NCBI GenBank assembly: GCA_049322915.1
Contig: JBMOPW010000034.1
Location: 224,001 to 288,000 of the forward strand
Direction of reading: 5' to 3'
Source of the DNA: Candidatus Zhuqueibacterota bacterium
GTDB lineage: Bacteria > Zhuqueibacterota > Zhuqueibacteria > Thermofontimicrobiales > Thermofontimicrobiaceae
DNA: 64,000 nt
Of the stretch, positions 1 through 64,000 are shown one piece after another. The position numbers and the translations under genes were made by a program. The notes beneath the pieces are model-generated. The model was not told the origin of the DNA and ran no database searches. It saw nothing but the letters and a program-made list of their open reading frames with translations. Numbering within the stretch: position 1 is the stretch's first letter; every line of letters begins with the position of its first letter.

Positions 1-332
1 TTCGCTTCGTTGCCGGGTTTTATTTTCTTGATAGTCCTCGTTAATGTACTTGACCGACGAATTTTAACATCATCGACGTATTGAATGACATCTTCCTCCA
101 TCAATCCATATTCATCTGCCGGGCTTTCTTCGCTGATGCTGGTGATGAACACTCCGAATTCCGCTTTGAATTCTTTCTTCATGGAACGCGACAATTCTTC
201 CACGGTGACGCCTAAAAATCCGGTCTTTTTCGGCTCTTTATCGGAAGCAAACGCGGACATCTGGCTGGCAACCAATAGCGCCACTAATGCGACCATCGCA
301 ATGAAAATTGATTTTAAAATTATTTTGTTCAT
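1..332 (-). CDS. Exported PDZ-domain protein (truncated by window edge)
   Basis: Manual translation MNKIILKSIFIAMVALVALLVASQMSAFASDKEPKKTGFLGVTVEEL...GVFITSISEESPADEYGLMEEDVIQYVDD: signal peptide plus PDZ GFLGV and SPA..GL..DVI motifs; RBS AAGGAGG upstream. Not in the ORF track. Confidence 0.85.
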   Translation of the reverse strand, partial: MNKIILKSIFIAMVALVALLVASQMSAFASDKEPKKTGFLGVTVEELSRSMKKEFKAEFGVFITSISEESPADEYGLMEEDVIQYVDDVKIRRSSTLTRTIKKIKPGNEA

Positions 333-403
333 GGCATACCTCCTTGACTGTTCTGATTGGTGATACTCTCTTTTATTTTGATTCACGGCCGTTTTCTAAT
401 GTT

Positions 404-432
404 AGGACGAACTGGCTGTCGAAAAAGTTTTA
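404..432 (-). promoter_or_regulatory. ECF-sigma-type promoter of the PDZ gene
   Basis: Minus strand AAAAC-TTTTTCGACAGCCAGTT(17 nt)-CGTC. Confidence 0.55.
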
Positions 433-473
433 GCGGTCTGAAAATTTCTCCGCATTCACCCCCAATTTTGAAA

Positions 474-502
474 TTGCATTTCGAAAAAAGAATTCGTATA
501 TT
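474..502 (+). promoter_or_regulatory. Sigma70-type promoter
   Basis: TTGCAT-N17-TATATT upstream of the 664 gene. Confidence 0.55.
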
Positions 503-576
503 CTGCACCTGATAGATTTTTTAAACACAATGACATGATCGCGCTGGAAATTTATCTGGCGCAATTAATGTAAAGT

Positions 577-611
577 AACGTATGTTCCCGAATCAGTGCA
601 TCGTTCGGGAT
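577..611. repeat. REP-like palindromic element, copy 1
   Basis: AACGTATGTTCCCGAATCAGTGCATCGTTCGGGAT, similar to 51052-51085. Confidence 0.5.
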
Positions 612-663
612 CGAAACCCGGAACAACTGGTGTGAACCCAGTAACATTCTGGCCAATCAGGGA

Positions 664-1155
664 ATGACCATGCTTCTGATCACTGTCGGCATCATCGGCA
701 CAATTCTCATCGTGTTAGGACTCATCGGCTGCCTTGTCCCGGCGCTGCCCGGCCCACCTCTCAGCTATGCCGCGCTGCTGATTCTGGCGCTGGTTCAGAA
801 ATTCCAGCCGCCGCTCACCGGCGCCTTGATGCTCGTGATGCTGGGCGTGATGATCGTTATGGCGGTATTGGATTATTTCATTCCCGCGCTGGGCGCCAAA
901 ATGTACGGGTCATCGAAATGGGGCGTCTGGGGCGCGATGCTGGGGATGTTGTTCGGCGCTATTTCCTTTCCTCCGCTGGGATTGCTGGTCGGCGCGTTCG
1001 TCGGCGCCATCGTCGCTGAACTGGCAGCGGGCAAACCCGGCAAAGACGCGCTGCGCGCTGGCTGGGGTGTCTTTCTGGGGACCATGGCCGGATCTCTGCT
1101 GAAGCTGATTGTCACCGGCCTGATGGCCTATTATTTTTACGCTGCGCTATTTTAA
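664..1155 (+). CDS. DUF456-family membrane protein
   Basis: G..VP.LPGP, DY.IPALGAK.YGSSKWG, GAFVGAIVAE motifs. Confidence 0.85.
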   Translation: MTMLLITVGIIGTILIVLGLIGCLVPALPGPPLSYAALLILALVQKFQPPLTGALMLVMLGVMIVMAVLDYFIPALGAKMYGSSKWGVWGAMLGMLFGAISFPPLGLLVGAFVGAIVAELAAGKPGKDALRAGWGVFLGTMAGSLLKLIVTGLMAYYFYAALF

Positions 1156-1167
1156 TCCGGAGCAGGC

Positions 1168-3048
1168 ATGAAAAAACTATTGGCAGAAATTTTCAGCGAA
1201 CACGAGGCAACCATTCGTGAGCAATGGGCGTTTCAGCTCAGCAAGAAGTATGAAAAAGTCGACGCAGGCTACAATCACGTCCTGTTCGAACTTCTGAAAG
1301 AAATCTTTGACCTGCCCGATTCGGAAGAGCCGCTTCGCCACGCCGAAACATTTTTATCGCCCATCGACCCACTCGATGAAGGTGAAATCTCCAGCTTTTT
1401 GGAGGACCTGATCATCGGCAAAGTGATATTTTTCAATTCGCTCAAACTGACGACGCTGCCGTTGGCTGTGCTGGAAGCGCAGATGCGATTTTCGAACCAG
1501 TTCGACATGTTCCTGTTTCAACTCTGGAACCGGTTGCACAACAGACAAGCAGAGCAGTTGAGCCGCAAGCGAATCATCTTTGAACAGGCTGCCGACTTTC
1601 TGAAAACCACCATCAATTTCACGGACATCGGGTTGTTCATTCTGGATACCGCGCTCAGGATCGTCTACTGGGGCGATGGCATGAAACGCCTCTACAATAT
1701 CGAGGAATCCGAGGTGCTGGAACATTTTGTCCTTGAAAAATTCCCTTCGCTGGAAAAAGAGGGCGTGCATAAAAAATTCATCGATGCGATTGAGAAGAAC
1801 AAATCCAGCGATCTCACCGGCATCCCCCACAAAACGTGGCGCAAAGGCAAGCGCCTTATCGATTTCAAAATTTCACCGCTTCGGGATTCTAATGACCGAA
1901 CCATCGGCGTCAATGTGCTGGTTCATGATGTGACCCAGCGCGAAAAAGAGAAGAAGGCGCTGATTCAGTACGAGCAATTCATCTCCAATATTCTCAAAGA
2001 CGCGGCCGAGGCCATTTTCGTCCTGGATAAAAATGACTGCGTCACCCTGTGGAACAAGCAAGCAGCGAAAATGTACGGCTACAATTCCGAAGAGATAATC
2101 GGGAAACCCATCTCCCTCATCGTGCCCAACGATGAAAAATCCCAGCAGGAGATTGAACGGATCAACAAGCTGGTGAAGGAGAAAGGATTTGTCCGCGACT
2201 TCGAGACGGAGCGCGTCACCCGCGATGGCCGAAAAATGCTGCTCCAAATCACCCGGACAGCCATCAGAAATGAAAAGGGAGAATATCTGGGCAGTTCGGT
2301 CATTGCGCGGGACATCACCGAGACCCGACGGCTGGAGCAGCAGCTCATTCAATCAGAAAAATTATCTGCCGTGGGGCAACTGGCTGCCGGCATCGCCCAC
2401 GAAGTTGGGTCTCCGCTCACGGCTATTTCATCGCTGGCGCAATTGCTCTACGAGCAAAGCAGCGACGAATCGAATCGGGATAAACTGAAATTAATCAGGG
2501 AACAGATCGACCGCATCGCCCGAATTGTCCGCGAGTTGGTGAATTTCTCCAAACCAATCACCACCACGGTGGGCAATGTCTCTGTGAATGCGGTGATTGA
2601 AGAGGCCGTTCGAATTGTGAAATACGACAAGCGGTTGAAATACATCAAAACGGCGACAGAGCTGTTTCCGGCTCTGCCCTCGATCAAAATTTCGTTCGAT
2701 CAACTGCTGCAGGTGCTGGTGAATATTTTGCTCAACGCCGGTGACGCGCTGGAGGGCAAGAAAAATGGCACCATCACCATCAACAGCCGGCTGGTGGGTG
2801 AAAAAATTATCATCACCATCATGGATAACGGCATTGGTATCGAGCCGGAAAATCTGGATAAAATATTTGAACCATTTTTTACGACCAAAAAGCCCGGCAA
2901 AGGCACGGGACTGGGACTCTGGGTGTGCTACAATATCGTGAAAGGATTTTCCGGGGATTTGCTGGTTGAAAGCGAACAGGGAAAAGGCACTGCCTTTCAT
3001 GTTGTATTGCCGATTTTAACCAATCTGGACGAGAAGACCGATGAATGA
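1168..3048 (+). CDS. Cytoplasmic PAS-PAS sensor histidine kinase
   Basis: Two PAS domains, H-box [12 protein letters not shown] boxes, GTGLGL. Confidence 0.92.
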
Positions 3049-4393
3049 AAAACTGCTCATTGTGGACGATGATGAAATCCTCCGCGAATCTCTGACTGCC
3101 GTGCTGGAGAACCGCGGTTTTCGGGTCTCTCAGGCGCACGATGGCCAGCAGGGACTTGATCTGATTTCGCACAACGAATTCGACCTCGTCATTTCCGACA
3201 TTGCCATGCCCAGGATGGACGGCATCGAGCTGATGGAAAAAGCGACTCAACTGAATCCGCGCATTCCATTTATCATCATCACCGCGCACGCCTCCATCGA
3301 GACAGCCATTTCTGCGCTGCGAAAGGGCGCGTTCGACTACCTGATCAAACCCATCAATTTCGAGGATGTCTATCTCAAGATCGATAAATTGCTGAAGCAT
3401 CGGGAGATCGTGTTCGAGAACCAGGTGCTGCGGACTGAACTGAACAATCAGTATAATTTCAACAACATCGTCGGCAAGAGCGCGGTCATTCAGCAGGTGT
3501 TTCAAACAATTCGCCAGGTTTCCCAGACCGATAGCAACGTGCTGATCACCGGCAGAAGCGGAACAGGCAAAGAACTTGTCGCCCGGGCCATTCATTTCAA
3601 CAGCCCGCGAACCAAGGGCCGATTCGTCCCCATCAACTGCGCCGCAATCTCAGAGACGCTCTTCGAGAGCGAGCTTTTCGGCCACCGCAGAGGCGCATTC
3701 ACAGGCGCGGTCTCGGACAAGGAAGGTATTTTCAAAGTTGCCGGCAAAGGCAGCCTGTTCCTGGATGAGATCAGCGAAATACCGATCAACATCCAGGCCA
3801 AGCTGCTTCGGGCCATTGAGATGAAGGAGGTGATTCCTGTGGGCGGCGTGACCCCGGAAAAAGTGGACATGCGAATCATTGCCGCTTCCAATCGCGACCT
3901 GGCTGAAGAAGTGAAAAAGGGTACGTTTCGGGAAGATTTATTTTACCGGCTGAATATCATCCATATCAAGCTCCCTTCGCTGTCCGAACGCCCGGAAGAC
4001 ATACCGCTGCTGGTCAACCATTTCATTCAAAATTTTCGCGGACAGATGAACCGACAGGTCAAAAATGTGGATTATCAGGTCATGCAAATTCTCATGGCCC
4101 GACAATGGCAGGGCGAAATTCGGGAATTGCAGAATGTCATCGAGCGCGCCATGATTTTCTGCCAGGGCGAAACCATCACCCTGAACGACCTGCCGCAGGA
4201 TTTTCTGCCGGCTGGCCAGACGCCCCGGCCGGTATCCGGCGGACTGACTTTGAAACAGGCCGTCGAGGCATTCGAGAAAAATTATATCGCTCAGGAATTA
4301 TCGCGCAATCAATTTCATCGCGGCAAAACCGCCAGGGCGCTGGGCATTGGTGAAGCCACGCTGTATCGGAAATTGGGCGATTCGAACCGCTGA
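3041..4393 (+). CDS. NtrC-family sigma54-dependent response regulator
   Basis: REC, GRSGTGKE, GAFTGA, C-terminal Fis HTH. Confidence 0.95.
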   Translation: MNEKLLIVDDDEILRESLTAVLENRGFRVSQAHDGQQGLDLISHNEFDLVISDIAMPRMDGIELMEKATQLNPRIPFIIITAHASIETAISALRKGAFDYLIKPINFEDVYLKIDKLLKHREIVFENQVLRTELNNQYNFNNIVGKSAVIQQVFQTIRQVSQTDSNVLITGRSGTGKELVARAIHFNSPRTKGRFVPINCAAISETLFESELFGHRRGAFTGAVSDKEGIFKVAGKGSLFLDEISEIPINIQAKLLRAIEMKEVIPVGGVTPEKVDMRIIAASNRDLAEEVKKGTFREDLFYRLNIIHIKLPSLSERPEDIPLLVNHFIQNFRGQMNRQVKNVDYQVMQILMARQWQGEIRELQNVIERAMIFCQGETITLNDLPQDFLPAGQTPRPVSGGLTLKQAVEAFEKNYIAQELSRNQFHRGKTARALGIGEATLYRKLGDSNR

Positions 4394-4504
4394 GGTGTGC
4401 TGCATCCATCACACCGAAATCGACCGTTCATGAAATGGCTGGTCTGATGCGCTCGTCGCAATTCACTCATCTTTATTACTCTATTGAAGTAGCAGGCTGG
4501 AATT

Positions 4505-5428
4505 ATGAAAAATCAAATTGCACTTCCCATCGCGTTGCTTCTGTCGCTCCTGTTTTCCTGCTCAAAAAACGAGACGTCCCGGGAGACGGATCTTCGATTG
4601 AATATCGTCGCCACCACCGGCATGATCGCCGATATGGTGAAAAATATCGGCGGTGAGGCGGTGAACGTGACTCAACTGATGGGGCCGGGAGTCGATCCCC
4701 ATCTTTTCAAAGCTTCGCAGCGGGATATGGTGAAGCTGGCCAACGCGGATCTGATTTTTTACAACGGCCTGCACCTGGAAGGCAAGATGACTGATATTCT
4801 GAAAAAAATCAACAAGTGGAAGAAGACAATTCCGGTGTCCGACGGAGTGAATCCGGACCGGCTCAAACGGCCGCCCGAATTCGAAGGGCAATACGATCCC
4901 CATATCTGGTTCGATGTGGCGCTGTGGGCAGACGCCGCCCGTTTTGTCCAGCGCGCGCTCACTGAATTTGATGCGCGCCATGATTCCGTGTATCAGGCCA
5001 ATGGCGACGCCTATATTCACCAGTTGACTGAACTGCACGACTGGACGCTGGAGCAGATTCATTCCATCCCGGAAAATCAACGCGTCCTTGTGACGGCGCA
5101 CGATGCGTTCGGCTATTTCGGAATCGCCTACGGCATCGGCGTGACCGGATTGCAGGGCATCTCCACTGTGGCGGAATACGGCGTCAATGATGTCACGCGG
5201 ATGGTGGATTTCATTGTTGAAAAAAAACTGCCTGCCATTTTTGTCGAATCGAGCATCCCGGCCCGATCCATTGAAGCCATCATCGCCGGGTGCAGGGCCA
5301 AAGGCGCTCACGTCAAAATCGGCGGCACACTCTACTCCGACGCCATGGGTGGTCCGGGCAGCGACGCGGATACCTACTTCGGCATGGTGAAATTCAACGT
5401 CAATACCATCGTCGCCGCCCTGAAATGA
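4505..5428 (+). CDS. TroA/MntA-like metal ABC substrate-binding lipoprotein
   Basis: Lipobox LFSC; DPH, YDPHIW, TAHDAF, YSD metal-ligand motifs. Confidence 0.92.
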   Translation: MKNQIALPIALLLSLLFSCSKNETSRETDLRLNIVATTGMIADMVKNIGGEAVNVTQLMGPGVDPHLFKASQRDMVKLANADLIFYNGLHLEGKMTDILKKINKWKKTIPVSDGVNPDRLKRPPEFEGQYDPHIWFDVALWADAARFVQRALTEFDARHDSVYQANGDAYIHQLTELHDWTLEQIHSIPENQRVLVTAHDAFGYFGIAYGIGVTGLQGISTVAEYGVNDVTRMVDFIVEKKLPAIFVESSIPARSIEAIIAGCRAKGAHVKIGGTLYSDAMGGPGSDADTYFGMVKFNVNTIVAALK

Positions 5429-5657
5429 ACCGAAACCAGTCTGAGTTGGGTGCGACTGTCCCCGGTTCGGAAGACTGTTTTGTCATGTAAAAATAGAATC
5501 AGACCGCTTTCTCCCTCCTGCATTGCAGAGCTTGCCGAATAAAATTCACATCCTGCCGTTTAAGATTTTGATGTAGCATGTCGATACAAATATCGCTCAA
5601 TTCCCGTAACTATCAGAGAGCCGTTTCTCTCAAAATTTTATCGACATGGAGTACACC

Positions 5658-6296
5658 ATGAGACGACTTGCATTCATACCAATCGCGATGATGGTGCTGG
5701 CATCGTCTTCGCCGGCGCAGTGGTCAAGAAGCGCGATGACCGTTAAATTCGGCAATTTCAGTCCCAAAGACATTGGCCCCAGCTATGTGATCAGCGCAAA
5801 TTTCATGTTTCATCTGTCGCTGTCCGATGAACTGGGCTTTGGTGTGGATTACTACGGCAAGCATGAAAAGGACATCATCACGCTGAAGGACAAATACCTG
5901 GTGGGGCCCATCCTCGAAAAAGAAGTCCAGACAATCGCCAGGACAAATGTCCACCTCATCCCGGTGTATGCGCAGTATCTGTTTCGCATGCCAATCTCGC
6001 CCCGGAATACGGCATGCATCACAGGAACCGCCGGGTACAATTTTCTGATCAGCAAATTTACCGACTATTACGACGAGAGCAAATCCATTATGAACCAGTA
6101 CCAGGGGTTCCGATGGACGGTTGGCCTGGGCATCCTGTACCGATTGAATCACCACATGCAGATTGCGTGTGATGCGGCCTACAATTATTCAAAAGTGAGT
6201 CGGGATATTTCAGCAACGGGCAGCGCACCCACAGAGGCAGTGGTGGATATTTCCGGGTTTTCCTTTTTGATCGGATTGCGACGCAGTCTTTTCTGA
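5658..6296 (+). CDS. Outer-membrane beta-barrel protein
   Basis: Signal peptide, amphipathic strands, terminal Phe; ATG 5658 follows GGAG. Confidence 0.7.
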   Translation: MRRLAFIPIAMMVLASSSPAQWSRSAMTVKFGNFSPKDIGPSYVISANFMFHLSLSDELGFGVDYYGKHEKDIITLKDKYLVGPILEKEVQTIARTNVHLIPVYAQYLFRMPISPRNTACITGTAGYNFLISKFTDYYDESKSIMNQYQGFRWTVGLGILYRLNHHMQIACDAAYNYSKVSRDISATGSAPTEAVVDISGFSFLIGLRRSLF

Positions 6297-6441
6297 TCCC
6301 AATTTTCACTCACCCTGCTTCCGCAATCTCAACGCCTGTCTCTCTTTTCCGACTCAATTCCGAGGGCGGTGAATTGAAACCGATTTTGCGCGCGACCGTT
6401 GCTTCGCCCCGGCTCTTTTTACTTTTCACAGTAAATAACTG

Positions 6442-6470
6442 TTGATTTTCATCTCCCGATTTCTTATATT
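6442..6470 (+). promoter_or_regulatory. Sigma70-type promoter
   Basis: TTGATT-N17-TATATT upstream of the TM1266-like gene. Confidence 0.55.
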
Positions 6471-6539
6471 TGCCGCCGAATAAATTACGTTGAATAACTC
6501 TCACATGGAGGGGTAATTCCCTGACATTCAGGAGGAACA

Positions 6540-6815
6540 ATGGAACCGCAAATAGCCAACCGAAGAATTGGCGTTGTCGCCATTATCGTTTACCAACCGG
6601 ATGATGTATATAACCGGCTCAATGACATCCTTCATGAATTCTCTTCGATCATCATCGGAAGATTAGGCCTGCCCTACAGGGAGCGTCGCCTCTCAATCAT
6701 CTCTCTCATCGTTGATGGCAGCACCGACGAAATCGGCGCCATGACCGGCAAAATCGGTCAGTTGCCTTTTGTCAGTGTGAAAGCGTCTTTTGCAAAGCAG
6801 CATTACGAGGGATGA
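6540..6815 (+). CDS. TM1266-family putative iron-only hydrogenase system regulator
   Basis: RIGVVAIIV...LNDILHEF..IIIGRLGLPY...IISLIVDG..DEIGAMTGKIGQLP.VSVK. Confidence 0.85.
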   Translation: MEPQIANRRIGVVAIIVYQPDDVYNRLNDILHEFSSIIIGRLGLPYRERRLSIISLIVDGSTDEIGAMTGKIGQLPFVSVKASFAKQHYEG

Positions 6816-6904
6816 AACGGCTTTCTCCCGAAATGAATGCGATGAAATATTTAATTGCCTTCACGGCATTGAACGAGGAGATATTTTTACGGAGGATAGG
6901 TGCA

Positions 6905-8980
6905 ATGAAACTGAGAATTGGTACATGGCTCGTTGGTTTTCTTTTATTCGTAGGCGTCAATGGCTTCGGCCAGGAAGCGGACGTCTCATCCGACAGCGTG
7001 CGGTATCGGCTGAACCAGGTTGTCGTGACCGCCAATCGCTACGAGAAAGAAGCGTTTGAAACCCATATTCCTGTCACCACGATTCAACCGCATGAAGTCT
7101 GGCAATCCGGGCTGGACAATGTCGGTGAAATTTTGCAGCAAACGCCGGGCGTGGATTTCTCCAGCGCCGGTCCGTGGAGCCAGAAATTGGTGATCCGGGG
7201 ATTGGTCAGTCCTCAGGTACTCACGTTAATCGACGGCATGCGGCTGGATATTTTACGCGGCTACGGCAATCACGCGCCGCTCATCGACGTCAATCAGGTG
7301 GAGCGCATCGAGGTAATTCGCGGGCCGGCGTCGACACTGTACGGCTCCGAAGCCATTGCCGGCGTTGTGAATTACATCACCCGACAACCGAGTTTCAATT
7401 CAACTCAGCGAGCATTTCACGGCAATGCCGGGCTTCACTATTCGAGCGTCAATAATCAGAGCACGGAGCACGCGCTCGTGACCAGCAATCACGCTCGTTG
7501 GTCTCTGCTCGTCGGCGTTTCCAACCGTAAGGCTGACGATATCCGCACACCCACGGGGACGCTCATCAATACAGCCTTCAACGGCTACACGCTCAACACC
7601 AAAATCGGCGCACGTCTTTCCGAGAACCATTCCGTGACTTTGTCCGGCCAGAGCAACCGAATGAAGGACGTTGGCGTGCCCACGAATCCCTATTCCATTC
7701 GCGCCAAATTTCTGAAGTACAATCACGATGTCATTTCCTTGAATTATGCCTATCAAGCGAAGCAAAGAACCTGGACCGATTCGAAGCTGACGCTCTATTA
7801 TCAGCAGGGTGAGCGGAACTTCGAAACATACATTTTTCAAAAGCCCAACGGCGCGCTGTTCGTGAATCAATTATTGAATGCCAATCGCCAGGTCAATTCC
7901 TTTGGCTCGAATTTTCAGAATTCTTTTTCGCTGATTCCAGGCAATGTCCTGGTTGCCGGCATCGACCTCTATTCCGAATTTGATGAAACCGATCGCATCG
8001 CCGATGCGGTCATCAACAACGCGGCAGGCGTCATTGTTAAAGATCCGCCGGCAGATCTCACGCCGCCGTCGCCGAAAGCCGAACGCAAGAGTCTGGGCGT
8101 GTACATCGAAGATGAACATACAGTGGCCACGCGGCTCACTATCACAGCCGGCGCCCGATTCGATTACATGATCAGTCACGCGGACGGCACCCCGGCAACG
8201 CTCGCCGCGCAAAATATCGACAAGATGGATCAGGATTTCAGCGGCAATCTGGGCGCGCTGTATCGATTGACGCCGCGGCTGCATCTGATGGCCAATATCG
8301 GTCGCGCGTTCAAGGCGCCGACGCTGCAGGAGCGACTTTTCGCCGGCACGGCCCAGGTCGGCTATCTCTACGGCAATCCTGCGTTGAATTCGGAAAGAAG
8401 CCTGAATATGGATGGCGGATTCAAATGGCAGACAGTCAATTTCTCGGGCGAGTTCAATCTATTCCATAACCGAATCACTGACTTCATCGTGATGAAACCC
8501 ATCAGTGCGGCTGCGGACACTTTTCTGTACGACAATGTCGGCAAAGCAGCTCTGTTCGGGGGCGAGCTGCAAATTCGCTACAACTTAACGCGTCGGATAT
8601 CACTGCTGGTGAGTTCCTCCTACACCCGGGGCGAGGATGAAACCAGCGGCGACGCCCTGCCAAAAGTGCCGCCGTTTCAGGGAATCGTGGGACTTCGGTT
8701 TGATGGAACCGGTCGCGCTTACTGGATCGAATTCAATGGGCGATTTGTCGCAGCGCAGGACCGTGTCGCGGATGATGAACCGGCGACGGATGGGTATAAT
8801 CTGTTCAATTTCAGTTCCGGAATCAATGTGCAATCGGTCATTCGTTCTTCGTTTCCGCTGTACGTGACATTTCACGTCAGAAATTTATTTGACAAAAGCT
8901 ATCGGGATCATCTGTCGTACGTGACGTGGTGGGACGCGCCAGGCCGGAATATCAGTATCGGATTGAACAGCAGTTTTTGA
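6905..8980 (+). CDS. TonB-dependent receptor
   Basis: VVVTANR TonB-box region, plug ERIEVIRGPASTLYGS, C-terminal PGRN...F; RBS GGAGGA before ATG 6905. Confidence 0.93.
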   Translation: MKLRIGTWLVGFLLFVGVNGFGQEADVSSDSVRYRLNQVVVTANRYEKEAFETHIPVTTIQPHEVWQSGLDNVGEILQQTPGVDFSSAGPWSQKLVIRGLVSPQVLTLIDGMRLDILRGYGNHAPLIDVNQVERIEVIRGPASTLYGSEAIAGVVNYITRQPSFNSTQRAFHGNAGLHYSSVNNQSTEHALVTSNHARWSLLVGVSNRKADDIRTPTGTLINTAFNGYTLNTKIGARLSENHSVTLSGQSNRMKDVGVPTNPYSIRAKFLKYNHDVISLNYAYQAKQRTWTDSKLTLYYQQGERNFETYIFQKPNGALFVNQLLNANRQVNSFGSNFQNSFSLIPGNVLVAGIDLYSEFDETDRIADAVINNAAGVIVKDPPADLTPPSPKAERKSLGVYIEDEHTVATRLTITAGARFDYMISHADGTPATLAAQNIDKMDQDFSGNLGALYRLTPRLHLMANIGRAFKAPTLQERLFAGTAQVGYLYGNPALNSERSLNMDGGFKWQTVNFSGEFNLFHNRITDFIVMKPISAAADTFLYDNVGKAALFGGELQIRYNLTRRISLLVSSSYTRGEDETSGDALPKVPPFQGIVGLRFDGTGRAYWIEFNGRFVAAQDRVADDEPATDGYNLFNFSSGINVQSVIRSSFPLYVTFHVRNLFDKSYRDHLSYVTWWDAPGRNISIGLNSSF

Positions 8981-9003
8981 GGCGTACTGAGGTTGAGCAG
9001 CAG

Positions 9004-9420
9004 CTAATCCAAACATTGCCGGGATTGGGAGATGCGCGTCTTTCGGGCCTGCAGTCCATTGTTGACAACAGCGCGCAATTCATCCGGGGTGAACGGCTTG
9101 GCTAAATATTCGAACGCGCCGTTTTTCATGGCGTCTTCAGCGACTTCCTTTGTTGCATACCCGGTGATGACAATGGTCACGATGTCCGGATTCATTTTTT
9201 GAATCGTCTCCAGCACGTGCATGCCGCTCAACTGGGGCATCATCAAATCGATGAGAACGACATCATACGGCTGGTCGTGAAGTTTTGCAATACCTAAAAT
9301 TCCGTTTTCAACGCAATCGATGTTCACACCTTCCATTTGCAACGCTTTCTTGCAACTGAGGCGCATCACAGGTTCATCATCGATGACAAGGATGTGAATT
9401 TTCTCATTTGAGTTACTCAT
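9004..9420 (-). CDS. Stand-alone response regulator receiver
   Basis: VIDDE, DLMMP, ITGY, AKPF. Confidence 0.9.
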   Translation of the reverse strand: MSNSNEKIHILVIDDEPVMRLSCKKALQMEGVNIDCVENGILGIAKLHDQPYDVVLIDLMMPQLSGMHVLETIQKMNPDIVTIVITGYATKEVAEDAMKNGAFEYLAKPFTPDELRAVVNNGLQARKTRISQSRQCLD

Positions 9421-9449
9421 AATACAGATCAATACTCAACTTTAATCGT

Positions 9450-10004
9450 ATGGGAAATCATTCGAAAAATGTTTTCATCGCCAGACTGGCAATACTGGTA
9501 TCGCTCACGGTGGGGATACAGCTTGCCGGCCTGCCGCAGCCAATCACCGGCCCAATGATCAATGCCTTGCTGCTGCTGACCGCCGCTTTAGTTGGCGTCA
9601 TCGCCGGCATCACATTGGGCTGCTTGACCCCGCTGTTAGCTTTGATTCGCGGCCAGCTCCCGGCGATTCTGGCGCCCATGGTGCCTTTCATCGCAGTGGG
9701 AAATGCCCTGCTGGTCCTCACCTTTTTCCTGATTTACCGGGCAAAATCATCCGGCCGGGCTGAATCAGATTGGCAGATGTATGCCGGCCTTATCGCCGCC
9801 GCCGTGGTCAAATTCGTTTTTTTATTATTATCGGCACGCCACCTGCTGCAATTGATTTTTGATTATGAAATACCCGACACGTTCATTGTCATGATGTCCA
9901 CGCCACAATTGATCACAGCGTTGGCAGGCGGCGCCATTGCGGCCGCATTGCTGAAAATCATAAAAAGATCGGATATGTTCAAATCGTTCTCCGCTCACTC
10001 TTAA
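9450..10004 (+). CDS. ECF transporter S-component
   Basis: About 6 TM, 184 aa; PQPITGPMINALL, PFIAVGN, PQLITA pattern. Confidence 0.75.
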   Translation: MGNHSKNVFIARLAILVSLTVGIQLAGLPQPITGPMINALLLLTAALVGVIAGITLGCLTPLLALIRGQLPAILAPMVPFIAVGNALLVLTFFLIYRAKSSGRAESDWQMYAGLIAAAVVKFVFLLLSARHLLQLIFDYEIPDTFIVMMSTPQLITALAGGAIAAALLKIIKRSDMFKSFSAHS

Positions 10005-10042
10005 AACGCCCGGGGGACTTCCGTTCGTATGGATAAAAAAAA

Positions 10043-10103
10043 GAGGTACCAGTTGTTCTATCCGTCCCAGAAATTACCCGATCCATTGAACAACTGATAT
10101 CTC
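10043..10103. terminator. Inverted repeat between convergent genes (possible bidirectional terminator)
   Basis: GAGGTACCAGTTGTTC...GAACAACTGATATCTC flanked by A- and T-runs. Confidence 0.55.
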
Positions 10104-10192
10104 ATTTTTATTCCAAAAAAAAGGAGTTTCGACAGAGATCGCTCACACCGCTGCATTGAGTCAACGCCATCTGGCGGCGTGACTCCCCGACA

Positions 10193-10567
10193 TTATTTGC
10201 CTGTATACCGTCTCACAACAGCCAGCAGCTCTTCCGATTTCAGCGGTTTCTGGAGATATTCTTTCACCGGCACAGCCGTGGTGTCGAACATCTGCTGCGC
10301 CGCATTGGCGAACGAGGACAGAATGACGACGGGAATTTTCAAATTCAATTTTTCAATTTCGTCCGCCATTTTGCAGCCGGTATCCACTTCTTCCATCATC
10401 ACATCGAGGAAGATGAAATTGGGTTTGATTGCCTTTATCGCTGCAAGCCCGCTGACGCCGTCTGCTGCTTCATGGACTTCGTAATTTTCAGACTCGAGCA
10501 CGACCTTTGCCATTTCCCTGAAATCCATATCATCATCGATGATGAGGATTTTCGTTTTCTCAGCCAT
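10193..10567 (-). CDS. Stand-alone response regulator receiver
   Basis: IIDDD, FLDVMME, LSS, QKP. Confidence 0.9.
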   Translation of the reverse strand: MAEKTKILIIDDDMDFREMAKVVLESENYEVHEAADGVSGLAAIKAIKPNFIFLDVMMEEVDTGCKMADEIEKLNLKIPVVILSSFANAAQQMFDTTAVPVKEYLQKPLKSEELLAVVRRYTGK

Positions 10568-10578
10568 TTCTCCTCCAT

Positions 10579-11826
10579 TTATTCGGTTAAAGATTCAAAT
10601 TCAGCGCGGAATTTATCAATCATGGCCTGAATGGCCACGGCGCCAGCCTCACCCAGAGGACACAGCGTGGTTCCTTTAATCGTCCTGGTTAATTTTTCGA
10701 TGGTCGCCAGGTCGGTTGTGTCGCCCTCGCCGGCCAGCATATTGTTCAGGATTTGCTGGATTTTGGCAAGCCCTTCACGACATGGCGTGCATTGTCCGCA
10801 GGACTCATGGGTGAAGAAATTGATCGCCGTCAGCGCCACTTCCGGGATGGAGGTATCTTCATCCATCACCACAATGCCGCCGGAGCCCAACATGGTGCCC
10901 GCCTTGACGCAGGAGTCAAAATCCAAATTGACGTCAATTTCATCCGCTTTCAAAATGACGGCTGAAAGTCCGCCGGGGATAACAGCCTTTAATTTTTTAT
11001 GGTCTTTCACGCCCTGCGCGGCATACTCAATCAGGTCCTTCAAATTCGTACCCAACGGATATTCGTAAACGCCGGGTCGGTTGACATGGCCGGAGATGCC
11101 GTACAGTTTGGTGCCCGAGCTTTGAAACGATCCCATCAGCTTGAAGGTTTCGGCGTCGTATTTGGCAATGAAAGGGATGCAGGCCAGGGTTTCCACGTTA
11201 TTCACAATTGTGGGGCAACCGTAAAGACCCACATTGGCCGGGAACGGCGGTTTTATCCGCGGCTCGCCCCGCTTCCCTTCGAGCGATTCGATCAACGCGG
11301 TTTCTTCGCCGCAGACATAAGCGCCGGCGCCTCGCATCACCACGATATCGAAATCAAAGCCTTTGCCCATGATATTCGCGCCCAACAGATTGGCTTTTCG
11401 CGCATTGACAATGGCCTTCTCCAGGATATCAGCAATCTTTTTAAATTCGCCCCGGATGTAAATGAACCCTTTATCCGCGCGCAATGCGTACGCAGTGATG
11501 GTCATTCCCTCGATGAGCAACAGCGGATCGTGCTCCATTATTTCGCGATCCTTAAATGTGCCGGGCTCGCCTTCATCGGCATTGCAGATGAGATAGAAAG
11601 GCTGCGTCTTTTCTTTGGGCAGAAACGACCATTTGAATCCGGTCGGAAAGCCGGCGCCGCCGCGTCCTCTGAGGAATGATTTCTTCACTTCGTCGATTAT
11701 TTGCTGAGGCGTTTGATCCAACGCTTTTTTCAGGCCTTCATAACCGCCTGCTTTCACATAGTTCTCGACCTTCTCCATCCCGGCGATGCCAACGTGTCGC
11801 GTCAAAACTTTTTTCTCTTCTATCAT
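10579..11826 (-). CDS. hydB: NADH/FMN-binding hydrogenase beta subunit (NuoF-like, short)
   Basis: RGRGGAGF, NADEGEPGTFKDR, GAGAYVCGEET, ESCGQCTPC...C. Confidence 0.92.
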   Translation of the reverse strand: MIEEKKVLTRHVGIAGMEKVENYVKAGGYEGLKKALDQTPQQIIDEVKKSFLRGRGGAGFPTGFKWSFLPKEKTQPFYLICNADEGEPGTFKDREIMEHDPLLLIEGMTITAYALRADKGFIYIRGEFKKIADILEKAIVNARKANLLGANIMGKGFDFDIVVMRGAGAYVCGEETALIESLEGKRGEPRIKPPFPANVGLYGCPTIVNNVETLACIPFIAKYDAETFKLMGSFQSSGTKLYGISGHVNRPGVYEYPLGTNLKDLIEYAAQGVKDHKKLKAVIPGGLSAVILKADEIDVNLDFDSCVKAGTMLGSGGIVVMDEDTSIPEVALTAINFFTHESCGQCTPCREGLAKIQQILNNMLAGEGDTTDLATIEKLTRTIKGTTLCPLGEAGAVAIQAMIDKFRAEFESLTE

Positions 11827-11838
11827 TAAATAAACTCC

Positions 11839-12348
11839 TTATTGTAGTGATTCCAGGATACTGTCTACTTTTTCTTCAGTCAGATTTTCATAGTACGTAT
11901 CATTCACCATCATGACCGGGGCGGTGCCGCACGCGCCTAAACATTCGACGAGACTCAATGAATACGTGCCATTTTCCGTCGTCTCACCCGGCTCAATGTC
12001 CAGTTTTTCCGACACGTGCTCGATGATGTGCTTCGCGCCCATGAGCGAGCATGCGATGTTGCGGCAGATTTGTATGTGGTATTTGCCGACAGGGCTGGTA
12101 TTGAACATGGTATAAAAAGTGAGAACGCTGTAAATTTTATTGGGAGTCGTTTCCAGTATGTCCGCAAGCTGCCTGACAACGGAATTGGATACCCAACCAA
12201 ATTCATCCTGAATGATGTGAAGCGCTGGCAGGAGCGCCGAGTTTTTTTGTGGAAACTGTTTTACTACTTCATTGATCTTTTTTATCATCTTATCGGTCAA
12301 TGTGTGTTCAATATCTTTTGTCAGATATTGGGAAGGCGATGATGTCAT
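11839..12348 (-). CDS. hydC: [2Fe-2S] hydrogenase gamma subunit (NuoE-like)
   Basis: CRNIAC...CLGAC; start codon uncertain. Confidence 0.9.
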   Translation of the reverse strand: MTSSPSQYLTKDIEHTLTDKMIKKINEVVKQFPQKNSALLPALHIIQDEFGWVSNSVVRQLADILETTPNKIYSVLTFYTMFNTSPVGKYHIQICRNIACSLMGAKHIIEHVSEKLDIEPGETTENGTYSLSLVECLGACGTAPVMMVNDTYYENLTEEKVDSILESLQ

Positions 12349-12408
12349 CGAACATATCCTCCAATACAATTAATATTCTTCTGAACAATCAAATCATTTA
12401 TTATCGAA

Positions 12409-14127
12409 TTACATCGGGCGTTCATGGTAATGCGTATGAAGCAGGTGGTGGCTCTTTTCGCCGCATGGTTCGCCCAGAAACTCCTTGTACAATCGCTGAA
12501 CCCATTCATTGCTGTGTGAGGTTTTCACCGCTTCGGAGTCATCGATCTGGTAGAGCGCCTTGTTCCGGGCTTTAATACTGTCCAGATTGGTTCCAAACGG
12601 TTGGCCGCCGCCAGCGATACAGCCGCCGGGGCAGGTCATTATTTCAATGAAATGAAGGTCTTTTCGACCGGCGCGAACCTGATCCATCAAAATTTTCGCA
12701 TTGGCCAGACTGCTGGTCACAGCGACGCCAACTTCCAGATCATTGATTTTGACTTTGGCTTCCCGAATGCCGGTATATCCGCGGACGGCCTCGACATGCA
12801 GGTCTTTCAATTCCTGGCCGGTAATCAGAAAATACGCCGATCGGATGGCAGCTTCCATCACGCCGCCGCTCGCGCCGAAAATTTTGCCGGCTGTGGTGCG
12901 TTCACCGAATGGCGTATCCGCTGTGTCCGGCGTGAGCGTTTTAATATCCACGCCAAAAATGCGAATCAATCGCGCCAACTCACGGGTCGTCAGGACGGCG
13001 TCGACATCAGGAATTTCATTCTGGGTCATTTCCGGCCGTTTCGCCTCGAACTTTTTGGCTGTGCAGGGCATGATCGAAACGCTATAAATTTTCCTGGGGT
13101 CGATCCCTTCGCGTTCGGCAAAGAAGCTTTTGATGATTGCGCCCATCATTTGCTGGGGGCTTTTACACGTGGAAACATGTTCCAGTAAATCAGGATAAAA
13201 TTGTTCGATGTATTTAATCCAGCCGGGAGAGCAGCTTGTGGTCATGGGCAATTTCCCGCCCTGTGTGATTCGATGCACCAGTTCGGTCCCTTCTTCCATG
13301 ATGGTCAAATCGGCGGAAAAAGACGTATCGAACACGCGATCAAATCCCATCAATCGCATGGCCGCCACCATTTTCCCATCGATATCAAATTCGCCCGGCG
13401 CAAATCCAAACTCTTCCGCCAACGTCACCGAAACGGCCGGCGCATGCTGGACAACAACAAATTTGTCCGGATCATTCAGCGCATCGATGACATGCTGAAT
13501 ATCGCTCTTCTCGGACAGCGCCCCGGTGGGACAGGCGATGACGCACTGGCCGCAGTTAATGCAGCGCGACAGATTCAGTTCTTTGCCGTCTTCAATGCCA
13601 ATGATGGATTCAAATCCGCGACCCATCAGTTCGATGGCGGCGACGCCCTGAATTTCTTCGCAGACGCGCACACAGCGACCACAGAGAATACATTTGTTCT
13701 GGTCTCTCACCAGCGATGGGCTCGACTCGTCCACCGCGTAATGATGTTCATTTTTAATCAGAGCACGATTTCTCACGCCCAGATCTTCGGCCAGCTTCTG
13801 CAAATCGCAATTTCCATTGCGCACGCAAAAGAGGCAATCATCCGGGTGATTGGACAGCATCAATTCAACGAGATTTTTTCGCGTCTCCAGCACGCGCGGT
13901 GAATGCGTTTTAATTCGCATCCCCTCACTCACCGGGAACGAACAGGCCGGGACTAGGTCTTTTCTGCCTTCGACCTCAACAACGCATACGCGGCATCTTC
14001 CCACCGGCGCGAGTTTTTCGAAGTAGCACAATGTCGGGATAGTGATACCGGCTCGTTTCAAAGCTGATAGAATGGTCTCGCCTTTTTCAGCTTCAATTTT
14101 TTTGTTGTTCACATCGATCTGGATCAT
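12409..14127 (-). CDS. hydA: Group A [FeFe]-hydrogenase catalytic subunit
   Basis: [2Fe-2S], His-ligated [4Fe-4S] and 2x[4Fe-4S] domains; H-cluster motifs TSCSPGW, MPCTAKKFE, EIMTCPGGCIAGGGQP. Confidence 0.96.
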   Translation of the reverse strand: MIQIDVNNKKIEAEKGETILSALKRAGITIPTLCYFEKLAPVGRCRVCVVEVEGRKDLVPACSFPVSEGMRIKTHSPRVLETRKNLVELMLSNHPDDCLFCVRNGNCDLQKLAEDLGVRNRALIKNEHHYAVDESSPSLVRDQNKCILCGRCVRVCEEIQGVAAIELMGRGFESIIGIEDGKELNLSRCINCGQCVIACPTGALSEKSDIQHVIDALNDPDKFVVVQHAPAVSVTLAEEFGFAPGEFDIDGKMVAAMRLMGFDRVFDTSFSADLTIMEEGTELVHRITQGGKLPMTTSCSPGWIKYIEQFYPDLLEHVSTCKSPQQMMGAIIKSFFAEREGIDPRKIYSVSIMPCTAKKFEAKRPEMTQNEIPDVDAVLTTRELARLIRIFGVDIKTLTPDTADTPFGERTTAGKIFGASGGVMEAAIRSAYFLITGQELKDLHVEAVRGYTGIREAKVKINDLEVGVAVTSSLANAKILMDQVRAGRKDLHFIEIMTCPGGCIAGGGQPFGTNLDSIKARNKALYQIDDSEAVKTSHSNEWVQRLYKEFLGEPCGEKSHHLLHTHYHERPM

Positions 14128-14176
14128 GATAATTTCCTTTAACTCCTCATTTAATTCGGAAACCTTGTCTATTCAA

Positions 14177-15667
14177 TTATCTATGCAAGGGCAGTGTCAC
14201 TCGGAATTGGCTGCCCTCCCCAATGTTACTTTTTACTTCGATACTCCCATTATGCAACTCGGCAATGCGCTTGGCGATGTTCAATCCCAGGCCGGTGCCC
14301 GGTATTTTTTGGATTTCCTCGCGCCTGGATCTGAAAAATTCTGTGAAGATTTTGCGCTGATCCTCCTCGGAAATTCCCAGGCCGGTATCGCTGACCGAGA
14401 CGAGAATCCGAGCGGCATCCGCTTCGAGAGTAATGGTCACCGAACCCTTGTGCCGGTTGTATTTAATGGCATTGCTGATTAAATTATTGAATAAATATGT
14501 CAATGCGTTATTGTCACCGTTCATGGGGGGAATCGACTCGTCCGCGTGCAGGATGATCTGAATTTCCCTGGTTTCTGCTTCGTGCTCCATAAATGTGATG
14601 ATTTCAGTGATCACTTTTTTGACATCCACCGGCACGCGTTCGCTGATGAATTTCCCGGATTCAATCGAAGTGATGCTTAACAGATCCTGCACCAGATTCC
14701 GCAGCGTCTCTGCTTTCTGACGCGACCGCGACAGGTATTCCAGCAGCTTCTCCGGCTTGTCATTGACATATCCTTTGATGATTAAATCCAGATAACCGTC
14801 AATAGCGTTGATGGGCGCTTTCAATTCATGGGCAACAACGGACACAAGCTTCTGGAATTCCGCCTTCATCCGCTCGAGTTTTTTCTCTTCGGAGATGTCC
14901 ATCAATACCAGAGCCAGGCCCGAAACCTCGTCATTCTTCTCTTTGATGGGCGCGCCCGTTATCAGATAAATAATATCCTTTTCTTTATCAAAAACAATCT
15001 CTTTGCTGATATTACCAGTCGGAAAATTATTAGCGCTCAACGAGGTGCAGATAAATTCTTCCAGATCCGAATTATTCAGAAATCCGCTTACATGCTTGCC
15101 GATTTTTTCCGGCGTTGTCAGATGTAACATGGCGCATGCGACCTGATTGACCAAAATCAGATTCGCATCCTTATCCGTGGCGATAAGTCCTTCGCCCATG
15201 CAATTGATAATCGTGGTGAGCCGTGATTGTTCAGCCGCAATCCTGAGCAGATTTTGCTCGCGTTCCCGACGCAGACCGTCAGCTTCTTTGAGCAGGTGGC
15301 TTTTCTCCAGTCCCTTTCGAACGACATTCCGTAATTCTTCGGGAGTGAACGGCTTGGGAATATAATCGTAAACTCCCTTTTTCAGCGTCTCCACGGCAGA
15401 CTCGATTGTGGCAAATCCGGTGATCACCACGATGATGATATTCGGATCAATTTCGCGGAGTACGTCGATGACATCGGTGCCGGACATTTCAGGCATCATC
15501 AGATCCAGCAGAACCAGATCGAACGGACCAGCCTTCAGCTTCCCGATGCCGATGCGACCATTTTCAGCCGTTTCGATCACATAGCCTTCGTGGCGAAGCG
15601 TCATGTCACAGGCCAGCCGAATGACGTCGTCGTCGTCAATCACTAATATTTTGGGCGATTCGCTCAT
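14177..15667 (-). CDS. Hybrid REC-PAS histidine kinase
   Basis: N-terminal REC, PAS, H-box VAHELKAP, GTGLGL; ATGA overlap with the upstream gene. Confidence 0.92.
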   Translation of the reverse strand: MSESPKILVIDDDDVIRLACDMTLRHEGYVIETAENGRIGIGKLKAGPFDLVLLDLMMPEMSGTDVIDVLREIDPNIIIVVITGFATIESAVETLKKGVYDYIPKPFTPEELRNVVRKGLEKSHLLKEADGLRREREQNLLRIAAEQSRLTTIINCMGEGLIATDKDANLILVNQVACAMLHLTTPEKIGKHVSGFLNNSDLEEFICTSLSANNFPTGNISKEIVFDKEKDIIYLITGAPIKEKNDEVSGLALVLMDISEEKKLERMKAEFQKLVSVVAHELKAPINAIDGYLDLIIKGYVNDKPEKLLEYLSRSRQKAETLRNLVQDLLSITSIESGKFISERVPVDVKKVITEIITFMEHEAETREIQIILHADESIPPMNGDNNALTYLFNNLISNAIKYNRHKGSVTITLEADAARILVSVSDTGLGISEEDQRKIFTEFFRSRREEIQKIPGTGLGLNIAKRIAELHNGSIEVKSNIGEGSQFRVTLPLHR

Positions 15668-16506
15668 TTCGTTTCCGGCATCCCCTGCACGCAATTGAGG
15701 CTCATTTGCAACAGCTTTTCAACTGCAGGAATCACATCTTCAATTTTGACAGGTTTGGTGAGATACGTCCAGGTCGGCAGTGTCGTCCTTACCTTGCTCA
15801 TTATCATTTCTTCGGCGCTGCTATGTGTCGGTGAAACAAACAATAACATCGGTATTTCTATCATGTCATTTCTTTGAATAATCTTATCGACAAAATGGTA
15901 TCCATCACTACCGACCTGGATATTTATATCGACCATCAATATATCCGGAGGATTTTTCGCGGCTTTCCCGAACGCTTCATCCGACTCGTAACTAATATCG
16001 ACAATAAAATTATGGTTCTCTAAATTTATCCTGTGAATTTCCAGAAAGTCATCGTTTTCATCGACTATAAGTATGCTCTTTTTTTTTACCGGTTCAGTGG
16101 GCAACTCCATGCTTTTCTGGATTTCTGGTTTAACAGGTAGAGCGCTTTTAATAGCCAGCTTCAAATCATCGATGCCAAAGGAATCGAGATGGTAGTAATA
16201 AATTTTCTCACTCCGAATTTTGGCTTCGAATTCCTTTGAATTTGTATGCGCCTTCACGATTATTTTGATCGACGGATTAATGTCTTTCAAAATTTGAATA
16301 GTCTTCTCAATGGGCATTCCCGGCACGGATGCATCCAATACGATGATATCGAACATTTTATTCTGCGCCTGAATGATGCCAGCTGCCAAATCATGCTCGA
16401 CGACCAGGCTGCCATTGTGCTGCCCGATGAGCGCAGAAAGCTCGGCGTAGAGTTTTTCGTCCTGGCTGATGACGAACAAAATGTGAGTTGCCATCTGACT
16501 ATTCAT
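15664..16506 (-). CDS. Tandem double (partly degenerate) receiver-domain protein
   Basis: Two REC-like folds (VLDASVP; IVDEND..MVDINI..TKP); start 16506 or 16524. Confidence 0.75.
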   Translation of the reverse strand: MNSQMATHILFVISQDEKLYAELSALIGQHNGSLVVEHDLAAGIIQAQNKMFDIIVLDASVPGMPIEKTIQILKDINPSIKIIVKAHTNSKEFEAKIRSEKIYYYHLDSFGIDDLKLAIKSALPVKPEIQKSMELPTEPVKKKSILIVDENDDFLEIHRINLENHNFIVDISYESDEAFGKAAKNPPDILMVDINIQVGSDGYHFVDKIIQRNDMIEIPMLLFVSPTHSSAEEMIMSKVRTTLPTWTYLTKPVKIEDVIPAVEKLLQMSLNCVQGMPETK

Positions 16507-16564
16507 GAAAAATACCTGTTTCATAAAATTGAACTGCTGACACAAGAAAAATAGGCAATATTTT

Positions 16565-16580
16565 TACAAACGACGTGCCA
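16565..16580 (-). promoter_or_regulatory. Sigma54 (-24/-12) promoter of the hydrogenase cluster
   Basis: TGGCACG-TCGT-TTGTA, one mismatch to TGGCACG-N4-TTGCW. Confidence 0.65.
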
Positions 16581-16664
16581 CAAAATCAAAATAATATTTC
16601 AGGACGTTAATGTTATCAGAATCCTGGTGTTACGCCCCGGTTCGGGTGAGCGATATTTTCATCG

Positions 16665-16770
16665 CGGAAAATTCCGGCGCACTTTTTTCGGGGCAAATTA
16701 CCCCGACAAATTGATGGCGATTTTAGTCTTTTGATTTATAGCGAGTTATGCCTGGGGGAAAATGCCACAG
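16665..16770. promoter_or_regulatory. Candidate enhancer (bEBP) palindromes
   Basis: CGGAAAATTCCG, TCGGGGCAAATTACCCCGA, CTGGGGGAAAATGCCACAG about 85-190 bp upstream of the sigma54 site. Confidence 0.5.
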
Positions 16771-17009
16771 GAATGAAATACCGTTCTCTCATTTTGGGGA
16801 GTATTCGTTAAGTTAGTCGCCTGCGGCGCCACTCAATTCAGCAATAATGACAATGGTACAAAACGATATGCAAGCAGAATGACCGACAAAGGGAGGTTGA
16901 AAAACGGGTAACGTGGCAGGCGTTCAACCATAATTTTGGGAAGTGGGAACAACACCTTACCCGTTTTGATGGGGTCGAAAGAAACGTCAGTGGGACGATT
17001 CGGACAAAG

Positions 17010-17579
17010 CTATTTGGTGACATTCTCCATATTTGCGCCGTCCACGATGATATTTTCCATATTGGCGCCATTCAAAAAAGCGCCGGAGAGATTGGCATTT
17101 TTCAAATTGGCATCGCGAAGTTCGGCTCGTTCCATGTGTGCACAGGACAGATTTGCTCCGGTGAAATCAGCTCCAGGAAATTCAGCGCGCTTCATTCTGC
17201 CGGATTCGATTTTGGCGTTTTGAAAATTCGCTTTCGCCGCCTGAACGCCGAATAATTTAGCATGAAACAGGTTGGCGTTTTTAAAACTGGCGCCCTCCAT
17301 ATTTGTATCCTGAAAGTTGCCCTCGGCTGCGTCGCAATTATCAAAACGGGCATTCAACAAATTTGCACCGAATAAAAATACATCCTTCAAATTCGCCCCG
17401 CTGAAATTAGCGTCTTCGAGATTCGCATTTTGCAAATGAGCGTCAATCAAAATGGAATTGGAAAAATCCGCCCCTTTCAAATTTTCGTACGACAGGTCGA
17501 TGCTGCTGAGGTCTAAATTTGATAACGATTCACCGCGTTGATATTTCGCCAGCACTTCATCGCGTGAGAGTTGTGGCAT
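17010..17579 (-). CDS. Pentapeptide-repeat protein
   Basis: Continuous A(N/D)(L/F)xx repeats. Confidence 0.92.
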   Translation of the reverse strand: MPQLSRDEVLAKYQRGESLSNLDLSSIDLSYENLKGADFSNSILIDAHLQNANLEDANFSGANLKDVFLFGANLLNARFDNCDAAEGNFQDTNMEGASFKNANLFHAKLFGVQAAKANFQNAKIESGRMKRAEFPGADFTGANLSCAHMERAELRDANLKNANLSGAFLNGANMENIIVDGANMENVTK

Positions 17580-17590
17580 ATTGCTCCTCC

Positions 17591-17935
17591 CTATTTTCCT
17601 TGAAAGCTATTTACTGCTTCTTCAATTGAGTTATATGTTAAAAACACTGTTTCCAGTTTAGTGATTTCCAGAGGACGACGAATGCGCTCCGACAAATTGA
17701 CCAGTCGCAAATCGCCGCCACTGCTTCGCGCCGTCGTGAGACCACTGATGAGCATACCAAGTCCGGAACTGTTCATCCAGGTTGCTTTCGCCATATCCAC
17801 GACAAAATTCACAACATCATCTTCTATCGAAGTGTACAAAGTATTCCTGAATTGCTCGGATTCAACGCCGCCCATGATTTCGCCTTCCATTTGTATCAGC
17901 AAGACGTCATTGTATTTCTGTGTGTGAAGTTTCAT
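17591..17935 (-). CDS. STAS-domain anti-sigma factor antagonist
   Basis: VDM...WMNSSGLGML; RBS GGAGG before ATG 17935. Confidence 0.9.
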   Translation of the reverse strand: MKLHTQKYNDVLLIQMEGEIMGGVESEQFRNTLYTSIEDDVVNFVVDMAKATWMNSSGLGMLISGLTTARSSGGDLRLVNLSERIRRPLEITKLETVFLTYNSIEEAVNSFQGK

Positions 17936-18215
17936 TGTGATTTCCTCCTGCGATATCGGATTTTTCTGATGCAATGCTGAGCCCTGAATCCCACAATTCA
18001 CATCCCGACGGGCTGACGACGGTTTCAGGCGAACTGCATTCGTTTTCTCGAATTATAACTGTTGTTAATAGTTCTTTGTTAGATCGATTGAATTTTTACA
18101 CTTAAAAACAAATCAAAGATGGAGTGCATTCCCTTTCTGGCATGCAGTGACGCGATTCCAAAGGCATCGCACAATGGGTAATAACGAATGAATCAAAGCG
18201 TTAAACTGCCTCAAT

Positions 18216-19439
18216 TTATTCGTAACGCAACGCCACGATGGGATCCAGTCGCGCCGCTTTGCTCGCCGGGTATGCGCCGAAGAACAGTCCAACGAAACTA
18301 CAAAAGCCAATTCCCAGGAAAATCGCCCAAATGGGAATATCGGTTGGCAACGGTGTCACCGCTCCCACAATAACCCCGATGAGCACGCCGAACAGAATGC
18401 CAATGACGCCACCTAGATTTCCCAGAATAATGGATTCTATGATGAACTGGGTGAGAATATCTAAACGTCGGGCGCCGATTGCTTTTCGGATGCCAATTTC
18501 TTTGGTGCGCTCAGTGACTGAAACGAGCATTATGTTCATGATGCCGATGCCGCCAACGAGCAACGAGATGAGAGCGATACCGATCGCAGCGACTTTCACG
18601 TACAAGCTCATGTCATTGAAGGTATCAATGAGCGACTCGCTGGTGAAGACTTCGAAATCGTTCGGTTTGTCGGGCGGCACTTTTCGCACAGCGCGCAAAA
18701 TACCGGTAACCTGATCGATCGCTGCATCCATGTAAATCGGATCTTTGACCTGCACCGTAATATGCAGGCTTCGCCGATCGCCGTAAATTTTATGAAAACT
18801 GGTGATCGGCATGATCACCCGGTTATCCTCGCTCTGACCAAAGGTGCTTCCCTGTTTTTCGAGCGTCCCGATCACGCGCAGTTTATGCGGCCCAACGCGA
18901 ATGTACTCGCCTATAGGATTTTTATGCGGGAAAAGCACTTCCACAATATCCATTCCGAGGACAATCACATTGCGATTGAATTCCACATCTGTTTCGCTGA
19001 TAAACCGGCCCTGATCCACAAAGTAGCTATTGGCCACCTGAAATTCCTGAGTGGCGCCCAGAATGACCACATCAGGATTGGTTTTCTTGTCCTCATATTT
19101 AATGATCTGACCCCAGGTATAGGTTTCCGGGCCCACTGCTTTCACCAGCGTCCCATGCTCTTTAATCGCCCGGGCATGGTCCATGGTAATCGCTTTGCGG
19201 TTGCGATACTTTTCATCGAGATGCCCCATTTGAATGGGCGGGTCTTTCTGAATCTGAAAAGTATTCGTCCCCAAAACGCTCAGTTCACTCACCATGTAAT
19301 TCTGTAGCCCCTGAATTATGGACATCATCCCAATGATCGTGGCGACGCCAATCACAATGCCCAACGTGGTCAATGCTGACCGCATTTTGTTCGAGCGAAG
19401 GGCATCCACTGCTACTGATAGAGTTTCTCGTATATCCAT
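18216..19439 (-). CDS. MacB/YknZ-like ABC permease
   Basis: [33 protein letters not shown]. Confidence 0.95.
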
Positions 19440-19586
19440 AGTGATATTCTAATCTTCCGTCACTAAATTTAACTGTTCAAACGCGTGTATTTGGCTAAAT
19501 TGCACCGTCGCGATTTCCGAAAAAAGCGATTCATTCAAAGCCAAACATTTCTGCATACGATATGTATTTCGCTCGCAGAGAGCGGA

Positions 19587-20813
19587 TTACTCGTATCGCA
19601 GCGCTTCAATGGGATCCAGTCGTGCTGCTTTGTAAGCCGGAAATATCCCAAAGAATATTCCCACCAATCCGATAAACACCAGTCCAATGGTGATGGATAC
19701 CGGCGATACTGAAGCGGATAGGAATGTGGACGCCGCTACAGCCTTGGCCACAGCAAATCCCAAAATTATACCGATGATTCCGCCGAATGCACTGACAGCG
19801 AGCGCCTCAATGAGGAATTGCGTGAGTATATTCCGGTTTTTCGCACCAATGGCCTTGCGGATGCCAATCTCGCGCGTCCGCTCAGTCACCGACACCAGCA
19901 TGATGTTCATGATGCCAATCCCGCCGACAATCAGCGCTATGGAACCAACGCCAAACGCCACGGCATAGAGCGCCGTGGTGAGATTTTTATACATGTCCGC
20001 GATCATATCCTGTTGGTTGATGGCGAAATCATTTTCCTTCCAGGGCGGTACTTTGCGCACGCGACGCATGATGCCGGTGAGTTCGTCCTTGGCATCCTCG
20101 ATCAGACTGGCATTGACGACTTTCACTTCAATCGTCACCCATCGTCGTGAACCATACAGCTTTTGGAAAATGCCGATGGGGATGATGATCTCCGTATCCA
20201 GGTTATGGCCGAAGAGACTTCCCCGTTTTTCAATCACCCCGATGACGCGAAATTTATGTGCCCCGATTGTGATCCTTCGGCCCAGGGGATTCGCCTTTTT
20301 GAACAGCTTATCGGCAACTTCCCAACCGATGACGCACACTGCGCGCCGATGCTCCACGTCCGTAACAGACAAAGGGCGCCCAGACTCCGGAACGATATTG
20401 GCCGTCTCCCGGTAGTCTTCGGTCGTGCCGGTAATTTCAACATTGGTCAATTTTTCGCTTCCGTATTTCACTGCCCTGCGCGCGGAAACCGATGGCGCCA
20501 CGGCTTTCACCAGAGTGGCGTGTTGCCGGATTGCGTCCGCTTCCTTCAGCGTGATATCCTTTCGGTTTCGTGCTTCCAACCAATCGGAACGGGAGAACCA
20601 GGCGAATTTCTGGATGTACAACGTATCCGAACCCAGGGCTGAAATAGATGTATAAAATGCGTCGTTCAATCCCTCGATGATGGAATGGATGCTGATGACA
20701 GTCGTAATGCCAATGACAATTCCCAGCGTGGTGAGAAACGTCCGCATTTTATTCGCTTTCAACGCCTGACCGGCTATTTTCAGGCTTTCGATGAATTCAA
20801 TAAAAAATTTCAT
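19587..20813 (-). CDS. MacB/YknZ-like ABC permease (paralog)
   Basis: Same FtsX/MacB motifs. Confidence 0.95.
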   Translation of the reverse strand: MKFFIEFIESLKIAGQALKANKMRTFLTTLGIVIGITTVISIHSIIEGLNDAFYTSISALGSDTLYIQKFAWFSRSDWLEARNRKDITLKEADAIRQHATLVKAVAPSVSARRAVKYGSEKLTNVEITGTTEDYRETANIVPESGRPLSVTDVEHRRAVCVIGWEVADKLFKKANPLGRRITIGAHKFRVIGVIEKRGSLFGHNLDTEIIIPIGIFQKLYGSRRWVTIEVKVVNASLIEDAKDELTGIMRRVRKVPPWKENDFAINQQDMIADMYKNLTTALYAVAFGVGSIALIVGGIGIMNIMLVSVTERTREIGIRKAIGAKNRNILTQFLIEALAVSAFGGIIGIILGFAVAKAVAASTFLSASVSPVSITIGLVFIGLVGIFFGIFPAYKAARLDPIEALRYE

Positions 20814-20931
20814 AGAATAATCTATTCCAAATATTTTAATATTTCAAGGAAAATTTTTTCCAGGCATCGGCAGTCAGTGGGTGGCAGCCTGGTCATACGA
20901 TTTGACACTGTAAATCAGTCAGGTCTTGGTG

Positions 20932-21612
20932 TCAGGCAAGTGATTCATCGCGTTCAATTTTACCATCGCGCAAACGAATGATGCGGTTGGTATGCTCGGC
21001 GATATATTCCTCATGCGTCACCAGAATGATCGTATTGCCCTGATCGTGCAGATTTTCGAAAATTTCCATGATCTCTTCCCCGGTCCGGGTATCCAGGTTG
21101 CCGGTGGGTTCGTCCGCTAAAATGATGCGCGGATTATTCACCAGGGCGCGGGCAATAGCCACACGCTGGCGCTGACCGCCGGAGAGTTCATTGGGGCGGT
21201 GATTCACACGCTCGCTAAGGCCGACGCGTTCCAACGCTTCCTGCGCGATCCTCCGACGTTTTGTCGCAGGAGTACCATTGTAAATCAAGGGCAATTCCAC
21301 ATTATGCAACGCCGTCGCGCGAGGCAGCAGATTGAACGTCTGAAAGACAAAGCCGATTTCTCTGTTGCGGATTTCCGCCAGTTGATCATCGTTCATTTCA
21401 CTGACTAGCTCGTCCACGAAACGATACACACCGGAGGACGGCGTATCAAGGCAGCCTAAAATATTCATCAATGTCGATTTGCCAGAACCGGACGGTCCCA
21501 TGATGGCCAGATATTCGTTCTCTTTGATGTTCAGCGAAACGCCCTGTAACGCATGCACTTTCTCAGTCCCCACCTGGTACACCTTTTCGATATTTTCAAT
21601 TGAAATTATCAT
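20932..21612 (-). CDS. MacB/LolD-type ABC ATPase
   Basis: [22 protein letters not shown]. Confidence 0.96.
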
Positions 21613-21642
21613 TGTTCATTCCTCGAAGAAAAAAAATTTAAA

Positions 21643-22893
21643 TTAGGATTCGGACGGCGCTTTGGTTTTATCGGTTATTTTCACCGCATCGCCATTTTTC
21701 AGCGTCTTGGAAAGAACGCGATAACTGCCGGTAACAACCTGCTGTCCTTCATTCAAACCGGATTTTATCTCAATGTCGGTGTCATTTCCAATACCGGTCT
21801 TGACAGGAATCGCTTTTACTTTGCCATCTTCAACCACAAATACGACCTCAATCAGGTTCTCATCTTTCTTGGCATCATCGGTTGTCTTCTCGCCCTCTGT
21901 CGCGGGTTTCGAGACTTCCCTGGTACTGGCTTTGGAAGTGTTTTTATTCGTCCCATCCAACTCGTTTTTATCGCGGACAGTGACTGCCTGGATGGGTACG
22001 TGAACCACATTGTAGCCGGTTTCTGTCCGGATATCGACTGTGGCGGACATCCCCGGTCGGATGGTCTCGACTGTGTCGATGATGGTGATCTTCACTTCGA
22101 AATTCGTGACTTCTTCCTGTGTGCCGCGGCCTCGCGTCGTTGCTGTGTAAGCGCGTTCTGTAACAACGCCCCGAAACGTGGTATCCGGAATAGCGTCCAC
22201 TTCGATGTCCGTGGTATCGCCTTCGGTCACTAATACCACATCGTTTTCGTCCACTTCTGCCAATACTTCCATTCGCGACAGGTCGGACAGAACCATGATA
22301 ACATCCGCCTGGAACATGGAGCCCAGCGCAATTTCTCCAACTTCTTTGTTGCGCAGGGTCACGGTGCCATTGATCGGCGAATACAGTTTCGTTTTAACCT
22401 GGTCATCTTCCGCCTGACTCACTCCGGCAGCGGCCTGATCCACTTGACTTTCCGACAATTTCAAATTGGCTTCAGCGTCTTCAAGCTGGGCGCTGGAAGT
22501 GAGATTCTGATTGAACAGATCTTTGATGCGGTTGTAATCGTTCTGAGCTTTTTTCAAACTCGCTTCAGCAGATTTTTTAGTGGAAAGCGCCCGCTCCACA
22601 GCAGCGCGGTATTTGGTTCCATCCAGTTCGACCAATAGCTGGCCCTTGCTGACGGCATCACCTTCTTTCACGTATATGCCAATGATTTCAGCGCTGACAT
22701 TCGCTGAGATATTCACTTCGGTCTGGGATTGTATTTTGCCAGACGCAGACACGACTTGCGTGATGTCCCCTTTTTTTACTTTGTCCACCTGTACCTGAAT
22801 TTCATTGCCACTGCGTTTTTTCAAATTAATAATGATGAAAATGACGATGACAAGCACGACTCCAAGCACAATAAACAGTTTCTTTTTCGACAT
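21643..22893 (-). CDS. Efflux membrane-fusion (periplasmic adaptor) protein
   Basis: N-terminal TM, lipoyl halves, coiled coil, RPGMSA. Confidence 0.93.
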   Translation of the reverse strand: MSKKKLFIVLGVVLVIVIFIIINLKKRSGNEIQVQVDKVKKGDITQVVSASGKIQSQTEVNISANVSAEIIGIYVKEGDAVSKGQLLVELDGTKYRAAVERALSTKKSAEASLKKAQNDYNRIKDLFNQNLTSSAQLEDAEANLKLSESQVDQAAAGVSQAEDDQVKTKLYSPINGTVTLRNKEVGEIALGSMFQADVIMVLSDLSRMEVLAEVDENDVVLVTEGDTTDIEVDAIPDTTFRGVVTERAYTATTRGRGTQEEVTNFEVKITIIDTVETIRPGMSATVDIRTETGYNVVHVPIQAVTVRDKNELDGTNKNTSKASTREVSKPATEGEKTTDDAKKDENLIEVVFVVEDGKVKAIPVKTGIGNDTDIEIKSGLNEGQQVVTGSYRVLSKTLKNGDAVKITDKTKAPSES

Positions 22894-22929
22894 AAAACAC
22901 TCCTGAAAGAATCGTTTGAATACCTGAAT

Positions 22930-24243
22930 TTACCATGATAATTCACCAGTGGCTAAATCCAGAACAGCCACTGCATATTTATAATCGTAAATAGCCTGAA
23001 TGCGATCTACTTTCGCGCGGTTCAGGGATGCGTGCGCGGTGTTTTGATCGAGCAATGTCCCGGCGCCGATTCGGAATCGTTCGCTGGCCAGCCGATAATC
23101 TTCTTCCGCGGATGTTACATTTTCCTGAGTGGCCTGGATCTTTTCAGCCGCTTTTTCAATTTCCAGTAACGCGCTCCGCACATCGAGCGTCACCTGGCGT
23201 TTTGCCTGCTCCAGATCAGCTTCCGCGGCAATCACTTCCGCTTTAGCGCTGCTCACCCCGGCTTTGGTCTGAAAGCCATTGAATAAATTCATGCTCATGC
23301 TCAGTCCGAGGCTGTAGGTATCGAACTCCGTGATGTCGCGTTGTTGTTCCGGCAATTGCACATCCCACCAGCTATAGGAAGCTGAGAAAGACACCGTCGG
23401 ATAATACGAGCTCTGCTGCAACCTCACCCCGGCTTTGGCCTTGTCCAGTTTATTGGTGTATGATTTGTAATCAAGGCGGTTTGCCAGCGCTTTTTCCATG
23501 GCGCGATTGAAATCCACTTTCAGCGCTTCAATATCGCCGTCGATATCTTCCGGAACCACTTCGATCTCATTGCTCACATCGACACCCAGAATGTGATTCA
23601 AATTGATTTTCGCTGTGATGACGCTGTTTTGCGCCTCGATGACTGCCAGTTTGTTTTCCCCGTATATGACCTTTTGCTGATAGACTTCTGCCCGGGAACT
23701 GGTGCCAATTTTTTCCATGGCCTCAATGCGCTTCAATTCATCCAGACTGGTCTGCAGCGCTTCATCGGCGACGAGCGCCAGTTGTTTCGCCTTGAGAACG
23801 TTGTAATAATACAGTTTTACATTGAGCACAACGGACTGCTTCGTCCAGCCCAGATTATTCTCATATTGCTGCTTGTCGGCTTCGCCCTGGCGCAGACTGG
23901 CAACGTTGCGGAAGCCGGTGAAAATAGGCTGCGAGAGGCTGAATTGGTACGCATACGATTCTTTTGAGGCCACCAGTTGATCGAACCGAATGGTGTACAT
24001 CTCCTGTTCTCTGCGATTCCATTGGCCGTAAAAGTTCACCTCCGGCATGAAATTCCCCCGGGCGGATGTGAGTCCGGCGTCAGCCATTTTTTTATAACTC
24101 TCGGCAGACACAATGCTGGTGTTGTTTTCAAGAGCGATTTGAATGCAATCTTTCATTGTCAACGTTTTCTTCTCCTGCGCGTGCAATGAAAATGACAGGC
24201 CGAAGAAAAGAACTAGCAATAAAATCCAGCTAAAACGCTTCAT
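22930..24243 (-). CDS. TolC-family outer-membrane efflux protein
   Basis: Signal peptide, duplicated OEP repeats. Confidence 0.92.
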   Translation of the reverse strand: MKRFSWILLLVLFFGLSFSLHAQEKKTLTMKDCIQIALENNTSIVSAESYKKMADAGLTSARGNFMPEVNFYGQWNRREQEMYTIRFDQLVASKESYAYQFSLSQPIFTGFRNVASLRQGEADKQQYENNLGWTKQSVVLNVKLYYYNVLKAKQLALVADEALQTSLDELKRIEAMEKIGTSSRAEVYQQKVIYGENKLAVIEAQNSVITAKINLNHILGVDVSNEIEVVPEDIDGDIEALKVDFNRAMEKALANRLDYKSYTNKLDKAKAGVRLQQSSYYPTVSFSASYSWWDVQLPEQQRDITEFDTYSLGLSMSMNLFNGFQTKAGVSSAKAEVIAAEADLEQAKRQVTLDVRSALLEIEKAAEKIQATQENVTSAEEDYRLASERFRIGAGTLLDQNTAHASLNRAKVDRIQAIYDYKYAVAVLDLATGELSW

Positions 24244-24279
24244 GGTAACTCCTGTTCTTGTAATTTCTATTCAATTTTT

Positions 24280-24993
24280 TCATGCAAATATTTTCATCAG
24301 CGTGGCGGAAATCAGCACGTAAATGCCGAAAAGCACTACCATCACCCACGCCGATTTTTTCATGCTGAATTTGTACAGCACCGAAAAGGCGATTGCCAGC
24401 AATGCGAAATGCCATATCGAAAATATTTCAATTGATTTGAGAAGATAGTAGAGAAATGATTTCGACGCATCGGCGGGCATCAGCATGGCCAGACTGAAGG
24501 AGATATCGGTTGTATTTTTGCTCAGAATGAGCGGCAACTTGACCAACATGCCCAGAATGCCAATCAATGAAGTATACAGATAAACCGAAAACATTTTCAA
24601 AAATGTCGTCTGTCCGCCCAGGATGAAATTGCCAATGAAAAGGAAAATCGCCGACATCAAAGCAAGGATGAGCCCGGTTCCGACGGCTGCGCCGATTGGG
24701 CCAATAATTTTTCCAAACTTCTCCCCCATGGCTAACGCCGCGTCAATTTGTTCCGCTGATTGGCCCTGCTCTTCGAGCTTTTCCCGCTGTTTCTGCATTT
24801 GCTCCGGCATGGAAATTGGCAGGGTGATCATCGTGAATGCGACCGTGATCAATACCATCACTAACAACGGCATGACCCAGTCCGGTTTTCTGTTGATGCT
24901 CTCGTAGGTTTCCCGAGGTGAAAAAAAGATACCCATGAATCGCTGGAAAAAGTTGAGTTCACGGGTCGGTGTTGACGTACTCACTTCGTTCAT
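24280..24993 (-). CDS. Yip1-family (YknW-like) membrane protein
   Basis: IFFSPRE..E.I..KP.W motif, multi-TM. Confidence 0.85.
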   Translation of the reverse strand: MNEVSTSTPTRELNFFQRFMGIFFSPRETYESINRKPDWVMPLLVMVLITVAFTMITLPISMPEQMQKQREKLEEQGQSAEQIDAALAMGEKFGKIIGPIGAAVGTGLILALMSAIFLFIGNFILGGQTTFLKMFSVYLYTSLIGILGMLVKLPLILSKNTTDISFSLAMLMPADASKSFLYYLLKSIEIFSIWHFALLAIAFSVLYKFSMKKSAWVMVVLFGIYVLISATLMKIFA

Positions 24994-25132
24994 TGAATCC
25001 TCCGCGTTTTTAAGTCCAATGCCTGTGACATCTGGTTATGAATTTTTACGATGTGCAGGCCTGGTTTCGCATCAAGGGAGTAATACCGATGTGCGCTCAA
25101 ATATGCGAACCAATTTTTTTATGCTGAGTAAT

Positions 25133-25158
25133 AACGGATCAATACTATAAAAGTTTCA
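25133..25158 (-). promoter_or_regulatory. SigW-type ECF promoter of the efflux operon
   Basis: TGAAAC-N16-CGTT on the minus strand. Confidence 0.65.
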
Positions 25159-25245
25159 AAATTGACTTTTCAAATCAGTTATATGCAACGAATTTACAGC
25201 GCACTCCCCCCCTGCATCTATGCGCTGTTAAAACACACGATGAGG

Positions 25246-26283
25246 TTAATTGTCCTCTGCGAACGCCTCGACCACAGCCACGGCGTTTTCAATCGGCGTG
25301 CCCGGCTGCAATGCTTTGGCAGGCGCAAGAATGAATCCACCGCCCTGTCCCAGATTTTGCCGGAGCTTGCGCACTTCGTCCCGAATGGAGGCCGGCGTTC
25401 CGAATGGGATGGTGCTCTGGCTGCCCAGGCAGCCCCAGAACGCGATCTTGTCACCCCACTTTCTCTTCAATTCGTACGGATTCATCCCGGCGGCCTCTGG
25501 CTGCACGCTCTCCAGCAGATCAAGTTTTATCTCGATGATGTCAGGAAAAATGTCGGCGATGCTGCCGCAGCAATGAGAGAACACAAATTTTCCCCGGGCA
25601 TGCACTGCTTCGTAAATCCTTGCATAGCGATGCTTGAACAAAGCGCGCCATCGATCCGGGCCGATGATGACGCCTCGCTGATCCCCCCAATCATCGCCGA
25701 AAATGATCGCATCCAGTTCCGGCATCACATCGCAGGTGTAGTTGATGTACGCCATGAACTGTTGGGCAATTCGGTCGAGAAGCTCTTCGTAAAAGTGCGG
25801 CTCAGCGATGACGTCCATCAGCACATTCTCGAACCCCCGAATTCCCCAGCTCGTTTCGAATAATCCCCAACCGATCCAGGCCACTAAAAAATATTCATCT
25901 GAATTGCGCTGAAGGTTCTCCCGAATCTGTTTGATTTCTTCCTCGCTGGCGAAAAATAATTCCGGCGCCGGCCAGTCGTAGCCGGCAAAAGAAGGCGTCG
26001 CCAACGCTGGCTGTTCCAGATGAAACGGCAGTTGATCCATCCGCCAGATCGACCCGTACGGGTCCCGGTGATACCCCTCCCTGTGGGTCGGGATCTTTTT
26101 CATCGTGTGCACAATTTCGATTTCAGCAATATATTTTTTCAATCGCCGTTGCCATGTCCGGTTGCCGAAGTACGCGTTCAGCCTTTCCTCGATATCGCCC
26201 TCAAAGGGAAGCGTATAGGGAACAATTCCCGTTTCCCGATGTTGAACCTGATTCAGAATTATTTCGCGAGGCGTCATCTCCAT
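25246..26283 (-). CDS. Uroporphyrinogen decarboxylase / MtaA-CmuA methyltransferase family protein
   Basis: MTPRE start, GDDWG.Q, HCCG, GGGFILAP. Confidence 0.85.
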   Translation of the reverse strand: MEMTPREIILNQVQHRETGIVPYTLPFEGDIEERLNAYFGNRTWQRRLKKYIAEIEIVHTMKKIPTHREGYHRDPYGSIWRMDQLPFHLEQPALATPSFAGYDWPAPELFFASEEEIKQIRENLQRNSDEYFLVAWIGWGLFETSWGIRGFENVLMDVIAEPHFYEELLDRIAQQFMAYINYTCDVMPELDAIIFGDDWGDQRGVIIGPDRWRALFKHRYARIYEAVHARGKFVFSHCCGSIADIFPDIIEIKLDLLESVQPEAAGMNPYELKRKWGDKIAFWGCLGSQSTIPFGTPASIRDEVRKLRQNLGQGGGFILAPAKALQPGTPIENAVAVVEAFAEDN

Positions 26284-26582
26284 CTCTTTCGTTTTGAGCC
26301 TGGTGTATTTATTTTTCCTTCGACTTGCAGCCAGCGATTCGCTGATTACCAATGCCAGCGCACATGTGACATTATTTCACTGCCCGGCATGCGCATTGCC
26401 CATTCTCCAATTGCCCGGCTGCACAAACTGACAGCAGAATGTCCCTGCAAAACTAATGAATCTAGTTAACTTTTGCAAGGTAAATTTATTTTTTTTGAAT
26501 CCGATATGAATCTTTTCAATGGTACTGACATCTAAATACGTAAATTCAATTTTATCCCATTCACTTTTTTAACAAAGGCGCT

Positions 26583-26789
26583 ATGAGCAAATATATCTGG
26601 AAAATAGCAGTCGTTCTGGTTGGAGCTGGATTAGGTTATGCCTATTACCATTTCATCGGCTGCCGTTCCGGCGTTTGTCCCATTACCAGCAATCCCTGGA
26701 TCAGTACCGGCTACGGTTCACTGATTGGACTGATCTTTGCGTCAGGCACAAAAAAGAGTCAGCCAAAAAAGGAACAGGAGAAACAATAA
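26583..26789 (+). CDS. DUF6132-family small membrane protein
   Basis: G.AYY.FIGCRSGVCPITSNP...YG signature. Confidence 0.8.
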   Translation: MSKYIWKIAVVLVGAGLGYAYYHFIGCRSGVCPITSNPWISTGYGSLIGLIFASGTKKSQPKKEQEKQ

Positions 26790-26948
26790 ATGGATTCATT
26801 GACTCCTATCATTATCTTTGTAGTGTACTTTTTAGTCATGCGGTTCGTTCTCCCCAAAATGGGAATTCCTACCTGAATGTCGAAATCGTGCGACCTTCCG
26901 GGAGAACGTCGAAAAGATGAAAACAAAAAAGAAACGAGTGACATTTAA
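26790..26948 (+). CDS. Putative 52-aa single-TM selenoprotein (TGA at 26874 read as Sec)
   Basis: MDSLTPIIIFVVYFLVMRFVLPKMGIPT-U-MSKSCDLPGERRKDENKKETSDI; RBS AGGAG; ATG abuts the previous stop; hairpin follows the TGA. Confidence 0.6.
26891..26911 (+). other. Candidate bacterial SECIS hairpin
   Basis: CGAC-C-TTC-[CGGGA]-GAA-C-GTCG; loop 22 nt after TGA, G at loop position 2. Confidence 0.45.
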
Positions 26949-26961
26949 GTGGAGATCAGCG

Positions 26962-27171
26962 ATGCCGATTTATGAGTATAGTTGCAAAAATTGTGGTTGT
27001 CAATTCGATGTGTTCCAGTCCATGGGCGCCACGAACGAAAATTTAACTTGTCCATCCTGCGGACAGCCAAAACCGGAGCGAATTTTCTCCACATTTGGTT
27101 CGGCCGGATCAGGTTCGTATTCCGGCAGCTCCGGCGGATGCAGTTCCAGTGGACCATTTACCTGAGGTTAA
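26962..27171 (+). CDS. FmdB-family zinc-ribbon protein, probably with C-terminal Sec (...CSSSGPFT-U-G-stop)
   Basis: MPIYEYSCKNC...CPSCG; TGA 27163 followed by GGT TAA; RBS GGAG. The confidence refers to the FmdB call; Sec is less certain. Confidence 0.8.
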
Positions 27172-27172
27172 A

Positions 27173-27195
27173 TAAAAAAGCAGTTAGCTTTTTTA
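27173..27195 (+). other. Candidate bacterial SECIS hairpin
   Basis: TAAAAAAGC-[AGTTA]-GCTTTTTTA; loop 16 nt after TGA, contains GU. Confidence 0.5.
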
Positions 27196-27229
27196 GACAT
27201 GAAGTAACCAAAATAATTCTGGAGGAGAA

Positions 27230-27829
27230 ATGAAAAAAATTAGTTATACAATGATACTTATCATAGTTATGTTGCTGGCCGGATGTTCCGGAGAAACAGA
27301 CGAGTCCATCGCTCAGAATAAAGTGCAAAAAGTTGATAAGGTGAATGTCGAGAACGTCGCTTCGAAAAATTTTGTGCTCACTTTTAACCAGGGTTTGGAG
27401 AAAGCGAAAAAAGAGAAGAAGAACATGCTCATCGACTTTTACACGGATTGGTGCCATTGGTGCAAAGTGATGGATGAGAAAACTTTCAGCGAAAAAGCAG
27501 TGGCTGAAAAACTGAGCAATCGGTTTGTCACGGTTCGAATCGATGCGGAGGCCAATACAGGGTCTAATTCATTTAAAGGACATACATTCAATAATATGGA
27601 AATGACGCGGGCGTTTGGGGTCACAGGATTCCCATCACTCATCTTCATCTCCCCTGAAGAAGAAGTCATCACGAAAATCCCGGGCTATGTCCCGGCTGAG
27701 CAGTTCGCCTACATCCTCGATTATATCGATCAGGAATGTTACAAAAAGCAGATGAGCCTTGAAGAGTTCATGAAGAAAAAGGGCGAATGCGACGACACAA
27801 CTGAGAAGCCCAAGTCGGACAATATGTAA
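27230..27829 (+). CDS. Thioredoxin-family (SoxW-like) lipoprotein
   Basis: Lipobox LAGC, WCHWC active site, GFP cis-Pro. Confidence 0.9.
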   Translation: MKKISYTMILIIVMLLAGCSGETDESIAQNKVQKVDKVNVENVASKNFVLTFNQGLEKAKKEKKNMLIDFYTDWCHWCKVMDEKTFSEKAVAEKLSNRFVTVRIDAEANTGSNSFKGHTFNNMEMTRAFGVTGFPSLIFISPEEEVITKIPGYVPAEQFAYILDYIDQECYKKQMSLEEFMKKKGECDDTTEKPKSDNM

Positions 27830-27891
27830 TTCAATGTCCGAATTCAATCCGGACAATTCGCGGCTGACGAATCAGTGACCATAATGATTGC

Positions 27892-27925
27892 AGGGACTCC
27901 ACCGAATAGGTGAGTCCCTTTTTTT
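27892..27925 (+). terminator. Rho-independent terminator
   Basis: AGGGACT...AGTCCCT followed by a T-run. Confidence 0.8.
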
Positions 27926-28328
27926 ATCTGTGAAAAATCAGTGCGCTGAATTGCTCCGGCTCAGCGCTCGCAAAACCGCCCATTGATGGAGATGGGTTCA
28001 CGCGAAGAAAATCAATTCTGTTTTTATCTGACATCGCTGCCTCAGAAAAACTCCCCTGCTGACCCTGTTTTTGCCGCCTTTTATGTTCTTCCTTGCTTCC
28101 GGCAAAAAAAAATCTTGCTTCATGAGAAATAATTTGTAAATTAATGCTGTGACTATTCAGGCTTTTATTCTTGCCTCAAAGGCGCCAGGTCACAGAGTTA
28201 TAAGAAGTTTCCAACTTTTTATTCAATCTTTTAATCCAATAGCGCCGGGAATTGAGTTGTGGTGGCCGACACGATTTCACCAGGAATAACTTCAATAAAA
28301 GTTGACAAATAAATATAGGACATGAAAT

Positions 28329-30686
28329 ATGAATGCAAAACCCAGATTCATTTTTGACTCTGACGTCGAAAACAAAGCGATTGAAAAATCTGAACACGAG
28401 GCAATTTATCCCCCTACTGAAAAAATTCCTGTCATCATGGTGCCAAACTTTCCCACGTTAGGAAAGCTAGCTGCCATTCGCTTTTTAGAGTGGGTCCAAA
28501 AAAATCCCGGCGGGGTCATTTCCCTGCCGACGGGAAAAACGCCGGAGCATTTCATCAAGTGGGTCAGATACTACCTCAAGAATTGGGACAAAGAAGCGGT
28601 AAAAAAGGACCTTGAGTCATGGGGAATAAAAACAGAAACCCTGCCGGATATGAAAAGCCTTCACTTTGTCCAGATCGACGAATTCTACCCGATCAATCCG
28701 CAGCAACACAATAGCTTTTACCACTACATCAACAAATTTTACATCAAGGGATTCGGCCTCGATCGGTCCAAGTCCCTGCTCATCGATTGCTATAAAGTTG
28801 GTGTGCCCCAGGGCATGGCCATTGAGAAAATTTTTCCGGAGCAGAAAGTCAATCTGGAATTGCGGACGAGGCAGCCGAATTCAACGCTGGAACGGATACA
28901 AAAGACTGTCATCGAGCAGGTCGACCATTATTGCACCGAGTACGAAACTCAAATTCGTAACAGAGGCGGCATCGGATTTTTCCTGGGTGGCATTGGCCCG
29001 GACGGCCACATTGGTTTCAACGTCAGGGGGTCGGATCTCTATTCGACGACCCGACTCACGCCCACCAATTATGAGACCCAGGCTGCTGCCGCGACCGACA
29101 TGGGCGGCATCGAGATTGCCAGAAATCGGCTGGTCATCACCATTGGACTGAACACCATCACGTTCAACAAAAATGCCGTGGCAATCATCATTGCTGCTGG
29201 CGAAACTAAAGCGCCCATTGTCGCCGACGCGATCGAACAAGAGAAAAACAATCAGTACCCGGCCTCTGCGCTGCGCGAGTTGCCTCACGCCCGTTTCTAC
29301 CTGACACGGGGCGCTGCGAAAAATCTGGTGGAACGCCGTTATCACGAATTGCTCCGACAGGAGAACATGTCCGAGCAGGACATGATGCGGATTGTCACCA
29401 ACCTCTCGATGATCAATTCTGTTCGGCTCAAAGATTTAACCCAGGAGCATTTCAAGCAGAATAAATTCGGCGCGTTGATTTTGCAAAAGACAAAGATGAA
29501 GATGGCGGCCATCACTCAATTCGCTGAAGATCAAATCAAGCGTAAAATACAGGATGGCCTGGATCCCGTGTCTGGCCAGGTGTTCATGCATACTGCCCCG
29601 CATCACGATGATGAGATGTTAGGATTCTGGCCGTACATGGTGCATCTGGTTCGTGATCCTCAGAACACGCATTACTTCAATTATATGACGAGCGGCTTCA
29701 ACGCGGTGACCAACAAGTATGTCCTTGATTTGTTGCTCAATCTCCGGCAGCACATTTCAACGCCTCGCTTTGAACAGTTGCTTCGCGAAAATTATTTTGA
29801 CCCGGAAAGCATGGAGGGCAAGAACGGGGACGTGCATCATTACCTGGATGGCATTGCCGCGCACAGCCGCTCCATGCGCCAGGAGGCGGAGAGCAAGCGG
29901 CTTCTCCGCAATCTCATTTTCCTGTTTGAGGAGGACAGCCCGGTTCATCTCAAAGACCGCATCGCTGAAATGATCAGCTATTTCAAAACTCAGTACCCGG
30001 GCAAAAAGGATCTTCATTACATTCAGCAACTCAAAGGGATGATCCGCGAATGGGAAGCCGACCTGGTCTGGGCCTATCTTGGGTTCAGCGTGGAATTCAT
30101 CAATCACCTCCGGCTGGGTTTTTATAAAGGCGACATTTTTACAGAAGAGCCTGATTTACAACGGGATGTTCAACCTGTCCTGGAACTGATGGAGCGGATT
30201 AAACCCACCGTCATCACCGTCGCATTCGATCCGGAGGGCAGCGGGCCGGATACGCATTACAAAGTGATGCAGTCAATCAGCGAAGCGCTGAAACTTTACG
30301 AGAAAAAACACAGCCCCCTCAACATTGAAATTTGGGGCTATCGGAATGTCTGGCATCGATTCCATCCGGTCGAAGCCACCACCTACGTCCCGGTGTCCAT
30401 CAATTCATTCGCCAGCCTGGACCAGGCATTCATGAACTGCTTTGGCTCGCAGCGCTCCGCCTCATTTCCCAGCTACGAATTCGACGGACCATTTTCGCGA
30501 TTGGCTCAGCAAATCATGGTGAGCCAATATCAGAAGGTCATCAACTGTCTGGGACAGGATTATTTCTTTCACAACGACCACCCGCGGCTCAGGGCTGCGC
30601 ATGGCTTCAACTTTCTCAGGAAGATGACGCTCAATGAATTCTACCAGAGCTCCCTGGAATTGAAAAAGAGCACTGAGAACATATAA
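28329..30686 (+). CDS. nagB: Glucosamine-6-phosphate deaminase fused to a PIG-L/LmbE-like domain
   Basis: LPTGKTP, IDEFY, GGIGPDGHIGFN; C-terminal APHHDDE and PDTH. Confidence 0.88.
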   Translation: MNAKPRFIFDSDVENKAIEKSEHEAIYPPTEKIPVIMVPNFPTLGKLAAIRFLEWVQKNPGGVISLPTGKTPEHFIKWVRYYLKNWDKEAVKKDLESWGIKTETLPDMKSLHFVQIDEFYPINPQQHNSFYHYINKFYIKGFGLDRSKSLLIDCYKVGVPQGMAIEKIFPEQKVNLELRTRQPNSTLERIQKTVIEQVDHYCTEYETQIRNRGGIGFFLGGIGPDGHIGFNVRGSDLYSTTRLTPTNYETQAAAATDMGGIEIARNRLVITIGLNTITFNKNAVAIIIAAGETKAPIVADAIEQEKNNQYPASALRELPHARFYLTRGAAKNLVERRYHELLRQENMSEQDMMRIVTNLSMINSVRLKDLTQEHFKQNKFGALILQKTKMKMAAITQFAEDQIKRKIQDGLDPVSGQVFMHTAPHHDDEMLGFWPYMVHLVRDPQNTHYFNYMTSGFNAVTNKYVLDLLLNLRQHISTPRFEQLLRENYFDPESMEGKNGDVHHYLDGIAAHSRSMRQEAESKRLLRNLIFLFEEDSPVHLKDRIAEMISYFKTQYPGKKDLHYIQQLKGMIREWEADLVWAYLGFSVEFINHLRLGFYKGDIFTEEPDLQRDVQPVLELMERIKPTVITVAFDPEGSGPDTHYKVMQSISEALKLYEKKHSPLNIEIWGYRNVWHRFHPVEATTYVPVSINSFASLDQAFMNCFGSQRSASFPSYEFDGPFSRLAQQIMVSQYQKVINCLGQDYFFHNDHPRLRAAHGFNFLRKMTLNEFYQSSLELKKSTENI

Positions 30687-31110
30687 CCTGCCTTCACCGG
30701 CATGATTCGAAAACCGATGTGTGACACGTTCTCAGCACCCCCCAATCTGCTTTAGACAGCGTGTGAAGGCCGGAGTCAATCTGAATGAATGATTGGCTCC
30801 GCCACGCACACTGCCTAGCTTCTGCGCGATGCCTGCTCCGAATTCTTCGACATGCAGTTCAGCCAACACTGCAATAGGATGTAGCTGATGACGCCAACGG
30901 CGAATGAAATTTTCTCTCCATGCGCTCTCCCCTGTCGCTCCTCCGAAGCCTTTCATTCTGCAGGAATGCCTTCGTCAATATTACCAAACGCTAAATAATC
31001 TCATGTTCACGTCGATATATTGAAGTAGCTATAAGTGTTTAATTGGCAACTTATAACCTATCCCATTTCAGGTTGTCACAGACAGGTCATTTCAATTTTC
31101 AGAGATAAAA

Positions 31111-32292
31111 ATGGCAGTACATGTCAAAGAAAAAAAATCGGGAGTGAATTTTCCCTTCCAGGCATCGCTGGCTCTGGATGCAGTGTATTCGGAATTGGTT
31201 GAAGACAGAGCATTTCAATTTTTGTTGCAGAACACCTCCGATCTGGTGTTTGTTTTCAATTTGCAAAAAGATCAGATGACGACAGTGAACAACAGCGTGC
31301 TTCAACGGACAGACAGTGATATCAGCCGCTGGGCATTTAGACGACTCGATGAAACGCCGCTGGCCCCTTCGCTGGCAGAGGCATTTCGAAGCGTGATTCA
31401 ACGGCTGCATTTTGAATATTATGTCGTCGGCAAAACCATCTCCTCGCCGTGGAAAAAACAGGGCACATTGACGCTTGATGGAATCAATTTCAATGGGCTG
31501 GCGATTTTGATTGTGAAAGAAAAAGTGAGGGCAGATGATGCAATCGCCAGTTCGAAAAAAAATGATGACGCAAAAACCGGTATCAATTTTCTGCAGACAG
31601 AAAAAATGGCGTCCATCGGCCGCTTTGCGTCCGGCATCGCCCACGAGTTACGCAATCCGTTGACGATCATCAGCGCCACCGCCCAGTTTTCGCTGGAGCG
31701 GATGGAATTGAGTCCGGCACTGAAGGAGCACTTCGAAGCGATAATTCGAAACGTGACCAACGCCAGCCGCATCGTCAACGAGATGCTGGAATACGCCAAA
31801 CCGAGAGAGCTCAGTCTGAGAGTGGATAATATCAACGACATTCTGTTGCGCACCATCGACCTGATCAAGCTGGAAATTTCGAAACAGAAAATCGATCTAC
31901 GCATCCGGCTGGACAATGTGATGCCGGAATTTTATGTCGACAGCAAGCACCTGGAGCAGACATTTTTGAATATCATTCTCAATGCAATCCGTGCGATTCA
32001 AACCGATGGCGTCATTTCGGTCATTTCGGAATTTGACGTTGTCCATCAATCGGCGCTTGTGAAAATCGTCGATAACGGGGAAGGCATTCGCACGGATATT
32101 CAGGAAAAAATATTCGATCCATTTTTTACAACACGAAGCGGCGGCACGGGATTGGGTCTTTCCATTTGCCAGAATATCATCCACGCGCACGGCGGAGCCA
32201 TTCATGTGGAGAGCGAACCGGGCAATGGCGCGACATTTGCCATTTCCCTGCCGGTGAGAAATTTGTCAATGACAGAGGAGAATAATCCTTGA
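31111..32292 (+). CDS. Cytoplasmic sensor histidine kinase
   Basis: GIAHELRNPL, GTGLGL. Confidence 0.9.
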   Translation: MAVHVKEKKSGVNFPFQASLALDAVYSELVEDRAFQFLLQNTSDLVFVFNLQKDQMTTVNNSVLQRTDSDISRWAFRRLDETPLAPSLAEAFRSVIQRLHFEYYVVGKTISSPWKKQGTLTLDGINFNGLAILIVKEKVRADDAIASSKKNDDAKTGINFLQTEKMASIGRFASGIAHELRNPLTIISATAQFSLERMELSPALKEHFEAIIRNVTNASRIVNEMLEYAKPRELSLRVDNINDILLRTIDLIKLEISKQKIDLRIRLDNVMPEFYVDSKHLEQTFLNIILNAIRAIQTDGVISVISEFDVVHQSALVKIVDNGEGIRTDIQEKIFDPFFTTRSGGTGLGLSICQNIIHAHGGAIHVESEPGNGATFAISLPVRNLSMTEENNP

Positions 32293-33692
32293 GTCGTATC
32301 CTGATTGTTGATGATGAGCGCGATATGCGCTGGATTCTCGCCAACATTCTGAGGACGGAATATTATGAAATTTCCGAAGCAGAGAGCGGCGAGCAGGCGC
32401 TGAACGTGATCAGAAAAGAACGCCCGGAATTGGTGCTGTTGGACAAAATGATTCCCGGCAAAATGGACGGCATTGAAGTGCTCAGGCAGGTGAAAAGCAT
32501 CGATTCCTCCATTTGCGTCATCATGATCACCGCCATTGGCGATTCCAAATCCATTGTCAACGCCGTCAAAATGGGGGCATTCGATTACATCCTGAAGCCG
32601 TTTGATGATGAGGAATTGCTGATCACCGTATCCCGCGCACTGGAGCAGCGTTCGCTCTCGCTGGAAGTGATAGAATTGCGCGCGCGTCTTGAGCACAGGG
32701 AAACCCTGGAATCTGTTATGGGCAGCAGCGAGACGATTCGCTCCATTCACAAGCAGATTGAAAAGGTGGCCGGCACGGATTTCACCGTGCTGTTGCAGGG
32801 CGAGAGCGGGACCGGCAAGGAAGTTGTGGCCAGGGCCATTCACCAATTGAGCCAGCGCCGCAACAAACCCTTTGTCGCCGTTGACTGCGGAGCCATTCCG
32901 GACACCCTCGTCGAAAGCGAATTGTTCGGATATGAAAAAGGCGCGTTCACCGGGGCTGACGCCCGGAAAGAGGGACAATTCGAATTGGCTAATACCGGCA
33001 CAATCTTCCTGGATGAAATCGGCAATATCCCCTACCCGGTTCAGAAAAAAATGCTGCGGCTCATCCAGGAGCGAAAGGTGCAGCATCTCGGAGGCAAAAA
33101 ATTAATCGATGTGGATGTGCGCATCATTGCCGCCACCAATGAGAATCTCTCTGCCCAGATCGACAAAGGCGATTTTCGCAGCGATCTCTATTATCGGCTC
33201 AATGAATTTAAAATCACGCTGCCCAATCTGCGGGAACGAAAAGATGACATCCCATTTCTGGCGGATAAATTTCTCAAGGAGACGAGCGCGGAATTGAAAA
33301 AGGGAGTGAAGGGTTTTTCGAACGATGCGCTGAAGAAGCTCATGTCCTATCAGTGGAAAGGCAATATCCGCGAATTGAAAAACGTGATCCGGCGGGCTGT
33401 GTTACTCTGCGACGACCGCGTGGGCATCGAGCACCTCATTTTTGATCACCAGCAGGTACCTGCCTACCTCTGCTTCCAGGATTATATTGATCCGAAAAAT
33501 ATTCGTCCGTTGAAAGAAGTCAATCGGCAGATTCTGTCCATGGTTGAAAAGGAGGCCATCAGCAACGCGTTGCTTTTCACCAAAGGCAATAAGAATCGCG
33601 CGTCGCGCATACTGGACATTGACTATAAAACACTGCTAACAAAAATTAAAGCCTATGGAATTGATTACAGGGAATTGGCCCGTAAACAATGA
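32289..33692 (+). CDS. NtrC-family sigma54-dependent response regulator
   Basis: [17 protein letters not shown], Fis HTH; TTG start overlaps the kinase stop. Confidence 0.95.
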
Positions 33693-33765
33693 CCTTTCTG
33701 TTATCGCACTTCCTTTGCCAACCGCCGGGATAGCCTATTTTCAGGACACGTAAAAATCTAAAATC

Positions 33766-33781
33766 TGGTATTTGATTTGCA
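33766..33781 (+). promoter_or_regulatory. Sigma54 promoter
   Basis: TGGTAT-TTGAT-TTGCA (GG-N10-GC). Confidence 0.6.
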
Positions 33782-33827
33782 TATCATTTCGCTAATTTGA
33801 TCACAATGGAATAGCGAGGTGTTTTCG

Positions 33828-34046
33828 ATGCAGACATCCCAAAAAAAGTTACATCTTCAGGACGATTTCTCAATCCTCAATCATCTTCCGGAATCATCCA
33901 CTGAATTGCTGGAAAAATTGCAGGCCATTTTGAACAACTCGGAGAGGTGGAAAGCGCGCATGGTCTTTGTGGACAGGCTATCCGGCGAGTATGGAATTAT
34001 GGTCAGCGGCACCAACCATCAACTGGATCTGTTCGATCAGAATTGA
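33828..34046 (+). CDS. Small hypothetical protein (72 aa)
   Basis: RBS GAGGTG, sigma54 promoter upstream. Confidence 0.55.
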   Translation: MQTSQKKLHLQDDFSILNHLPESSTELLEKLQAILNNSERWKARMVFVDRLSGEYGIMVSGTNHQLDLFDQN

Positions 34047-34117
34047 ATGCGCTCCGGAAGAGACCTGCCGCCGACATGGTGGCCGGACTCACGCAGCGAG
34101 CAAAGCATTTAATAAAA

Positions 34118-34930
34118 TCAACGCCAGTAGCGGGGCTGCATGAATTCCGGGTTGAGGTCGCTGATGGCGCTCAGCGCGATGCGGATGGCGTTTTGCTCGG
34201 CGGTGACCCGCAGTTCCTGAACGACATCCTCGCTGGTGGTTCTGTCAGCGATGACGCCGCACACGCAGGCCGCTGCAAATCCGTAGACGCTGGCCATTTT
34301 GAACAGAGTGCCGGATTCCATTTCGTAATTGAGCACATTCAAATGCTGGTATTCGCGGGTGATGCCATCGAGCCAGCGCATCAGGTGCTTGTTGGGAGAC
34401 GAACGGAATCGCTCCTGGCCCTCGTAAAACGTGTCCACCGAGGCGGTCACGCCGATGTGCCAGTCAATGTCCATCCTGCGAGCGGCATCGACCAGGGCGA
34501 CCGTGAGAAACGGATTGGCCGAAGCCGGATATTCCCGCGGAGCAATATCGTTGGCTGCGCCTTGCCTGCACAATGCCGCGCGTGAAATGACCACGCTCCC
34601 CACCTTTACGTCGTCCTGGATGGAACCGCAGGTGCCGATGCGAATGATCTGGCGAATGCCGACATCGAACAATTCGTTGACGACAATGCTCAGAGACGGC
34701 GCGCCCATGCCACTCGTCGCCGAAAGAATGCGCTGGCCATTGGGCAGAGTGGAAATGTAGCTGTTCAAACCGCGCTTCTCCGAGAGAAGTTTTTCGAACC
34801 GCAGCGGCGCCGTTTCCGTGGCGATCCGTTTCGCGCGTTCAGGGTCGCCGCTCAATAGCGCCAACGTGGGCGGATCCCCGCCCAAATCCTCACGGCTGAA
34901 TCCGATATGATATTTTCGCTCGCTCGTCAT
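34118..34930 (-). CDS. udp: Uridine/nucleoside phosphorylase
   Basis: GDPER, GMGAPS, RIGTCG, FYEGQER, NYEMES. Confidence 0.88.
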   Translation of the reverse strand: MTSERKYHIGFSREDLGGDPPTLALLSGDPERAKRIATETAPLRFEKLLSEKRGLNSYISTLPNGQRILSATSGMGAPSLSIVVNELFDVGIRQIIRIGTCGSIQDDVKVGSVVISRAALCRQGAANDIAPREYPASANPFLTVALVDAARRMDIDWHIGVTASVDTFYEGQERFRSSPNKHLMRWLDGITREYQHLNVLNYEMESGTLFKMASVYGFAAACVCGVIADRTTSEDVVQELRVTAEQNAIRIALSAISDLNPEFMQPRYWR

Positions 34931-36174
34931 TCCTCATCCCTCTCTGCATCCAACACTGTAGCCTTCACCAGCTTCTCATAGTAATCGATGCACTGGCGCA
35001 CGTATTTCCGCTTCTGGGCGTACGCCTCGGGAAAGAAGCTGCGCTTGAATCCGTAAACAATGATATTTTTCAGCGTTTTGGGACGCAGGTTGAAGCTGCG
35101 CAGCGCCAACAGGATTTCGTTGGTGACGGTTGTTTTGCTGACCGTCCGATTATCGGTGCAAATGGTGGTGCTCAATTTGTGATCCACCATTTTTTGAAAC
35201 GAGTGATCCTCGATGCGCTTCAATAACGGATTCGTCTGAAGATTGGAGGTCAGGCAGACTTCGATGGTGACGCGCCTATCGGCGATGTACTGACAGAGGT
35301 CTTCGATGTATTTCTCGCGGTCTTCGATTTTGCGATCCTCGAATCGCGTGGCGTCGAACAGGTAATAGCCATGGCCGATTCGCTCCGCGTACAGTTCGGT
35401 GATCGCCTGAAAAATCGAGGGTGGGCCATAGGCCTCGCCGGCGTGAACTGTTTTGGCCAAAAAATGCTGGTGGGCAAATTGAAACGCCTGCTTGTGGTCT
35501 TTGGCCGGATTGCCATGCTCTGCGCCGGCCAAATCCAATCCCATCACCGGCACGCCCAGTCCATCGCGGATCTTCACAGCGCCGCGGGCTAACTCCAGCG
35601 AACACAGACCGGCGATGATTTTCCTATCGGAGTATTGCAGCGAGTTGATGAAGTTCGCATAGTACTCGGAATATTTTCCAAAAGACCGAAGCGCGCTCAC
35701 GATGATCGCATAGTGAAATGGCGGTTCTGCTCCACTCACAATTTCAGGCCGCTGATTGAATTCGCGCTGCGCCTGGACCAGCCCGTTGTTCACGCTGGAG
35801 ATGACCGTTTCCATATCCATCATTTTGTTGATGTGCAATTGCGGGGCAAAACGAACTTCGAAGTAGCGCACTCCTTCGGCCTGATTGTCCTGCGCCATTT
35901 CATAGGCAATCCGCTCCAGATATTCCGGCTTTTGCATCACTGCCGTGGAATAGCCGAACGTTTTCAGATATTCTTCCAGACTGCTGTAATTGTCCTTGAA
36001 TACCAGCTCATTCATGCCCTCCACCGTGTAGCTTGGCAGATTGATTTTTTCGCGCTCCGCAATATCGATCAGTGTTCCCATCCGGATCGATCCATCCAGA
36101 TGAACATGCAAATCGGTCTTCGGTATTTTGGCAATCAACGCAGTCAGGTTTTCATCATATAAATTCTTTTTCAT
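34927..36174 (-). CDS. add: Adenosine deaminase family protein
   Basis: DLHVHLDGS, TVHAGE, RIGHG, EVCLTSN. Confidence 0.9.
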   Translation of the reverse strand: MKKNLYDENLTALIAKIPKTDLHVHLDGSIRMGTLIDIAEREKINLPSYTVEGMNELVFKDNYSSLEEYLKTFGYSTAVMQKPEYLERIAYEMAQDNQAEGVRYFEVRFAPQLHINKMMDMETVISSVNNGLVQAQREFNQRPEIVSGAEPPFHYAIIVSALRSFGKYSEYYANFINSLQYSDRKIIAGLCSLELARGAVKIRDGLGVPVMGLDLAGAEHGNPAKDHKQAFQFAHQHFLAKTVHAGEAYGPPSIFQAITELYAERIGHGYYLFDATRFEDRKIEDREKYIEDLCQYIADRRVTIEVCLTSNLQTNPLLKRIEDHSFQKMVDHKLSTTICTDNRTVSKTTVTNEILLALRSFNLRPKTLKNIIVYGFKRSFFPEAYAQKRKYVRQCIDYYEKLVKATVLDAERDEE

Positions 36175-36625
36175 ACGTACCACTCAGTTTTAATTTCCTC
36201 TTGAGTATCGATTTCTTTGGTTCGTTCAAATTTTAATTTCTATTATAACCATATTTTACAGAATTAGTTTCATGGCATGTCCGGCCGTTCAAATTAAGCC
36301 TACTTTTTTGGGCGTCACTGAAGAAAAAACTGATTCATTGACCTGCCATCGAATAGTGACCACTCAGATTTATTCCTGAACAAATCACGGATAATTCCTT
36401 TGTTGAAATGAAATCGAAGCCAGCGGTTGGATTCGCGAATGCCGATGGACTTTGAGTTTAATGACTGAAATTGCACTCGATGAAGAATGATCGTCCGCAT
36501 AGGAATAAAAATATCAATTCATTAACGAATAAAAAATAATTTCAATATACGGATTTTCATTTGTTTTAATTTTCATTTTATACTACATTAACCGAAGAAT
36601 TATTCAACAGGGGAAGAGGCTGCAA

Positions 36626-39600
36626 ATGAAAACTATTCGAATATTTTTGTACATCATGGTCTTAGCTCAGACGCTGCTGGCATCTGAAAAAATTTCCGCC
36701 ATTCACAATCCGCTGATGACCCAGCCGGTCATCACATTGCCTGGCGGGACATTCGTCGTTCACTGCACGGCGGACGCTTCCGCGACCGACTGGGAGGTCA
36801 TCATTTCCACGCGATATTTTTCGCGAACCCTGCCGGTCACAGCCAGCTACGACAACGGAAGTGCTGTTTGGGCGCTCACCGTTTCCATCCCGGCAAATAC
36901 ACCGTTTGAATTGTATCACGTCCGCGTGCGCGCCAGCGGAGGCATCGACGACACATCGCCAAACAGCCTGCGTATCATCAGTGAATACAAACAATCGTAC
37001 TATTTCATCCACGTGCCGGATGCTCATTTGCCATCGTGCAGTTGGGTGGGTTATTATGACGATGAAAATACGGTGCCGGAATTCGAGCGAATTATCGGGG
37101 AATGCAACCTCATCAATCCTGAGTTCATTTTGCAGACCGGCGACCTTGTGGACAATGGGCAGGTGGAAACAGGATTTGACATCGCCGGCCAGTCCTTGCT
37201 GAAGTCAACCATCCCATTTTTCATCACCGGCGGGAATCATGATTTATGGTACGACGGCCACGCGAACTGGCACAGCTATTTTGGCTCATCGATGAACTTC
37301 AGCTTCAACTATGGCGAGCATTTTTTCTGCGGCATGGAGATGTACGACATCCCATCGGTGACCTTCACGGCGGCTCAAATGGACTGGCTGCAAGACAATC
37401 TCGCCGCGTCCAGGCTGCGCAGCGACAAGCTGCGCGTGCTGTTTTACCATTACGATGAATCGCACCAGATCGATGACGAGTTCGTCGATGAAAATGAAAT
37501 CGACCTGATCCTGTACGGACACACGCATATCAACGGGGTCAGCTATCTGGGCAGCCGCAATGCGCTGAATATCAACACCTCCTACACCATGAATGACAAT
37601 GGCGCTTATCGGCTGATTAAAATTCACGGCGACGAAGTCACCGAATATCCGCTGCTTCGCTACAAACAACTCAGCGTGCGCTACTCCCCCACCAACGACG
37701 GCACCAACTGGATTATCAATGCGCTGATCACGAACGACAGCCCGATCCAGTTCGAAAATGGGCTTGTGAAATTCATTGTGCCGGAGGATGCGGCTGGCTA
37801 CTCCGTGACCGGAGGCGCAGTGCAGCAAGTCGTCCCCATTGCGGAGAATAAATTGCTTTACTATGTCGAAGTGAACATCCAGGCCAACGCCGTTCACTCC
37901 GTGACCCTGCAGAGCCAGAGTCCGCCGGCAAACCATCCACCGCGAATTACCTCGTTCACGCCCCAATTGGAAATTACTGTCACAGGAGGCGTCAGCCTCA
38001 CACTTTCGCTCGCTGCAACCGATCCGGACGGCGATGCGTTGGCCTACACCTGGTTGCGAAATGACCAGCAGTTGGACATGGCCAATGCTTCGAACTATAT
38101 TTTTCAAAATGAAGATACCTATGAGGGCGTGGATTCCATCCGCGCTGTTGTGTACGATGGCAGTTACCGCGACCAGGTTCAATGGGTCATCACAACAGAT
38201 AAATTTTCAGGCGAGCCCCAGATCGTCTCGGACATCGGGAATTTCTTCGCCTTCAATGCGCCGGCCACCATTCGCTGGATCGAACCGACGCCCATCTCCG
38301 CCCGGTTAGAATTCGGCACAGCGCCGGGGGATTATTCGAAGGGTGCTATCCCGGAGACGAACGTTTCAGAAGTGACCTTCGTCCCGCAGGATTACGCCAT
38401 GGCCCTGGGTCGCTATTTCTGCCGCGTCACCGACGGCGCTTATTCCAGCCGTGAGTTTTTCATCATCGTGGAATCGCCGATTGCGCCACAAATGCTCTCC
38501 CCGTTGGGGAATGTTCAGTCGCTCTCACCTGTTTTCACGTGGGAGAAAGTCCCCGGCGTGCCCTATTACTGGATCATGGTTTCGGATCAGGAAGTCATTG
38601 TGGGCAAAAACTCGGAGACAGGCGAATTGATGGTGGAAGGCGCCAATCCCATCTGGGCGGTATTGTCTTCTGAAAATGAAATTCCCTACGGCATCCCGGA
38701 TCCGAGCCATAATTTCACCAGTTCGCCGCCGCCACTCATCGCCGGGGCGAATTACTGGTGGGTGGTGCTCAATGCCTACGGCAACGCGCCGGAATTCACT
38801 TCGCCGGTCATTGCCGGTGTTTCCGAATTCAAGCTGGATATTGCACCGCCGACGCTGGCTGCGCCGGCGCTGCTTTCCCCGGCGAACAATGCCACACTCA
38901 ACGGCGACATTGTCACCTTTGAATGGGCGAGCGTTCCGGGCGCTGTGAATTTTCATGTCTATCCGTTCAAGATCGAGCAAGAATCGGATATGGAGACATC
39001 GGTACCCATGTGGGAGAGCATCATCGCGACTTCGAATACCTATTTCGATTTTCCAGCGTACCAGCGATTTGTGAATGGAAATTACCGCTGGAAAATCGGA
39101 GCGGTCGACGCCAACGGACTGGAAGTGCACAGTGAGACCCGAGATTTCATTTATGACGCACCCCATGCGATCGTCTCCATCCACACACTGGACGATGCCG
39201 GCACGCCGGACAAAACCAGTGATGATTACCTGCTCCCGCGTACCAAGGTCGAATTTACCTCCATCGATGGCATTTTCACCGGCGTGCCGCTGTCGACCGA
39301 CTTTCACGGCAATCGGGAAAATGTCAATATCGCTCCGGGCACATACATTTTCACCGCGTCGAAAGATCTGTACGAGACGATCCTCGATACCGTCACCTGC
39401 GATGTGGATCAATCCTATTCCCTCTATTTTCGATTGAACCCGAGCCCATGCAGTCTCACCGGTCGCGTTGTGGATGACAACACGCTGCCCGTGCAAAATG
39501 CCAATGTCGAAGCCGTTCATTCTTTGCACACGGAAATTGTGAAACAGACAACCAGCGCCGCCAATGGCCATTTCTCCCTCAGCCTCAGCGGCGGCCCCTG

Positions 39601-42600
39601 GCAGATTTCATCGCAAAAAGAGGGCTACCGGCTTTCAGGCGCTGCCACGATTTCGCTCACGGCAGGACAATGTAGCACCCTGCCTCAAAATCTGGTGCTC
39701 ATCAAAAACACCAACATCGCGACCGGAACGGTTGTCAATTCTGAAAACCAGCCTGTCTTTGGCGCGACGGTCGCAGTGAAAAAGGATGAACAGGAGTTAT
39801 CCACATTGACCGATGCCAACGGGACTTTCGCGTTCAGTCTGGAATCCGGCGCATGGCGTCTCACTGTTTCCAAAGAAGGATTTGTCAGTCCGGCAGCAAC
39901 GGCATTCAGCGTTAGCGGCGGCATCCGCTATGACGTGAAACCCAATCCCATCCTGACGCCCAATGCAGCCATTCTCTCAGGGTACGTGTCCGACGGCACC
40001 GCCACCATCGATTCGGTTCTTGTGAAAGCCATTCCCACCACAGGGTCGGTCATCACGACCTGGTCGGATAATTTCGGCTATTTTGCGCTGAACGTGCCGC
40101 CCGGTACCTATTCATTTTTGCCGCAAAAGGATGGCTATTACGTTCAGTCCGAAAAACAAATCACGCTGGCAGCCGGCGAAACCGTCTCCGGCTTTGATTT
40201 GATTTTGAACAAAATCAATGCTGTCATTTCCGGCAAGACGACACTCAATGGGACCACGCCGCTGGAAGGAGTGAAAATATCCGTCGGCCAGTTGCAAACG
40301 CACTCATCGAGCAGTGGCACGTTTTCGCTGGAACTGACCCAGGGCAATTACACAATCGCTGCGAACAAGGATGGCTTTTTTTCATCGCAGGAACAAGCTG
40401 TCTCCGTTTTAAGCGACCAGCGACTCGACCAAATCAATTTCGTTTTAACGCCCAATGCCAGCGTCATCAAAGGCCGGGTGACAGCCGACGCTGGCCCGAT
40501 CTATGCCGCACGCGTCACGGCGAGCCGTTACAACGCCGTGTCAGTCTTCACGGACGAAAATGGGTATTTCACGTTGAACCTCGAGGCCGGCGTTTGGGAT
40601 CTGATTGTAGAGAAGGAAAATTTCCTCGATGCCGGAAACGACAGTATTCTCATCGGCGCCGGTCAGACCCTGACCGGGCTCAATTTTTCCATGCTCAAAA
40701 ACGAAACCCTCCTGCAAGGCGTTATTACCGCAGGCCCGGACAATGCGCCTTTGCGCGGCGCAGTCATCACCATTCAGGAAACGGGCGGCGAGACAGAGAC
40801 GAAAAATGATGGCCGGTTCAGTGTGGCGCTCGAACCGGGTCATTACACGATTACAGCCCGGAAAGATGGCTATAGTCCGATGGCGCAACACACCGGAGAT
40901 ATGCAGGCCGGCCAGAGCTATCAATACGATTTCAACCTGACGCCAGCCGATTGCCGGATTTCCGGCAACATTATCGATGAAACCGGCGCCGGCCTCCCGG
41001 ACGCGCTGATCTTTCTACCCGGCCAGGCGAATATTCAATGCCTCAGTAATTCCCGCGGCGAATTTTCGCTTCAGGTGATCGCCGGGGATTATACGTTCGA
41101 AGCCAGAAAATCTGGTTACATCCCAACCAGCGGGCCTGTCGCGTTGAACCTCGGTCCGGGAGAAAACCGATCCGATGTGAATTTCGCATTGCAAAGCCAT
41201 TTTGCCGGGCTAATGGGAATCGTCACCGACAGCCTGACAGGGAGTCCGCTGCTCAACGCGCTGGTCACCGCAACCGGCCCGGAAAATTCCATTGGCTCTA
41301 CCTATTCGCTCATCTCCGGCGCTTTTTCTTTCACCGATCAGAATCAACGGGTTTTTTTGCCGGAAGGCGTATATTCGCTCACAGTGTCAAAGCCGGGCTA
41401 TGCTTCCAAATTCATTCCGGCGGTTCAGCTTCAGGGGAGGGCAACAGTCACTCAGGATATTTCGCTCGTTTCATTCTCCAATTCGATCAGCGGCAAAGTG
41501 ACGAGTGAAGCGGCGGACATTTCCGGCGCTACCATCAACGCCATTCACTCGCAGAGCAGCGCTCAATTTTCTGTGCTCAGCAGCGACGACGGAGAATTTT
41601 CCATCAACTCACTGCCAGCCGGCGAATACTATCTCAACGCATTCAAGAACGGCTACACCTCGCTGCCGGACACGCTCATCCGGGCCGGCGCAGCCAATGT
41701 CCCACTCGAATTATTGCCCAATCTGGGACGCATTGCCGGGCACGTGCTGGATGAACAGACGAGCCAGCCTCTGGCCGGCGTCGCTTTTTATGCCTATGAT
41801 AATTCAGGTCATTTCGGGACGACCTCCTCCGGCAGCACGGGAAATTTTGTTCTGGAAAATCTGGCGACCCTGCACCCATACAGCCTGTCGGTCTCGAAAT
41901 ATGGCTATGAGACGATTGTGCTTGAATTGATTTCAGCCGACAGCTCTCCGGAATTGCATCTTTCATTGCAGAAAATTTCCGGCGCACTGTCCGGGATGGT
42001 TCGTAAAACCGATGGAGCGCCATTATCCGGCGTCCGAATGAAAATCGTAATGGCAGATAACACCGCCCGCTCAGATACAACTTCGGCCCAGGGAAATTAT
42101 ACATTTGACGGATTGCCGGTTGGCAGCTATTTCATCTATGCCGAAAAAGTGGGATTCAGCAGCGCGCCGCAATACCTGACTGCCACAATCAGCCGATGGG
42201 GGGAAATCCCGAATCTGGATTTTGTCATGGATGAGGCGATTGCCGCGACGATCTCCATTCGCGGCAGCCTGACCATCACCAACAACACGACTTCAAAATA
42301 CGCCATTGACGCGCTGACGGCAGACGGCCGGACTGCGGTGATCGCACCGGCCTGGAGCTTCTCTCCGACAGACGCTCTGGACAGCCTGTCATTGACTGGA
42401 GTTGTCGATCCGGTCAACTCTTACATCGGACCGGTCACGATTTCGGCAATAGATACCTACTCCAACGCCCGGGGCGGCCTGGACATTTCAGTCGTTTCTG
42501 CAATTGGCAGGAACTCGCCGGCCGTCACATTGCACTGCGCCGAGAATGTTCAAATCAGTGTGCCGGCCAATTGCATTGACTACGATGTCCAGATCGGCAT

Positions 42601-43192
42601 GAAGCTGCCCCATTTTTCAGATTCCCAGCGGCTGAGCCAACAGTACGAGATTGCCGGCGATGTCTATGAACTAACGCCAGGGACGATTGCTTTCAGCAAG
42701 CCGCTGACTCTCACCTTCCCGCTGCCTGGTAAGGGCGATTCATTCAGTCTCGGCAGATGGAATCGCAGCGACCTGTCCTGGGAAATAGTGCCCCAGGCTA
42801 CCCGGCAGGGCGAGACCATTACCGTTGCGACCAATCAGTTGGGACGTTTTGCTGTGCTCAGCGAATCCCGACCGTTGGCCATCGATAATATCCGGCTGCA
42901 ACCGAATCCGTTTTCTCCGCTGGTGAGTCCACTGACCATCGCGTTCGACCTGACATCGATGGAAACGGCGCATCCGTCCGTCACCATCTCAGTTTACAAC
43001 ATGAACGGAGACCTGGTACGGGACATTTTGACCAACGAAGCCATTGCAAAAGGCGCGGGTAAAATTATCACCTGGGATGGTAAAACCAATTCCGGCGACA
43101 TGGCCCTCAATGGACGCTATCTCCTTCATTTCAAGGCAAAGGATAGCTCCGGCAACCAGGAGGCTCTGAAGGCAGTGGTGCTCATCAAATAG
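36626..43192 (+). CDS. Giant secreted calcineurin-like metallophosphoesterase with about 12 carboxypeptidase-regulatory-like repeats and an FlgD-Ig C-terminal domain
   Basis: Signal peptide; DAH, GDLVD, GNHD, GHTH; 12 (Y/W)xxxxxKxx(Y/F) repeats; PNPFSP...WDGK..G...NGRY tail. Confidence 0.88.
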   Translation: MKTIRIFLYIMVLAQTLLASEKISAIHNPLMTQPVITLPGGTFVVHCTADASATDWEVIISTRYFSRTLPVTASYDNGSAVWALTVSIPANTPFELYHVRVRASGGIDDTSPNSLRIISEYKQSYYFIHVPDAHLPSCSWVGYYDDENTVPEFERIIGECNLINPEFILQTGDLVDNGQVETGFDIAGQSLLKSTIPFFITGGNHDLWYDGHANWHSYFGSSMNFSFNYGEHFFCGMEMYDIPSVTFTAAQMDWLQDNLAASRLRSDKLRVLFYHYDESHQIDDEFVDENEIDLILYGHTHINGVSYLGSRNALNINTSYTMNDNGAYRLIKIHGDEVTEYPLLRYKQLSVRYSPTNDGTNWIINALITNDSPIQFENGLVKFIVPEDAAGYSVTGGAVQQVVPIAENKLLYYVEVNIQANAVHSVTLQSQSPPANHPPRITSFTPQLEITVTGGVSLTLSLAATDPDGDALAYTWLRNDQQLDMANASNYIFQNEDTYEGVDSIRAVVYDGSYRDQVQWVITTDKFSGEPQIVSDIGNFFAFNAPATIRWIEPTPISARLEFGTAPGDYSKGAIPETNVSEVTFVPQDYAMALGRYFCRVTDGAYSSREFFIIVESPIAPQMLSPLGNVQSLSPVFTWEKVPGVPYYWIMVSDQEVIVGKNSETGELMVEGANPIWAVLSSENEIPYGIPDPSHNFTSSPPPLIAGANYWWVVLNAYGNAPEFTSPVIAGVSEFKLDIAPPTLAAPALLSPANNATLNGDIVTFEWASVPGAVNFHVYPFKIEQESDMETSVPMWESIIATSNTYFDFPAYQRFVNGNYRWKIGAVDANGLEVHSETRDFIYDAPHAIVSIHTLDDAGTPDKTSDDYLLPRTKVEFTSIDGIFTGVPLSTDFHGNRENVNIAPGTYIFTASKDLYETILDTVTCDVDQSYSLYFRLNPSPCSLTGRVVDDNTLPVQNANVEAVHSLHTEIVKQTTSAANGHFSLSLSGGPWQISSQKEGYRLSGAATISLTAGQCSTLPQNLVLIKNTNIATGTVVNSENQPVFGATVAVKKDEQELSTLTDANGTFAFSLESGAWRLTVSKEGFVSPAATAFSVSGGIRYDVKPNPILTPNAAILSGYVSDGTATIDSVLVKAIPTTGSVITTWSDNFGYFALNVPPGTYSFLPQKDGYYVQSEKQITLAAGETVSGFDLILNKINAVISGKTTLNGTTPLEGVKISVGQLQTHSSSSGTFSLELTQGNYTIAANKDGFFSSQEQAVSVLSDQRLDQINFVLTPNASVIKGRVTADAGPIYAARVTASRYNAVSVFTDENGYFTLNLEAGVWDLIVEKENFLDAGNDSILIGAGQTLTGLNFSMLKNETLLQGVITAGPDNAPLRGAVITIQETGGETETKNDGRFSVALEPGHYTITARKDGYSPMAQHTGDMQAGQSYQYDFNLTPADCRISGNIIDETGAGLPDALIFLPGQANIQCLSNSRGEFSLQVIAGDYTFEARKSGYIPTSGPVALNLGPGENRSDVNFALQSHFAGLMGIVTDSLTGSPLLNALVTATGPENSIGSTYSLISGAFSFTDQNQRVFLPEGVYSLTVSKPGYASKFIPAVQLQGRATVTQDISLVSFSNSISGKVTSEAADISGATINAIHSQSSAQFSVLSSDDGEFSINSLPAGEYYLNAFKNGYTSLPDTLIRAGAANVPLELLPNLGRIAGHVLDEQTSQPLAGVAFYAYDNSGHFGTTSSGSTGNFVLENLATLHPYSLSVSKYGYETIVLELISADSSPELHLSLQKISGALSGMVRKTDGAPLSGVRMKIVMADNTARSDTTSAQGNYTFDGLPVGSYFIYAEKVGFSSAPQYLTATISRWGEIPNLDFVMDEAIAATISIRGSLTITNNTTSKYAIDALTADGRTAVIAPAWSFSPTDALDSLSLTGVVDPVNSYIGPVTISAIDTYSNARGGLDISVVSAIGRNSPAVTLHCAENVQISVPANCIDYDVQIGMKLPHFSDSQRLSQQYEIAGDVYELTPGTIAFSKPLTLTFPLPGKGDSFSLGRWNRSDLSWEIVPQATRQGETITVATNQLGRFAVLSESRPLAIDNIRLQPNPFSPLVSPLTIAFDLTSMETAHPSVTISVYNMNGDLVRDILTNEAIAKGAGKIITWDGKTNSGDMALNGRYLLHFKAKDSSGNQEALKAVVLIK

Positions 43193-43245
43193 CTCTCCCG
43201 GTTACACTCACATTCAGTAACGTCCCCATCAGATACGCTTCAACA

Positions 43246-43289
43246 CGCGCGTTCCATGAATCTGGATTCAGGCCAGCATGGAATGCGCG
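43246..43289. repeat. Strong intergenic inverted repeat
   Basis: CGCGCGTTCCATG...CATGGAATGCGCG. Confidence 0.6.
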
Positions 43290-43451
43290 CTCTTCATATT
43301 CCCTGTTTAATAAATTTTCACAGATGTTATCCATTTATAATTTTTTCGAAAATGCCGATTCAATGAATGTCAGCCTGACATGCGCGAAATGGACGGATCC
43401 GATTGAGAGTCTGCGTCTGCTTTTTAACAGTAAACTGGAGACGATGCTTCG

Positions 43452-44378
43452 ATGTTGAAACCTACTATTATCTTGATGTGCATTTTGTTGATTGCGCCCC
43501 TGAATGCGATCGCCGACATTCCAGCCGCATTTGTCGATATTGGCTACGGCGCCCGTCCCATGGGGATGGCCGGCGCATTTGTGGCGCTGGCCAATGACGC
43601 CAATTCTGTGCTCTGGAATCCGGCAGGCTTATCCCGCCTGAACAGCACCAACGCCACATTCATGTGGGCGAAACAATTCAATTTAATCCCCTACTATTTC
43701 TTCTCCTGCGGCCGGCCGATGACAAAGCGCATCGCGCTGGGCGGAGGATTCATTTCATCAGGGAATGACGCGCTGCGCGAGACCACCGGGTATGTCTCGT
43801 TCGCCTACAGATGGTCAAATTCATCCGGTTCCCTTCGGGAAAAAATGCGGTTTGGGCTGAATATCAAATTCAGACACTCCGTATTCGGGAAGAATGCCGA
43901 TGGCGGTGAAAACCAGATCAAAGGCGACGCATTCGGAATGGGACTGGATCTGGGTTGGCAATGGACCGTTACGCCGAAATTCGTCGCCGGCGCTCTGCTA
44001 CGCGATGTCATCAGCCCAGTCAATTATCAAAATACAACGCTTGGAACAAATTATCCGGAATCGGTTCCCCCGGCGCTCATCGTTGGCGGAGCAGTTTCCG
44101 CTTACAAAAATCTGCTGTTTTCGCTGGACTGGGAGAAGACACTCTCCAGCGATAACGTGGACAGGCTGCGCGCCGGATTGGAATATTCGCTGCTCAACAT
44201 TTTTGTGCTGCGCGCCGGCGTCAACCAGCCGGTCAGCGCCGATATCAATCGCAAATACGCCGTTGGCCTGGGATTGCTCTACTCGAAAAAAGGCCGATTG
44301 AATCTCTGTTTTGATTTTGCCTATGAATTCTTTTTCCTTGCTAATACACCGAAAATTTCGACAACCATCTGGTTTTGA
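43452..44378 (+). CDS. PorV/UPF0164-like outer-membrane beta-barrel
   Basis: AFVDIGYGARPMGMAGAFVALANDANSVLWNPAGL; terminal Phe. Confidence 0.85.
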   Translation: MLKPTIILMCILLIAPLNAIADIPAAFVDIGYGARPMGMAGAFVALANDANSVLWNPAGLSRLNSTNATFMWAKQFNLIPYYFFSCGRPMTKRIALGGGFISSGNDALRETTGYVSFAYRWSNSSGSLREKMRFGLNIKFRHSVFGKNADGGENQIKGDAFGMGLDLGWQWTVTPKFVAGALLRDVISPVNYQNTTLGTNYPESVPPALIVGGAVSAYKNLLFSLDWEKTLSSDNVDRLRAGLEYSLLNIFVLRAGVNQPVSADINRKYAVGLGLLYSKKGRLNLCFDFAYEFFFLANTPKISTTIWF

Positions 44379-44403
44379 TTTGACCACTTAACTTTTTAAA
44401 ACT

Positions 44404-45879
44404 ATGAAACAACACTTATCGCTTTTCCTCGTTGTTGCCTTATGGCACAGTCTGGCGCTGGCGCAGATTGAAAAAGAAAATAGCCTGCGCTGGTTTCAGG
44501 GCGGAACCGTGACCGCCGATTTCTCCTTTCGCACGGATATGTTCAGTGGAATCGGCAGCAAGGCCTACATGGGCTGTGCTTCCATGAATAGCGACGCCAG
44601 CGCGATTTACTGGAACCCGGCGACTCTGGCCTTCAGAACGAATCGGCAGGTATTGGTCTCGTTCATGCCGCCGCTCAGCCTCTCCATTGCCAACTGGTAC
44701 GATATTGCCGGTCAGGTTCGGACATCTGTGGATAACGCCATTGCGGATTATCGGCTCAGCGAAACAGGAATTACTTATCCCACTGTCACTCCGGTGGTGC
44801 GCCATCGGGGTGGAATAAACACCGCTGTGATTGTGATGCCGCTGTCCCGCTGGCTCGCGCGGACTGTACTGGGACTGGGCTATAGCCGCGCGCTGGAATT
44901 ACAGATGAATCTCGTCGCCAATGGCATATCCTCCCTGCTGGAGACCCGGAAGAATATCGGCACGCAAACGATGGTCGTGAAATTCAGGAATTCCATCGAC
45001 GCAAATGTGGAATCGCGCGCTGCGATCAATCGTTTCAGCGTTGCAGCAGCTCATCAATGGACGCCAATCCTGGCGACAGGAATTACTCTCGACCGCTATT
45101 TTGGAGAGGTCCTGTTCAACGGCGATTTCAGAATCGATGGCATCATGGAAACCGCCGGGAGCGAATTCGCCTTCAACGATCCCTATGATCCGCACATCAA
45201 TTTCGAAGAGGGCGAGCAGAATAATTTAAATCAGTCGATCTATTGCTCTTTTAAGGGTAACGCCTGGGGCGTGAAACTTGGCGCGGATTACCATCTTCGC
45301 CCGAATCTGTCCTTTGCCGCGATGGTGGAAATTGCGCCGACGCTCACCCTGTCCGGAGTGATGGATGTCGACAATAACATCATTCCGGCGCTGAACAGCG
45401 ATGTCCTTTTGGGGAACAGCGAGGAAGAAATCATGGATCCCTCCAAACTGGATCTGGCAAAACTGACTCTGACCGTTCCCTACGAGAATCCGACCGATGA
45501 CAGGCTGATTTTGCGCTTCCCCTCTTCAGCGAATTTTGGTGTGACTTACCGCTGGGCGTGCATCACCGGCTCGCTCCAGGTGACAGGTTACTTCGGTGAA
45601 TTATCTTATGCGACTTTAGGAACGCGTCGCGGCGCTGATTTTAAATGGAGCCTGAGAAATGGACTGGATTTCAAATATGTCCAGATCGGACTGGGCGTTG
45701 TTGCGGTGGATGAAATCCGCGAAGGGACAGATGATGACGCCGGGGCAGTCGAGAATATCCTGATCCCGCAGTGTTCTTTGGGCACCGGATTTTCGTTAGG
45801 CCGTTTTGCGCGAACCGAGACCCAGGCGTTCATCGCACCGACGCCGGTCTTCAAGCAAGTGCTGTTGTTCAATTTTTAA
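44404..45879 (+). CDS. FadL/PorV-like outer-membrane beta-barrel
   Basis: G.KAYMG....DASAIYWNPA.L; terminal Phe. Confidence 0.7.
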   Translation: MKQHLSLFLVVALWHSLALAQIEKENSLRWFQGGTVTADFSFRTDMFSGIGSKAYMGCASMNSDASAIYWNPATLAFRTNRQVLVSFMPPLSLSIANWYDIAGQVRTSVDNAIADYRLSETGITYPTVTPVVRHRGGINTAVIVMPLSRWLARTVLGLGYSRALELQMNLVANGISSLLETRKNIGTQTMVVKFRNSIDANVESRAAINRFSVAAAHQWTPILATGITLDRYFGEVLFNGDFRIDGIMETAGSEFAFNDPYDPHINFEEGEQNNLNQSIYCSFKGNAWGVKLGADYHLRPNLSFAAMVEIAPTLTLSGVMDVDNNIIPALNSDVLLGNSEEEIMDPSKLDLAKLTLTVPYENPTDDRLILRFPSSANFGVTYRWACITGSLQVTGYFGELSYATLGTRRGADFKWSLRNGLDFKYVQIGLGVVAVDEIREGTDDDAGAVENILIPQCSLGTGFSLGRFARTETQAFIAPTPVFKQVLLFNF

Positions 45880-46282
45880 AATCTGTCGTAACTTCGTGGC
45901 TTGGTGATATCACGGCAAGAATACATGCCTGAATAGCAACAAAAATTCTTATTAACCCGGAACCGGGAACGTATAAACCTGGAACCTGAGCAGTTAAAAT
46001 CTGCATCAGATTTTTAATGCGACGTCGACAGCAAGTCAGACTGAGTCTGGAATCCGACTGACTGCCGAACGTAGGCCGCGAATTAGCCTGCGAATGTCCC
46101 AGGCGGAGAGCGCTGGCAATTTCCTTTCACACAGGTCTTCGCCGGTAAATATTTCTATGACACATCTGCTTAATCGTAATAAAATTCCCCGGGCGCACTG
46201 CTCCTGAATTTTTCATTTTACACTCTTGCATTTTTCAAATATTTTTTTATATTATGGGATTAGAAAACTGAAAGGATCGCGG

Positions 46283-46768
46283 ATGAACATTAGCCAGGCA
46301 ATTCCAAAAGTTGCCGTTGTCATGGGCAGCGCCTCTGACAAACCAATAATGGATGAATGTACTCTCCATCTCAACTACTTTCGACTCGTAAGTGAAGAAT
46401 TCATTTTATCGGCGCATCGTACCCCGGATCAAACCGCTGAATTTGCAAAAACAGCTCGCGACCGGGGTTTTTGTGTTATTATCGCAGGAGCTGGTATGGC
46501 AGCGCATCTGCCGGGCGTGATTGCCGCCTACACCACGCTTCCGGTCATCGGTGTTCCCCTTTCTGGGTCTGCGCTCAATGGCATGGATGCGCTGCATTCC
46601 ATCGTACAAATGCCGGCAGGCGTGCCGGTCGCTACCGTCGCCATTGGAAGAGCCGGCGCCGTAAACGCGGCCGTCCTGGCGGCAGAGATCATTGGCCTCT
46701 TCAGCGAAAACGTCCGAAGCAAATTGGATGAATTCAAAAAATTGGGCTGCAAAATTCCCAAGCAATAG
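46283..46768 (+). CDS. purE: N5-CAIR mutase
   Basis: [32 protein letters not shown]. Confidence 0.96.
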
Positions 46769-46915
46769 CTACGGCCGGAAATAGAGACAATGCGCGCGAC
46801 TGCGGCGCTGTTATTTTTTCGATCACTGCGAGATAGCCTGCACCGTGTCCATGATTCAGCGGCGATAGGAATCGTTCAATGTCCGTTTCTGCGCAGCACC
46901 GAAAGGAGCCTGAAC

Positions 46916-48217
46916 ATGCGTCATTTTTTCAAGTTTGATGAATTTGGCACAAACTACCGAACGGAAATTCTGGCTGGCATCACGACCTTTGTCACCATGT
47001 CTTATATCATCATCGTGAACCCGGCCATTCTGGCCATCGCCGGAATTCCCAAAGGCCCGTCCATGGTGGCCACAATTTTAACCGCCTTTTTCGGGACTCT
47101 GTTCATCGGGCTCTATTCCAACCGGCCATTTGCCATCGCTCCCTACATGGGAGAAAACGCGTTCATCGCCTACACCGTTGTCAATGTGCTGGGCTATTCG
47201 TGGCAAACCGCCATCGGCGCGATTTTCATCGGCGGCGTTTTATTCACCATCATCACGCTGGCGCGAATCCGTTCCTGGCTGGTTGAAGCCATTCCAGAAA
47301 GTCTAAAATACAGCTTCGCGGTGGGCATTGGGCTTTTTTTGACATTCATCGGGCTGAATGAGACGGGCATTATCCGCGTCGGTGTCGCTGATGCGCCAGT
47401 GAAGATTGGCATGCTCTCCGAGCCGACCGTGTTGTTAGCGCTGTTCGGATTCATTTTGATCGGATTGTTATTGCTGAAACGGGTGCCCGGGGCCATCCTG
47501 ATCGGTATACTCGCTGTGAGCCTGATTTCGTATCTGTTAAAAATCGCATCACCGCCTGAAAAAATTATGAGCCTCCCGCCCAGTCTGGCGCCCACTTTTC
47601 TGAAGCTGGATATCGCCGGCGCGCTCACCTGGGGATTTTTCTCAGTCATCCTGACGGTGTTCGTCATGGATTTTGTCGATACTATGGGCACGCTCATCGG
47701 GGTGTCAGCCCGAGCCGGTCTGCTGGATAAAAATGGCAATCTGCCGAATATTGAAAAACCCATGCTGGCCGATGCTTTATCCACCGTCCTGGGCGCATTA
47801 CTGGGCACTACGACGAGCGGCGTGTACATCGAATCCGCAGCCGGGATTGAAGAAGGCGGTCGCACCGGTTTCACCTCGGTGGTGACGGCGATTCTGTTTT
47901 TACTGGCATTGTTCTTTGCTCCATTTTTAACGGCAATTCAACCGTTTGCCTACGGGCCTGCCCTGTTCATCGTCGGCATTTTCATGCTGGAGCCGATAAA
48001 AAAAATCGACTTCACAAATTACAGCGAACTCATCCCGGCGTTCTGCACCATCGTTCTGATGAGCTTCACGTTCAACATCGGCATTGGCATGACAGCAGGA
48101 TTTGTGCTCTATCCCCTGTTCAAGATTTTCAACGGCCAGTGGCGACGCGTGCATCCCGGCCTGTGGATATTGGCAATACTTTCGCTGTTATTTTATATCT
48201 TTTATCCCTATCAATAA
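46916..48217 (+). CDS. NCS2/AzgA purine permease
   Basis: TEILAGITTF..M.YIIIVNP, APYMGEN, YIESAAG...GGRTG; RBS AGGAG. Confidence 0.93.
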   Translation: MRHFFKFDEFGTNYRTEILAGITTFVTMSYIIIVNPAILAIAGIPKGPSMVATILTAFFGTLFIGLYSNRPFAIAPYMGENAFIAYTVVNVLGYSWQTAIGAIFIGGVLFTIITLARIRSWLVEAIPESLKYSFAVGIGLFLTFIGLNETGIIRVGVADAPVKIGMLSEPTVLLALFGFILIGLLLLKRVPGAILIGILAVSLISYLLKIASPPEKIMSLPPSLAPTFLKLDIAGALTWGFFSVILTVFVMDFVDTMGTLIGVSARAGLLDKNGNLPNIEKPMLADALSTVLGALLGTTTSGVYIESAAGIEEGGRTGFTSVVTAILFLLALFFAPFLTAIQPFAYGPALFIVGIFMLEPIKKIDFTNYSELIPAFCTIVLMSFTFNIGIGMTAGFVLYPLFKIFNGQWRRVHPGLWILAILSLLFYIFYPYQ

Positions 48218-48343
48218 TCCTGATTACTTCGTTTCAGGAGATAGCGGACATCACATGAATGCTGTGAGCCACATGATCATGTCCGGATAGAAAAAACTGA
48301 TCGGGTGTGCAATCGTCGATACCTGTCATTTCCGGGGAACTGA

Positions 48344-49267
48344 ATGAAAATCGGAGTCATTGGTACTTTCATTAACGACCAAATTATTCATACGGACAAA
48401 ACTGAGACGCGAAGCTTCGGCGGCATCTACTACGCCCTGACCATTCTGACCAATCTGTTCTCCGGTGAGGATGAAATCTTCCCGGTTTGCTGGCTCGGTG
48501 ATGATATTTTCGATGACATCCGGACTATTTTTTCTGCCAATGGCAATTTTAATTTCGTGGGAACCCGCCGATACATGGGAAAGAACTCAGCCGTGAAACT
48601 CATTTACCACGATGCTGAATCCCGCGATGAAATTTTGACCAACGTTCTGCCGCATGTCGATCTGGCGCATACCCGCTCTGTTGAAGCGGTGGACGTCTGG
48701 CTGGTCAATTTTATCACCGGCTTTGAAATGCGCCTCGACGATTTTCGCCAGTTCTGCGCCCGGAAATCCAGTCCCATTTTCATGGACTTTCACAGCCTTT
48801 CGCTGGAACGGGATGAGACCGGGCTGCGCATTTTGCGCAAACCGCCGGAGTGGCGGAAATGGATCGCTGATATCGATGTCCTTCAGATGAACGAAAAAGA
48901 GGCGTCTGTTCTGAACGATGGCGCCACCCTGTCCGACGAGAGATTGATTCGCTTCGGCGCTGATGTACTTGAAACAACACATATTCATATTTTTAATATC
49001 ACGCTTGGCTCCCGGGGTTCTGTGCTGGTTTACAAGCAAGACTCGACGATACACCATCATGTTTTTCCGGCGGCGAATCTCGGGAATGCGATCGATGCCA
49101 CAGGATGTGGAGATGCGTTCATGGCTGGTTTTTTATATCGCTATTTCCAAAACCAGGATCCGGTCAACGCAGCGAAATTCGCAAATTCCATTGCAGGATT
49201 GAATAGCACCGTGTCAGGCCCCATTGGATCAGACCACATCAAACGATTACTTCAAACAGGAATTTAG
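48344..49267 (+). CDS. PfkB-family carbohydrate/nucleoside kinase
   Basis: QMNEKE, ITLGSRG, DATGCGDAF. Confidence 0.88.
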   Translation: MKIGVIGTFINDQIIHTDKTETRSFGGIYYALTILTNLFSGEDEIFPVCWLGDDIFDDIRTIFSANGNFNFVGTRRYMGKNSAVKLIYHDAESRDEILTNVLPHVDLAHTRSVEAVDVWLVNFITGFEMRLDDFRQFCARKSSPIFMDFHSLSLERDETGLRILRKPPEWRKWIADIDVLQMNEKEASVLNDGATLSDERLIRFGADVLETTHIHIFNITLGSRGSVLVYKQDSTIHHHVFPAANLGNAIDATGCGDAFMAGFLYRYFQNQDPVNAAKFANSIAGLNSTVSGPIGSDHIKRLLQTGI

Positions 49268-49284
49268 CCACTCAAGGAAACGTT

Positions 49285-50196
49285 ATGGAAAAACTATTAA
49301 TCACCGGCGTAAACGGGTTGTTGGGACAGAAATTATTAATGCAAGCGGCATCCAAATATTCCATTGTCGGGATTGATCTGCACGATCAGCCCTTCAACAA
49401 GAAAATTCATTTCGACTATCTCAAACTCGATCTGACCGACCGAAAAGCTGTCAAAGATGCCATATTGAGCATCTATCCCCATTACCTGGTCAACACGGCA
49501 GCCATGACCAATGTGGATGCCTGCGAGAACGAGAAGGAGAAATGCTGGAAAATCAATGTCGAAGCCGTGAACAATATCGTGTATGCGGCGCGGAAAATAG
49601 GAACGAAAATCGTGCATCTGTCGACTGATTATATCTTCGACGGGAAAAAAGGCCCGTACGACGAAACAGCCACGCCTTCACCGCTCGGTTATTACGGCAA
49701 ATCAAAGCTGGCCAGCGAAAATGTATTGGCCGCATCCGAACTGGATTATGCCATTGTGCGAACGATGGTCTTGTACGGCGACGCAGAAGCCATTCGTCCC
49801 AATTTTGTCACATGGCTTGTGGCGACATTGAAACAGGGAAAATCCGTCACCATTGTGAACGATCAGTTTGGCAATCCCACCCTGGCCGATGATCTTGCCG
49901 CCGCCATTATCCGCATTATTCAGTTGCAGAAATGGGATCTGTATCATGTCTGCGGCAGTGAACTCATCGATCGTTATCAGTTCGCTCTGAAAATTGCTGA
50001 CATCTACAAATTGAACAAAAGCCTCATTCATCAGACCACCACGCCGGAACTGAATCAGGCGGCGCTGCGTCCGTTGAAGTCGGGGTTCATCGTGGACAAG
50101 GCCCAAAACGATCTGCAAATTCATTTATCCAATGTGGAAGACGGGCTGCGCAAGATGCGCAAGCAGTCGAAGAAACTCATCTTTTTCAAATCATGA
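49285..50196 (+). CDS. rfbD: dTDP-4-dehydrorhamnose reductase
   Basis: TGVNGLLG, STDYIFDG, YGKSK, DQFGNPT. Confidence 0.9.
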   Translation: MEKLLITGVNGLLGQKLLMQAASKYSIVGIDLHDQPFNKKIHFDYLKLDLTDRKAVKDAILSIYPHYLVNTAAMTNVDACENEKEKCWKINVEAVNNIVYAARKIGTKIVHLSTDYIFDGKKGPYDETATPSPLGYYGKSKLASENVLAASELDYAIVRTMVLYGDAEAIRPNFVTWLVATLKQGKSVTIVNDQFGNPTLADDLAAAIIRIIQLQKWDLYHVCGSELIDRYQFALKIADIYKLNKSLIHQTTTPELNQAALRPLKSGFIVDKAQNDLQIHLSNVEDGLRKMRKQSKKLIFFKS

Positions 50197-50241
50197 AGAA
50201 AATTAATCCCCCCTTTCTGAAGATAAAGGATCAATCCAGGT

Positions 50242-50958
50242 ATGAACTCGATTGTTGTTATTCCAACCTACAATGAAGCTGATAATATTGAAAAGCTGAT
50301 CGACAAAATTCTGTTTCAGGGCTTGAGAAATCTGGACATACTGGTCGTGGACGATAACTCCCCGGATGGCACAGCGGGAATCGTCGAAAAGCTCGCAACC
50401 TTAGAGAATAACATCTACTTGCTGAAACGAAGCCACAAAGCCGGCCTGGGCACGGCGTACGTGGCCGGATTCAAATACGCGATCGATAAAAAGTATGACT
50501 ACATCTTCGAAATGGATGCGGACTTCTCCCATGATCCGGACGAAATCCCCCATTTTCTCGAAGCGATCAAGACCTGCGATGTTGTCATTGGCTCCCGGTA
50601 CAAGACCGGTGTGAACGTGATCAACTGGCCGCTGATGCGGCTGGTGCTGAGCGTCGGGGCGAACAAGTACACGCAGATCATCACCGGGCTGCCGGTGAAT
50701 GACTGCACCGGCGGTTACAAATGCTTCCGGCGCGAAGTGCTGGAAGCCATCGACCTCAATAAAGTCGTCTCCGACGGTTATTCCTTCCAGATTGAGGTGA
50801 ATTTCAAGGCATGGAAAAAGGGATTCAAAATTTGTGAGATACCGATCATCTTCACCGACCGCGAAGTGGGGCGTTCGAAAATGTCCAAACGGATCATCCG
50901 CGAAGCCATCTGGATTGTCTGGAAACTGAAATTGGCCAGCATATTCGGTCGTCTCTGA
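50242..50958 (+). CDS. Polyprenol-monophosphomannose synthase-like GT2
   Basis: IPTYNE, VDDNSPDGT, EMDADFSH. Confidence 0.92.
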   Translation: MNSIVVIPTYNEADNIEKLIDKILFQGLRNLDILVVDDNSPDGTAGIVEKLATLENNIYLLKRSHKAGLGTAYVAGFKYAIDKKYDYIFEMDADFSHDPDEIPHFLEAIKTCDVVIGSRYKTGVNVINWPLMRLVLSVGANKYTQIITGLPVNDCTGGYKCFRREVLEAIDLNKVVSDGYSFQIEVNFKAWKKGFKICEIPIIFTDREVGRSKMSKRIIREAIWIVWKLKLASIFGRL

Positions 50959-51051
50959 TTTTACGCACCCGCTTTTTCGCCCCGGTCTGTGTGAAAAAAT
51001 CAGCATCAACTTGATCGCGTTGGATCTTCATCCTCCGCAGGCAATGGTTGG

Positions 51052-51099
51052 AACGCATGTCCCCGAATCGGCGTACGTTCGGGATGAATATCCCGAACG
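51052..51099. repeat. REP-like palindromic element, copy 2
   Basis: AACGCATGTCCCCGAATCGGCGTACGTTCGGGAT plus hairpin CGTTCGGGAT-GAAT-ATCCCGAACG. Confidence 0.5.
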
Positions 51100-51198
51100 A
51101 TCGGATCAGCAATGCTCAGAATGCCAGGATGACCTATTTCTTCCTTTCGACTTTTTAGACTGTAAATATATCGAATTACCATATATGCAAATTTCCGC

Positions 51199-51227
51199 TT
51201 GACAATGTCGGGATTAACATGTATATT
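51199..51227 (+). promoter_or_regulatory. Sigma70 promoter upstream of cstA
   Basis: TTGACA-N17-TATATT. Confidence 0.7.
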
Positions 51228-51509
51228 GGGTTCAACTTAACTCAATTCCTCAGTTGCCGGTAATAGCTATTATTCCGGACTGTGAATTATGAAAAGGACA
51301 GCCGATAAATCGCATCACTCGCGACTTCTCCGGCACAAGCGTTTCATCTGTTTCGCCAGGGGCGCTGCATCCAAAACGAAGTTAGTCGTGTGAATTTTCT
51401 GTCCACGATGTTAAGCAAATTGACGTGTCATTTCGATTGTGATAGTTCATCATCCGGCTAAATCTCCAATGTGAAATCAGGTTTAACTTCTCTCCCGGGA
51501 ATCATTAGT

Positions 51510-53441
51510 ATGAAAACGTTCATGAAAATACTCTGGGTCGCTGTAAGTCTGCTCGCTGCTATTTCCATTGGCGTCGTTGTCGGCTGGCTCAATCCGTCGG
51601 AGAAAGTAAATGCGCTCTGGATTGTCACTGCCGCAGCGTGTTTCTACGCAATTTCCTATCGGTTCTATGCGGCATTCATCGCCGCGAAAGTCCTGACCAT
51701 TGATTCGGGCCGGAAAACGCCGGCCATCAGTCATCCCGATGGCATCGACTATGACCCAACCAACCGCTGGGTGCTGTTCGGCCATCATTTTGCGGCCATC
51801 GCCGGCGCCGGACCTCTGATTGGCCCCATGCTGGCTGCGCAGTTCGGCTACGTTCCGGGGTTTTTGTGGATTCTCATCGGCGCCGCTGTCGCCGGCGCGG
51901 TGCACGACATGGTGATCCTGACAGCCTCCATTCGTCGGGACGGCCACTCCCTGGCTCAAATTGCCAAAGATGAAATCGGCCCGGTCGGTGGCTTCGCCGC
52001 CTCAATCGCGATTCTGTTCATTCTCATCGTGGCGCTGGCAAGTCTTGGCCTGGCGGTCGTCAATGCGCTGCGCGAAAATTCATGGGGGACATTCACCATT
52101 GCGCTGACAATTCCCATCGCTATTTTGATGGGGTTCTATCTCCGTTTCATTCGCCCCGGAAAAGTGGGCGAAGTGAGCGTCATCGGCGTCATCCTGCTTC
52201 TGCTGGCCGTCTATTTCGGAGGGAAAATACCGCAATCGTCTATCGGCCACTGGCTGGTGTTGTCCCATCATAAACTCGTCTGGGCGCTGATGATTTACGG
52301 ATTTCTGGCTTCGGTTCTGCCGGTCTGGCTGCTGCTGTGCCCTCGCGATTATCTTTCGACGTACATGAAAATCGGCACGATCGCCCTGCTCGGTCTGGGC
52401 GTTGTGTTCATGGCGCCGGTGCTGCAGATGCCGGCCGTCACCCAATTTGCGAGCGGGAACGGGCCGATTATTCCCGGCAAGCTGTTCCCGTTTTTATTCA
52501 TCACCATCGCCTGCGGGGCAATTTCCGGCTTTCACGCGCTGATCGCTTCCGGCACCACGCCGAAGATGATCATGTCCGAAAATCATATCCGACACATCGG
52601 TTACGGCGCAATGATCACCGAGGGATTCGTTTCCATGATGGCGCTGATTGCCGCTTGCATCCTGATCCCCGGCGATTATTTTGCAATTAATACCACACTG
52701 TCTGTCGATGCCATCGCCGCGCTGGGATTCCCGGTGGAAAAGATCAACGAACTTTCTGCGATGGTCGGTCTGGATGTCAAAGGAAGGCCAGGCGGCGCTG
52801 TTTCGCTGGCGGTAGGCATGACCACCATCCTGTCGCACCTCCCCGGCATGAAGGACCTGATGCCCTACTGGTTCACGTTCGCCCTGATGTTCGAAGCGCT
52901 GTTCATCCTGACCACAGTCGATGCCGGGACGCGCGTGGCGCGGTTTTTAATACAGGAATTCGGCGGCTATGTCTATAAACCGTTGGGACGCCAGCGCTGG
53001 GTGCCGGGCATTATTGTTGCCAGCGCGCTCGTGGTACTGGCCTGGGGTTATCTGATTCATTCGGGGACTGTCTCCCGCATTTGGCCGATGTTCGGCGTAT
53101 CCAATCAACTGCTGGCGGCCATTGCGCTCGGCGTGGGTACCACACTCATCATCAAAGCTGGAAAAGCGCGCTATGTCTGGGTGACGCTGGTTCCCATGGC
53201 ATTCATGTTCTCCACCACGTTGACGGCCTCATGGCAATTATACCATTCGTTCCGCGACCAGGCTGCAAGAGCTGCCACGTCCGCAGAAGCATTCAACCTG
53301 AATCTCGACGCGGTGCTCATGGCCATTATGGCGGTGCTGGCGCTCATCGCTCTGGGGGACATGCTCTACAAATGGTACGGCTATCTGTCCGGGTCACGAT
53401 CAATTACGTCAAGTGAGATACTCGAATCTTCGGAGAAATAA
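51510..53441 (+). CDS. cstA: Carbon starvation protein A family transporter
   Basis: GHHFAAIAGAGP, ITIACGAISGFH, IWPMFG. Confidence 0.95.
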   Translation: MKTFMKILWVAVSLLAAISIGVVVGWLNPSEKVNALWIVTAAACFYAISYRFYAAFIAAKVLTIDSGRKTPAISHPDGIDYDPTNRWVLFGHHFAAIAGAGPLIGPMLAAQFGYVPGFLWILIGAAVAGAVHDMVILTASIRRDGHSLAQIAKDEIGPVGGFAASIAILFILIVALASLGLAVVNALRENSWGTFTIALTIPIAILMGFYLRFIRPGKVGEVSVIGVILLLLAVYFGGKIPQSSIGHWLVLSHHKLVWALMIYGFLASVLPVWLLLCPRDYLSTYMKIGTIALLGLGVVFMAPVLQMPAVTQFASGNGPIIPGKLFPFLFITIACGAISGFHALIASGTTPKMIMSENHIRHIGYGAMITEGFVSMMALIAACILIPGDYFAINTTLSVDAIAALGFPVEKINELSAMVGLDVKGRPGGAVSLAVGMTTILSHLPGMKDLMPYWFTFALMFEALFILTTVDAGTRVARFLIQEFGGYVYKPLGRQRWVPGIIVASALVVLAWGYLIHSGTVSRIWPMFGVSNQLLAAIALGVGTTLIIKAGKARYVWVTLVPMAFMFSTTLTASWQLYHSFRDQAARAATSAEAFNLNLDAVLMAIMAVLALIALGDMLYKWYGYLSGSRSITSSEILESSEK

Positions 53442-53751
53442 CAAAGGGATTGTTTCGATTGCAATCGGTTGGGGGTCAATCCATTTTGGAATTGTTATAT
53501 TTTTTGTACAGCGATGGTGTGTCGCTGCATTAACAAACGAGCCTTGCTTCTTTCCTGAATTCAACAACGTTACCACCGTGAGGCTGTGGTTCGACTGGTT
53601 CGTCACATGCCCCACGCCGGGACAGTGTTTTGGACAAATTTCTCTGGCAGCATACGTTCAACCGCGCCACCTGGCGACGATTGGGCATTCATCAGCGCCC
53701 AATGCTAAAAAGTGATTGAGGGTAGTTCTCAAATCAATGAACAACCAAGCT

Positions 53752-56271
53752 ATGACGAAAACGGCTTTCTTGCCATTGTTCTTTTTCTTCATTCTGAGCA
53801 TTTCATGTGCAACGAGCCCATTCCAGACGCACGACGCGCATGGCGTGATCACAGCGGATTCGTCCGGCATCTATTCCTCCCAACTCTCATTCACGCCGGA
53901 GCGATTATTTCCAAAGACGAACTGGAGCGGCAATTGGCTTTGGTTGAATAGAAAACAGTTCCCGAAATTTCAGAATACCCGGTCGGAATGGATTCACGAA
54001 AATCTGCCGCCGAATCGATGCACCGCCCTGTTTCGAAAAAAATTCGATTTGGATAAAATTCCGTCACGTGCGATACTCTGCGTTACCGGCGATGTATCGT
54101 TTCGAATCTATCTCAACGGACAGTTCATCTGTCAGGGGCCGCCCAATATTGGCAGCGATTATGAGGATCACGCCCCTCCGCAGCACTGGTTCTTTACCAT
54201 ACACGATGTGAAAAAGCACCTGCGCGTCGGGAATAATGTCATTGCTGCGGAAGTCTATTCCTTCGATTTAGCCCTGTCGGAAACCACGTCCGGCAAAGGA
54301 AGATTCCTGTGCGATCTGGACTTCGGCTTGAACCAGACAATTGTCTCGACAGATACCACCTGGAAATGCCAGCGAGATTCCTGCCTCTCCGTGAAAGAAG
54401 GCGGACTGGTTTACAACGCCACGCGGGAAATTCAGGGTTGGCGCGACATTCACTTCGACGATGGACTGTGGCCCAATGCCTCCATTCAGGATACCGTAGA
54501 AAGCGGTTATCTGGTCATGAGTCAAATTCCCATTCCCACTCGCTATCCTCGCGAAGCCAACAACATCAGGCGCTCACTCACCAGCATCGACAGCGCCAGG
54601 ACTTCCTGGTCATTGGCCGATTGCATTTTATTCAATGAAAGCTTCACTCTCGACTTTGAAAGAAATATGTCGGCCTATTATTCCCTGTCCCTGTCTGCGC
54701 ACGAGGGCGATACAGTTAAAATTTTCCCGCGGGAAAAATCCTCGGTAAACAGGCCACTTGTCTATATCTGCAAAGAAGGCGCGAACTCTTTTACAACGCC
54801 GCAATTGAATGTTTTCAGGTATTTGACTGTGGACGTTACCTCCCGGCGCGGCATGAAAATCGATTCTATAGCCGCATTGTTTTCCACGTACCCGGTGAGC
54901 TACCGGGGCAGTTTCGCCTGTTCCGACACTTTCTACACAAAGCTTTGGGACGTTGCTCGCTGGACCACCCAACTCTGCATGAATAGTCTTCATTTCGACT
55001 CACCCAGGCATCAAGAACCTCTCGCCTGCACGGGCGATTATCTCATCGAATCGCAATCAAATTTCTACGCCTTTGGCGATCCCTGGTTGGCGCGACAGGA
55101 TTTGATAAAGACAGCGCGAATACTGCAGAAAAACAATTATGACATGTTCCACACCAGTTATTCCCTGTTGTGGGTTCAGATGTTATACAATTATTTTCAA
55201 TTCACCGGCGATTCTCTGCTCGTGATGGAACTCCTTCCGCATGTCAATGCATTGAATGAGCGGTTCGCCTCATATTTGGACGAGGATTTTCTGGTCAGTC
55301 AGGCACCGGATTACATGTTCATGGACTGGATCAAAATCAATGGTTACAATGCGCACCATCCGCCCGCAGTGATTGGCATGGGCTATATGACAGCCTTTTA
55401 TTATCGATCATTGGTCATCGCGGCCGCGTTCAATGCGATCGTTCACAACAACAGCGCCAGTAAAGAAAATCTTAGGCTCGCCGAAAAAATAAAGGATGGC
55501 TTTAACAAAAAATTATGGGATGACGCGAAGGGGATATACCGTGATGGTGTGGCATTCATAAGTCAGCAATCACCGCATTTTTGGTTGCCCGAAGACGCGG
55601 ACATCGTAACGTACAGTCCGCACGTCAATTCGCTCGCCGTCCTTTACGACATGGCATCCCCGGATAAACAAGCTTCTATCATGGACTATGTTTTGAAGCA
55701 AAAGGAGATAGACTTACAGCCTTACTTTTTGTCTTTTATACTTTCCGCACTGGCGCATATCAAAAAGTTCGACACAGATGGTTTGTCCTGCCTTGATAGA
55801 TGGAAAAATGGTCTCGATTGGGAAACGCATACGCTGAAAGAAAACTGGCAGGACAAAACGGAATTTGGTTACATCGGTGATTATAGCCATGCCTGGGGAG
55901 GGTCGCCATTGTATTTCATGTCCGGAGAAATGCTGGGTATTTCACCGGAAAAACCCGGGTTTCGGACGATACGGTTCGTTCCGTATGTGAGCGATCGGAT
56001 AACGTGGGCGAAAGGCGTTGTCCCGGTGGATGAAGATGCGGACGTCTCTGTTTCATGGGAGAGAAACGGAGATTTGGAATATGTCTACTCTATCGAAATC
56101 CCTTCAAATTATCATGCTGTATTATATCAACCGAAACGGTTAAATAAGTACGAGCTTCAAACAGATCAAAAACTGCACGGAACGGATAGATCGTCCGTCA
56201 TCCTTTCTGCCGGCAAGCACGTCGTTGTTTTTAAAAAAGCTGGAGAATTAAATCCGCGTTCGAGCGACTGA
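53752..56271 (+). CDS. GH78-like alpha-L-rhamnosidase family lipoprotein
   Basis: Lipobox-like ISC, LFRKKF, DSPRHQE...GD, ENW...DYSHAWGG. Confidence 0.8.
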   Translation: MTKTAFLPLFFFFILSISCATSPFQTHDAHGVITADSSGIYSSQLSFTPERLFPKTNWSGNWLWLNRKQFPKFQNTRSEWIHENLPPNRCTALFRKKFDLDKIPSRAILCVTGDVSFRIYLNGQFICQGPPNIGSDYEDHAPPQHWFFTIHDVKKHLRVGNNVIAAEVYSFDLALSETTSGKGRFLCDLDFGLNQTIVSTDTTWKCQRDSCLSVKEGGLVYNATREIQGWRDIHFDDGLWPNASIQDTVESGYLVMSQIPIPTRYPREANNIRRSLTSIDSARTSWSLADCILFNESFTLDFERNMSAYYSLSLSAHEGDTVKIFPREKSSVNRPLVYICKEGANSFTTPQLNVFRYLTVDVTSRRGMKIDSIAALFSTYPVSYRGSFACSDTFYTKLWDVARWTTQLCMNSLHFDSPRHQEPLACTGDYLIESQSNFYAFGDPWLARQDLIKTARILQKNNYDMFHTSYSLLWVQMLYNYFQFTGDSLLVMELLPHVNALNERFASYLDEDFLVSQAPDYMFMDWIKINGYNAHHPPAVIGMGYMTAFYYRSLVIAAAFNAIVHNNSASKENLRLAEKIKDGFNKKLWDDAKGIYRDGVAFISQQSPHFWLPEDADIVTYSPHVNSLAVLYDMASPDKQASIMDYVLKQKEIDLQPYFLSFILSALAHIKKFDTDGLSCLDRWKNGLDWETHTLKENWQDKTEFGYIGDYSHAWGGSPLYFMSGEMLGISPEKPGFRTIRFVPYVSDRITWAKGVVPVDEDADVSVSWERNGDLEYVYSIEIPSNYHAVLYQPKRLNKYELQTDQKLHGTDRSSVILSAGKHVVVFKKAGELNPRSSD

Positions 56272-56341
56272 GGAAACCTAACAGGACTCACGCCGTACAC
56301 AGAAGTCGTTTGAAATGAAGCCAATTGAATGAGGTGTTTAT

Positions 56342-56569
56342 ATGATACCGATTTATAAAGCATTAGGAGTCACGTTGTTATCCATGGTCGTGCTGGCGAT
56401 TATTCGACTTTTCGAATTCAACACGACACTGTTCTCCTTTCAATTATTGCTCCTGATTTCCATTTTAGTTGCCACAATCATCGTTGCAATTTATGTCACA
56501 TACTCCATAACTGTCATGTTAACAGTGAACAAAACAGGAAAAAGGAAATGGCGAAAAGTAAACAGATAA
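56342..56569 (+). CDS. Small 2-TM hypothetical protein
   Basis: RBS GAGGTG, hydrophobic; overlaps the next gene. Confidence 0.5.
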   Translation: MIPIYKALGVTLLSMVVLAIIRLFEFNTTLFSFQLLLLISILVATIIVAIYVTYSITVMLTVNKTGKRKWRKVNR

Positions 56570-57336
56570 GGTATAATAAAAACTTCCTTTCTGCTTTAGC
56601 TGTCGTCTTACTTATTTCTTTCTTTGTGATCTTCTTCTTGATCTCCCGCATTAAAGTCATCCCGGAAAATGACTCCGCCATCATTGGTAATTTCATCGAG
56701 TGGTTCGGCGTGTTATATGGCGTGCTTCTAGCCTTGGTTGTTGTTGAAGTTTGGCAGCGGCATTCCCTTGTCAACAACGAAATCGATAGAGAAGCGGATG
56801 CGCTCGTCCTTCTCCTCAAGACAACCCGGTATTTGCAGGACAAAAAGAAAGTGCTCGCCATTGCCAAACTGATTTACGATTACTCGAGAATCATGCTCCG
56901 CGCCAAACACCCGAGGCAATATTCCAATCCGAAAGTGAACAGTAAACTGGATGAAATTCATCGGGAGATAGGAAGCGTCTTGCAGGATGACAGGATACCG
57001 CTGCCTTTCTCGCTGGAAATGATGCGGTACATCAACGACGCTATCGACATCCGCGGCGACTGGATGTCGCTTGTTCGGGAGCGTATGCCAAAGGGTATCT
57101 GGGTGCTGTTGTTGTTCACCTCTGTCTGGTGGGTATTGGGTTTTTTCGGATTGAATATTGAAAATTTCACTATTGCATTTACGCTCTGCAGTGTCGCGAC
57201 GTTCACGGTTTCAGCCATTATTTTCATCGTCAATGATCTGGATGATCCCATCAGCGGCTTATGGAAGACCCGATTTGAGTCATTTGACATTTTAAGAAAA
57301 GAAGCCAAAAATTTACTTGAGCAGAGAAATCAATAA
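56548..57336 (+). CDS. DUF4239-like membrane protein
   Basis: GVLYGVLLALVVVEVW...E, DLDDPISG. Confidence 0.75.
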   Translation: MAKSKQIRYNKNFLSALAVVLLISFFVIFFLISRIKVIPENDSAIIGNFIEWFGVLYGVLLALVVVEVWQRHSLVNNEIDREADALVLLLKTTRYLQDKKKVLAIAKLIYDYSRIMLRAKHPRQYSNPKVNSKLDEIHREIGSVLQDDRIPLPFSLEMMRYINDAIDIRGDWMSLVRERMPKGIWVLLLFTSVWWVLGFFGLNIENFTIAFTLCSVATFTVSAIIFIVNDLDDPISGLWKTRFESFDILRKEAKNLLEQRNQ

Positions 57337-57475
57337 TCACTCATCTCACAGTTCGACTTCAGAAGGCATCTCCCCCGCCTCGTTTCGGGATGAACCTCCC
57401 CTGTTTAAGTATGCATTTCCAGTCAGTTTGCCACTGACTCGCTGTTTGTTTTTAAAAGTAAAACCATCAGATTCA

Positions 57476-58588
57476 TCAATCGGGTAATATATCAATTTTC
57501 GGCAACAGCGTTTTCATCATGTCCAACACCATGTCGACAGTCACCGAATGACAGTCGCGATCACTGGTGCGAACGACGCGGAATCGCTCTCCCAACGGCT
57601 TCCACAACGATGGCTCGGTTGGACCAAAAATAGCGACGAGCGGCGTCCCAACGGCTGCGGCAACATGCATGACGCCGGTATCATTGCACAGGAATATTTC
57701 CATCTGCTGTACGATTGCTGCAAACTGTCGCAGGGCAAGCCCATCGCACACAATGGGTTTAAAATTCACCTGCGATAAAAGCATCTGTCCCAGTTCCACT
57801 TCCTTCGGTCCCCAGAACAGGACGGGCATGTAGCTCGCCTGAAACCAGTAGCCGGCCACCTCAGCAAATTTTTCCACCTGCCAGCGATTTTCAATTTTGC
57901 CAGCGCCGGGATGAATACCGATTGGCTGCAGTCCCGCAGTGAGTCCGTTGTCGCGCAGGAATTGAACGGCCCAATTCCGTTCCTCCTCAGTGATAGTCAT
58001 GACTTCCGAGCGATCCCGCGTATCGATTCCCAGGTATCTCACGATGTCCAGATTCCGCTCTGTCTGGTGTTTTTCAACCGCATCATAGGGCGCAAGAAAG
58101 GAATAGAAAAAATTTCGCTGGCAGCCGGGGAATATCCGATGCGCAGACCCCAGCACGAATTTTGAGCGGGAAAGATGGGACAGAATATCGGAAGAGAGCG
58201 AATGGGAAACAGTATTCAGCACCACGGCCAGTTCGTACCGGCGCCGCAGCTTTTTCCAGAACTCCCTGAGCCAGCCCAAAGAATAATTATAGCCCGATTC
58301 CGGCAGATAGATGACGTCGTTGATATACTCATTGTGAAGCGCGGCTTCCCGGGTATAGCCGCGCACCAGAACGGTAATATGGCTTTGCGGGAAATGCTCG
58401 CGCAATGCGCGCAGCACCGGCGTGGCCAATAGGAAATCGCCCAATTGATCATGCTGGCGAATGACGAGAATGCGGTCAATCGCCGACAGGTTCACTGCCA
58501 CTGAGCTCAGCACTTTCCTGCCCAGAATTTTTTCGAGCAGCCGCATGGTTCGGTTTCGAAAAGAAGTCGAGAATTTTTTCCAGCTCAT
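57476..58588 (-). CDS. GT9 (heptosyltransferase-like) glycosyltransferase
   Basis: LGDFLLATP, IHPGA, NDTGVMHVAAA, FGPT. Confidence 0.92.
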   Translation of the reverse strand: MSWKKFSTSFRNRTMRLLEKILGRKVLSSVAVNLSAIDRILVIRQHDQLGDFLLATPVLRALREHFPQSHITVLVRGYTREAALHNEYINDVIYLPESGYNYSLGWLREFWKKLRRRYELAVVLNTVSHSLSSDILSHLSRSKFVLGSAHRIFPGCQRNFFYSFLAPYDAVEKHQTERNLDIVRYLGIDTRDRSEVMTITEEERNWAVQFLRDNGLTAGLQPIGIHPGAGKIENRWQVEKFAEVAGYWFQASYMPVLFWGPKEVELGQMLLSQVNFKPIVCDGLALRQFAAIVQQMEIFLCNDTGVMHVAAAVGTPLVAIFGPTEPSLWKPLGERFRVVRTSDRDCHSVTVDMVLDMMKTLLPKIDILPD

Positions 58589-58602
58589 GAACGCTCCACG
58601 TG

Positions 58603-59676
58603 CTAAGGCGGCGTTATTCCGGCCAGCCGATGAATTTTTTGAACGACAGCTACAGGATCGTGGTGGCGCAGCACCCAGTCCCTCCCGGTTCGCCCTTTCT
58701 CCAGCCGATAGGTTTTGTCCTGAATGAGTCGAATCAATTGCTCTGATAAATTATCGCTGTCAATGATGATGAACGGATGATCCGGGTATTCGGCGGCGAA
58801 TCCTTCGGCCAAACAGGAACAGGTGGGAATGCCCATGGCCAGCGATTCCAGCGAATTGATGCCATAGCCCAGATCGCCAATCTGGTCGATAAAAATATGG
58901 CAGCCGGATTTCAACTCCAGCGCGGTTTGATACGGCAGGTTTTCGATGAGGAGCAGCCTCACAGGATGCGTCTTTTCAAGTTTTCGAACCCGGTCGATGA
59001 TGACATCGCTGCCTTTGGCGGCGCGATTTGTCGGCGCATGCCCGATGATCAGCACCTCATCATCCTTATTTAGCGATACAGTAAATTTTTTTGCATCAAA
59101 CGGAAAGCAGACATGGCGCAGATTGGGGTGCAGCGGCAGATGGTCGAATTCCACCGTGACGTTCACGTCGGCGATGGCGTCAATCTGAGGAATGACGCCG
59201 CGCGATCGCAAATCGCTGCCGGTGTAGCAGCAGATGATTTTCTTGCCAGCCTCATGCAACTGTTGGATATCGCGGCCATCCCGATAAAAGCCGATACCGC
59301 CATCCAGTTGAATGACATCGTAGTCATCCGGCTGATATACATCAAAAGCAGCCTTGATTTCCCGCTGCCAGATTTTTTCGCGGAATTGAATGAGCCGGCG
59401 CTCGAACCGGCCCGGTCGCCAGACCGGCGGAATTTCGCTGAGGCGCGGTTTGATGTTGGTAATCTCCGTCCGCGACTTGCCCAGCGTCCATCGTTTGAAC
59501 GTCGCAAAGCCACGAAAATTCAGCAGAGGCAGGTTCAGGCAAATATCTTCCGGGTAACCGCGGGGATTTTTTGCAAAGGTTATCAATCGGCTCTGGTGTC
59601 CCATTTGCCGCTCCGCAGTCACGAATGTCAGTGGGACACCAGCCACATTGAACGGGGCGATGTGCAAAATTTTCAT
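58603..59676 (-). CDS. GT-B fold glycosyltransferase
   Basis: HAPTNRAAKG, DQ...GYGINSLESLAMG. Confidence 0.8.
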   Translation of the reverse strand: MKILHIAPFNVAGVPLTFVTAERQMGHQSRLITFAKNPRGYPEDICLNLPLLNFRGFATFKRWTLGKSRTEITNIKPRLSEIPPVWRPGRFERRLIQFREKIWQREIKAAFDVYQPDDYDVIQLDGGIGFYRDGRDIQQLHEAGKKIICCYTGSDLRSRGVIPQIDAIADVNVTVEFDHLPLHPNLRHVCFPFDAKKFTVSLNKDDEVLIIGHAPTNRAAKGSDVIIDRVRKLEKTHPVRLLLIENLPYQTALELKSGCHIFIDQIGDLGYGINSLESLAMGIPTCSCLAEGFAAEYPDHPFIIIDSDNLSEQLIRLIQDKTYRLEKGRTGRDWVLRHHDPVAVVQKIHRLAGITPP

Positions 59677-59768
59677 TCTGATTAACGGACTACTTCGTTG
59701 AAAAAACCTGTTGGTGGTTACTTCTCTCCCATTCCCGATACGACGTCAGAATCACTTTCAACAATTCG

Positions 59769-60740
59769 CTAATTGAGGTATTTGAGAAACGTATCCCGGA
59801 AAATGCCCTGGGCACCGAAGCTCTCTTTGAACCGTCCCAGGCCCCAATTCGGATCCATGTCCACAGTGAAAATACCAAAGTCGAGATAGCCGAAGCGGTT
59901 CTGAATCGCCCATTTGATGATCTCGTAGAACAGGCAGTTCACGCCGCGATACTGCTGGTAATCCTCGTTATGACTGATGTAAAACGCCAGCACCACCCGG
60001 TTGTTGCAGGTGAACATCACCACGCCGGCGACCATGTGTTCTTCGGCGAACGCAGCGAATAGCCGAATTCGATCCGGATAGATATTCTTCAATAACAGCA
60101 ACTCATCCAGCGTGTGGGTGGGCTGAACATTATGCCGCATTTTCAGGTTGCGTTTCAGTATGTGATAGAACGATTCGTAGTCCTCGCTCTCACGAACCGT
60201 CACGCCCAGCTTTACCGCGCGGCGCACAGCGCGTCTGGATTCCGACGAAAACGTTTGCAGGACCTCGTTCTCGCCAAAGGTCAGAGGGATCACGCTGGAA
60301 ATTTCGCGCTTGCGGTAGCCGAAGCCATTCTTCACCAGGGCAAAGTCGATGTAATTGCTGGGCCGCTGCGAATAAATGATGGGCGGTGGCGTCAGTTCCA
60401 CTCCCTGAAACTGGTTGTTCTTCGCGTACTCCAGTAGACTCTCCACCAGACGGAATGCGTCCATAATGCTCAAATTAAATTTGGTCACCAGCCCGCCGTA
60501 GGAAGAACCGCGATGCGAGGTGAGAATACGGCGATGGTGTTCGAACCGAACGGTCGCCGGAAAGACCGCAACGACGCGGTCTTCCTTTCGGAACACGAGC
60601 GAAAAGTCCTCAAAGCGCCCTTCAGGGTGATAGTTCAAAAATCTCCGCGTCTGAAAGATGGTCCCGTTGTTGGATTTCCAGACAAAGTCATCCCAATTCT
60701 CAGCAAGTGATTTGTCGAATGGTTGTATTTCGATTTTCAT
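59769..60740 (-). CDS. GNAT/FemAB-like acyltransferase
   Basis: NGTIF....FL.YH, SYGG, LDFG, GL.RFKESFGA. Confidence 0.8.
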   Translation of the reverse strand: MKIEIQPFDKSLAENWDDFVWKSNNGTIFQTRRFLNYHPEGRFEDFSLVFRKEDRVVAVFPATVRFEHHRRILTSHRGSSYGGLVTKFNLSIMDAFRLVESLLEYAKNNQFQGVELTPPPIIYSQRPSNYIDFALVKNGFGYRKREISSVIPLTFGENEVLQTFSSESRRAVRRAVKLGVTVRESEDYESFYHILKRNLKMRHNVQPTHTLDELLLLKNIYPDRIRLFAAFAEEHMVAGVVMFTCNNRVVLAFYISHNEDYQQYRGVNCLFYEIIKWAIQNRFGYLDFGIFTVDMDPNWGLGRFKESFGAQGIFRDTFLKYLN

Positions 60741-60744
60741 TTTC

Positions 60745-61665
60745 TTACCTGGCCATTAATTTAACCATAATCGCTTTTTGAGCGTGCAGCCTGTTTTCGG
60801 CCTCATCAAAGACGATGGAATTTTTGCTCTCAATGACGCTATCGGTGATTTCCTGTCCGCGATGCGCCGGCAGACAATGCATCACGTAGGTGTCTTTTCG
60901 CGCCGCCTGCATCAGTTCGTCGTTCACCTGATAACCGGCAAACGCCTTGTTCTTTTCCTCAGCCTGCGTCTCCTGGCCCATGCTCGCCCAGACATCCGTG
61001 TAAATGACGTCAGTGTCCTTCACTGCTTTTTTCGGATCGCGATAAATGGTGACCTCGCTGATGCCGGCATTCCTGGCATTGGCCACGACATTGGGATCCG
61101 GGTCGAATCCTTCGGGCACAGCCAGCGCCAGGGTCATTGGATAGCGCGACGCGAAATTCAACCAGGAGTGCGCGAGATTGTTGCCATCGCCCACAAAAGT
61201 CACTTTCAAATTGTCCAGCGTTTTTCTGTGTTCGAGAATCGTCATCACATCGGCCATCACCTGACACGGATGGTTGAAATCGCTCAGCCCATTGATGACC
61301 GGCACGGAAGAAAATTTGGCCAATTCGACCACATCATTGTGCCCAAACACCCGGGCCATAATTCCGTCATTGTACCGGGCCAGCACGCGGGCAACATCTT
61401 TCACGGCTTCGCGAGTGCCCAGACCAATATCATTCGGCGAAAGATACAGCGCATGGCCTCCCAACTGAAACATGCCCACTTCGAATGAAATTCTCGTTCT
61501 GGCTGATGGCTTTTGAAAAATCATGGCCAGCGTTTGTCCTTTCAACAGATGATGGGTTTCACCCCGTTTTTGCTTTGCCTTCAATTCAATGGCAAGGTCA
61601 AATAACTCTGTAATTTCCTCTTTTGTCAAATCGGCAATGGATAGAAAATCTTTTTTCACGAACAA
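60745..61665 (-). CDS. argF: Ornithine carbamoyltransferase
   Basis: SARTR, HPCQ, WASMG, HCLP. Confidence 0.93.
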   Translation of the reverse strand: MFVKKDFLSIADLTKEEITELFDLAIELKAKQKRGETHHLLKGQTLAMIFQKPSARTRISFEVGMFQLGGHALYLSPNDIGLGTREAVKDVARVLARYNDGIMARVFGHNDVVELAKFSSVPVINGLSDFNHPCQVMADVMTILEHRKTLDNLKVTFVGDGNNLAHSWLNFASRYPMTLALAVPEGFDPDPNVVANARNAGISEVTIYRDPKKAVKDTDVIYTDVWASMGQETQAEEKNKAFAGYQVNDELMQAARKDTYVMHCLPAHRGQEITDSVIESKNSIVFDEAENRLHAQKAIMVKLMAR

Positions 61666-61767
61666 CCTCCTGAAACATGAATGTATAAATGAATTTGAGT
61701 ACGATTAGTCACAAATTTATGATCGACCTGTGATTGCTGCAATGGGCGCGCTCCCATCATTGACAAT

Positions 61768-61798
61768 CAGCCGCCAGCGAAACCTTCACTGGCGGCTG
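61768..61798. terminator. Hairpin downstream of hslU
   Basis: CAGCCGCCAG-N11-CTGGCGGCTG. Confidence 0.55.
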
Positions 61799-61833
61799 TC
61801 ATTATAAAACCGAGCGACTTTTTGCAAACGGAA

Positions 61834-63204
61834 TTACAGAATGTAGCGACTCAGGTCATCGTCCTCGACGATATCCTTGAGCGTGTCCTTGACCATTGTT
61901 TGCGTGATCTTCACTTCTTCGATTTTTGTATCCGGCACTTCGAATAAAAAGTCTTCCAGCAACGTGGTCAGAATCGTGTGCAGCCTTCTCGCTCCGATGT
62001 TTTCGGCTTTCTCGTTCACTTCGCTGGCAATGCGCGCGATTTCCCAGATGGCGTCCTTTGTAAATTTCACTTTGACGCCTTCAGTGCCCAGTAAAGCTGT
62101 GTATTGTTTGATGAGTGCATTTTCAGGCTCGGTCAAAATCCGTACAAAATCCTCGGTGGTGAGACTGTTCAATTCCACGCGTATGGGGAATCGTCCCTGA
62201 AGCTCCGGGATCAAATCCGATGGTTTCGATACATGAAATGCGCCGGATGCGATGAACAGGATGTGGTCTGTTTTCACCATGCCATACTTGGTGATCACGC
62301 TGGAGCCTTCGACAATGGGAAGAAGATCGCGCTGCACGCCTTCGCGGGAAACATCAGGGCCATGTCCGGAATTTTCTCCGGCGATTTTATCGATCTCGTC
62401 CAAAAACACAATGCCCGAATTGGTCACACGTTGAATCGCCTCGCGGATCACATCTTCCATGTCAATGAGCTTCTGCGTCTCTTCCTGAATGAGGTATTTT
62501 CGCGCATCAGGGATGGACATTTTCCGTCGTTTCATTTTTCGCGGGAAAATGGGTCCCAGCAAATCCTGAATATTCATACCCATCTCCTCGACGCCCATGG
62601 GCGAAATGACCTGCATCATGGGCGATGTTTCTGACGGTACATCCAGTTCCACAGTGCGATAATCCAGTTTCCCTTCACGGAGCTGACTTCTCAGTTTTTC
62701 TCTCGTGCGCTGTCTTTGCTGCTGCTTCTGGGCAATTTCTTCGCTGGAATTTTTCAGTTCATCTTCACCGTTCCGCGGTGGCGGCAGCAGCAAATCAATC
62801 AATCGCTCCTCGGCCAGCTCCGTTGCTTTTTGCTGCACCAGAACCGTCATCTCATTCCGCACCATGGATACGCCCAGATCGACCAGTTCCCGAATGATCG
62901 ATTCCACGTCGCGCCCCACATACCCGACTTCGGTGAATTTCGACGCTTCGACTTTCAGGAATGGCGCGTTGGAGAGCCGCGCCAAACGACGGGCGATTTC
63001 CGTCTTGCCGACGCCGGTCGGGCCGATTAAAATAATATTATTGGGCATGATTTCTTCGCGGAGGGACTCATCCACTTGTTGCCTGCGCCAGCGATTTCGC
63101 AAGGCAATGGCCACCGACTTCTTAGCCTTGTCCTGGCCAATGATATATTTATCCAATTCCCGAACGATCTGTTTTGGGGTTAATTCATTAGAATTATTTC
63201 TCAT
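61834..63204 (-). CDS. hslU: ATP-dependent protease ATPase subunit
   Basis: [29 protein letters not shown] before ATG 63204. Confidence 0.97.
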
Positions 63205-63282
63205 AATGCTCCTTAATAACAACGTCCCATCCTGATAATCAAGTTCACAACTCCTATCCAGTAGCAGCGTCAAAAGCAAGCT

Positions 63283-63840
63283 CTACAATGTCTCAACCAT
63301 GATTTTATCATTCGTGTAAATACAAATGGATGCGGCAATTTTCATGGATTCTTCAGCAATCTGGGCAGCTCCGAGTTTGGTATGTTTGATCATTGCCCGG
63401 GCAGCTGCAAGCGCGTAGGCACCGCCAGATCCCAACACGAGAATATTATCGTCAGGTTCAATCACATCGCCGGTGCCGGAGATCATGAAGCTATTGTTCA
63501 TATCAATCACGGCCAGTTGCGCCTCCAGCCGCCGAAGGTATCTATCCGTGCGCCAGTCTTTGGCCAGTTCCACTGCCGAGCGCGAAAGATTGCCATTGTA
63601 TTGAGTTAATTTCGCTTCGAATTTTTCGAACAGGGTCAGCGCGTCAGCGACCGCCCCGGCAAAGCCCACCAGCACCGAATCATTGTACATCTTCCTGATT
63701 TTGCGCGCGCTGTTTTTCATCACGGTATGCCCAAACGTGACCTGTCCATCGCCAGCCATGGCCACTCCGCCATTATGTCGAATTCCAATTATTGTCGTCG
63801 ATCGAACCATTCTTCTCATCCTCACATTGTTATTTTGCAT
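63283..63840 (-). CDS. hslV: ATP-dependent protease peptidase subunit
   Basis: TTII...GDGQVT, GSGG. Confidence 0.97.
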
Positions 63841-63879
63841 AAATCTATTTTCTTCAGTTCAAATTTCTCTGGCCGTCTG

Positions 63880-64000
63880 TCAAATTTTTCGCCGCAGTCG
63901 CGAGACCGGTATATTCATCTGTTCCCGATATTTCGCTACAGTTCTCCGCGCGATGTTGAAACCGTCCTTCTTCAATATCTCCACAATCTTCAGATCATTC
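63880..64000 (-). CDS. rpoN: Sigma54 factor, C-terminal end (partial)
   Basis: Manual translation NDLKIVEILKKDGFNIARRTVAKYREQMNIPVSRLRRKI contains the RpoN box. Confidence 0.93.
   Translation of the reverse strand, partial: NDLKIVEILKKDGFNIARRTVAKYREQMNIPVSRLRRKI

Follow-up and report, generated by a model that had tools for sequence, protein, structure and literature searches.

Two candidate selenoprotein genes, encoding a membrane microprotein and an FmdB-family zinc ribbon, in an operon of a Zhuqueibacterota bacterium

Gene content of the locus

The window, that is, the whole stretch of 64,000 nucleotides that was analyzed, contains four closely packed genes on the + strand (Table 1) with a strong terminator at the end, as had been described in an earlier note made from the DNA alone; the intergenic gaps are 0, 13 and 58 nt. 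The same note had drawn attention to an in-frame TGA in each of the two middle genes followed by a hairpin, and both arrangements were found again, with the hairpin loops 22 nt (microprotein gene) and 16 nt (FmdB gene) past the TGA. The terminator folds at -18.3 kcal/mol (z -5.07, window sequence versus shuffles); a simple pattern scan did not pick up this terminator, which is apparent from folding. An Rfam search of positions 26500-28000 at E<=10 gave nothing relevant, the sole match being a chance hit to a snoRNA.

Table 1. Features of the four-gene locus (positions in the window)
Feature	Position	Strand	Remarks
DUF6132 two-helix membrane protein gene	26583..26789	+	68 aa; C27-x4-C32 between the helices
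Microprotein gene	26790..26948	+	52 codons and a TAA stop; single hydrophobic helix, GIPT-U29-MSKS-C34, charged tail
UGA as predicted Sec (U29), microprotein	26874..26876	+	aligned with Cys of homologues
SECIS-like hairpin, microprotein gene	26892..26910	+	stem 19-25/31-37, numbered from the U of UGA; CGGGA loop
FmdB-family zinc-ribbon gene	26962..27171	+	69 codons plus TAA; CxxC...CxxC, Gly/Ser-rich linker
UGA as predicted Sec (U68), penultimate FmdB residue	27163..27165	+	followed by GGT TAA
SECIS-like hairpin, FmdB gene	27173..27195	+	entirely 3' of the true stop codon; loop AGUUA
Thioredoxin-fold lipoprotein gene, DsbD-gamma-like	27230..27829	+	199 aa; lipobox LAGC; WCHWC
Intrinsic terminator, operon end	27892..27926	+	stem 27892-27919, then U7

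The cysteine motifs that the earlier note had reported for the two flanking genes are present, namely CRSGVC in the first gene product, which matches Pfam PF19628 (DUF6132; E 1.1e-10), and WCHWC in the fourth, which matches PF13098 (E 2.2e-19) and also PF03190 and PF13899. The nearest solved chains to the fourth protein are 2kuc and the C-terminal domains of DsbD, and its fold, WCHWC motif and lipobox LAGC, as read from the sequence, are those of a periplasmic thioredoxin-fold oxidoreductase.

Synteny is conserved in relatives, with the FmdB gene directly after the microprotein gene in 36 of 47 loci. In 25/47 related loci a DUF6132 gene is encoded in the same direction as the microprotein gene and no more than about 2 kb away. 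A thioredoxin-fold gene, recognized by its DWCHWCK motif, was seen in 14/47. The two outer genes are thus not constant partners: the microprotein and FmdB are the core, DUF6132 is often attached, and the thioredoxin lipoprotein is found in the window's family. Outside that family the genes flanking the microprotein gene vary widely. Thiol oxidoreductases recur as neighbours (the DsbD-gamma-like lipoprotein and a protein disulfide oxidoreductase); a CoA-disulfide-reductase-like gene is directly 3' of FmdB in two loci.

Selenocysteine machinery and use of TGA

The earlier note had recommended a search for selA, selB, selC and selD, and the full set was found, so the objection that the genome might lack the machinery for selenocysteine (Sec) does not apply. 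The tRNA-Sec scored 63 bits, where the gathering score is 47, and was called by ARAGORN as tRNA-SeC with anticodon TCA, the profile matches for selB and selA were 364.6 and 561.6 bits, respectively, and there are two selD genes, one of which itself carries an in-frame TGA. Across the phylum set, selB was matched at E<=1e-60 in 89 of the 98 genomes with a TGA-bearing microprotein gene; in the other nine, which are 70-96% complete, no selB was found. TGA is an ordinary stop codon in the window, and indeed the commonest, ending 17 of 36 long ORFs, and a global reassignment of TGA is therefore ruled out.

Conservation of the microprotein gene across its TGA

With the TGA read through, the micro-ORF is translated into 52 amino acids. 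The gene was matched in 47 of 61 class relatives at E<1e-3, with an in-frame TGA in 47/47, and in 100 of 167 phylum genomes, where the Sec position is TGA in 98, Cys in one and TAA in one, counts that overstate the support because related genomes are not independent samples. The motif LP[KR][LM]G[VI]PT-U-[ML]SxxC extends on both sides of the TGA at the 47 loci, and 45 microprotein sequences have P22, G25 and U29 without exception, while at least 90% of them retain L21, T28 and C34. The conservation of C34 answers the earlier proposal to test for conservation past the TGA. In addition, the TGA is retained in a near-identical contig that comes from an independent run and differs by a synonymous change, ACC>ACG, just before it; no RNA run containing the locus was listed.

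Alternation of Cys and TGA, which the earlier note had proposed to look for in both genes, was found for the microprotein. Cys-form microproteins (LPxLGVPT-C-MSGAC) were identified at 12 loci and in about 20 database proteins, from MAGs labelled as Myxococcales/Deltaproteobacteria, Bryobacteraceae, Chloroflexota, Cyanobacteriota, Planctomycetales and related labels, Bacteroidota and Desulfobacteraceae, and one genome of the same class as the window genome (G126) has TGC at the Sec position. The Cys-form genes have no adjoining FmdB gene; at one such locus (L096), the gene 3' of the microprotein gene encodes a DsbD membrane domain. A scan of 8000 candidates turned up no fused or longer forms, although this counts for little. 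A search of Pfam and NCBIfam with the microprotein gave no family and only scattered weak matches, and there was no match in Pfam for the window microprotein or for 26 Cys forms. In the ESM Atlas the nearest cluster to the L096 Cys form was one of 123 members named 'hypothetical protein', at 0.88, which is below the bar of 0.9.

The hairpin of the microprotein gene is at chance level when the window is considered alone (z +0.19; 107/200 shuffles fold as well). It was also evaluated in an alignment of 47 sequences (A1), with 500 shuffles and slid controls. In that alignment 79.5% of cells were paired, the number of double-change cells was 63 versus 25.0 +/- 3.8, a value reached by 0/500 shuffles, and covariation was 0.437 compared to 0.204 in shuffles and 0.06-0.16 when the hairpin was slid. 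The element lies at +19 to +37 with a GGN loop, and compensatory changes were present at all 8 pairs.

These data bear on the reading in which each TGA is an ordinary stop and the ORF of 28 codons a short peptide or no gene at all, the similarity and hairpins having another origin, such as a regulatory leader whose translation senses selenium. Consistent with that reading, gene callers end the ORFs at these codons, microprotein database entries are 29-aa stubs only, FmdB entries of 67 aa are found, and the window's own microprotein hairpin is unremarkable; the truncation of both genes by gene callers had been anticipated in the earlier note. That note had also named homologues with TAA or TAG and no downstream conservation as evidence against Sec, and one genome (G015) does have TAA at the microprotein position. 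It is a lone case, and the frame beyond the TAA is still open and reads M..xxC.VP, as it might appear after a recent single-base change. Against ordinary stops are also the peptide conserved past the TGA, the full-length homologues whose Cys aligns precisely with the TGA, the presence of TGA in 98/100 genomes rather than a mixture of stops, and the covarying hairpin. By this comparison the ordinary-stop reading of both TGAs appears to be already largely refuted, and we regard it as very improbable, while the UGA of the microprotein gene is, on the sequence comparisons, very probably decoded as Sec.

The C-terminal TGA of the FmdB gene

The third gene encodes a member of the FmdB family, as judged from matches to TIGR02605 (E 1.8e-17; 63.2 bits, cut-off 31.3) and PF09723 (E 2.7e-15; 56.5 bits, cut-off 34.4). 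Its tail reads C60-SSSGPFT-U68-G69, and the orthologues at microprotein loci share the pattern C-x7-U-(G/A)-x, with F(T/S/G) directly before U. In the FmdB alignment (A4), the ribbon residues C8, C11, C30 and C33 and the tail residues C60, F66 and U68 are all invariant. The first stop is TGA in 36/36 orthologues and is followed by a G/A residue in all 36, and the second stop, one to two codons past the first, is TAA in 13, TAG in 10 and TGA in 13. Of the best 120 of 593 database relatives, 115 end exactly at F[TSG], and in none of these 120 is there a Cys at the Sec position; Cys/TGA alternation was found for the microprotein and, among these relatives, not for FmdB.

The FmdB hairpin folds at -7.8 kcal/mol in the window alone, with a modest z of -2.72. 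In the corresponding alignment of 36 sequences (A2; 500 shuffles plus slid controls), 75.5% of cells were paired, double-change cells numbered 55 versus 22.7 +/- 4.2 (0/500 shuffles reach this value), and covariation was 0.484 versus 0.221 in shuffles and 0.13-0.29 when slid. The hairpin starts at +6 to +21, mostly +12 to +18, and has G/U-bearing loops across relatives. For both genes, then, it is only by comparison with relatives that the predicted hairpins are evident beyond chance. The window FmdB hairpin is flanked by A and U residues and could double as a weak terminator; most relatives have no U-run after it.

The FmdB extension, just one to two residues, is too short to judge conservation past the TGA, and since no homologue with Cys in place of Sec was found among the best 120, the case for this gene is built on a TGA that never varies, a second stop that does, and a hairpin that covaries. 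It was accordingly considered whether the microprotein is the sole selenoprotein, with the FmdB TGA a real stop and the hairpin a terminator, an attenuator or an mRNA-stability element. The shortness of the extension, the lack of a Cys homologue at the tail position in the best 120 of 593 matches, the place of the window hairpin between an A-run and a U-run, as in a weak terminator, and the standing of TGA as the commonest stop (17/36) would all fit. However, a real stop does not readily account for a first stop that is always TGA beside second stops that are mixed (at a TGA frequency of 0.47, 36/36 would have a chance of ~1e-12 for independent genes, although these genes are related), for the G/A residue after every TGA and a second stop always one to two codons on, or for a hairpin at a fixed distance that covaries, has G/U-bearing loops and is without a U-run in most relatives. 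We consider this alternative improbable, and it is likely from the comparative evidence that the FmdB UGA also specifies Sec.

Proposed function of the gene pair

The Sec interpretation of the earlier note is thus upheld by the machinery, the conservation past the microprotein TGA, the alternation of Cys and TGA in that gene, the synteny and the covarying hairpins. The recoding signals and their conservation are observed in these sequences, and the best explanation overall, which we hold with good confidence, is that the two middle genes are selenoprotein genes decoded by the standard bacterial route and form a conserved module. In this arrangement, SelB with Sec-tRNA(Sec) would be recruited to each UGA by the hairpin 10-20 nt downstream, which for FmdB would be situated beyond the true stop, in the spacer ahead of the next gene. 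The product of gene 2 would be a 52-aa single-pass membrane protein with a U-x4-C pair immediately past the hydrophobic helix, a pair that by the positive-inside rule is probably at the cytoplasmic face, and the product of gene 3 would be a cytoplasmic FmdB zinc ribbon with a flexible Gly/Ser linker ending in C-x7-U-G.

Topology, partnership and chemistry are what we infer from these features, and the functional reading of the earlier note, a membrane-associated system for thiol/selenol chemistry or metal handling, has the same standing. Under the mechanism that we favour, albeit tentatively, the Sec/Cys pair of the microprotein would cycle between the selenol/thiol and the selenenylsulfide, as does the CP-x4-CR pair of BCP/PrxQ, and the mobile Cys...Sec tail of FmdB would re-reduce it in the manner of the GCUG tail of thioredoxin reductase, the two forming a membrane-anchored selenol/thiol exchange pair able to couple to other thiol oxidoreductases. 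More speculatively, the locus could represent a minimal selenoenzyme system, in which a membrane Sec/Cys peptide of ~50 residues acts at the membrane surface as a peroxidase or a disulfide/persulfide exchanger without a thioredoxin fold, is recycled by the Cys...Sec carrier and is served by lineage-specific reductases or periplasmic thioredoxins. A complex prediction for DUF6132 and the microprotein, for which naturally occurring Cys forms were used (alignments A7 and A6), gave a score of 0.00, a result that speaks neither for nor against a complex.

The main rival to the redox pair retains both selenoproteins and assigns their Sec/Cys pairs as ligands of soft metals or metalloids (Hg, Cu(I), As, Se), which would be relayed across the membrane from the periplasmic thioredoxin-fold lipoprotein to DUF6132, the microprotein and finally the zinc-ribbon tail, much like MerP, MerT/MerF and the C-terminal Cys pair of MerA. 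Such a relay would make sense of small membrane proteins with paired chalcogens (C-x4-C in DUF6132, U-x4-C in the microprotein) next to a chalcogen-rich flexible tail. In the same genomes, paralogous FmdB proteins have different, Cys/His-rich tails, e.g. SCGSCAGGHCSTCH, that resemble metal sites. A 2026 review (PMC13188914), in the text available, links several selenoproteins associated with transporters to metal resistance, which also favours a relay. Conversely, among 143 neighbouring ORFs scanned there was no merA, arsenic gene, P-type ATPase or metal regulator, none of the four proteins matched a Mer or heavy-metal family, and the recurrent neighbours are thiol-disulfide oxidoreductases. 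On balance, a metal relay seems to us a rather doubtful reading of the locus.

Significance

If both genes do encode selenoproteins as read here, the locus adds two selenoprotein groups absent from the catalogues checked, one of them invisible to gene callers. Neither Sec form was found in Pfam, NCBIfam or the two review tables in the portions available; Haft and Tolstoy 2025 or BSepDB could list them. Of the best 120 database entries for the FmdB form, 115 lack the last two to three residues and with them what is probably the reactive residue. The FmdB gene would also provide a natural bacterial SECIS past the stop codon; a 2026 review (PMC13188914), in the text accessible, describes bacterial SECIS elements as lying within coding regions. 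Within one bacterial class the microprotein-FmdB pair recurs constantly, with 98 TGA-bearing microprotein genes in 167 phylum genomes, and for the FmdB family, which is widespread and functionally uncharacterized, a Sec-tipped tail beside a Sec/Cys membrane partner offers a redox hypothesis.

Comparison with known systems

FmdB-family selenoproteins were predicted from Global Ocean Sampling reads by Zhang and Gladyshev 2008 (PMC2398784) and are also tabulated in two reviews (PMC9312934, PMC13188914), as far as the accessible parts of these sources go. Those proteins share with the window FmdB the common zinc-ribbon family (TIGR02605/PF09723) and a bacterial SECIS, but in them Sec replaces a ribbon Cys, as CxxU in the available text of PMC2398784 and as UxxU in the 2026 table (PMC13188914). 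In the window protein, by contrast, the four ribbon Cys are intact, the Sec of this form is penultimate or antepenultimate in the tail, and the SECIS is past the stop. We therefore rejected an assignment to the Global Ocean Sampling type, given four Cys codons in the ribbon and Sec at residue 68 of 69. The C-terminal Sec form was not found in the accessible literature on FmdB selenoproteins, and searches of the literature on zinc-ribbon selenoproteins with SECIS, and on DUF6132, returned nothing relevant.

Closer in the position of Sec are the UXX-star and KCU-star families (NF041114, NF041211, NF033934), listed in the table of PMC13188914 as available. In these, as in FmdB, Sec is close to the end, 0-2 residues from the C-terminus, so that the SECIS must be outside the coding region, and gene callers drop a few residues. 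Their domains are unrelated to FmdB (NF041211 is glutaredoxin-like), and none of the UXX-star/KCU-star models matched the FmdB protein at E<=1. NF041211 and NF041197 were also tried as a home for FmdB and rejected, neither matching the locus, with NF041211 matching elsewhere in the genome.

The microprotein resembles DUF6132 (PF19628) in being a small membrane protein with [C/U]-x-S-G-x-C just past a helix, but it has one helix, not the two that flank C-x4-C-P-x3-NP in that family, and a relationship was rejected given that there was no PF19628 match and an hhalign probability of 0.9% over 10 columns. The operon as a whole recalls the DsbD/CcdA relay in combining a periplasmic DsbD-gamma-like domain with small Cys-bearing proteins of the membrane and a putative redox partner in the cytoplasm, although it is without the DsbD/CcdA membrane domain.

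With BCP/PrxQ (FYPKDxTPGC-TxxA-C), the microprotein shares a hydrophobic stretch and PK-x3-P-x-[C/U]-x3-A-C with identical spacing. By hhalign, the peroxidatic and resolving Cys were aligned with U29 and C34, respectively (26 columns, E 0.0032, probability 9.9%), a second comparison gave a probability of 2.7%, likewise below significance, and the PrxQ model NF053650 was matched by 7/45 microproteins with E from 0.0032, the four members at E<=0.05 covering profile positions 23-52 at 13.7-17.5 bits against a cut-off of 260. However, the microprotein consists of ~50 residues and a membrane helix rather than a thioredoxin fold of ~150 residues with PxxxTxxC; its counterpart of the catalytic Thr is displaced, and it has no distal Arg. 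We rejected it as a peroxiredoxin of this type, as the similarity is sub-significant and 52 aa cannot hold the peroxiredoxin fold.

In the GCUG tail of thioredoxin reductase and in eukaryotic SelS and SelK, a Sec arm shuttles electrons as a selenenylsulfide. The FmdB tail is unrelated to these proteins and differs from them in following a zinc ribbon of 45 residues and in having its Cys and Sec 7-8 residues apart instead of adjacent, but it has the same plan of a flexible Gly-rich arm with an upstream Cys, a near-terminal Sec and then Gly.

Operon layout and selenocysteine machinery

The four plus-strand genes that the earlier note had read as a tightly packed redox operon closed by a terminator are separated by spacers of 0, 13 and 58 nt and end at a strong intrinsic terminator (-18.3 kcal/mol, z -5.07, then U7). 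Its description of the individual genes was likewise accurate: both middle genes, encoding a membrane microprotein and an FmdB zinc ribbon (FmdB-U, tail C-x7-U-G), contain an in-frame TGA, hairpins with loops 22 and 16 nt past these TGAs are present in the window, and the outer operon genes carry the CxxxxC and WCHWC motifs. An upstream ATG (window 26917-26961) would yield an 82-aa FmdB overlapping the end of the micro gene; the FmdB start is likely 26962, because all 36 orthologues begin at MPIYEY (with a GTG start in three). The genes on either side of the operon look unrelated to it, since the flanks differ from relative to relative.

Coordinates of the operon genes, their flanks and two selenocysteine (Sec) genes; positions are those of the window unless a contig of the assembly carrying it (G000) is named
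Feature	Position	Strand	Remarks
URO-D-like gene (PF01208), divergently transcribed	25246-26352	-	
DUF6132 two-helix membrane protein	26583-26789	+	PF19628 E 1.1e-10; motif CRSGVC
Micro ORF, 28 codons up to TGA	TGA 26874-26876	+	read-through: 23 further codons, TAA 26946-26948
FmdB-family zinc ribbon	26962-27171	+	TIGR02605 E 1.8e-17; first stop TGA 27163-27165, then GGT TAA
Thioredoxin-fold lipoprotein, WCHWC	27230-27829	+	PF13098 E 2.2e-19
785-aa ORF	28329-30686	+	
tRNA-Sec gene	G000:C34:304657-304751	-	operon's own contig, about 17 kb past window end
selD with in-frame TGA	G000:C2:57472-58398	-	outside window; 374 bits to TIGR00476

Judged by its gene content, the host organism is able to make selenoproteins. 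The search for Sec machinery that had been proposed found, in an assembly 96% complete, a tRNA-Sec (63 bits versus a gathering score of 47; tRNA-SeC with anticodon TCA by ARAGORN), adjoining selA and selB genes, both far over curated cut-offs, and two selD genes, one of which probably encodes a Sec-containing selenophosphate synthetase because it has its own in-frame TGA. TGA is otherwise an ordinary stop, terminating 17 of the 36 long ORFs in the window.

Conservation of the microprotein

The read-through microprotein was searched against a sample of 61 genomes of its class, 47 of which gave matches (E<1e-3) that carry an in-frame TGA, and a profile built from 45 microprotein sequences found matches in 100 of 167 phylum genomes, with TGA in 98, TGC in one (G126) and TAA in one (G015). 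Peptide conservation past the TGA, which the earlier note had put forward as a check, was clear: the 47 extracted loci share the motif LP[KR][LM]G[VI][PSNH]T-U-[ML][SAG]xxC, which spans the TGA, and none of the 45 sequences varies at P22, G25 or U29, with C34, the fifth residue past the TGA, retained by at least 90% of them. selB was identified at E<=1e-60 in 89 of the 98 TGA-bearing genomes, the nine without it being 70-96% complete; the TGA and selB tallies take in two genomes flagged unpublished (G159 and G163), on neither of which any specific claim depends. The TGA is also present in a contig from an independent run, where the preceding codon has changed synonymously.

The expected alternation of Cys and TGA was also observed, as TGC in G126 and as full-length homologues from other phyla whose Cys aligns exactly with the TGA (...LGVPT-C-MSGAC...). 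The latter come from MAGs labelled Myxococcales/Deltaproteobacteria, Bryobacteraceae, Chloroflexota, Cyanobacteriota, Planctomycetales and related labels, Bacteroidota and Desulfobacteraceae, and about 20 unnamed database proteins of ~63 aa belong to this type. In the same database the Sec form is represented only by 29-aa stubs ending ...GVPT, and 115 of the best 120 FmdB entries end at F[TSG], in agreement with the suspicion that gene callers truncate or miss these genes. The sole Cys form inside the class (L107, G126:C5:1376573-1379716) has no adjoining FmdB gene, yet G126 has selB.

Homologues with TAA or TAG and no conservation downstream, which would have spoken against Sec, were not among the matches: past the one TAA, in G015, the reading frame is still open and retains M-x4-C-x-V-P, as it would be after a recent one-base change. 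In this genome the micro gene (L086, G015:C54) and the FmdB-U gene (L116, G015:C153) are on separate contigs. The FmdB-U tail lacks the otherwise invariant Cys (...SSSSGDGGRFT-U-AS), and the selenoprotein module may be decaying in G015.

The FmdB tail

Synteny in relatives was upheld: of the 47 loci, 36 have an FmdB gene 3' of the micro gene, 69-214 nt away and in the same orientation. All 36 of these genes have TGA as their first stop and a mixed second stop (TAA 13, TAG 10, TGA 13). Ahead of the TGA stand G-[GPS]-F-[TSG] and, 7-8 residues upstream, an invariant Cys. After it come G or A, in some loci one further residue, and then the second stop; the L055 FmdB differs in having a Cys-rich tail. 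The best 120 of the 593 FmdB relatives in the database consist of 115 sequences that stop exactly at F[TSG] and five others, four of them ending GST. Cys occupies the next position in none of the 120, so no pairing of a Cys form with a Sec form is available from these relatives.

A second FmdB paralogue (L108, G000:C10:125495-125707; L109-L114 in relatives) has a Cys/His-rich tail such as SCGSCAGGHCSTCH, not C-x7-U-G. At another locus (L117, G014:C75:52600-53300) the DUF6132, FmdB-U and thioredoxin genes occur in the usual order, and motif and profile searches identified no micro gene in the ~190-nt DUF6132-FmdB space.

Covariation of the hairpins

The case for Sec rests on comparison with relatives, because the window hairpins alone are weak: the micro-gene hairpin folds no more stably than shuffled sequences (z +0.19), and that of FmdB is modest (z -2.72). 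When the 51 nt from the micro TGA onward were aligned for the 47 loci, the 44 sequences aligning gap-free had in common a GGN-loop hairpin at positions 19-26/30-37; the remaining three (L073, L077 and L083) required gaps, and in these, as in L082 and L084, the hairpin starts a few bases earlier. In this structure 79.5% of cells were paired, compensatory changes occurred in 8/8 pairs, double-change cells numbered 63 versus 25.0 +/- 3.8 in shuffles (0/500 attained 63), and covariation was 0.437 versus 0.204 shuffled and 0.06-0.16 with the partner slid. The stem overlaps codons of a variable peptide region, and coding constraint could add some signal to this covariation, but the CG/GC/UA pair switches are of the RNA helix type.

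The FmdB hairpin starts 6-21 nt (mostly 12-18) past the U of UGA in 36/36 loci, with G/U-bearing loops, and lies wholly in the post-gene spacer, since the true stop is 1-2 codons past the UGA. Its MAFFT alignment gave a 7-pair helix with 75.5% of cells paired, 55 double-change cells versus 22.7 +/- 4.2 in shuffles (0/500 attained 55), and covariation of 0.484 versus 0.221 shuffled and 0.13-0.29 when slid. The window's copy of this hairpin lies between an A-run and a U-run, the latter absent in most relatives, and might also be a weak terminator.

The Sec machinery, the conservation and Cys forms of the microprotein, the invariant FmdB TGA and the covariation of both hairpins all support the Sec-decoding interpretation, which we consider highly probable for the microprotein TGA and likely for the FmdB TGA.

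Proposed function

For the chemistry of the predicted selenoprotein pair we infer, tentatively, that the microprotein and FmdB would form a membrane-anchored selenol/thiol exchange pair, a reading favoured because of active-site likeness, tail likeness, topology and thiol oxidoreductase neighbours. With its acidic N-terminus, one helix and K/R-rich tail, the microprotein has a layout that suggests an N-out/C-in orientation with U-x4-C at the cytoplasmic face. As read from sequence, FmdB has no export signal and the thioredoxin-fold protein has a lipoprotein signal; the DUF6132 C-x4-C, between two helices, should be on the outer side. In an hhalign comparison with the organism's own peroxiredoxins, the micro segment VLPKLGVPT-U-MSxA-C aligned with their BCP/PrxQ active site, FYPKDNTPG-C-TKEA-C, so that Sec matched the peroxidatic Cys and C+5 the resolving Cys. 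This match was weak (26 columns, E 0.0032, probability 9.9%), as was that of the Cys forms (E 0.017, probability 2.7%), and a PrxQ model was reached by 7 of 45 microprotein members, far below its cut-off. The FmdB tail is reminiscent of the Cys...Sec-Gly arms found in thioredoxin reductase and in SelS.

Neighbours vary among loci, with thiol oxidoreductases recurring. These include a protein disulfide oxidoreductase, a DsbD-gamma-like lipoprotein (in the window organism's family and the next family) and, at two loci (L070:2420-3823 and L071:2504-3871), a CoA-disulfide-reductase-like flavoprotein encoded directly 3' of FmdB-U and before DUF6132 (345-373 bits to TIGR03385, under the cut-off of 579). 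At L096:3166-4287, from a MAG labelled Deltaproteobacteria, DUF6132 and a Cys-form micro gene are followed by a gene that overlaps the micro stop with its start and encodes a membrane domain protein of the DsbD/CcdA type. The main rival to the exchange pair, a soft-metal relay, is judged only slightly less probable; the paralogous FmdB proteins with Cys/His-rich tails also fit it.

Relation to known families

No Pfam or NCBIfam release 20 model matched the microprotein in scans of the window protein together with 45 Sec and 26 Cys forms, ESM Atlas returned an unnamed cluster only, and the family was absent from the libraries and papers searched. NF041211 and NF041197 were rejected as homes for the locus, as neither matches there. 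The microprotein and FmdB-U are, on the Sec interpretation, bacterial selenoproteins with standard decoding, and the new point is the pairing of their genes. FmdB already counts among the catalogued selenoprotein families through the GOS survey, with Sec placed within the zinc-ribbon CxxC (PMC2398784, PMC9312934, PMC13188914); compared with the proteins so described, the four ribbon Cys of the window FmdB are ordinary and its Sec is elsewhere. The likeness of FmdB-U to the UXX-star and KCU-star families is limited to the near-terminal position of Sec.

Follow-up and report, generated by a model that had tools for sequence, protein, structure and literature searches.

Proteins of the family DUF6132 (PF19628) are very small membrane proteins that carry a C-x4-C motif after a hydrophobic helix, and the DsbD/CcdA relay places paired redox residues at the membrane. 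In eukaryotes, SELENOK and SELENOS are single-pass membrane proteins whose luminal N terminus is short and whose cytosolic tail, which is disordered, bears selenocysteine (Sec, U). Among the short selenoproteins covered in a 2026 review, TsoA with its LULAxC motif, KCU-star/DUF466 and the dual-CXXC OS_HP3 have a UGA missed by gene callers, a Sec near a Cys, and Cys homologues (PMC13188914). The families of Haft and Tolstoy (2025) have NCBIfam models, according to the table of the same review (PMC13188914), and the database BSepDB was built by homology to 111 known families (PMC13326102). FmdB-family selenoproteins with Sec in Cys motifs were found in marine metagenomes, and their authors read them as thiol redox proteins (PMC2398784).

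Here we describe a gene in a window of 64,000 nucleotides, the whole stretch of DNA that was analysed, that resembles these systems in several respects. With high confidence, on sequence evidence, we regard the frame at 26790-26948 as a real selenoprotein gene whose TGA is decoded as Sec. The conservation of the TGA, a coding constraint on both of its sides, the pairing of Cys and Sec forms, a downstream hairpin, the Sec machinery of the host and the packing of the genes all argue for Sec decoding; the selenoprotein reading put forward in the original prediction is strongly supported by the conserved TGA, the Cys homologues, the covarying hairpin and the machinery. The product would be a 52-residue protein with one N-terminal transmembrane helix and a charged tail that is predicted to be disordered. 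Taken as a whole, the explanation of the locus as a gene for a Sec-decoded membrane mini-protein is probably the best one.

The reading frame and its neighbours in the window

The open reading frame (26790-26948, plus strand) has 52 codons and a TAA stop (26946-26948), with an in-frame TGA at 26874-26876, the position of residue 29. When this TGA is read as U, the frame encodes MDSLTPIIIFVVYFLVMRFVLPKMGIPT-U-MSKSCDLPGERRKDENKKETSDI, in which a helix (residues 4-23) is followed by LPKMGIPT-U29-MSKS-C34 and a charged tail. The hydrophobic helix, the motif around the TGA and the charged tail had all been described in the original prediction and are present in the sequence. The codon of Cys34, the putative partner of U29 in a U-x4-C motif, is TGC at 26889-26891.

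The first gene of the apparent operon (26583-26789, plus strand) encodes a 68-aa DUF6132 protein (PF19628, E 1.1e-10) with two predicted helices on either side of GCRSGVC, and the claim that its C-x4-C has the same spacing as U-x4-C is therefore correct. Its TAA stop (26787-26789) is followed at the very next base, 26790, by the ATG of the Sec gene, and an AGGAG ribosome-binding site, read from the sequence at 26776-26780 on the plus strand, lies 9 nt upstream of this ATG, both as predicted. Purine-rich sites are found upstream of the starts of most homologues as well. In one relative (L012, ~1638-1642, minus strand) the DUF6132 stop is itself a TGA, after which the ATG of the Sec gene follows at once and in frame; careless read-through there would fuse DUF6132 with the Sec gene.

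Downstream of the Sec gene lies an FmdB-type zinc-ribbon gene (26962-27165, plus strand; 67 aa; PF09723, E 2.7e-15; TIGR02605), whose product has a Ser/Gly-rich tail and ends in GGCSSSGPFT. Its ATG at 26962 begins 13 nt past the read-through stop and 85 nt past the TGA, a difference already claimed and now confirmed in the sequence. The median distance from the read-through stop to the FmdB start is 4 nt across 37 loci, and the distance is at most 20 nt in 33 of them; the two overlap as TAATG in five loci and by 14 nt in three. Such tight spacing fits the read-through frame only, and not a stop at the TGA. The last gene of the apparent operon (27230-27829, plus strand) encodes a thioredoxin-fold lipoprotein with a WCHWC motif (PF13098, PF03190), which has partial NCBIfam matches to DsbD and DsbH and resembles the C-terminal domain of DsbD as well as DsbH. 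Near its C terminus (27740-27829) a second conserved Cys pair (QECYKK...KGEC/KGDC) was seen in all 15 of the listed orthologues. A gene for a 785-residue protein (28329-30686), with weak matches only, to a glucosamine-6-phosphate isomerase-like domain and a PIG-L deacetylase domain, is kept downstream of the operon in several relatives.

The host genome contains tRNA-Sec, a SelA gene next to a SelB gene, and two SelD genes. Of the two SelD genes (G000:C2:57472-58398 and G000:C14:562220-563146), one has an in-frame TGA, as in a Sec-containing SelD; the other is located within an open frame of 736 codons, suggesting a fusion protein.

Conservation of the TGA codon and Cys homologues

The recoded protein was searched in 61 related genomes with stops read through, and matches were kept at E <= 3.5e-4. 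A homologue was found in 47 of these genomes, and all 47 have TGA at the aligned position, well beyond what chance would give. The start codon (ATG in 42, GTG in three and TTG in two) is placed exactly 28 codons before the TGA in 39 of the 47 Sec forms. Upstream of the TGA, P (-7) and G (-4) never vary and T (-1) is kept in 46 of 47, and downstream M (+1) is present in 40, S (+2) in 39 and C (+5) in 46, so that the conserved downstream Cys, whose lack had been named as evidence against the selenoprotein, does exist. The entropies at the first, second and third codon positions are 1.09, 0.64 and 1.48 for codons +1 to +5, and 0.89, 0.55 and 1.64 upstream of the TGA. Codons +1 to +5, which are located upstream of the hairpin, thus vary mostly at the third position, indicating that the frame stays coding past the TGA. 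Ser+2 is encoded by both TCN and AGY codons, and Cys+5 by TGC in 30 and TGT in 16 of the sequences.

A profile built from the 47 Sec forms was run on 167 genomes of the host phylum and had matches in 100 of them, of which 98 have TGA, one has TGC for Cys (G126) and one has TAA (G015). The TGA position was inspected in 52 loci, and the other 46 of the 98 were counted as TGA-carrying matches. Mixed stop codons, another result that had been named as evidence against the prediction, amount to a single TAA in these 100 genomes: the interrupted genes have TGA in 98 of 99 cases, and TAG in none. Nearly all matches are in the host class (98 of 130 genomes), with two in the 37 genomes sampled from other families. 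The sole relative with TAA at the Sec position (L049; G015:C54, ~1483-1560, minus strand) has a one-residue insertion behind the TAA, no in-register hairpin, and neither FmdB nor DUF6132 nearby, in a genome that has SelA; it may be a decaying copy.

Outside the host phylum the family was detected mostly in Cys form. A pattern scan of named genomes with Cys at the U position yielded 12 loci, all continuous ORFs of the type ...LPKLGIPT-C-MSGAC..., in six or more phyla; their labels are Myxococcales/Deltaproteobacteria, Bryobacteraceae, Chloroflexota, Cyanobacteriota, Planctomycetes, Bacteroidota and Desulfobacteraceae. A word-index search with the recoded protein returned no candidate homologue, and a search of a protein atlas with a natural Cys form returned only a cluster labelled "hypothetical protein" (score 0.89). 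An exhaustive profile search of 1.84 billion representatives, on the other hand, gave 1395 proteins at E <= 1e-3, of which 58 reach E <= 1e-10; nearly all of the 1395 are 45-100 residues long. The homologues share the motif T-C-M-S-G-x-C with Cys exactly at the TGA column, and the second Cys is invariant in the alignment of Cys forms. Four metagenome loci (L089-L092) that looked spurious or motif-less were left out of the counts.

Among the 152 sequences stored, the two motif positions read C...C in 110 and W...C in 28, the latter being TGA forms whose TGA gene callers had translated as Trp. Sec forms with their TGA rendered as Trp include P0002, P0003, P0008, P0021, P0030 and others in public gene calls, and some of these calls run into unrelated sequence, so the database entries of the family are partly wrong. 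The named entries are given as "hypothetical protein" throughout the source records.

Sec forms also occur in another phylum. Of 81 genomes from the class to which one planctomycete record belongs, 23 gave a match, with TGA at the same position in 15 loci and Cys in five; these counts exclude three spurious or motif-less loci (L104, L115, L122). SelA was detected in all four of the TGA-form planctomycete genomes tested; in the single Cys-form genome that was tested, no SelA was found.

The hairpin downstream of the TGA

The window has a SECIS-like hairpin at 26891-26911 on the plus strand, recognised by folding and by its in-register relatives. Its sequence is CGAC-C-UUC [CGGGA] GAA-C-GUCG, that is, 4 bp, a C.C mismatch and 3 bp around a G-rich loop that begins 22 nt past the UGA, with a folding energy of -6.0 kcal/mol. 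A covarying hairpin with a G-rich loop is located 16-23 nt past the TGA. In the host phylum its stem comprises 7 bp between +19 and +35, counted from the T of the TGA, and 35 of the 47 Sec forms have GGN in the loop (+26 to +28). Paired cells make up 74.6% of the alignment, compared with 61.6% after shuffling and 32-58% when the register is slid, and there are 66 double-change cells compared with 27 after shuffling; neither of the observed values was reached in any of 500 shuffles. At one stem pair, for example, CG is found 16 times, GC 14 times, UA five times and AU once. Pairing in register at five or more of the seven positions was observed in 40 of 47 Sec forms and in two of 13 Cys forms, and five Sec forms that are out of register have other hairpins, with UGGAU, GGUC or CGGGC loops. 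Folding the RNA behind the TGA had been suggested with the prediction, and this check turned out in its favour, with a fixed distance and compensatory changes in the relatives.

We also applied the published bSECIS model, which has a loop of 3-9 nt, a stem of at least 4 bp, a G in the first two loop positions, a distance of 16-37 nt from the UGA and an MFE <= -7.5, as given in the review (PMC13188914). As coded in this analysis, the model accepts 34 of 47 Sec forms and 14 of 15 planctomycete TGA forms, which have GUC, GUU or GGUC loops, as well as 12 of 94 shuffles and eight of 20 Cys forms. The hairpin of the window falls below the cut-off as implemented, in energy and in stem length, and so do those of its nearest relatives; altogether 13 of the 47 Sec forms fail. 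Its upper stem has only 3 bp, in the same position as in the relatives. Since eight of the 20 Cys forms and some of the shuffles pass too, the model is permissive, and the covariation is therefore the stronger evidence for the hairpin. An Rfam scan of positions 24000-30000 at E <= 10 gave chance matches only, with no SECIS family among them.

Three of the Cys forms (L053, L054 and L055) have a strong SECIS-like hairpin at the usual distance, which in L053 has a stem of 8 bp and a GGC loop and is found 23 nt past the TGC. The hairpins kept in these loci could be relics of a recent change from Sec to Cys.

Topology, possible function and comparison with known systems

AF2 run on the 47-sequence alignment modelled a helix at residues 4-23 (pLDDT 87-88) and the rest of the protein with low confidence, and the hydropathy peaks over residues 1-21. 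The protein thus has the one hydrophobic spanning helix of a single-pass membrane protein. After the helix comes the core motif L-P-(K/R)-(L/M)-G-(V/I)-P-T-U-M-S-x-x-C, followed by the charged tail. Across the 47 sequences the mean number of K+R is 0.13 on the N side and 6.6 over the stretch that begins 12 residues before U and includes the C terminus. This asymmetry suggests an outward-facing N terminus and an inward-facing C terminus, which would place U29 and C34 on the cytoplasmic side; we infer this topology by the positive-inside rule, from charge counts and a low-confidence model.

To get clues about the function we examined the gene neighbourhoods. Among 52 Sec-form loci of the host phylum, 42 have the FmdB gene immediately after the Sec gene, compared with none of the 23 planctomycete loci, and the view that FmdB always accompanies the Sec form was rejected accordingly; FmdB was found beside none of the 34 Cys-form loci. 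DUF6132 is encoded within 1.5 kb in 23 of the 52 Sec-form loci and 15 of the 34 Cys-form loci, and was found in none of the 23 planctomycete loci; near-duplicates are frequent among the Cys-form contigs, so that these context counts overstate independence. The thioredoxin lipoprotein gene was seen behind FmdB in 15 of 48 loci, every one of them from a close relative. The FmdB proteins beside the Sec gene have an invariant Cys in their Ser/Gly-rich tail (37 of 37 loci). Seven zinc-ribbon paralogues are encoded in the host genome, of which one follows the Sec gene and the other six have different tails. In the 37-locus alignment the tail, encoded in the window at 27120-27165, ends in C-x(3-5)-G-x-F-[STG].

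Two myxobacterium-like lineages encode, in this order, a thioredoxin, DUF6132, the Cys form and a DsbD_TM-thioredoxin fusion. The planctomycete neighbours are MBL-rhodanese, TauE, Pyr_redox_2 and DsrE, and among 20 planctomycete loci ArsR-type regulators are upstream of four, rhodanese or rhodanese-YgaP genes are found at five, and RND efflux parts at five. Within the host class there is a syntenic pair of loci in which L013 has DUF72, the Sec form, FmdB, DUF6132 and a multihaem cytochrome, whereas L062 has DUF72, the Cys form, DUF6132 and a multihaem cytochrome, and no FmdB; this contrast is a single case.

Based on the sequence and its neighbours, we tentatively propose that the protein functions as a thiol or persulfide redox relay. 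U29 and C34 would be joined reversibly in a selenylsulfide on the cytoplasmic side of the membrane and would shuttle either reducing equivalents or sulfane sulfur between soluble thiol proteins and partners in the membrane or periplasm. In the host lineage the FmdB-type zinc ribbon, whose tail Cys is invariant, is a candidate for the soluble partner; on the membrane or periplasmic side, DUF6132, thioredoxin-fold or DsbD-type proteins, and rhodanese or TauE systems come into question. The variation of the neighbours among lineages and the limitation of the FmdB link to the host phylum speak against this relay. A more specific version, which we regard as speculative and rather unlikely, is that the Sec protein and the two-helix DUF6132 make up a minimal three-helix membrane device for reducing power, sulfane sulfur or selenium. 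Its cargo would cross the cytoplasmic membrane or travel along it, supplied on the inside by the Cys-tailed FmdB zinc ribbon and received by the exported thioredoxin-fold lipoprotein, and the device would be analogous to DsbD/CcdA, as a relay of mini-proteins with Sec as the reactive centre.

Several other explanations of the locus were weighed. The TGA might be an ordinary stop that ends a 28-residue hydrophobic micropeptide, with the sequence behind it acting as an RNA leader or hairpin that controls FmdB. In its favour, some of the downstream conservation is at the RNA level, as the conserved and covarying hairpin shows, all 30 Pro codons at +8 are CCG, and the hairpin of the window is under the bSECIS cut-off. 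However, the periodicity, the synonymous Ser and Cys codons and the near-invariant Cys are found in codons +1 to +5, before the hairpin. The Cys homologues are moreover continuous ORFs, the interrupted genes have TGA and never TAG, the FmdB start abuts the read-through stop rather than the TGA, and the planctomycete TGA forms have no FmdB behind them; an ordinary stop thus seems very improbable. Even less can be said for two mini-ORFs, in which translation would stop at the TGA and restart at the following ATG (TGAATG), and we consider this arrangement extremely improbable. An ATG right after the TGA is indeed present in 40 of 47 Sec forms, but Met follows Cys also in the uninterrupted Cys forms (TCMSG), where it must be a conserved residue of one protein; moreover, non-start codons (CTC, GTT or GGT) stand there in five of the 47 Sec forms, and GGC, ACG, GCC or GGG in several planctomycete forms.

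Two further explanations accept Sec decoding and differ in what it serves. One is a true selenoprotein whose task is to bind soft metals or metalloids (Hg, Cu, Zn, Cd, As), or to pass them on, at the inner membrane face. The cytoplasmic Cys pair of MerT recalls the membrane-proximal pair seen here, and the metal motif GMTCxxC recalls T-C-x4-C. RND efflux parts (ACR_tran, CusB/HlyD-type, OEP) are encoded beside the five planctomycete loci mentioned above and on one Cys-form contig, ArsR-family regulators are upstream of four planctomycete loci, the partner in the window is a zinc ribbon with a Cys tail, and the table of the review includes metal-related selenoproteins (PMC13188914). Against this role, no match to MerT, HMA or a metal family was obtained in Pfam or NCBIfam, and the commoner neighbours are thioredoxin-fold proteins, DsbD_TM, rhodanese, TauE, DsrE and DUF6132. 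Furthermore, the ArsR family of regulators also includes persulfide sensors. As the neighbours share membrane thiol, disulfide and sulfane-sulfur chemistry, we favour the redox relay and consider a metal role unlikely. The other explanation adds a role to Sec decoding, namely that of a selenium gauge by which FmdB would be translated only when ribosomes pass the UGA and end beside its start. It is in line with the short distances and overlaps between the read-through stop and the FmdB start, and with the presence of FmdB in L013 (Sec) and its absence from L062 (Cys). Tight spacing is ordinary in operons, however, several FmdB genes have a purine-rich site of their own, the planctomycete Sec forms are without FmdB, and the syntenic contrast is one case, so that we regard the gauge as improbable.

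Turning back to the proposed selenoprotein, it could not be assigned to a described family, and the original prediction, which had not recognised one, stands in this respect too. Pfam had nothing for the protein of the window and gave one stray match only among 71 Cys forms, and NCBIfam release 20.0 had no family for four Sec forms at E <= 1 or for the 71 Cys forms at E <= 0.01. A PDB profile search gave chance matches to a receptor helix only. Table 1 of the 2026 review, with 119 families, includes none with a U-x4-C motif or a matching description (PMC13188914). Among the full texts searched, those on selenoproteins with FmdB, DUF6132, a transmembrane helix or a small membrane protein contained no description of it. 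Membership in DUF6132 was rejected, with no PF19628 match and an hhalign probability of 8.4%, as was membership among the catalogued NCBIfam selenoproteins (TsoA, TsoB, TsoC, TsoX, TsoY, DG, DW, DF and others), of which no model matched, and an identity as FeoB-associated Cys-rich membrane protein (PF12669), for which there was no Pfam match.

Judged by its sequences, the family is large, with proteins of 45-90 residues that mostly have Cys at the U position, while predicted Sec forms dominate the host class. The gene of the window is very probably the founding example of a widespread small-protein family that no database names. It would add a selenoprotein family that was missed by current catalogues and annotation pipelines and is nearly universal in one class of selenium-rich anaerobes, and at about 50 residues it would be among the smallest bacterial selenoproteins. 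Public calls truncate such genes or read their TGA as Trp, and selenoproteome counts for these lineages are therefore too low. DUF6132 and the FmdB zinc ribbons are hereby tied to thioredoxin, DsbD, rhodanese and TauE, and a membrane thiol or persulfide role for them becomes testable. What is new is the family, its size, its design and the link of DUF6132 and FmdB to thiol and persulfide chemistry; the mechanism of Sec decoding is ordinary.

DUF6132 resembles the new family in size, in its membrane location, in a C-x4-C that follows a hydrophobic helix and in common gene neighbourhoods, and its motif G-C-x-S/T-G-x-C is similar to T-U/C-M-S-G-x-C, but it has two helices with the Cys pair between them, whereas the new family has one. 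From the small catalogued selenoproteins the family is set apart by its lack of model matches and by a U-x4-C located behind a membrane anchor. SELENOK and SELENOS have a similar layout but carry Sec near the C terminus, not adjacent to the membrane, and use a SECIS in the 3' UTR; to our knowledge, they have no sequence relationship to the new family. The FmdB gene of the window has Cys only, in contrast to the marine FmdB selenoproteins, and the Sec is found in a separate membrane protein encoded upstream. As to the DsbD/CcdA relay, Cys-form genes directly precede DsbD_TM-thioredoxin fusions, and the operon of the window ends with a lipoprotein similar to the C-terminal domain of DsbD. DsbD/CcdA has six helices, compared with one here, and is not homologous to the new protein.
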